Below, piece by piece: positions 1 to 26,930 of a stretch of 26,930 nt of DNA. The notes under the pieces are model-generated. The model was given only the letters and a program-made list of their open reading frames with translations. It was not told where the DNA came from and made no database searches. Numbering within the stretch: position 1 is the first letter of the stretch; each line of letters starts with the position of its first letter. The stretch covers positions 1-26,930 of the forward strand of contig DASXPW010000259.1 of assembly GCA_036493385.1 (NCBI GenBank), read 5' to 3'. Source of the DNA: Pyrinomonadaceae bacterium (lineage in GTDB: Bacteria > Acidobacteriota > Blastocatellia > Pyrinomonadales > Pyrinomonadaceae). A program made the position numbers and the translations under genes.

Positions 1-1221
1 AACGGAACGGTCGTAACCTTCGCCGGGTACCATTTGGTTACTGCAAAGTCGCTGTATTCGTATGCTGTTAGCGCTTCGGTCTTCCTGCAGGTCTTTTTTC
101 TTCCGACTCTGGGCGCCATCGCGGATTACACGCATCTGAAAAAGACGTTTCTTGCGGTATTTTGTTACCTCGGGGCGGTCGCGTGCGGTTTACTCTTCCT
201 TATTCAGGGCAGTCTCTATTTTTGGGGAGCTTGTCTGTTCATCATCGCGAACTTGAGCGCCGGGGCTTCGAGCGTGTTTGCCAATTCTTATCTCACCGAC
301 ATAACCACCGAGGACAAACGCGATAAGATCTCAAGTTTCGGTTTCGCGGCTGGTTACCTCGGCGGGTTTATTACGCTGGTGATCGGCGCGGTGCTGATCT
401 TTAAGGCGCCGGCATTGGGCATTTCGACCGATCAGGCCGCCCGCATATGCTTCCTCTTCGCCGGTGTCTGGTGGGGCGGTTTTGCATTGATCACGTTCTT
501 GCTGGTGAAAAGGCGGGCGCCGATAAGAGAGGCACCGGCAGGGCGTGGATATGTCAGGGCCGGCTTTTCCGAACTTGCGGGCACGTTCAGGGAGCTGTTT
601 AAGCTCAGGCACACGCTTCAGTTCCTCATCGCATATTTGCTCTACAACGATGGCATTCAAACGGTGATCTCGATGGCCGCAGTCTTCCTGTCGCAGGAGA
701 TCTTTGTAGCCCGCGGGCTCGAGACAGACAAGCTTGTTTTGTTTGTCTCATTTGCCATCGCCCAGATCATGGGTTTCGTCGGCGCACTCGCCTTCGAACG
801 GATAGCTCATTTTACAAACGCCAAGATCGCAATACTAATTTCGCTGGTGATCTGGTGCGGCATCGTCATCTATGCCTACGCCTTCCTTGAGACGGTGGCT
901 GAGGCTTATGTCATGAGTGCCTTTATCGGCCTGGTGCTTGGCGGCTCGCAAGCATTGTCACGCTCTCTGTTTTCCCAAATGATCCCGGCCGGCAGAGAGT
1001 CGGCGTTTTTCGGGATCTACGCGATCTCGGAAAAAGGCACTTCGTGGCTTGGGCCCATCGTTTTCGGCCTCGTTGCCCAGCTTAGCGATTCATACCGACC
1101 GGCTATCCTGGCGCTGATCGCATTTTTTGTGGTGGGCAGCGTGATACTGCTTTTTACAAACACGGCGCAAGCTATCCACGAGGCCGGCAATATCACGCCG
1201 GAAGAAGCCGTAACGGAGTAG
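1..1221 (+). CDS. MFS transporter, UMF1/Atg22-like family (5'-truncated)
   Basis: Frame +1 is open from base 1, so the true start lies upstream of the window. About 11 hydrophobic helices are visible, with the family-typical C-terminal motif GGSQALSRSLFSQMIP..RESAFFGIYAISEKGTSWLGP. Confidence 0.9.
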   Translation, partial: NGTVVTFAGYHLVTAKSLYSYAVSASVFLQVFFLPTLGAIADYTHLKKTFLAVFCYLGAVACGLLFLIQGSLYFWGACLFIIANLSAGASSVFANSYLTDITTEDKRDKISSFGFAAGYLGGFITLVIGAVLIFKAPALGISTDQAARICFLFAGVWWGGFALITFLLVKRRAPIREAPAGRGYVRAGFSELAGTFRELFKLRHTLQFLIAYLLYNDGIQTVISMAAVFLSQEIFVARGLETDKLVLFVSFAIAQIMGFVGALAFERIAHFTNAKIAILISLVIWCGIVIYAYAFLETVAEAYVMSAFIGLVLGGSQALSRSLFSQMIPAGRESAFFGIYAISEKGTSWLGPIVFGLVAQLSDSYRPAILALIAFFVVGSVILLFTNTAQAIHEAGNITPEEAVTE

Positions 1222-1226
1222 ACAAT

Positions 1227-1254
1227 TTGCAGTCGAGATCGAGCCGGATATAAT
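1227..1254 (+). promoter_or_regulatory. sigma70-type promoter for the LOG gene
   Basis: TTGCAG (1227-1232), 16-nt spacer, perfect TATAAT (1249-1254), 18 nt upstream of the GTG at 1273. Confidence 0.6.
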
Positions 1255-1272
1255 TACGCACGAGAACATCAC

Positions 1273-1827
1273 GTGATACATACGACTGGAGACAGAATTG
1301 TAACGATCTTTGGCGGCTCGAAGTGCAACGAGCAAAGCGAAGAGTATCAACAGGCCGTGGAGATCGGCTCAAGACTTGCCGAAGCCGGCTTCACGATCTG
1401 CACCGGCGGATATCTCGGTGTAATGGAAGCGGCGTCGCGAGGTGCCAGAGAAAAGGGCGGGCGCGTTTTTGGGATCGTGATGAATCAATTCAAGTCCGAA
1501 CCAAATCGATATCTTACGGACAAGGTCGCCTCGGCGCATTTTTATGAGCGTCTTCAAAACCTGATCATGAGATCGGTCGGTTTTATTGCGCTTCGCGGCG
1601 GCATGGGCACGGTGACCGAGGTTTCGTTGGTTTGGAACAAGCTTCAGACAAAGGTCCTCGATCCGCGTCCTATCGTTCTGCTTGGCCCGAGTTGGCGAAA
1701 GGTCGTCCGCGCCTGGCAGGAAAATCTGGTCGTTTCGGACGCGGATGTTGCGCTTCTCGATTTTGCCGATTCTGCGCGGGACGCGTGTGACATCATCATT
1801 ACTCGTTCGGCCGGGATCACGGTTTGA
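1273..1827 (+). CDS. LOG/SLOG-family nucleotide-binding protein (Rossmann-like; putative nucleotide monophosphate phosphoribohydrolase)
   Basis: Motifs VTIFGGS, CTGGYLGVMEAASRGA and LRGGMGTVTE (a PGGxGTxxE variant); 184 aa. Confidence 0.85.
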   Translation: MIHTTGDRIVTIFGGSKCNEQSEEYQQAVEIGSRLAEAGFTICTGGYLGVMEAASRGAREKGGRVFGIVMNQFKSEPNRYLTDKVASAHFYERLQNLIMRSVGFIALRGGMGTVTEVSLVWNKLQTKVLDPRPIVLLGPSWRKVVRAWQENLVVSDADVALLDFADSARDACDIIITRSAGITV

Positions 1828-1873
1828 GCCCGGCCCTATTGCCTTACCGTTTTTCAAGATAGAATCTATATCA

Positions 1874-3622
1874 ATGGGCGACAGTTCCGAGACGAGACTG
1901 CATGGGCGTTCAGTTTCGAGGGGTATTGCCGGCGGCAAAGCCGTCTGTCTTTACGGCAAGCGACGCCAATTCTTTCGCGTTCCTGTCGCGGGCGACGCAG
2001 TTTCCCGCGAGACCGGCCGGTTCCGCTCCGCCGTCGGGCTTGCGAAACGGCAGCTTGAGCGGCTCGCTAATGCAGATAGTGGATCACTTCCGCAGAATGT
2101 GACGGGTGTCCTGGAATTTCATCGCGCAGTCCTGGATGACCCTATCTTGCTGGACGCTGTTGAACAAAAGATCCAATCCGAATGCGTCAATGCCGAATGG
2201 GCCGTAAAGCTCGTCACTGATGCGTACATCCTGCAACACAAGGAAATCCCCGATGAGCGCCTGCGCGAACGTTACAAGGATATCGAGGATGTCACAGACC
2301 GAATCCTCGGGGCCTTGGGCGGCGCGTCCGATCGGATAGAACTTGAACCTGGAATGGTGATCGTTACGCACGAGCTAAATCCGTCGACGCTTATCGAGCT
2401 CTCGACGAAGCAGCCCGCGGCGATCGTCACGGAACAGGGCGGTTGGACCTCGCACACAAACATTCTCGCGCGCGAGCTCGGCATTCCCGCCGTGACCGGC
2501 ATCAAAGCCGTGTGCGAACAGATCCGGTCGGGCGACGAAGTCATCGTCGACGCTTATACGGGCGAGGTTATTGCGCGACCGCTCGAGAAGAAAGTAGTTG
2601 ACGCCGCGGCCGCAAACGGCCGGCCTAAACCGAATTCAGCACGGTCCTCTAACGGGATCTTTCACACTCTAGATGGCAGGGAGATAGCGATACTTGCGAA
2701 CGCGGACCTTCCAGACCGATACATTTCGGCGGAACGCGAGGGCGCCAAGGGTGTGGGACTTTTCAGGTCCGAGTTTTGTTTCCGGCGTTTCCACGACTTT
2801 CCGGAAGAAGAAGAGCAGTATCGAGCGTATCGTGAGATCGCTGAAATGACTCGCGAATTCGGCGTTCGAATTCGCACCTTCGACATCAGCGCTGATGATC
2901 TTTTCGACCACCAATTTGCTTACGGAAAGAATCCGGCTTTGGGATTACGCGGCGTCCGACTAAGTTTAGAATTGCCGGAAATATTTCGAACGCAGATACG
3001 TGCGTTGCTGCGCGCTTCATTTGACACCTCGATCGACGTGATCCTTCCGATGGTGTCGGATGTCGAGGAGATCCGGGAGGCCCGCCGGATCATTGCCGAA
3101 GAACGTGAATTTCTCGAATCTGCTGGAATACCGATCGGCGAGCCTCGCCTCGGCGCGATGATCGAGGTTCCGGCGGCACTGCTGACTATCGACGGGATCT
3201 TGAATGAGTCTGACGTTATTTGTTTGGGGACAAATGATCTGGTTCAGTATCTTCTCGCGGTCGATCGCGATAATGAGGCGGTGTCGAAATGGTTCAACTC
3301 TCTTCATCCAGCCGTTCTGAAGGCGATCGGCACTGTTCTGCAAGCTGCCGAACGCAGTAAGAAGCAGTGTATAGTCTGCGGTGAGATCGCGGGCTCGCCA
3401 TTTTACGTCCCGCTTTTAGTCGGTCTCGGCGCCAAACGTTTGAGCATGAATCCGACCTCCGTCGCCCGCGTTCGGGATGTGATCGAGGGTTTAGCTTATG
3501 AAGAGGCGATCGAGCTGATCCGGGAGATCCGAACATGTTCTACGGCCACCGAGACCGAGTCGGTAGTCAGTCGTTTTTCGAGTGCGAACTGGAAGCATTT
3601 AGCCGCCTCGGAAACAGACTGA
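1874..3622 (+). CDS. ptsI: Phosphoenolpyruvate-protein phosphotransferase (PTS Enzyme I)
   Basis: Phospho-His motif GGWTSHTNILARELGIPAV, plus GVGLFRSE, NPALGLRGVR, MIEVPAA, GTNDLVQYLLAVDR and catalytic VCGE. Start reassigned to the ATG at 1874 because the track's 1682 start overlaps the LOG gene. No N-terminal GAF domain. Confidence 0.93.
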   Translation: MGDSSETRLHGRSVSRGIAGGKAVCLYGKRRQFFRVPVAGDAVSRETGRFRSAVGLAKRQLERLANADSGSLPQNVTGVLEFHRAVLDDPILLDAVEQKIQSECVNAEWAVKLVTDAYILQHKEIPDERLRERYKDIEDVTDRILGALGGASDRIELEPGMVIVTHELNPSTLIELSTKQPAAIVTEQGGWTSHTNILARELGIPAVTGIKAVCEQIRSGDEVIVDAYTGEVIARPLEKKVVDAAAANGRPKPNSARSSNGIFHTLDGREIAILANADLPDRYISAEREGAKGVGLFRSEFCFRRFHDFPEEEEQYRAYREIAEMTREFGVRIRTFDISADDLFDHQFAYGKNPALGLRGVRLSLELPEIFRTQIRALLRASFDTSIDVILPMVSDVEEIREARRIIAEEREFLESAGIPIGEPRLGAMIEVPAALLTIDGILNESDVICLGTNDLVQYLLAVDRDNEAVSKWFNSLHPAVLKAIGTVLQAAERSKKQCIVCGEIAGSPFYVPLLVGLGAKRLSMNPTSVARVRDVIEGLAYEEAIELIREIRTCSTATETESVVSRFSSANWKHLAASETD

Positions 3623-3642
3623 ACCGGGTTCGTACAACGATG

Positions 3643-3671
3643 TTCAAATGTTTAACGTTTTTTGTTATACT
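3643..3671 (+). promoter_or_regulatory. sigma70 promoter of rnpB
   Basis: TTCAAA (3643-3648), 17 nt, TATACT (3666-3671) with an extended -10 TGn. Confidence 0.7.
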
Positions 3672-3687
3672 GCTGGGCGCCGTGTAA

Positions 3688-4082
3688 TGAGGCGAACCGG
3701 GTGACCGCTGTTGCATTGGCAGCAGAGGAAAGTCCGAACACCAAAGGGCAGCGAGCCGGATAACGTCCGGGCACGCGGGCTTTCGGGCCCGAGTGACGAC
3801 AAGTGCAACAGAAAACAAACCAGCCGCGACTCGTCGGGGCAATGGGTGAAACGGTGAGGTAAGAGCTCACCGGCGTGGATGGCGACATTCACGGCCGGGC
3901 AAACTCCTCGTGGTGCAAGATCAAATAGGGAAGTGCTGATCGGCGGCCCGCCGAGAGTCCCGATCCGTCGGGACGGCATTTTCGGGTAGATCGCTTGATC
4001 CCGATGGTAACATCGGGGCCAGATGAATGGTCACCGGCTGTCGAAAGGCAGCTAACAGAATTCGGCTTACAGGTTCGCCTCA
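3688..4082 (+). ncRNA. rnpB: RNase P RNA (bacterial type A)
   Basis: Universal GAGGAAAGTCC (3726-3736), central AGTGCAACAGAAA, GGGTGAAACGG-GGTAAGAG and GGCAAACTCC, 3' AACAGAATTCGGCTTAC. The 5' GAGGCGAACC pairs with the 3' GGTTCGCCTC (helix P1). Ends are approximate. Confidence 0.97.
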
Positions 4083-4139
4083 TTACATCACGGCCAGATC
4101 TTCCGTATCAATCCTAAAGACTGGAGAGACGTCCACAAT

Positions 4140-4409
4140 ATGGCAAATCGTAAAGGTGTATTCATCGGAGCATACGTTCCCAATGAATTGAAAGAATCGC
4201 TTCGTCGTCGCGCGGCGGCAGAGCACCGCACTCTCTCTCAGGAGATAACGAGGATCCTGATCGAAGCTGTGCACGGCAGAGGTCTGCCCACGGGGAGCGT
4301 AGATCGACGTGGCGGGACGACGATCCCGAGACGTCGCTCCTCTGACCCACCGACGCGTCGCCGGGCTGAGGACCTGCCGTATATACCGGAGCCGAAAGGT
4401 AAAAAATAA
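4140..4409 (+). CDS. Arc/ribbon-helix-helix DNA-binding protein with an Arg-rich C-terminal tail
   Basis: N-terminal beta-strand (GVFIGAYVP) followed by helix-turn-helix (NELKESLRRRAAAEHRTLSQEITRILIEAV), typical of RHH. GGAGAG SD upstream. Confidence 0.75.
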   Translation: MANRKGVFIGAYVPNELKESLRRRAAAEHRTLSQEITRILIEAVHGRGLPTGSVDRRGGTTIPRRRSSDPPTRRRAEDLPYIPEPKGKK

Positions 4410-4431
4410 TCGTTGCCATGCATTAAAGATC

Positions 4432-4466
4432 GCGCGGCTGCCGCTGATCGGCGGTCGCGCTTTTTT
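4432..4466 (+). terminator. Rho-independent terminator
   Basis: 12-bp stem GCGCGGCTGCCG / CGGCGGTCGCGC (two G-U pairs), 5-nt loop, followed by TTTTTT. Confidence 0.75.
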
Positions 4467-4492
4467 GCGCCCGGCATCGCCTCTGATACCAT
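4465..4492 (+). promoter_or_regulatory. Putative sigma70 promoter giving a leaderless TPR-gene mRNA
   Basis: TTGCGC, 16 nt, TGn-TACCAT (4487-4492), then 7 nt to the ATG at 4500. No SD sequence. Confidence 0.45.
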
Positions 4493-4499
4493 CTCGTTA

Positions 4500-5228
4500 A
4501 TGTCGACAAAGTCGCTTTTGATCGCGGCCGCCGCCGTCGTCCTCGCATTTATCGGCGGATTTCTCATGGCAAACTCGGTCAATAGATCAGAGTTAAATTC
4601 ACTACGCGCCGAGCTCGAAAGCGCGCGGGCCGTTGCCAAACAGTCGGAGACCGACGCGAATTCGGAATTAAGCCCGGATGAGATACAGGCCAAGCTCAGT
4701 GAAGCAGAAGCAAATCCTACAAATTTCAACTATCAAAAAAATCTCGGGTTGGCTTTGGCTCGGTATGGATCGGCCAGTCAGGATGTGAATTTGATCGCAC
4801 AGGCCGCGAAACTGCTTGACCGCGCGGCCGGACTTGCTCCGAATGACGTCGAAGTGATCATCGGCCAAGGGAACGCTGCATTTGATGTCGGATATTTCAA
4901 GAAGGACAACAACTCGCTCCAAAAGGCTAGAGCATTCTACGAAAAGGCTCTCGCTAAAACCCCGAATGACACAGATGTTCGCACCGATCTCGGAATGACG
5001 TATTTTGCGGAAGACCCGCCGCAGAATGATAAGGCGATCGTCGAATTCAAGAAAGCGCTCGATGTCGATCCGAAGCAGGTAAAAGCGCTCGAGTTTATCG
5101 TCCAGGCGTTGCTTCGTCAGCAAAACCAGGGCGAAGCCGCCGATTACCTCGCCAAACTTCGCGAAGCAGATCCGTCCGATCCGGCGATCCCGGAACTCAC
5201 GAAACAAGTCGGCGCAATCGCGAAATGA
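4500..5228 (+). CDS. Membrane-anchored tetratricopeptide-repeat protein
   Basis: N-terminal hydrophobic anchor (LLIAAAAVVLAFIGGFLMA), a short coiled coil, then TPR-like units (FYEKALAKTPNDTDVRTDLG; EFKKALDVDPKQVKAL). The ATG at 4500 is preferred to 4413, which overlaps the terminator. Confidence 0.8.
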   Translation: MSTKSLLIAAAAVVLAFIGGFLMANSVNRSELNSLRAELESARAVAKQSETDANSELSPDEIQAKLSEAEANPTNFNYQKNLGLALARYGSASQDVNLIAQAAKLLDRAAGLAPNDVEVIIGQGNAAFDVGYFKKDNNSLQKARAFYEKALAKTPNDTDVRTDLGMTYFAEDPPQNDKAIVEFKKALDVDPKQVKALEFIVQALLRQQNQGEAADYLAKLREADPSDPAIPELTKQVGAIAK

Positions 5229-5518
5229 GAGAGGTTCTTTTTATTCTCCTGGTTGTCGGGATTTTGCTCGCGTTGACCGCGGTGAAATATCGCCGCCAGA
5301 TCGTCACACTCATCACCATCTGGAAACAGTTTCAAGCGGCGCGTGCCCGATTGCAGCAGACGCCGAACCGGCCGAGATCGATCGAACCGGATCGCGGAAT
5401 TAAACTCGTGAATTGTGCCCGATGCGGAAAGTGGATCCCGGAAAATGCTGCCAGACGACATTCCAATACCACCTTTGTCTGCGTCGGAGGATGCGTCGCC
5501 AAAGTGGGTGTTGATTAG
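5225..5518 (+). CDS. Small membrane protein with C-terminal Zn-ribbon (PP0621-like)
   Basis: ATGA overlap with the TPR gene. N-terminal TM helix; VNCARCGKWIP...FVCVGGC resembles the CxxCGxx(I/L)P..C motif of PP0621-type proteins (recalled, not searched). Confidence 0.6.
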   Translation: MREVLFILLVVGILLALTAVKYRRQIVTLITIWKQFQAARARLQQTPNRPRSIEPDRGIKLVNCARCGKWIPENAARRHSNTTFVCVGGCVAKVGVD

Positions 5519-5528
5519 GCTAGAGCGC

Positions 5529-6425
5529 TTACGGTATGAAGTTTGTGATGTACCAGCCTATCAGGCGCTCACCGAATAACATCGCGACGATCGTACCGAT
5601 GCCGAGAAAAATGCCAAATGGGATCTGCATCTGTAGGTTGCGGTCCTTTTGACGCATTACCAAAACGCCGCCGATCAATGCACCGGAAAAAGCGCCAAGG
5701 AATATCGAAAGCAAGGTTAGTCGCCATCCGAGAAGAGCGCCGACGGCTGCCATCATTTTAACGTCCCCCAGTCCCATCGCATCGACGCCGCGAAGCCGCT
5801 TCCATGCCTCGCCTACAAGCCAAAGAAATCCGCCGCCGACCAATGCTCCCAACAGCGCTCCTATCAGGGAGAGCGCCCACCACGGCCAGCCCGGAAAATA
5901 TGAAAGCGGCCATACACTCAGATCGAAAAAGAAAGCCTTTCCGACGAATAGCGGATAAACGATTCGAACCAGGACGGCAAAGACAAAGAGTGGATAGGTG
6001 ATCGCATTTGGCAGGATCATGTGCTCTGAATCGATAAAAATAAGGGCGATGATCGCCGAAACAAAGATCAGGGCAACCGGAAGAAACGGGTCAGGACCGA
6101 CCTGCCAATAGACCAGAACAAAAATAAGTGCGGTCAGCAGCTCGACTGCCGGATATCGTGCCGAGATCGGAGCGTGGCAATTTCGACATTTTCCGCGGAG
6201 AATGAGCCAGCTCAAGATCGGAATATTGTCATACGGCCTGATCTGCTCACCACATTTCGGACAAGCGGAATTTGGAAACACGATCGACTGCTCGTTAGGA
6301 ACGCGATGGATAACGACGTTTAAGAAGCTGCCAATAGCGGCGCCGAACAAGAAGACAAAAATGTAGCCGACGACATCGGGAATACCGGCCACGGTTTCGA
6401 GCGTTTGCCTAATGAAAATTGTCAT
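5529..6425 (-). CDS. pilD: Type IV prepilin peptidase/N-methyltransferase (A24A)
   Basis: GSFLNVVIHRVP, Zn-binding CPKC...CRNC, catalytic Asp motifs FIDSEHMILP and MGLGDVKM, and C-terminal IPFGIFL. Confidence 0.95.
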   Translation of the reverse strand: MTIFIRQTLETVAGIPDVVGYIFVFLFGAAIGSFLNVVIHRVPNEQSIVFPNSACPKCGEQIRPYDNIPILSWLILRGKCRNCHAPISARYPAVELLTALIFVLVYWQVGPDPFLPVALIFVSAIIALIFIDSEHMILPNAITYPLFVFAVLVRIVYPLFVGKAFFFDLSVWPLSYFPGWPWWALSLIGALLGALVGGGFLWLVGEAWKRLRGVDAMGLGDVKMMAAVGALLGWRLTLLSIFLGAFSGALIGGVLVMRQKDRNLQMQIPFGIFLGIGTIVAMLFGERLIGWYITNFIP

Positions 6426-6482
6426 TGATCAGGGCGGGTCGGCGTGATCGGCATCTACACAAAGCACCGATCGGCCAAAGCA

Positions 6483-6511
6483 ATCATAGTAGTTTCGACT
6501 GAAAAGTAAAA
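6483..6511 (-). promoter_or_regulatory. Putative sigma70 promoter of pilD
   Basis: Minus strand TTTTAC, 17 nt, TATGAT. Confidence 0.4.
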
Positions 6512-6617
6512 GATGATTTTGCGTTGAGGAAGGGTTCGGCACCTGTATTCTGACCGTTTCCAGGCGTTCGCTATCAATACGCCCCAATTCGATTCTTGAT
6601 GCCGTAAACGCAGAAAA

Positions 6618-6650
6618 TAAGTCATTTAGAGGAATGGTATCAGGTTTGCG
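6618..6650 (+). promoter_or_regulatory. sigma54 (-24/-12) promoter with adjacent IHF-like site
   Basis: TGGTATCAGGTTTGCG (6635-6650) has the GG-N10-GC spacing and a TTGC -12 box. TAAGTCATTTAGA (6618-6630) resembles the IHF consensus YAANNNNTTGATW. Confidence 0.55.
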
Positions 6651-6685
6651 TGGCGCAATTGGGATTTGGTCAGACGGAGGGGAAT

Positions 6686-6844
6686 ATGGCAGACGAAGGA
6701 AACGGTGCGGCAAGCAGTGCTATTTGGGCAATCGCTCTTATCATCATTGTCGCGCTTTTGGCGTTGGTTGTTTGGAAAGGCGGCTTCCTAGGCGCGACGG
6801 AAAAGAAAGTTGACATAAATGTCACAGCGCCGAGCTCACATTAG
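6686..6844 (+). CDS. Small single-pass membrane protein (52 aa), hypothetical
   Basis: Strong SD GGAGGG 5-10 nt before the ATG at 6686. Sequence MADEGNGAASSAIWAIALIIIVALLALVVWKGGFLG...KKVDINVTAP has one TM helix. Confidence 0.65.
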   Translation: MADEGNGAASSAIWAIALIIIVALLALVVWKGGFLGATEKKVDINVTAPSSH

Positions 6845-6884
6845 CGTCTTACTGAAGATGAGCGAGTCCGCGCTGTGATGAGCC

Positions 6885-6929
6885 AGTCGACCAGCTTAGA
6901 GGTTAAGAGTCGACTAGCTTGGAGGTTAA
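6885..6929 (+). repeat. Tandem direct repeat, 2 x 22 bp (period 23), containing the SD of the response regulator
   Basis: AGTCGACCAGCTTAGAGGTTAA (6885-6906) and AGTCGACTAGCTTGGAGGTTAA (6908-6929) match at 20/22 positions. Confidence 0.85.
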
Positions 6930-6932
6930 TAG

Positions 6933-7292
6933 ATGAGCAAACGTGTTCTGGTTGCGGAAGACTTCGACGATGTCCGCAAAATGATGAAAGTGTTTTTCGA
7001 GCACGACGGGTTCGAGGTTTTGGAGGCCGCCGATGGGTACGAGGCCGTGCAAATGGCGGTCACGGAGCATCCCGATCTCATCATTATGGACATTGCGATG
7101 CCAATTATGGATGGGATGCAGGCGACGACCGCTATTCGCCAGCATGACCAGTTGTCTGACGTGCCGATCGTGGCCGTCACCGCGTACGCCGATTTTTATT
7201 ACGATCGCGCAATGGATGTCGGCTGCAATGATGTCATAGCAAAGCCAGTTGACTTGGCGCGGCTTCAACCGTGGCTTATTAGTTACACTTAG
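6933..7292 (+). CDS. Single-domain response regulator (CheY/DivK-like receiver)
   Basis: VLVAEDFDD acidic pocket, phospho-acceptor IIMDIAMP, VAVTA and AKPV; 119 aa. GGAGG SD. Confidence 0.92.
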   Translation: MSKRVLVAEDFDDVRKMMKVFFEHDGFEVLEAADGYEAVQMAVTEHPDLIIMDIAMPIMDGMQATTAIRQHDQLSDVPIVAVTAYADFYYDRAMDVGCNDVIAKPVDLARLQPWLISYT

Positions 7293-7339
7293 ATCAGATC
7301 ATTTCCGCCAAGTGTGCTTACGCGGCCAGCCATTTCTAT

Positions 7340-7356
7340 AAAATTGTTTCAATTTT
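7340..7356. promoter_or_regulatory. Perfect inverted repeat, candidate operator upstream of the oxidoreductase operon
   Basis: AAAATTG-TTT-CAATTTT. Confidence 0.45.
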
Positions 7357-7366
7357 GTAGCCTTCG

Positions 7367-7386
7367 AAAGCCGATCGATTGGCTTT
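7367..7386. repeat. Near-perfect 20-bp palindrome
   Basis: AAAGCCGATCGATTGGCTTT (one mismatch). Confidence 0.5.
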
Positions 7387-7497
7387 GCAGCTCAATTTAT
7401 ATTATTTTTTAAACAAGGTAGTTTTGGCCTCGTTTACGCGATTTGCGCGTGAAAACACTGCACGTTCGATACTCACAGGCCCAGCCGCCGACGGAAA

Positions 7498-9351
7498 GTG
7501 AAACCTACTGATATTCAAGATCCAGAGTATTTCCACAAAGTCGTGGACTGTCAATATGCGTGTCCCTCGCACACGCCCGTCCCGGAATATATTCGACTGA
7601 TCGCTGAGGGCTTGTACACGGAAGCGTACATGATCAACTGGGATTCGAACGTATTTCCGGGGATCCTTGGCCGTACTTGCGACCGACCCTGTGAACCAGC
7701 ATGCCGGCGCGGCCGCGTCGAGGAAAAGCCCGTCGCCATCTGCCGCCTGAAGCGCGTTGCTGCGGACTATCGCGGTGATGTGAAGCCTCTGATGCCTCAA
7801 GGGCCGTTTGCGCCGAACGGAAAAAGGGTCGCGCTGATCGGCGCTGGGCCGGCGTCGCTGACAGTCGCTCGCGACCTGGCACCGCTTGGTTACGAACTCC
7901 ATCTTTACGATGATCAAAAGAAAGGCGGCGGCTTTATGCGCAGCCAGATTCCTGCATTCCGCCTTCCGGAATCGGTCCTGGATGAAGAGGTGAATTATAT
8001 TCTCGACCTCGGCATCCACACGACCTTTGACACCTACGTCGCGAGCCTCAAGGAGATTCTCGACAAAGACTACGACGCTGTCTTTGTCGGCACCGGTGCG
8101 CCGCGCGGTAAAGAATTGCAGATGCCCGGACGAGAAGAGGGCTCTGCAAACATCCATATCGGCATCAACTGGCTCGGAAGCGTAGCGTTCGAGCACATAA
8201 AGTCGATCGGAAAGACCGTGATCGTTCTCGGCGGCGGAAACACCGCAATGGACTGCTGCCGCACGGCGCGTCGGCTCGGCGGGGAAGACGTAAAGGTCAT
8301 CGTCCGCTCACCTTTTGCCACAATGAAGGCGTCACCGTGGGAGAAAGAAGATGCTCAGCATGAGGACATTCCGATCATCGACAACCACGTGCCCAAATCG
8401 TTCGTTGTTGAGGGCGGGCGGCTACGGGGCGTGATGTTCGAAAAGGTCGACGCCGTTTATGACGAGAGCGGCAAGCGCTCGCTCGTTCCGACAGGCGAGC
8501 CGGAGGTTTTCTACCCCGCCGACGACGTGTTGGTCGCTATCGGTCAGGAAAATGCATTTCCATGGATCGAGCGTGACCTCGGGATTGACTTTGACAAGTG
8601 GAACATGCCGGTGATCGACACGGTGACATTTCAATCGACTCATCCGAAAGTATTTTTTGGAGGTGATGCTGCGTTCGGCCCCGAGAACGTCATCACCGCT
8701 GTCGCTCATGGCCATCAGGCCGCGGTCTCGATCGACCTGCTGTGCAAGGACAAGTCGCTTGCGGATCGGCTGCCGCCGAATGTAAATCTTCACAGCCAGA
8801 AGATGGGCATCCACGAATGGGCGTATCACAGCGAGGTTGCCAACGATCCGCGTTACGTCGTGGCGCAGGCTGACAAATCGATCACGCTTAAGAACCGCAA
8901 ACAGGAGGTGGAACTCGGCTTCGACGAAGACGAGGGCTTTAAGGAAGCGCTCCGCTGTCTGAACTGCGATGTGCAGACCGTCTTTTCGGCTCCAAAATGC
9001 ATCGAATGTGACGCTTGTGTCGACATCTGCCCGACGAGCTGCATCACATTTACTGCCGATGGCGATGAGTCAGACCTGCGACAGCGGACAAAGGTACCGG
9101 CGCTTAATCTTACGCAGGACCTATACGTAGAAGATGGTCTCAAGACCGGCCGCGTGATGGTTAAGGATGAAGATGTCTGCCTCCACTGCGGCCTCTGCGC
9201 CGAGCGGTGCCCGACGGCCGCCTGGGACATGCAGCAATTCTGGTATAACGTTTTAAAGGCCGACCATAAGACTTACAACGCTGGTTCCACCGGAGCATTT
9301 GTGAAACTTACCCGCTCACCGCTAACCGCAGAGGAGCTTGTCACTTCCTGA
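7498..9351 (+). CDS. GltD-like FAD/NAD(P)H oxidoreductase with N-terminal Fe-S domain and C-terminal 2x[4Fe-4S] ferredoxin (KorC-like)
   Basis: CQYACP..CDRPCEPAC..ICRLKR Fe-S domain, IGAGPAS FAD motif, GGGNTAMDC nucleotide motif, C-terminal CIECDACVDICP and CLHCGLCAERCP. Its TGA overlaps the next ATG. Confidence 0.88.
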   Translation: MKPTDIQDPEYFHKVVDCQYACPSHTPVPEYIRLIAEGLYTEAYMINWDSNVFPGILGRTCDRPCEPACRRGRVEEKPVAICRLKRVAADYRGDVKPLMPQGPFAPNGKRVALIGAGPASLTVARDLAPLGYELHLYDDQKKGGGFMRSQIPAFRLPESVLDEEVNYILDLGIHTTFDTYVASLKEILDKDYDAVFVGTGAPRGKELQMPGREEGSANIHIGINWLGSVAFEHIKSIGKTVIVLGGGNTAMDCCRTARRLGGEDVKVIVRSPFATMKASPWEKEDAQHEDIPIIDNHVPKSFVVEGGRLRGVMFEKVDAVYDESGKRSLVPTGEPEVFYPADDVLVAIGQENAFPWIERDLGIDFDKWNMPVIDTVTFQSTHPKVFFGGDAAFGPENVITAVAHGHQAAVSIDLLCKDKSLADRLPPNVNLHSQKMGIHEWAYHSEVANDPRYVVAQADKSITLKNRKQEVELGFDEDEGFKEALRCLNCDVQTVFSAPKCIECDACVDICPTSCITFTADGDESDLRQRTKVPALNLTQDLYVEDGLKTGRVMVKDEDVCLHCGLCAERCPTAAWDMQQFWYNVLKADHKTYNAGSTGAFVKLTRSPLTAEELVTS

Positions 9352-11201
9352 TGAGCGACCAGACATCCGTTAGGACAAACGATTTTGTTGTCCGCTTCGC
9401 CAACGTGAATGGCACCGGTTCGGCCTCGGCCAACGCGCTGTTTACTAAGGCCGTGTTTCGGATGGGCGTTCCCGTCACGGCCAAGAACATTTTTCCGTCA
9501 AACATTCAGGGCCTGCCGACATGGTACGAGGTCCGCGTCAGCGAAAAAGGCTATCTTGGTCGTCGCGAAGGCATCGACCTGATGGTCTGTGTCAATCCGC
9601 AGAGCATGGCGAAGGATTATCACGATGTACGGTCCGGCGGATATTTTTTGTACGACAGCTCTAAACCGCTGCCGCCCGGTTACGAGCGGGACGATATCAC
9701 GCATCTCGGCGTTCCACTGATGGAGCTGTGCAACGCAGAATTTACTGATGCGCGGCAGCGGCAGCTTTTTAAGAATATTGTTTACATTGGCGCATTGGCC
9801 GTGCTATGCGACATCGAATATTCGGCGCTGGAGAAATTGATAGCCGACCAGTTCAAGGGCAAGGAAAAGCTGATCGAGCCGAATTATAAAGCGCTACAGC
9901 TGGGCATCAACTATATCCGTGACAATTTTGACCATCCTTTCGATCTGCGTCTTGAGCGGCGAGACCTTCTCGGCAGCAAGATCATGATGAACGGTAACGC
10001 CGCCTGCGCTCTTGGCGCGATCTATGGCGGGGCGACCGTCGCGGCCTGGTATCCGATCACGCCGTCGACTTCGGTTGTTGATGCATTCGCCAAATATTGT
10101 TCGCGGTATCGAGTTGACGCGGAAACGGGAAAAAATAATTTCGCCATTGTTCAGGCGGAGGACGAGTTGGCCGCGATCGGTATGGTCATTGGTGCTTGCT
10201 GGAACGGCGCCCGCGCATTTACAGCAACGAGCGGGCCAGGCGTGTCACTAATGAACGAGTTTCTGGGTCTCGCCTATTTTTCTGAGATACCGACCGTTCT
10301 GATCGATGTCGAGCGCACCGGCCCTTCGACCGGAATGCCGACACGGACCCAACAATCAGATATTTTCGAAGCTGCCTACGCTTCACACGGCGATACCAAA
10401 CATCCTCTGTTGTTGCCTTCGACGCCTAATGAGTGTTTTGAGATGACCGCGCTTGCCTTCGATATAACAGAGCGACTGCAGACGCCGGTCATTGTCATGT
10501 CAGACCTCGACCTCGGCATGAACGATCATATTTCTGAACCGCTCAAATGGGACGACAGCCGAAAATTTGATCGAGGCAAGGTTTTGGACGCCGCGGCCCT
10601 GAATCGCAACGGCCGATTTGCCCGTTATAAAGATGTCGATGGCGACGGCGTTCCATATAGAACGATTCCCGCGACCGATCTCACACACGGTGCATTCACC
10701 ACGCGTGGCTCGTCACATGACGAATACGCCCGATATACCGAAGACAGTGCAGAATACAAAAAGAATGTCGACCGGCTGCTGAAAAAGTGGGAAACCGCAA
10801 AATCGCTTGTCCCCGCACCCGAGTTTTTTGAGGCCGGCAGTCGTGCCGGCAACCCGCACGTAAGTAAGTGCTCAACCCTGGGTGTCGTCTTTTTTGGGAC
10901 ATCGACATATTCCTCGGAAGAGGCCCTTGAGCTGCTCGAGCAAGATGGGATCAAGCTCGATGCGATGCGTGTTCGCGGTTTTCCGTTTAACGATTCGGTC
11001 GCTGAATTTATGAACTCGCACGAAAAGATATTCGTCATCGAGCAAAACCGCGACGCCCAATTCCGCAGCCTGATGCTGATCGAGCTCGACGCCGATCCAA
11101 AAAAACTGATCAAAGTCTTAAACTACGACGGTACGCCGATAACGGCTGACAATATTTTTAGACAGGTTTCAAATCATTTGCGGAAAGGCGATAATGCGTA
11201 G
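9351..11201 (+). CDS. korA: 2-oxoacid:acceptor oxidoreductase alpha subunit (fused gamma-alpha type)
   Basis: N-terminal gamma-like domain (ANVNGTGSASAN), YPITPST, QAEDELAAIG, ATSGPGVSLM and GPSTGMPTRTQQSD. The actual 2-oxoacid substrate cannot be read from the sequence. Confidence 0.9.
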   Translation: MSDQTSVRTNDFVVRFANVNGTGSASANALFTKAVFRMGVPVTAKNIFPSNIQGLPTWYEVRVSEKGYLGRREGIDLMVCVNPQSMAKDYHDVRSGGYFLYDSSKPLPPGYERDDITHLGVPLMELCNAEFTDARQRQLFKNIVYIGALAVLCDIEYSALEKLIADQFKGKEKLIEPNYKALQLGINYIRDNFDHPFDLRLERRDLLGSKIMMNGNAACALGAIYGGATVAAWYPITPSTSVVDAFAKYCSRYRVDAETGKNNFAIVQAEDELAAIGMVIGACWNGARAFTATSGPGVSLMNEFLGLAYFSEIPTVLIDVERTGPSTGMPTRTQQSDIFEAAYASHGDTKHPLLLPSTPNECFEMTALAFDITERLQTPVIVMSDLDLGMNDHISEPLKWDDSRKFDRGKVLDAAALNRNGRFARYKDVDGDGVPYRTIPATDLTHGAFTTRGSSHDEYARYTEDSAEYKKNVDRLLKKWETAKSLVPAPEFFEAGSRAGNPHVSKCSTLGVVFFGTSTYSSEEALELLEQDGIKLDAMRVRGFPFNDSVAEFMNSHEKIFVIEQNRDAQFRSLMLIELDADPKKLIKVLNYDGTPITADNIFRQVSNHLRKGDNA

Positions 11202-11210
11202 GAGCGAGAT

Positions 11211-11429
11211 ATGTCGGTTGTAACGGAAATTGAAAGGCAAGCGTTGAGCCTCCCCGACCAGGACAGGGCGAAGCTCGCGGATAGATTGATCGCCTCGCTG
11301 CCACCGGATTTTGTTGACGAGGCAGGACTGGAAGACGCTCGTCGTCGCAGTCGCGAGATGGACGAAGACCCGTCAAGCGTTCTAACTCATGAGGAATTCT
11401 TTAAGTTCTTTAAAGATCGTCGCGGGTGA
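11211..11429 (+). CDS. Putative addiction-module antitoxin (PF09720/TIGR02574-like)
   Basis: 72 aa, IERQALSLPDQDRAKLADRLIASL...ARRRSREM pattern. GTGA overlap with the downstream toxin gene. Confidence 0.8.
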   Translation: MSVVTEIERQALSLPDQDRAKLADRLIASLPPDFVDEAGLEDARRRSREMDEDPSSVLTHEEFFKFFKDRRG

Positions 11430-11722
11430 GGAGGATCAGATATCACGTCGAAGCTCGTTTCGACGTTCTCGAGATCGTGGACTATTACGAAGAGCGGGAA
11501 GGCCCAGAGCTCGCTGACGAATTTACTTCTGAGCTTGAGACTTTTATCGAGAGGATAGCCGAACGACCTCTCTCGTATCGTGAGTCCGAAATCGGGATTC
11601 GAAGAGCTAATCTCGACCGGTTTCCACATCATGTCCTGTTTGAGATCGTAGATGACGAAACGATAAAGATCGTTGCTGTAAAGCATAACCGACGGCGTCC
11701 ATCTCTTGGCTTAGATCGATAA
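11426..11722 (+). CDS. RelE/ParE-family toxin
   Basis: 98 aa: YHVEARFDVLEIVDYYEE...LADEF...IERIAERP...IRRANLDRFPHHVLFEI...IVAVKHNRRRP. Confidence 0.85.
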   Translation: MRRIRYHVEARFDVLEIVDYYEEREGPELADEFTSELETFIERIAERPLSYRESEIGIRRANLDRFPHHVLFEIVDDETIKIVAVKHNRRRPSLGLDR

Positions 11723-11740
11723 ATAGTTCTCTCTCTTCTT

Positions 11741-12793
11741 ATGACCTACGTCCGTTCCAAATTCCGCCACCCGGCTCTTCCTAAAAATGCCTTAGGCTTT
11801 ACGGTCGACTATTACGAAGGCACGCTTTCGACGCTTTGCGCCGGCTGTGGGCATGACTCGATCAGCGCGGCAATCGTTGAGGCTTGCTGGCAGATGGATA
11901 TCGAGCCGCACAAGGTGGCAAAGCTCTCGGGCATCGGCTGCTCGTCAAAAACGCCCGCCTATTTTCTTTCCAATTCGCACGGTTTTAATTCCGTCCACGG
12001 CCGGATGCCATCTGTCGCGACGGGAGCCAATCTTGCCAATCGCGATCTCATCTACTTTGGTGTCTCGGGCGATGGCGACACAGCCTCGATCGGGATGGGA
12101 CAGTTCGTTCACGTCATCCGTCGAAACCTGAATATGGTTTATTTGGTGATGAACAACGGCTGTTACGGTCTGACAAAAGGTCAGGACTCTGCAACGGCCG
12201 ACGCCGGTTCAAAGAATAAGTCGGGTTCGGTAAATCCGTTTGAGTCGATCGATCTCGCGAGTCTTGCTCTTGAGCTCGGCGCCACATTTGTCGCACAAAG
12301 CTTCTCCGGCGACAAGGAACAACTCATTCCCCTGATGAAAGCTGCGATGAAGCATCCCGGGTTTGCTTTTATTAACGTAATTTCTCCCTGTGTTACCTTC
12401 AACAATAATGTCGGCTCGACCAAATCCTACGACTACGTCCGTGAGCACATGGAGTTGACGGCGACCGTCGATTTCGTTCCCGTAATGCATGAGATAACCG
12501 CTAGCTATAAGGAGGGTTCGGTTCAAACCGTTCGGATGCATGACGGAACGCTGCTGCGCCTCCGAAAGATCGAAGAGGATTGGGACCCACTCGATAGGAT
12601 GTCTGCTATGGTAGCCGTTCAGCACGCGAAAGAGAAAGGAGAGATCCTTACCGGCCTGCTTTATATGAAGCCCGAGACAAGCGACCTTCACGAGATCCTT
12701 CACACCACGGACAGGCCGCTAAATACGTTGAGCGAGGCCGAGCTTTGCCCAGGGTCAGCCAGTCTGGACAAGTTCAACGGGGCCCTTCGATAG
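11741..12793 (+). CDS. korB: 2-oxoacid:ferredoxin oxidoreductase beta subunit (TPP-binding)
   Basis: LCAGCGH, SGIGCSSK, HGRMPSVATG, TPP motif SGDGD...MNNGCYGLTKGQ, and ISPCVTFN. Confidence 0.92.
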   Translation: MTYVRSKFRHPALPKNALGFTVDYYEGTLSTLCAGCGHDSISAAIVEACWQMDIEPHKVAKLSGIGCSSKTPAYFLSNSHGFNSVHGRMPSVATGANLANRDLIYFGVSGDGDTASIGMGQFVHVIRRNLNMVYLVMNNGCYGLTKGQDSATADAGSKNKSGSVNPFESIDLASLALELGATFVAQSFSGDKEQLIPLMKAAMKHPGFAFINVISPCVTFNNNVGSTKSYDYVREHMELTATVDFVPVMHEITASYKEGSVQTVRMHDGTLLRLRKIEEDWDPLDRMSAMVAVQHAKEKGEILTGLLYMKPETSDLHEILHTTDRPLNTLSEAELCPGSASLDKFNGALR

Positions 12794-12797
12794 ATGG

Positions 12798-13961
12798 TCA
12801 GTTGTTTACTTCGGAATCACTCGCCCGGTTTCGCTTAAATACGTACTCGTGTTTGGCGCGCACCACCACGTTCGGGTGCTGCAATACCTGGATCTTGATG
12901 CTTCGGTGCTCACCGGGCGCGCCGGGTTTTTCAGGATAATAACCGATCGAATACTGTCGCCTTAGCTCCTCAGCAATGCCGGCAAAGGCAGTGTCCATGT
13001 TGGTAGTTGAATCAGCTTCGAAGATTCGGCCGCCTGTCTTATCAGCTAGTCCCGAAAGGTACATGCGTCCGCGTTCGTATTCAGACGCGCTCTGACCGCG
13101 ACCGGCCCGAATGATCGCGCCCTGCGGGATCTGAACTCCGGGATAATCCTTTAGCAATTTTGACAGATCAACGGCTTGCGGAGCGCCGCTTCCATTGGCC
13201 GTCTGCTGGGTGTCATAGCGGACCGGATAGATCAGCGCATCGAGCTCTTCCGCATCCGTTAATGTGCTCTCGAGCGAGGCGACCCGCGAGGTTGTGTCAA
13301 CACCGTCCGTAAAAATTACGATGGCCTTTCTGCCCGTTATCTTGATCTGTTCGAGCTGCGAAACGGCGCTCACGGCGTCGTATAGGCTGGTGCCGCTGCC
13401 GAATTGTGCCTTATAAATTGCCGCGAAAAGCGTTTTCCTGTCCGAGGTCGGCTCCGGGGTATAAAGCCGCACACGCGAGTCGAAACACACGACCATCACC
13501 TTGTCATTTGGCCGCAACTGGTCCAGAAACCGAACAGCGGCATAGTGAATGTCATCGATCTTATATCTCGTTGAAGGGCTGACATCGATCATCAGAACTA
13601 CCGTAAATGGCTGCTCTTCGGATTGAAAGTAAGTGACCTTTTGCGCAACTCCGTTTTCAAAGATCTTGAAGTCCTGCTTTCGGAGACCTGCGATAAATCG
13701 GCCGCTGCGGTCGAGGACCGAAACGGGCGTAGTTACGAGGTCCGTATCGACCTTGATGATGTCGTCGTCGTTTCCGTTCAGCGATTTGGTCTTCGTCGCG
13801 GGTTCATTCGGGTCTTTGAGCGCGGGTGGTTGGTCCGTTGCCTTTGTGTCGCCCTTCAGCACAGGCGGCGTCGGCGTTGGTTGGGCCGAACCATCTTTCT
13901 GGGCCGCCGCGCCGATCGCTAAAAGCGCGAGGAATATAAAAGAATAAATGTTTCGTAGCAT
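12798..13961 (-). CDS. Secreted VWA-domain protein (Acidobacteria VWFA-related type)
   Basis: Signal peptide, Pro/Thr-rich linker, IKVDTDLVTTPVSV..GRFIAGL...FKIFENG, MIDAS DVSPS, GTSLYDA, FTDGVD, TGGR, ELRRQYSIGYYP. GGAGGG SD on the minus strand. Confidence 0.88.
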   Translation of the reverse strand: MLRNIYSFIFLALLAIGAAAQKDGSAQPTPTPPVLKGDTKATDQPPALKDPNEPATKTKSLNGNDDDIIKVDTDLVTTPVSVLDRSGRFIAGLRKQDFKIFENGVAQKVTYFQSEEQPFTVVLMIDVSPSTRYKIDDIHYAAVRFLDQLRPNDKVMVVCFDSRVRLYTPEPTSDRKTLFAAIYKAQFGSGTSLYDAVSAVSQLEQIKITGRKAIVIFTDGVDTTSRVASLESTLTDAEELDALIYPVRYDTQQTANGSGAPQAVDLSKLLKDYPGVQIPQGAIIRAGRGQSASEYERGRMYLSGLADKTGGRIFEADSTTNMDTAFAGIAEELRRQYSIGYYPEKPGAPGEHRSIKIQVLQHPNVVVRAKHEYVFKRNRASDSEVNN

Positions 13962-14207
13962 TATTGGTCTTCCCTCCGAGTCAGCCCTTTTATCTATAAA
14001 GCGAGCGCGCCAGAAATTGCGACAACACCTGACGTGAATTGAGATGACGACAGTCCCGACATAACTGAATGACGTACCCTGCAGGCTACCGGTTACATAA
14101 ACTCCTGATCAGATGCTAGCGCTTACCGCTCGTTCTGCCCGTAAAAACCCGCCGCTAGCCCAAGCCAACGCGATACGCTAAACTTTCCTTTTGCGCTTCA
14201 CCTGTCT

Positions 14208-15806
14208 ATGAACTTCGGCTTCGTTATCGACAATCGGAAATGCATAGGCTGTCACGCCTGCACCGTTGCCTGCAAGGCCGAGCATGAAGTCCCCGTCGGC
14301 GTTAACCGCACTTGGGTCAAGTATATCGAAAAGGGAACCTTTCCCGACACGCGGCGCTTGTTTTCCGTGATGCGGTGTAATCATTGTGCCGACGCTCCAT
14401 GCGTCGAGATCTGTCCGGTCACGGCACTCTTTACCCGCAAGGACGGGATCGTCGACTTCGACAATCGGCGCTGCATCGGCTGCAAATCCTGCACGCAGGC
14501 GTGTCCGTACGACGCGCTTTACATGGAGCCTGAGACTGAGACCGCTGCGAAATGCAATTACTGTACGCACCGCGTCGATATCGGCCTCGAACCAGCCTGC
14601 GTAAATGTTTGCCCTGAACATGCCATTGTCTCTGGCGATATGGACAACCCGAATACCGAGATCTCGCGGCTGCTCGCCCGCGAAACCGTCTCGGTCCGCA
14701 AACCTGAAAAGGGAACCAGACCAAAACTTTTCTATATCGACGGCGACCGCGCATCGCTCGACCCGACGGCGGCCAATCCAGACACCGATTACATGTGGTC
14801 AAGTCAGTCATCCGGCGTCGGTCACTTCGCTGGTCGGAACGCGGACGCCCTCGTCCGCATCGAGCGAAGCGAGAGAATATCCGCCGAATCCGAAGAGGCC
14901 GGCCATTTTCGCCGCGCGGCGGCGTTGCGGACAGGAGTGTCCGCGATCCAGCCGCGTCGTGTCTACGACGCCCCATCGAAAGGCGTCCTTTGGGGATGGG
15001 AAGTTTCTGCGTATGTCTGGACGAAGGCTATTGCCGCAGGCGCATTTCTGGTTCCGGTGATCGGCGGCTATTTCGTGGACCTGTCGTACCAAATGAAACA
15101 GTTCGGCGCGTGGGTAGCAGTCATTTTTCTCGCGATAACCGGCATTTTACTGATCAAGGATCTCGGCCGGCCCGACAGGTTCCTATATGTATTGCTGAGG
15201 CCGCAATGGCGATCATGGCTGACCCGCGGCGCGTACGTGATCACGATTTACGGCGCTCTGCTCACTGTTTGGATCGTCGCAAATTATCTCGCTCGCGACA
15301 CGCTGCTCGCTTACATCGAGCCGGTCGGTATTGTTTTCGCATTGCTGTCCGCGGTCTATACAGCGTTTCTGTTTGCACAGGCGAAAGGCCGCGACTTTTG
15401 GCAGAGCCCCGTGCTCGGCCTGCATATGATCATCCATTCGTTGATGGCGGGCTTCGCAGTGTACTTGATCGGCGATCTATGGTTAAAGCCGAATCTGGGG
15501 ATCGGTATCGTATTCGGTTTTTTGACCTCGGCGATGATAGTGATCAACCTGATCACTCATGTCGTTGAGCTTTCGACAACGCACGCGACCGAAGATGCTC
15601 ACAAGACCGTCTCGATGATCACGCGGGGCAGATTTAGCTATCAATTCTGGCTCGGAGTGATTCTGGCCGGGAATCTTGTTCCGCTTCTACTGCTCATGAT
15701 AGGCCAGTCAGGCAGCGCGGCGATTTCGGGCCTGCTGATACTGATAGGTCTGTTTGTCGGTGAGCGGATCTGGGTCCGCGCGCCGCAGTTGATTCCGTTG
15801 AGCTAA
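14208..15806 (+). CDS. 4x[4Fe-4S] electron-transfer subunit fused to an NrfD/PsrC-type membrane anchor
   Basis: CIGCHACTVAC, CNHCADAPCVEICP, CIGCKSCTQACP and KCNYC..PACVNVCP, then WGWEVSAYVWTKAIAAG and about 8 TM helices including DLGRPDRF. Confidence 0.9.
   Translation: MNFGFVIDNRKCIGCHACTVACKAEHEVPVGVNRTWVKYIEKGTFPDTRRLFSVMRCNHCADAPCVEICPVTALFTRKDGIVDFDNRRCIGCKSCTQACPYDALYMEPETETAAKCNYCTHRVDIGLEPACVNVCPEHAIVSGDMDNPNTEISRLLARETVSVRKPEKGTRPKLFYIDGDRASLDPTAANPDTDYMWSSQSSGVGHFAGRNADALVRIERSERISAESEEAGHFRRAAALRTGVSAIQPRRVYDAPSKGVLWGWEVSAYVWTKAIAAGAFLVPVIGGYFVDLSYQMKQFGAWVAVIFLAITGILLIKDLGRPDRFLYVLLRPQWRSWLTRGAYVITIYGALLTVWIVANYLARDTLLAYIEPVGIVFALLSAVYTAFLFAQAKGRDFWQSPVLGLHMIIHSLMAGFAVYLIGDLWLKPNLGIGIVFGFLTSAMIVINLITHVVELSTTHATEDAHKTVSMITRGRFSYQFWLGVILAGNLVPLLLLMIGQSGSAAISGLLILIGLFVGERIWVRAPQLIPLS
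14836..14949. repeat. REP/BIME-like inverted pair of palindromes inside the coding linker
   Basis: GGAACGCGGACGCCCTCGTCCGCA (14836-14859) and TGCGGACAGGAGTGTCCGCGATCC (14926-14949) are inverted copies (19/24). Each is a GCGGAC-N6-GTCCGC hairpin. The span is 114 bp, or 38 codons. Confidence 0.75.
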
Positions 15807-15807
15807 T

Positions 15808-18783
15808 ATGGCATCTCACAAGCCCTCATTTATTGAATCGATCGCCGAGAAACTCCGGCTTATTCCAAATCTTCACGTCGGCAACAATGCCGCTCTCCCG
15901 CCAATTACTGAACCTGGCGATCTGACAGACTATCCCCCGCCTGAAAAATGGGACGATTGGGTCGAATACGAAGCCAAGAGCGGTCAGCGGCGCGAAAAGA
16001 AAAGCTACATGATCGTCCCGACGACCTGCTTTAATTGCGAAGCCGGCTGCGGGCTGCTTAGCTATATCGACAAAGAGACGTTCACAGTCCGCAAATTTGA
16101 GGGCAATCCGTATCATCCGGGCAGCCGCGGCCGTAATTGCGCCAAAGGTCCCGCGACGATCAATCAGATAAATGACACGGACCGCATACTCTATCCGCTA
16201 AAACGAAAAGGAAAACGCGGCGGCGGCGAGTGGGAGCGTGTGACATGGGACGAAGTGCTGGACGATATCGCGGCCAAGATCCGCACGGCGCTAAAAGAAG
16301 ACCGCCGAAACGAGGTCGTCTACCACGTCGGCCGTCCGGGTCACGAGGGTTTTATGGACCGCATATTGCAGTCCTGGGGCGTCGACGGTCACAACAGTCA
16401 CACGAACATCTGCTCGGCAGGAGCGCGTTTTGGGTATGCGATCTGGCAGGGTTACGACAGGCCGTCGCCTGATCACGCCAATGCGGATTTCATCCTGCTG
16501 ATCTCTGCCCATCTTGAGGCCGGCCATTAGTTCAATCCACACGCGCAGCGCAGTATCGAAGGCATGATGAACGGCGCAAAACTCGCCGTCATGGACACGC
16601 GTCTCTCGAATACCGCTTCGATGGCCGATTACTGGATGCCGACCTATCCCGGCAGCGAGGCCGCGGTCTTGCTCGCAATGGCCAACATCATCATCCGCGA
16701 ACGTCTCTTTAACGAAAAATTCCTGCGTGACTGGGTCAACTGGCGCGATGCGCTTCGCAACCTGCAAAGTCAGAACCGCCTGCGTGAGCGGGCGGCCAGT
16801 CCCTCAGCGGCAGAGCCGCAAGTTAAGTGGGACGAGGCTTCGGAAAAGCAGAGCTTTTCCGCAAATAGAGCGGCAGAGCCGCACCAAGGTAGTTTCGACG
16901 ATTTCATCGCCGAAATGGAAGAGTTTTACTCCGAATACACTCCCGAATTTGCCGAGGCCGAGAGCGGCGTTCCGGCTGCGACGATCGTCGATGTTGCAAG
17001 ACGAGTCGGCCGTGCAGGCACGCGCTTCTCATGCCACAATTGGCGTTCCGCCGGCAGCGGCAATCTCGGCGGCTGGGCTGTCGCTCGATGCTTGCATTTT
17101 CTGAGTGTTCTTACGGGCAGCGTCGGCACGGTTGGCGGCACGCTGCCAAGCGCGTGGAACAAATTCAAGCCCGCAAGTTACGACACGCCCCCGGCGCAAA
17201 AGTTCTGGAACGAGCTTCACTTTCCGCTCGAATATCCGCTTGCTCATTACGAGATGAGCTTTCTGCTGCCTCACTTTCTCAAAGAGGGCCGCGGCAAGCT
17301 CGCCGTCTATTTCACGCGTGTCTTCAATCCAGTTTGGACATATCCTGACGGTTTTTCGTGGATCGAGGCGCTATCGGACGAGAGCAAGATCGGTCTGCAC
17401 ATCGCGTTGACACCGACATGGAACGAGACGGCTTATTTTGCCGATTACGTGCTCCCAATGGGCCACTCAAGCGAGCGGCACGACCTAACAAGCTACGAGA
17501 CGCATTCCGGGATGTGGATCTCGTTTCGACAACCTGTACTTCGCGAGGCCGCTAGAAAAATGGGCCGCGAAACGACCTTTACGTACGAGACAAATCCTGG
17601 CGAGGTTTGGGAAGAGGATGAGTTTTGGTTCGAGCTTTCGTGGCGGATCGACCCCGACGGCGATTTAGGAATCCGCAAACATTTCATGTCGCCTTATCGG
17701 CCCGGCGAAAAAATAAGGGTCGACGAGTATTACCAGTACATTTTCGAAAATACGAAAGGGCTGCCTGAAAGGGCCGAGAAAGAGGGCTTGACGCCGCTCG
17801 ATTACATGCGCAAATTCGGCGCCTTCGAGGTCGAAACGGCCGTCTATGAAAAGCACATGGACCTCGCCGGCGAGCAGCAGCTTGCCAACGCAGATATTGA
17901 TGCGGCGACAGGTGAGATCAAGAAAGACGGCAAGACGATCGCCGTCATCGTCGACGGCAAAGCGCGTGTAGGATTTAATACGCCGTCGAGGCGGCAGGAA
18001 TTTTTCTCGGGAACTACCGCCGAATGGGGCTGGCCCGAATACGCGATCCCGACGTACGTTAAAAGTCACATTCACACCGACGAGCTTGATGCGGCGAAAG
18101 GCGAGATCGTGCTGATTCCGACGTTTCGGCTGCCGACGCTTATTCACACGCGGTCGAGCAATGCGAAATGGCTCGCCGAGATCTCAAACCGCAATCCGCT
18201 CTGGATGCACACCTCCGACGCCGAACGTTGGGGGATAAAGACCGGCGATCCGGTTCGCATATCCACTGAGATCGGTTATTTCGTTAACCGCGCCTGGGTC
18301 ACAGAAGGCATGCGTCCCGGCGTCGTCGCCTGCTCCCATCATATCGGCCGATGGCGCCGCGAGCAGGACGCCAAGAATAATCGTTGGGCAACCAATCAGG
18401 TAACCATCGATGAGATCGAGCCGGGCAAATGGAAAATGCGTGTCGTTGAGGGTATCGGTCCATACAGATCCGATGACCCTGACACGTCACGTATTTTCTG
18501 GACCGATGGCGGAGTTCATCAAAACATCACATTTCCGGTCCATCCCGATCCGATCAGCGGAATGCACTGCTGGCATCAGAAAGTCACGGTCGAAAAGGCT
18601 CACGCGGAGGACAAATACGGTGATGTTTTCGTTGATACTGAAAAGTCGTTCGAAGTTTACAAACGGTGGCTCGCTCTAACACGCCCCGGACCGGGCCCAA
18701 ACGGCCTTCGGCGTCCGCTCTGGTTGGGTAGACCTCTGCGGCCCGTGAATGAAGCGTTTTACATAAACGGCGATACGAAATGA
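15808..18783 (+). pseudogene. Molybdopterin (bis-PGD) oxidoreductase catalytic subunit, DMSO-reductase superfamily, interrupted by one in-frame TAG at 16528-16530 (991 codons if read through)
   Basis: The two track ORFs 15808..16530 and 16564..18783 share a frame, and the intervening codons read FNPHAQRSIEG. N-terminal CFNCEAGC..NCAKG Fe-S motif, HNSHTNICS, and C-terminal IPTFRLPTLIHTRS and PDPISGMHCWHQKV. No twin-arginine signal. Confidence 0.85.
16769..16882. repeat. Cluster of four palindromic hairpins in frame inside the Mo-enzyme gene
   Basis: CCGCCTGC-GTGA-GCGGGCGG (16776-16795); GCGGC-AGA-GCCGC twice (16807-16819, 16870-16882); CGGAAAAGC-AGA-GCTTTTCCG (16841-16861). Confidence 0.75.
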
Positions 18784-18792
18784 GTCCGCGGC

Positions 18793-19512
18793 ATGAGACA
18801 TGATCCCGATCAAACGCGACGGATCTCACAGTCCGATAAGATCCTGATCCCGCTCGTCGGTTTTGTATCTGCCGCCATATTGCTCACCGCACTTGGATTC
18901 CTTGCCACGCGAAATTATTTCGATCCGTTTGATTCCTGGTTTCGCCTCCTGGCCCGACATGAGCAAACGCCACGCCTCACTAACCTGTTCTTAACCGTGA
19001 CGCTCTTTGGCTCGACCTGGGTCCTGATCGGCCTTGGGGCCGCATTGATCGCCATACTTGGCCTGCTGCGAAGATGGCAGACCGCCAGTCTCTTCCTTAT
19101 CACAATGGCGGGGCAGATCATCCTCGACCAGTCATTCAAGGCGATCTTCGGCCGCGAACGCCCCGAAGCTCTGATCGAGTACGTCACGCCCTTAGGCTCG
19201 AGCTTTCCAAGTGGCCATGCTCTCGCGTCGGTGAGTTTTTATGCGATCGTCGGCTGGCTTGTGACCCGATCAATGCGTTCGCGGTTTGCCGCCGTTTTGG
19301 TTTGGACCGGCTGCATCGCATTTGCATTTATGATCGGAACATCACGTGTCTATATCGGCATTCATAATGCCAGCGATGTCGTGGGCGGTTTTCTCGCCGG
19401 CGCGATCTGGACCGGTTCGATGATCGTCGCGGACCATCTTTCGCGACCAGACCGAACGGAGGTCCGTAATGATCGATCTCTCACTTTCACGGCAGCAGAC
19501 GACAAATCATGA
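18793..19512 (+). CDS. PAP2-family membrane phosphatase
   Basis: C1 KAIFGRERP, C2 SFPSGH, C3 SRVYIGIHNASDV; multiple TM helices. Confidence 0.92.
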   Translation: MRHDPDQTRRISQSDKILIPLVGFVSAAILLTALGFLATRNYFDPFDSWFRLLARHEQTPRLTNLFLTVTLFGSTWVLIGLGAALIAILGLLRRWQTASLFLITMAGQIILDQSFKAIFGRERPEALIEYVTPLGSSFPSGHALASVSFYAIVGWLVTRSMRSRFAAVLVWTGCIAFAFMIGTSRVYIGIHNASDVVGGFLAGAIWTGSMIVADHLSRPDRTEVRNDRSLTFTAADDKS

Positions 19513-19528
19513 TTGTCGCAATTAGCGC

Positions 19529-19557
19529 TTGAATTCTAGTTTGAACACGTCTATATT
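19529..19557 (+). promoter_or_regulatory. Putative sigma70 promoter
   Basis: TTGAAT, 17 nt, TATATT. Confidence 0.45.
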
Positions 19558-19583
19558 CCTGACAGCCGTACAAATTTTTTTCC

Positions 19584-19609
19584 TGACCCCTGGTGATCGC
19601 CAGGGGTCA
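19584..19609. repeat. Perfect 10-bp hairpin (terminator-like or REP-like)
   Basis: TGACCCCTGG-TGATCG-CCAGGGGTCA, with a T-run before it and GTAGTTTT after it. Confidence 0.6.
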
Positions 19610-19656
19610 CGTAGTTTTAAAGCGATGTTTAACACATTTGTACGTCTATAAACAAC

Positions 19657-19965
19657 GTGAATCTTTCTCGTCCGATCTTTTGGCTTCTCTTCCTGAACAT
19701 AGTTGACGCATTCGTCACGCTCATCTGGGTCCGAAGCGGTATCGCTCCCGAAAGTAACCAGCTCATGGCGGCGCTGCTTGATGTCGGTGACATGCCATTC
19801 CTGCTTGCGAAGATCGGAATGGGCGTGATCACGGCCGTCGTCCTCTATTACGGCTCAGAATATCGCCTTGCACGGATCGGCGTTTCAACGGCGCTTGCCG
19901 TCTATATCTGCACGCTTGGAATCCACGTCTTTACAGGACTTGCGGCCTTTGGCTACTTGTCCTGA
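19657..19965 (+). CDS. Small three-helix membrane protein (DUF5658-like)
   Basis: LLFLNIVDAFVTLIWV..G.A.ESNQLM..LL...PFLLAKI pattern, recalled as DUF5658-like. Confidence 0.7.
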   Translation: MNLSRPIFWLLFLNIVDAFVTLIWVRSGIAPESNQLMAALLDVGDMPFLLAKIGMGVITAVVLYYGSEYRLARIGVSTALAVYICTLGIHVFTGLAAFGYLS

Positions 19966-19981
19966 TCGATCGCGAGTCACG

Positions 19982-20059
19982 TCTCAACCCATCGCAACTC
20001 GTCGCAACTTCCAGCACGGAAACTAAAGTGTTGCTCGTTTTTAGCCGATGTTGTACAAT
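19982..20059 (+). promoter_or_regulatory. sigma70 promoter with upstream phased direct repeats
   Basis: TTGCTC (20031-20036), 17 nt, TACAAT (20054-20059). TCGCAACT at 19992 and 20002, plus TCTCAACC at 19982 (10-bp period). Confidence 0.6.
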
Positions 20060-20137
20060 GTATAACAATAAGTGGCATCCCTCTTGCTCACTTATGGAAT
20101 ACCCGCCTTTTGTTCCTGGTCTTTCCTCAGGGAACGT

Positions 20138-20755
20138 ATGCAGACTGTACACACTCGACCAACTCTACCTGCCGAATGGCGTCCTGACTCTGGTCGCAAT
20201 CAAACTACGGCGGGACTGGTCGCTAGCTGCTGCTTCGCCGCGTTTCTCGCCATCGTTGCATTTTATTGCTCGTTGCTCGCCTCCTCGACGCCGCTTTGGC
20301 CGGCAGATAGGGTAGAGGTCGACCGCGCGATCTCATTACTCGAGCATAAGGGTTTTGATAGGGAAGTCTTTCTGCTCCGCCACACCGTCGCATTTCGCAG
20401 CAGCGACAACTGGCTCAATCGAGTAACCAAACAGGATAACGCCTACGCCGCTACCAACTTTCCATTCCAGATCATCACGTTGTACCCGGATTTTTACTCA
20501 AAGACGACCGATGACACCGAGCGTGCCATGGTCCTGCTACACGAAGCGCAGCACCTCAAAGGCGGTGATGAAAAAGCAGCTTATTCGTTTGTTTGGCAGA
20601 ATCGCGAGCGGCTTGGCTGGACGCAACTGTCGCACGGCACGACGCCGTCGTACATCACCATTGAAGAGCAAACGCGCGAGTACGCGCCCGAACTTTTCAC
20701 TTGTCGTCAAAATCTTTGGAGCGATTGCACCGAGACGTTGGCCGCAAAGAGATAA
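20138..20755 (+). CDS. Hypothetical membrane-anchored protein with HExxH motif (putative Zn metallopeptidase)
   Basis: TM segment (LVASCCFAAFLAIVAFYCSLL), then NAYAAT..FQIITLYPDF..ERAMVLLHEAQHLKG.DEKAAY. The start is uncertain: ATG 20138 with a CAGGGA SD, or GTG 20072. Confidence 0.65.
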   Translation: MQTVHTRPTLPAEWRPDSGRNQTTAGLVASCCFAAFLAIVAFYCSLLASSTPLWPADRVEVDRAISLLEHKGFDREVFLLRHTVAFRSSDNWLNRVTKQDNAYAATNFPFQIITLYPDFYSKTTDDTERAMVLLHEAQHLKGGDEKAAYSFVWQNRERLGWTQLSHGTTPSYITIEEQTREYAPELFTCRQNLWSDCTETLAAKR

Positions 20756-20772
20756 TTCCGATCTAGAATTGC

Positions 20773-22119
20773 CTATCTCAATCCGTGTTTGTCCAAGAGA
20801 TGTCGAAGTGAATGCACAGGGACTTGCAGCAGCTCGGCCGCGCGTGTCTGGTTTCCCGCGCATCGGCTTAGTGCTTCTTCGACAAAGCGTTTTTCGATCT
20901 CGTTGAGGTAGGAATGAAGATGGAGGCCTTTAACCGGCAGGTGCATGGAATGCTGTCCGTTCGTCACCGAGCGTTCACCACTATGTTCAGGCAGAATTGA
21001 CCCACCGCTCGGTGTGAATGCTACGGCGCGCTCGATCGTGTTCTCCAGTTCGCGTACATTGCCGTCCCACCGTCGTTTTGTGAGTATATCGAGAGCTTCT
21101 TCCGAGACAGAGATACTCTTACCCGAGCGGGACGCAAATCTATTTGCAAAATGCGTGACTAATTCGGGTATGTCTTCAGGACGCTCCCTCAACGACGGAA
21201 CGTGCAGGGGTATCACCGACACGCGGTAGAAAAGGTCCTGGCGAAAAGAACCTTCCTTGACCATCGGCAGCAGATCGCGATTGGTGGCGGCGATGACACG
21301 CGTGTCAACGGTCGTTTCCGTTGGCGCGCCAATGCGGCGCACCTTTCGTTCTTGCAGTACACGCAAGACTTTGACCTGCATCGCCGGAGTCATGTCGCCG
21401 ATCTCGTCGAGAAAAATGCTGCCCCGATCGGCAGATTCAAACACTCCGGATCGGCTCTTGACCGCACCCGTAAATGCCCCTTTCACAAAGCCAAATAGCT
21501 CGCTCTCAAGGAGCGTCTCGGTCATCGCGCCGCAATTGATCGGGATAAAGGGCTGATCGGCCCGGTTCGACAACTGATGAATGGCACGGGCAACTAGCTC
21601 CTTTCCGCTGCCTGATTCGCCCGTGATCAGCACCGTTGCCTCCTCGCGCGCAACAGTTTCGATCTGGTCGTGAAGCTTCTGCATCGCGGATGAGCTGCCG
21701 ATGAGATTTACAGCATTCCTCTGAGCGCGTTTTAGCGCGCGGTTCTCCGAGACGAGCGCTTTACGCTCGAGCGTCCTCTCGAGGATCACGATCAATTCTT
21801 CGTTGTTAAAAGGCTTGGCGAGAAAGTCGTCAGCGCCCAGCTTAAACGCTTCGCGAGCGGTATCTATCGTCCCGAACGCGGTCATTAAAATGATTCCGAT
21901 GTCGGGATAAAATTCGCGCGCCGCGCGCAAGAATTCGATCCCGTCCATGTCGGGCATCCGCACATCGGAAATGACCGCGTCGAATGGCCGTGCTTTCAAA
22001 AGCTCCAGCGCGGACCTGCCGTCGGTCACCGACCGGACGCTGTGTCCCTTGTCTTCAAAGATGACCTTCAGGACGTCTCGGTAGCCTTGTTCGTCGTCTG
22101 CAATGAGGAGGTTTGCCAT
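20773..22119 (-). CDS. pilR: sigma54-dependent NtrC-family response regulator (PilR-like)
   Basis: Receiver (ISDVRMP), AAA+ domain with GESGSGKE, intact GAFTGA, LDEIGDM, LFYR and GNVRELEN, and a Fis-type HTH (GNQTRAAELL). The name rests on pairing with PilS and on pilus context. Confidence 0.85.
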   Translation of the reverse strand: MANLLIADDEQGYRDVLKVIFEDKGHSVRSVTDGRSALELLKARPFDAVISDVRMPDMDGIEFLRAAREFYPDIGIILMTAFGTIDTAREAFKLGADDFLAKPFNNEELIVILERTLERKALVSENRALKRAQRNAVNLIGSSSAMQKLHDQIETVAREEATVLITGESGSGKELVARAIHQLSNRADQPFIPINCGAMTETLLESELFGFVKGAFTGAVKSRSGVFESADRGSIFLDEIGDMTPAMQVKVLRVLQERKVRRIGAPTETTVDTRVIAATNRDLLPMVKEGSFRQDLFYRVSVIPLHVPSLRERPEDIPELVTHFANRFASRSGKSISVSEEALDILTKRRWDGNVRELENTIERAVAFTPSGGSILPEHSGERSVTNGQHSMHLPVKGLHLHSYLNEIEKRFVEEALSRCAGNQTRAAELLQVPVHSLRHLLDKHGLR

Positions 22120-22142
22120 GCGGTGACTCGAAGAAACGGGCT

Positions 22143-23801
22143 CTATTTGGGCAGCTCGACCACTATCTTTGTCCCCTTACCGTTGGCCGATGCGATATCG
22201 ATCCGTCCTCCGTGGTCGTTAACGATCTTGTGGACGATCGACAAGCCGAGACCTGTGCCCGAGGCCGCAACTGAAAATGGCTCGAAGAGGTGTTCAAGAT
22301 TATCCGGCGAAAAGCCCGGTCCGCTGTCCTGAAATTCCATCTGCACCCGGCCGCCGGGCGTCTCGTTTACGCGGACCCTGATATCTCCGCCATCCGGCAT
22401 TGCATTGATCGAATTCTGAAGCAGATTCCACATTACCTGCTTGACGCTGGTCTCGCTGACCCGAGAACGGACCGGCGACGCGGGAGCTTCATAGTCAAAG
22501 CGATGTGCATCATGGACCTTCGGGTTGTGCTTTACGAGCAAAAGGCAATCGCGAAGTGCGGCGTCGATGTCTGTGTCCCGTTGTGCGCGGAGAGCGTTCG
22601 CCGGCGGGCGGGCGTACGATAAAAAATTCTCGATGATGCCGTTCAACCGCTCTGATTCGCGAAGCACAACTTCGAACAACGACGCTTCGGATGAATCGCC
22701 GGGCACTCGACCGCGAAGAAATTGAAGTGACGAGCTGAGCGATCCGAGCGGATTTCTAATTTCGTGCGCTAATCCGGCGGCCATCCTGCCGACTGCCGCG
22801 AGCCGATCGGCGTGCCGCAGCGAAGCCTCGAGCGCCCGGATCTGTGAAACGTCCTGGATCGTGGCGACGAGACCCGTCACTTCGCCCGTACGCCGATATA
22901 GCGGCGATACCGAGCACGAAACCGTGATCCGGCGTGCGTCTGTCGTCGCGATCTCGGTGTCGAAATGTTCGGCACCATTCTGCTGAGTCGTATCTGCATG
23001 ACTGCCGACTCTCTGCGCCAGCTCCTCTCCAAATAGCATCGTCACATTTTGACCGCGAACTGCGTCTTCCGAATATCCGGTCATCGCGCTGGCTGCCCGA
23101 TTAAACCCATAGATCTGACCTTCGAGATCAAATGTGATCAGTCCGCTGTCGACCGATTGAACAATTCGCTCGTGCAGAATATTCAAATCGGCAAAATTTT
23201 CGCGGCTGCAGCGAAGCTCTTCCGTAATGCGTTTGCGTTCGGCGATCCGCGTCGCGATCAAACCGACAAACAAGATCGCAACTGTATTCAAACCAACAAC
23301 CTGAAACGACCTGGACGTTGGCACATCGCCGGACAGCGAATAAATTATCGCCTTTCCGGTCAAAACAGCGAGCAGGATAAAGCTGCCCGCCGAGATGAAC
23401 GTGATCGCCAACGTAGCTTTCCTGTCGAGGATGAAGCCCGCAAGACAGATCAGTACGATATAAAGCGAAACATATGGCGAGCCGACGTCGCCGGTCTCTC
23501 GGACCAGCCACGTAATGAGAAAAATATCGATAAAAAGCTGTATTCGGCGCTGGGTCCTGTAATCGCTATTAGACCACGCAACGACGTGGTACACCGCCGT
23601 CAGCGCGATCGAGACAAGGAAAAACAAGAAAAGTCCGGTTGGGAACGTGCCGTTAGACGGCTGCAGGTAGGTCCCCACCCACCACCAACTGCCCAGCAGT
23701 AGGAGAAACACGAGCGCCAGCCGACCAAACAAAAGTCGCTGCATTCGTTCAAGGCGTTCGGGTTCCTCGCCCGCCGTCTGGATGTTTTCGTCACGGCGCA
23801 T
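22143..23801 (-). CDS. pilS: Sensor histidine kinase, PilS-like (about 6 TM helices, PAS, HisKA, HATPase)
   Basis: Multi-TM N-terminus with TG..SPY..LY, a PAS domain, H-box LAHEIRNPL, N-box WNLLQNSINAM, G1 DSGPGF and G2 GTGLGL. Confidence 0.85.
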   Translation of the reverse strand: MRRDENIQTAGEEPERLERMQRLLFGRLALVFLLLLGSWWWVGTYLQPSNGTFPTGLFLFFLVSIALTAVYHVVAWSNSDYRTQRRIQLFIDIFLITWLVRETGDVGSPYVSLYIVLICLAGFILDRKATLAITFISAGSFILLAVLTGKAIIYSLSGDVPTSRSFQVVGLNTVAILFVGLIATRIAERKRITEELRCSRENFADLNILHERIVQSVDSGLITFDLEGQIYGFNRAASAMTGYSEDAVRGQNVTMLFGEELAQRVGSHADTTQQNGAEHFDTEIATTDARRITVSCSVSPLYRRTGEVTGLVATIQDVSQIRALEASLRHADRLAAVGRMAAGLAHEIRNPLGSLSSSLQFLRGRVPGDSSEASLFEVVLRESERLNGIIENFLSYARPPANALRAQRDTDIDAALRDCLLLVKHNPKVHDAHRFDYEAPASPVRSRVSETSVKQVMWNLLQNSINAMPDGGDIRVRVNETPGGRVQMEFQDSGPGFSPDNLEHLFEPFSVAASGTGLGLSIVHKIVNDHGGRIDIASANGKGTKIVVELPK

Positions 23802-23844
23802 AGATCAACTCAAATTTTCCTTTGATCGAGTGAGGGTTTTCGGC

Positions 23845-23872
23845 ATTGTAGCCGATTTTGTCAGAATTGAAA
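23845..23872 (-). promoter_or_regulatory. Putative promoter of pilSR
   Basis: Minus strand TTTCAA, 16 nt, TACAAT. Confidence 0.45.
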
Positions 23873-23988
23873 GAACAAAATCGCGGCCCACCAAAAAAGC
23901 TGTGGAAAACTATGTCCGATAGTTGAAATGTAAGTCCAACAGGCTCTGATATTTAGAGATATTGGCCTCGCACCGCATCAAAAATGTG

Positions 23989-24018
23989 TTGACACGAACG
24001 TAGGAAGTGCCGTACAAA
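23989..24018 (+). promoter_or_regulatory. Putative promoter of the pilT operon
   Basis: Perfect TTGACA, 18 nt, TACAAA; implies a leader of about 150 nt. Confidence 0.45.
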
Positions 24019-24175
24019 TAGCCTAACGTTAAACAACTAATTCGGAGTTATTTCCAGAAAAAGATACTGGTTGTCCGAAAATTCCTCACCCTAGTAGATA
24101 CAAAAAGTTAACGTCGACGTGCAAGGCGGGTCCCCGTGCAGAGGGTTGTAGTTTGCTTCGAGGGCATTTGGGCAC

Positions 24176-25363
24176 ATGAGCATTAATGGTAACGCACGCG
24201 ACGTTCTCACGGAGCTGCTAAAAAAGACGATCGAGCTTGGTGGGTCTGATCTTCATCTTCGTGTTGATTCTGCTCCCCAGGTTCGTATTCATGGAAAACT
24301 GCGTCCGCTCGATGGATACTCTGCACTCACGCCGGACGATGCCAGGCAGCTCGCAATCGCGTTTTTGAGTCCCGATCAGTTACAGACATTTGATTCAAAG
24401 CGTGAGCTTGACCTCTCGATCGGCCTCGAAGGCGTTTCCCGGTTTCGAGTGAACATCTTTCAACAAAAAGAGACCGTCGGCGGTGTTTTCCGTTCGATCC
24501 CGTATCTGATCAAAAGCTTCGAGGACCTCGGCCTGCCGCCTGTCGTTGCAGATCTTTGCCGGCGGCCGCGCGGATTGATCCTTGTGACCGGACCTACCGG
24601 TTCCGGTAAATCTACGACCCTCGCGACGATGGTCGACCGCATCAACCTCCAGCGTCATGAGCATATCCTGACAATCGAAGATCCGATCGAGTTTCTGCAC
24701 ACGCACAAGAACTGCGTCGTCAGCCAGCGCGAGCTTGGTACCGACACAAATTCGTTTGCTGAGGCGCTCCGGTCCGGCCTGCGTCAGGACCCCGATATCG
24801 TACTTGTGGGTGAAATGCGTGACCTCGAGACGATCGAGATGGCGCTTCGGGTTGCCGAGACGGGACATTTGACGCTGGCGACACTGCACACCAACACGGC
24901 AGCATCGACAATAACGCGTGTCATCGATGTATTTCCCGCCACTCAGCAGCCCGAGATAAGGACACAGCTCTCGAACGTGCTCGAAGGCATCATGTGCCAG
25001 GCGCTGCTGCCAAATAGTACCGGCGACGGCCGGGTGATGGCGATGGAGATCCTGATCCCGAATTCGGCCGTGCGAAACCTGATCCGCGAAGACAAGATCC
25101 ACCAGATCTATTCGATGATGCAGACCGGTGGTGAAAAGTTTGGGATGCAGACCCTCAACCAGTCGCTGGCCGCTCTTTATCGGTCGCGCAAGATCACTTT
25201 GGAGACCGCTGTCGGCATTACATCCAATCCCGACGAACTGCTCGAGCTGGTTGGGCGAGGCAAGAGCCCCGTTTCAGCCGCGGGTGGCTCACCTCTCAAG
25301 GGCCAGGCCGTCGGCTCAAAGCCGTTGCTGAACGTGCAGGGAAGGAGCATGACCCAGGAGTAA
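24176..25363 (+). CDS. pilT: Type IV pilus retraction ATPase
   Basis: GSDLHL, Walker A GPTGSGKST, Asp box TIEDPIE, Walker B DPDIVLVGEMRD, His box GHL..TLHTN and the PilT signature AVRNLIRE. Confidence 0.95.
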   Translation: MSINGNARDVLTELLKKTIELGGSDLHLRVDSAPQVRIHGKLRPLDGYSALTPDDARQLAIAFLSPDQLQTFDSKRELDLSIGLEGVSRFRVNIFQQKETVGGVFRSIPYLIKSFEDLGLPPVVADLCRRPRGLILVTGPTGSGKSTTLATMVDRINLQRHEHILTIEDPIEFLHTHKNCVVSQRELGTDTNSFAEALRSGLRQDPDIVLVGEMRDLETIEMALRVAETGHLTLATLHTNTAASTITRVIDVFPATQQPEIRTQLSNVLEGIMCQALLPNSTGDGRVMAMEILIPNSAVRNLIREDKIHQIYSMMQTGGEKFGMQTLNQSLAALYRSRKITLETAVGITSNPDELLELVGRGKSPVSAAGGSPLKGQAVGSKPLLNVQGRSMTQE

Positions 25364-25375
25364 TCAGGACGATCT

Positions 25376-26930
25376 ATGAGAAATATGTTCGGCGCAAGCC
25401 CACGATATATTGGAGCCGAAAATGAATCCACAGCCGGTGTGCGCGATCAGATCGCCGTCGCCTGGAACCTCGCCGGCGATGTTGCCGCCGGTTGGCCGAC
25501 TACGTCCGATGGCGGGGCCAATTGGGAGATCGATGTCGAACGGTTTCAAACCGATTTTAACCTCGGACAGGCCATAAATATGCGGCGCGGCGGCCCTGGC
25601 GGCCTGCCTGTTTCGCACGATACTCTGTTTCTCACGACGGTTCAGGAATTTTCAGAAAGGACCCGCATTTTGGCGCTTGACGGCGAAAGGCTTGCGCTCG
25701 ATGATCGTGCGCTTGTTGAGTGGCTCGTCAATGCCGAACAGAGCGTTGCCCTCGGCACCGACAACCATCCGTTGTTTGAAACATCGCTCGACGACACGGC
25801 CTGCGCCATTCGCCGGCTGCCTAACGGCCTTGTTTCGATCACCGAGGTTCCGCGCGCTCACCTCCAGTCCGCTCGCGAACGTGTCAGAACGCTCCTCGGC
25901 GATCGCGTTACGTCATTTGTAAAACTCAGTGTCGAGACACCGATCCGCGCCGCAACTCGATATTTTCTGACTGCCGTTAAACAGGGTGAGCTTGTGCAAC
26001 GCGCCGGTAAGGAATCTGAGGTAACGGCGTTCATTCTGATCGGAAGTGCAGGTTTTCGTTTCGGTTTATGGAGCCCGAAGGCGGGGCTTTTCAGCGAATA
26101 CGGATTCCTCGCACCGAAAGAGGTAGCGCACCAAACGCAGACGCGGGCTGTTCCCGGTTTTCAAACTGTGCCCACCGTTGCGGAACCGGCTAAGGTCGAA
26201 GCATATATTCGACAGGCTTTTGACCAGCTCGTGCTGCAACTTTCAAAGGAAAAGCTCGAGCAGCTTCAGCTTGCCGGTTACGCTCACATGGTCTGGGGCT
26301 CGGAGCCCGGGCTTGCCGACACGATCGCCCCGATCGCGGCCGAACACGCCGCTCAGGCCGGGATCGAATGCTTTCATATCGAAGCACCGGTTGACGAGTC
26401 GATCGTCGGCGGACTGCTTCTTGGCTCTTTCGGCTTTGGTGAGGCGCGTGCGCACGCCGCAGGCATACTTCCGACGGTTGACCTCGCCCGCGACCTACTT
26501 GTCCTCGCCGATACCGAAGAGGACCAGAGGCGCTTTAACGAGCAAAAATACGCCCAGCAGCGACGTACTCGCGCCATTTTCACGCTGCTCGCGCCGCCGG
26601 TTGCCGTTTTCGCGGCGCTGCTGGCGATCGTTGCCGGGTTGATCGTTTCCGAAGGGCTGACCGCGGTCCGTGATTCCCGGGCAGATGCCGAAACCCAGAG
26701 ATTGAAACCGGCGCTCGATCGACGAAAGTCGTACGAAGCGAACCTTAAGTGGTATCAGGCGTTCATCAAGCAGGTAAGCCAGTTGCGTCGTCGGCAGCCT
26801 GTAGGGATGGGTTTGCTCTATCAACTAAATTCGAATTACCCATTCAATATCGACCCGGCGTTTTACGTCTCTGACTTAAAACTGCAGCCGACAGGCGATG
26901 TGCAGATGAAAGGCTATGCCCACAACAAAG
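25376..26930 (+). CDS. Probable PilM-PilN fusion (GspL-like architecture), 3'-truncated; missing from the supplied ORF track
   Basis: Translated by hand: ATG at 25376 (SD CAGGAC), no stop in 518 codons to the window end. About 360 aa of soluble domain with PilM-like segments, then LPTVDL, a TM helix (residues about 400-424), a coiled coil and a PilN-like strand pattern (FYVSDLKLQPTGDVQMKGYA). Confidence 0.75.
   Translation, partial: MRNMFGASPRYIGAENESTAGVRDQIAVAWNLAGDVAAGWPTTSDGGANWEIDVERFQTDFNLGQAINMRRGGPGGLPVSHDTLFLTTVQEFSERTRILALDGERLALDDRALVEWLVNAEQSVALGTDNHPLFETSLDDTACAIRRLPNGLVSITEVPRAHLQSARERVRTLLGDRVTSFVKLSVETPIRAATRYFLTAVKQGELVQRAGKESEVTAFILIGSAGFRFGLWSPKAGLFSEYGFLAPKEVAHQTQTRAVPGFQTVPTVAEPAKVEAYIRQAFDQLVLQLSKEKLEQLQLAGYAHMVWGSEPGLADTIAPIAAEHAAQAGIECFHIEAPVDESIVGGLLLGSFGFGEARAHAAGILPTVDLARDLLVLADTEEDQRRFNEQKYAQQRRTRAIFTLLAPPVAVFAALLAIVAGLIVSEGLTAVRDSRADAETQRLKPALDRRKSYEANLKWYQAFIKQVSQLRRRQPVGMGLLYQLNSNYPFNIDPAFYVSDLKLQPTGDVQMKGYAHNK

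What the first reader, a model, noticed from the sequence alone, without database searches (positions are those of the whole stretch)
16769..16882. Stack of four hairpins forms an in-frame insertion of about 35-45 aa in the molybdo-enzyme
Seen: CCGCCTGC-GTGA-GCGGGCGG, then three hairpins that all have an AGA loop closed by GC (GCGGC-AGA-GCCGC twice and the 9-bp CGGAAAAGC-AGA-GCTTTTCCG). They encode an atypical stretch (QSQNRLRERAASPSAAEPQVKWDEASEKQSFSANRAAEPHQ) between the conserved-looking blocks WVNWRDAL and SFDDFIAEM..YTPEFAEAESG. These hairpins differ in sequence from the element at 14836, so at least two repeat families appear to have landed in frame in adjacent genes of one operon. Inference: repeated, nested REP/MITE insertions at a tolerant surface loop. 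The shared GC-AGA-GC loop could be a transposase recognition feature.
Basis: partly seen in the sequence, partly recalled or inferred. Interest (0 to 1): 0.72.

Follow-up and report, generated by a model that had tools for sequence, protein, structure and literature searches.

The report
Mobile hairpin repeats translated inside molybdoenzyme
Two kinds of small mobile hairpin repeats (REP elements) sit in frame in a floppy loop of a molybdenum enzyme gene of a soil acidobacterium and add 36 amino acids; this is a real but already known kind of event, and related species have filled the same loop with other repeats.

Summary
Window 16768-16882 holds four hairpins, in frame, inside a 991-codon Mo-bisPGD (DMSO-reductase superfamily) gene at 15808-18783. 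They are two repeat elements, not four.

- **Family A:** a single REP at 16768-16801. The genome (a Pyrinomonadaceae MAG) has 41 profile hits; 22 lie inside long open frames, 10 of which were scanned and are recognisable genes.
- **Family B:** one 75-nt three-hairpin unit at 16807-16882. It has 12 copies here, and all the others lie between genes or at gene edges. In eight loci of sister species, B units flank REP-associated tyrosine transposase (RAYT) genes in inverted orientation.

Of 80 orthologues from many phyla, 71 have an invariant 23-residue loop at this site. Only Pyrinomonadaceae/Pyrinomonadales carry inserts, each different and all in frame. A tree needs at least 4-5 changes of state.

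AlphaFold2 models the insert as a low-confidence coil between two confident helices.

Caveat: the host gene has an in-frame TAG at an invariant Tyr (16528-16530) that I could not check in reads.

Intragenic REPs are already published (Rickettsia RPEs; Di Nocera 2013). This scan has also noted the same habit in other Pyrinomonadaceae genomes. I class it as a new member of a known kind, of moderate interest.

The parts
15808..18783 (+). Host gene: catalytic subunit of a Mo/W-bisPGD (DMSO-reductase superfamily) oxidoreductase, 991 codons if the TAG is read through
   Evidence: Pfam finds Molybdop_Fe4S4, Molybdopterin and Molydop_binding. All NCBIfam hits are below their cut-offs; the best is PhsA. 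The best structural matches are ArrA 6cz7 and PsrA 2vpw. All 74 orthologues in which a full-length frame could be delimited are single intact ORFs of 910-1016 aa.
16528..16530 (+). In-frame TAG at the position of an invariant Tyr (Y241): a recent nonsense mutation or an assembly error, unresolved
   Evidence: Y241 is invariant in 60 aligned orthologues. Relatives have TAC or TAT here. No public run laid on the window covers the site.
16768..16801 (+). Family A REP singlet (variant with loop GTGA and tail GGCCAG); hairpin at 16776-16795; read as S-QNRLRERAAS
   Evidence: nhmmer hit at E = 8e-8 among 41 hits in the genome. The nearest copy is on C340 in the LeuRS gene, 97% over 37 nt. In this variant the frame usual for family A contains TGA (sequence).
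16807..16882 (+). Family B unit: hairpin 16807-16819, variable spacer, 9-bp hairpin 16841-16861, conserved CAAATAGA at 16862-16869, hairpin 16870-16882; read as AAEPQVKWDEASEKQSFSANRAAEP
   Evidence: 12 copies of about 75 nt in the genome. 30 copies were aligned including those beside RAYT genes. 94.3% of cells pair, against 49% or less when the partners are slid, and each helix has one pair with compensatory change.
14837..14950 (+). Third family (C): an inverted doublet of GCGGAC-N6-GTCCGC hairpins, in frame in the hypervariable linker of the neighbouring FeS::NrfD gene. It is not part of the insert, but the same family fills the molybdoenzyme loop in sister species.
   Evidence: Family-C-type inserts occupy the molybdoenzyme loop in L006/L046, L007, L050 and L052.

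Best explanation
The 115-nt stretch is selfish repeat DNA that landed in the coding sequence and survived because it is in frame, free of stops, and sits in a loop the enzyme can spare.

It has two parts. The first is one arm (a REP singlet) of family A, a REPIN-like family that has recently multiplied in this genome. The second is one unit of family B, a three-hairpin REP cluster. B is the cognate repeat of a REP-associated tyrosine transposase (RAYT, an HUH/Y1 enzyme that acts on hairpins in single-stranded DNA).

Shown:
- the repeat families and their copy numbers;
- inverted B units flanking RAYT genes in sister species;
- the empty site in most orthologues;
- the strong frame bias of intragenic copies;
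- a low-confidence coil in the structure model.

Inferred:
- that the RAYT moved B;
- that an unidentified enzyme moved A;
- that the 36 extra residues form a functionless disordered surface loop;
- that recurrence at this loop in relatives reflects a selection filter (few permissive sites), possibly helped by repeats inserting next to repeats.
For: 1. Repeats. Family A has 41 nhmmer hits. Many form inverted doublets of about 90-110 nt. Family B has 12 copies, often as head-to-head pairs.

2. Intragenic habit. 22 of the 41 A hits lie inside open frames of at least 200 aa with at least 40 aa on each side. Ten of those frames were scanned with Pfam: a class-I tRNA synthetase, PurL, ribonucleotide reductase, LeuRS, NuoL, asparaginase, the MetH activation domain, chorismate synthase, a beta-lactamase-like protein and a PMT_2 glycosyltransferase. 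In at least seven of the ten, the matched domains reach across the repeat or lie on both sides of it.

3. Frame filter. 19 of the 22 are read in one frame per orientation, SEPPAVAGG or PPATAGGSD.

4. Insertion, not ancestry. 71 of 80 orthologues from Acidobacteriota, Calditrichota, KSB1, Bacteroidota, Planctomycetota and other phyla have the 23-residue loop. Eight Pyrinomonadaceae/-ales loci, plus L007 and the window, carry inserts of +17 to +62 aa, all different and all in frame. L037 carries a complete family-A doublet. The tree needs at least 4-5 changes of state, and the empty alleles keep the ancestral NPxxE(I/V)TF motif.

5. Transposase link for B. RAYT (NF047646) scores above its curated cut-off in 18 of 26 genomes of the genus. 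B units flank the gene in inverted orientation in L123, L125, L134, L137, L139, L140, L141 and L142.

6. Structure. In the AlphaFold2 model (mean pLDDT 76.3), residues 333-359 score below 50 and residues 331-362 are coil. They lie between helices 312-330 and 363-373, whose blocks score 88-98.

7. Not an assembly artefact. Independent unitigs match 16771-16870 and 16841-17100 exactly (run X1). A unitig from another study spans 16680-16830 with two differences (run X3).
Against: - The gene has a TAG at an invariant Tyr, so in this genome the insert may sit in a gene that has just died. Tolerance is then shown only by the relatives.
- No RAYT flanked by B was found in the window's own genome, which is 69.7% complete. 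Its one RAYT fragment (C383) is flanked by similar but non-matching hairpins.
- No transposase was linked to family A in 60 Y1-transposase loci.
The evidence is only low pLDDT and coil.
- No target-site duplication or clean excision footprint could be read.
Confidence: 0.85

Rival explanations
1. The loop is a landing pad. One ancient insertion created a REP-bearing allele, and later REPs were targeted to the resident hairpins. The variety seen today would then be turnover inside one old filled allele rather than many independent hits.
For: - Two families lie 5 nt apart in the window.
- Sister pairs carry different families at the same site: L048 versus L052, and L049 versus L050.
- Filled alleles share flank changes: FENFI becomes F(E/D)(D/E)FI in 8 of 10 filled orthologues and 0 of 22 empty ones.
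Against: - The empty alleles L038 and L040 are nested among filled ones and keep the ancestral motif.
- Insertion points and reading phase differ between the window and L037.
- The Ser after the insert uses AGY codons in some sequences and TCN in others.
- The flank correlation rests on only 4 independent pairs and cannot reach significance.
Confidence: 0.3
2. The insert has been put to use: as an mRNA structure that stabilises the transcript or paces translation, or as a protein loop with its own role.
For: The hairpins are very stable (z = -3.9). The stems of family B are kept by compensatory changes. REPs are known to stabilise mRNA when they lie downstream of genes (PMC3733652).
Against: Stem conservation is a property of the family everywhere, so it is explained by transposition. 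The loop holds unrelated sequences of +17 to +62 aa in relatives and nothing in most orthologues. The peptide is modelled as disordered.
Confidence: 0.05
3. The gene is a pseudogene and the insert is part of its decay.
For: There is a TAG at invariant Y241, and the nearby Ile is replaced by Ser.
Against: - There is no frameshift or second stop in 991 codons.
- dN to relatives is 0.097-0.116, the same range as between intact orthologues, with dN/dS about 0.04-0.08, although dS is saturated.
- The insert is exactly in frame and stop-free.
- Intact orthologues carry comparable inserts.
Confidence: 0.25
4. The stretch is an assembly chimera that joined repeat copies.
For: The genome is a fragmented MAG of 440 contigs, and repeats often break or mis-join such assemblies.
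Against: Both flanks are the same gene, in order and in frame. Independent unitigs from two studies cross the junctions.
Confidence: 0.02

Closest known systems
Intragenic REPs and REP dimers (Di Nocera, De Gregorio & Rocco 2013, PMC3733652)
   Same: These are short palindromic repeats that are normally extragenic but are also found in frame inside known genes. They occur as singles, dimers or clusters encoding 20-30 aa, or 43-82 aa for clusters. Several families can coexist in one genome, and they are linked to RAYT genes.
   Different: That survey sorted most REPs by a GTAG or CGTC tag at one end of the stem. Here GTAG lies in the loop of family A, and family B has only NNA loops. Pyrinomonadaceae were not part of what I read in that paper. 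The reuse of one loop by several families across species is not described in the passages I read.
Rickettsia palindromic elements (RPEs; as summarised in PMC10969869 and PMC3733652)
   Same: They are palindromic repeats inserted in frame in many unrelated housekeeping genes. Each family yields a characteristic peptide, and the host proteins are thought to remain functional.
   Different: The sequences are unrelated. RPE-1 elements are about 150 bp, against 34 and 75 nt here. The host is a free-living soil acidobacterium rather than an obligate intracellular parasite. An associated RAYT is evident for one of the families here.
REPIN-RAYT systems / REPtrons (Bertels & Rainey 2011, PMC3116915; Nunvar et al.)
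   Same: Inverted REP doublets occur (family A doublets, family B head-to-head pairs). A RAYT gene is flanked by its own repeats in inverted orientation.
   Different: The B unit is a three-hairpin cluster rather than a single REP. Several RAYT copies occur per genome, up to 7 matches, whereas RAYTs are described as typically single-copy. Half of the family-A copies are intragenic, while classic REPINs are extragenic.

Membership tests
REP / REPIN elements with RAYT (for family B) | Short repeated palindrome with conserved stems, dispersed in many copies | tested here: met
   There are 12 copies in a 70%-complete genome. 94.3% of cells pair, and each helix has a compensatory change.
REP / REPIN elements with RAYT (for family B) | Copies flank a RAYT gene in inverted orientation (REPtron) | tested here: met
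   Met in eight loci from genomes of the same genus, where NF047646 scores above its cut-off. Not shown in the window's own incomplete genome.
REP / REPIN elements with RAYT (for family B) | Predominantly extragenic location | tested here: met
   11 of 12 copies lie between genes or at gene edges; the window copy is the exception.
REP / REPIN elements with RAYT (for family B) | Conserved GTAG or CGTC tetranucleotide at one end of the stem-loop (Di Nocera classes) | tested here: not met
   The consensus has no fixed GTAG or CGTC beside a stem. Some loops read GTA-G, but this varies.
REP / REPIN elements with RAYT (for family B) | RAYT binds and cleaves the repeat | not testable with these tools
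   Needs biochemistry.
REP / REPIN elements (for family A) | Repeated palindrome, often as inverted doublets that can fold into a long hairpin | tested here: met
   41 hits, with doublets on C246, C177, C346, C308 and C340 and in L037.
REP / REPIN elements (for family A) | Association with a RAYT or other Y1 transposase gene | tested here: not met
   No family-A hit was found in 30 RAYT loci or in 30 IS200-like Y1 loci of the genus. The sampling is limited.
MITE (cut-down insertion sequence) | Terminal inverted repeats plus target-site duplication | tested here: inconclusive
   Family A doublets have inverted ends. No duplication could be read at the window or at L037 against empty alleles, because the flanks are too diverged.
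Rickettsia palindromic elements | Sequence membership in RPE families 1-10 | not tested
   No RPE sequences were compared. The host phylum and unit sizes differ, so the resemblance is treated as functional only.
Mo/W-bisPGD (DMSO reductase) superfamily (host gene) | N-terminal Fe4S4 Cys motif, molybdopterin and dinucleotide-binding domains, matching fold | tested here: met
   (Foldseek E = 3e-39 to ArrA). No NCBIfam equivalog cut-off is reached, so the substrate is unassigned.

The most novel reading that the evidence does not exclude
In Pyrinomonadaceae, REP elements would be a regular source of protein-loop variation. A few permissive loops, this one among them, would act as self-renewing landing pads where repeats of different families insert next to or into resident hairpins, turn over, and perhaps spread between species by recombination of 'filled' alleles. 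The flank changes shared by filled alleles (FENFI to FEDFI/FDDFI) would be the trace of this.
Probability: 0.25. Interest if true: 0.6.

Novelty: new member of a known kind. Interest (0 to 1): 0.35.

Why it matters
- **Annotation.** About half of the family-A copies in this genome sit inside long open frames, including essential genes such as tRNA synthetases, PurL, ribonucleotide reductase and NuoL. Gene callers and aligners will report odd 10-40 aa inserts that are really mobile DNA.
- **Protein evolution.** The same loop has been lengthened by 17-62 residues at least four or five times without breaking the gene. This marks it as a natural permissive site in this uncharacterised molybdoenzyme family.
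- **Repeat biology.** The data link a three-hairpin REP unit to a RAYT in Acidobacteriota. They also show a clean selection filter, with one tolerated reading frame per orientation.

None of this changes the known picture of intragenic REPs.

Tried and rejected
- **Reads.** Only Logan contigs were available, and none covers the TAG at 16528-16530, so it stays unverified. No RNA holder was listed.
- **Rfam.** No family matches 16600-17050 apart from one chance hit at E = 0.96.
- **First census.** A census with a 10-mer allowing one mismatch was too loose (293 hits, mostly coding background). I replaced it with profile searches.
- **Family C.** A single-sequence nhmmer search with the whole 114-nt element found only itself. 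The family is recognised only by its GCGGAC-N6-GTCCGC arms (22 regex hits) and by sister-species inserts.
- **Transposase for family A.** Not found beside RAYT or IS200-like Y1 genes.
- **dN/dS.** dS is saturated, so it shows only that there has been no long period of relaxed selection.
- **Surface exposure.** It could not be computed, because model coordinates are not exposed. The Foldseek output gave no per-residue ranges.
- **Flank correlation.** The link between filled alleles and the N-to-D change has only 4 independent pairs.
- **First extraction.** My first extraction of orthologues ignored strand and gave nonsense. It was redone.

Full report
**1. What is there**

The window is contig C259 of a metagenome-assembled genome (2.41 Mb, 440 contigs, 69.7% complete, 54.5% G+C). 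The titles of the nearest orthologue records place it in Pyrinomonadaceae (Acidobacteriota, Blastocatellia).

The four hairpins are exactly as described. They lie in the frame of a 991-codon gene at 15808-18783 that encodes the catalytic subunit of a Mo/W-bisPGD oxidoreductase:
- Pfam finds Fe4S4, molybdopterin and dinucleotide-binding domains.
- The best structural matches are ArrA and PsrA.
- No NCBIfam cut-off is reached, so the substrate is unknown.

As RNA the stretch folds far better than shuffles do (z = -3.9). No Rfam family matches it.

**2. Two elements, not four**

Genome-wide searches resolve the stack into two repeat families.

Family A is at 16768-16801.
- It begins GTCAGAACCGCC and carries one imperfect hairpin.
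- A profile finds 41 copies in the genome. Many are inverted doublets of 90-110 nt, which is REPIN-like.
- A strict family-A pattern occurs 13 times here, 0-4 times in 24 congeneric species, and not at all in the 16 genomes of 13 other genera searched. This points to a recent burst in this lineage.

Family B is at 16807-16882.
- It is a 75-nt unit: a GCGGC/GCCGC hairpin, about 21 variable bases, the 9-bp CGGAAAAGC/GCTTTTCCG hairpin, CAAATAGA, and a second GCGGC/GCCGC hairpin.
- The genome has 12 copies, often as head-to-head pairs.
- Across 30 copies the stems are conserved and the loops read NNA; AGA is only one of many versions.
- On 14 aligned copies, 94.3% of cells pair, against 49% or less when the partners are slid. 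Each helix has one pair with compensatory changes. The structure tested was taken from the window copy, which favours it somewhat.

**3. It is an insertion**

I recovered 80 orthologues from Acidobacteriota, Calditrichota, KSB1, Bacteroidota, Planctomycetota and other phyla.
- 71 have an invariant-length 23-residue segment, WVNW..L....P....TFENFI.
- One (L057) is unreadable at this point.
- Eight, all Pyrinomonadaceae or Pyrinomonadales, carry inserts of +17 to +62 aa. A ninth insert is in L007, which came from the relatives search.

The window has +36 aa. Every insert is different and every one is in frame.
- L037 holds a complete family-A doublet, but in a different reading phase from the window's copy.
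- L046/L006, L007, L050 and L052 hold doublets of the GCGGAC-N6-GTCCGC family. That is the family sitting at 14837-14950 in the window's neighbouring FeS::NrfD gene.

A tree of the enzyme, with the loop columns removed, needs at least 4-5 changes of state. The empty alleles nested among filled ones keep the ancestral NPxxE(I/V)TF motif, so they are not secondary losses.

**4. A genome-wide habit with a frame filter**

Of the 41 family-A copies, 22 lie inside open frames of at least 200 aa with at least 40 aa on each side. Pfam on ten of these frames identifies ordinary genes: a class-I tRNA synthetase, PurL (three copies of the repeat), ribonucleotide reductase, LeuRS (two copies), NuoL, asparaginase, the MetH activation domain, chorismate synthase, a beta-lactamase-like protein and a glycosyltransferase. 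In at least seven of the ten the matched domains reach across the repeat or lie on both sides of it.

Nineteen of the 22 are read in one frame per orientation, giving SEPPAVAGG or PPATAGGSD. One of the other two frames in each orientation contains a stop codon; the remaining one is open but Cys/Arg/Trp-rich in the forward orientation (and the sequence).

The window copy is a loop variant (GTGA instead of GGTA). In this variant the usual frame contains TGA, which explains the atypical peptide QNRLRERAAS. Family B is otherwise extragenic, and the window copy is the only clearly internal one.

**5. How it moves**

RAYT genes (NCBIfam NF047646) score above the curated cut-off in 18 of 26 genomes of the genus, with up to seven matches per genome.
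- In eight of the 30 fetched loci, B units lie on both sides of the RAYT gene in inverted orientation, which is the REPtron layout.
- This tally includes the unpublished genome G023. None of the eight loci comes from it.
- The window's own genome has only a truncated RAYT on C383 (46 bits, cut by the contig end). It is flanked by similar hairpins that do not match the B profile.
- Family A was found beside neither RAYT nor IS200-like Y1 genes, so its mobilising enzyme is unknown.

That RAYTs act on hairpins in single-stranded DNA is established knowledge for E. coli TnpA-REP. It is inferred here, not shown.

**6. Structure**

I built an AlphaFold2 model from 60 orthologues (mean pLDDT 76.3, pTM 0.79). 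Residues 333-359 score below 50, and residues 331-362 are coil. They lie between helices 312-330 and 363-373, and the neighbouring blocks score 88-98. This fits a disordered loop. I could not compute exposure.

**7. Is the host gene alive?**

An in-frame TAG at 16528-16530 replaces a Tyr that is invariant in 60 orthologues. Relatives have TAC or TAT there.
- All 74 orthologues in which a full-length frame could be delimited are intact.
- dN from the window gene to relatives (0.097-0.116) is in the range seen between intact pairs, so any inactivation is recent (dS is saturated).
- No public run covers the site.
- The insert itself is supported by independent unitigs: 16771-16870 and 16841-17100 match exactly in run X1, and 16680-16830 matches with two differences in a run from another study.

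**8. Comparison and novelty**

REPs inside genes are published: Rickettsia RPEs, Opitutus terrae, and Thauera clusters encoding 43-82 aa (PMC3733652, PMC10969869).

Earlier notes of this scan, unchecked by me beyond what is reported here, describe the same habit in other Pyrinomonadaceae genomes, including reuse of the same loops. So the scan found this before on other DNA.

Specific to this locus are:
- the juxtaposition of two families;
- the translation of a RAYT-linked three-hairpin unit;
- the well-sampled evidence that one loop of a conserved enzyme was filled repeatedly.

**9. Open point**

Filled alleles share a flank change: FENFI becomes F(E/D)(D/E)FI in 8 of 10 filled orthologues and in 0 of 22 empty ones. 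This could mean shared ancestry or recombination of filled alleles (the landing-pad model), or it could be compensatory change. With only four independent contrasts it cannot be tested here.

Noticed in passing
window 16528-16554: In-frame TAG at invariant Tyr241 of the molybdoenzyme, with the nearby conserved Ile replaced by Ser. Relatives read TAC or TAT. No public run covers the site.
   Followed up: partly
window 14837-14950: An inverted doublet of GCGGAC-N6-GTCCGC hairpins lies in frame in the linker of the FeS::NrfD fusion gene. That linker varies greatly in length in all orthologues. The sister species L046 seems to carry the orthologous element.
   Followed up: partly
G000 contigs C177, C346, C202, C340, C328, C39, C188, C377, C108: Family-A REPs lie in frame in a class-I tRNA synthetase, PurL (three copies), ribonucleotide reductase, LeuRS (two copies), NuoL, asparaginase, MetH, chorismate synthase, a beta-lactamase-like protein and a glycosyltransferase. 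Nearly all read SEPPAVAGG or PPATAGGSD.
   Followed up: partly
G000:C366:1641-1672: The exact 14-mer CAGAACCGCCTGCG lies inside a 384-aa open frame and is read QNRLRE, the same unusual frame as in the window. It may be a decayed copy of the same variant.
   Followed up: no
L117-L120, L129-L131, L138 (RAYT loci of congeners): Several RAYT-domain matches lie in open frames of 700-1100 aa, far longer than a RAYT of about 150-200 aa. This could be a fusion, or stop-free repeat-rich flanks.
   Followed up: no
Molybdoenzyme loop flanks in L037, L039, L041, L046, L007, L049, L050 and the window: Alleles with an insert have FEDFI, FDDFI or FDEFI where all 22 empty alleles have N at the third position (FENFI and similar).
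   Followed up: partly
G000:C334:1-300: An IS200-like Y1 transposase N-terminus at the contig end is preceded by three hairpins, one ending in GGCCAG like the window's family-A variant. A family-B unit lies 1.1 kb away at 1257-1329.
   Followed up: partly
L062 (Cytophagia MAG): The match to the enzyme spans 3315 nt instead of about 2130, so there is a large extra segment elsewhere in that orthologue. The open frame I delimited in this locus was only 932 aa, so the extra DNA may not be translated in one frame with the enzyme.
   Followed up: no
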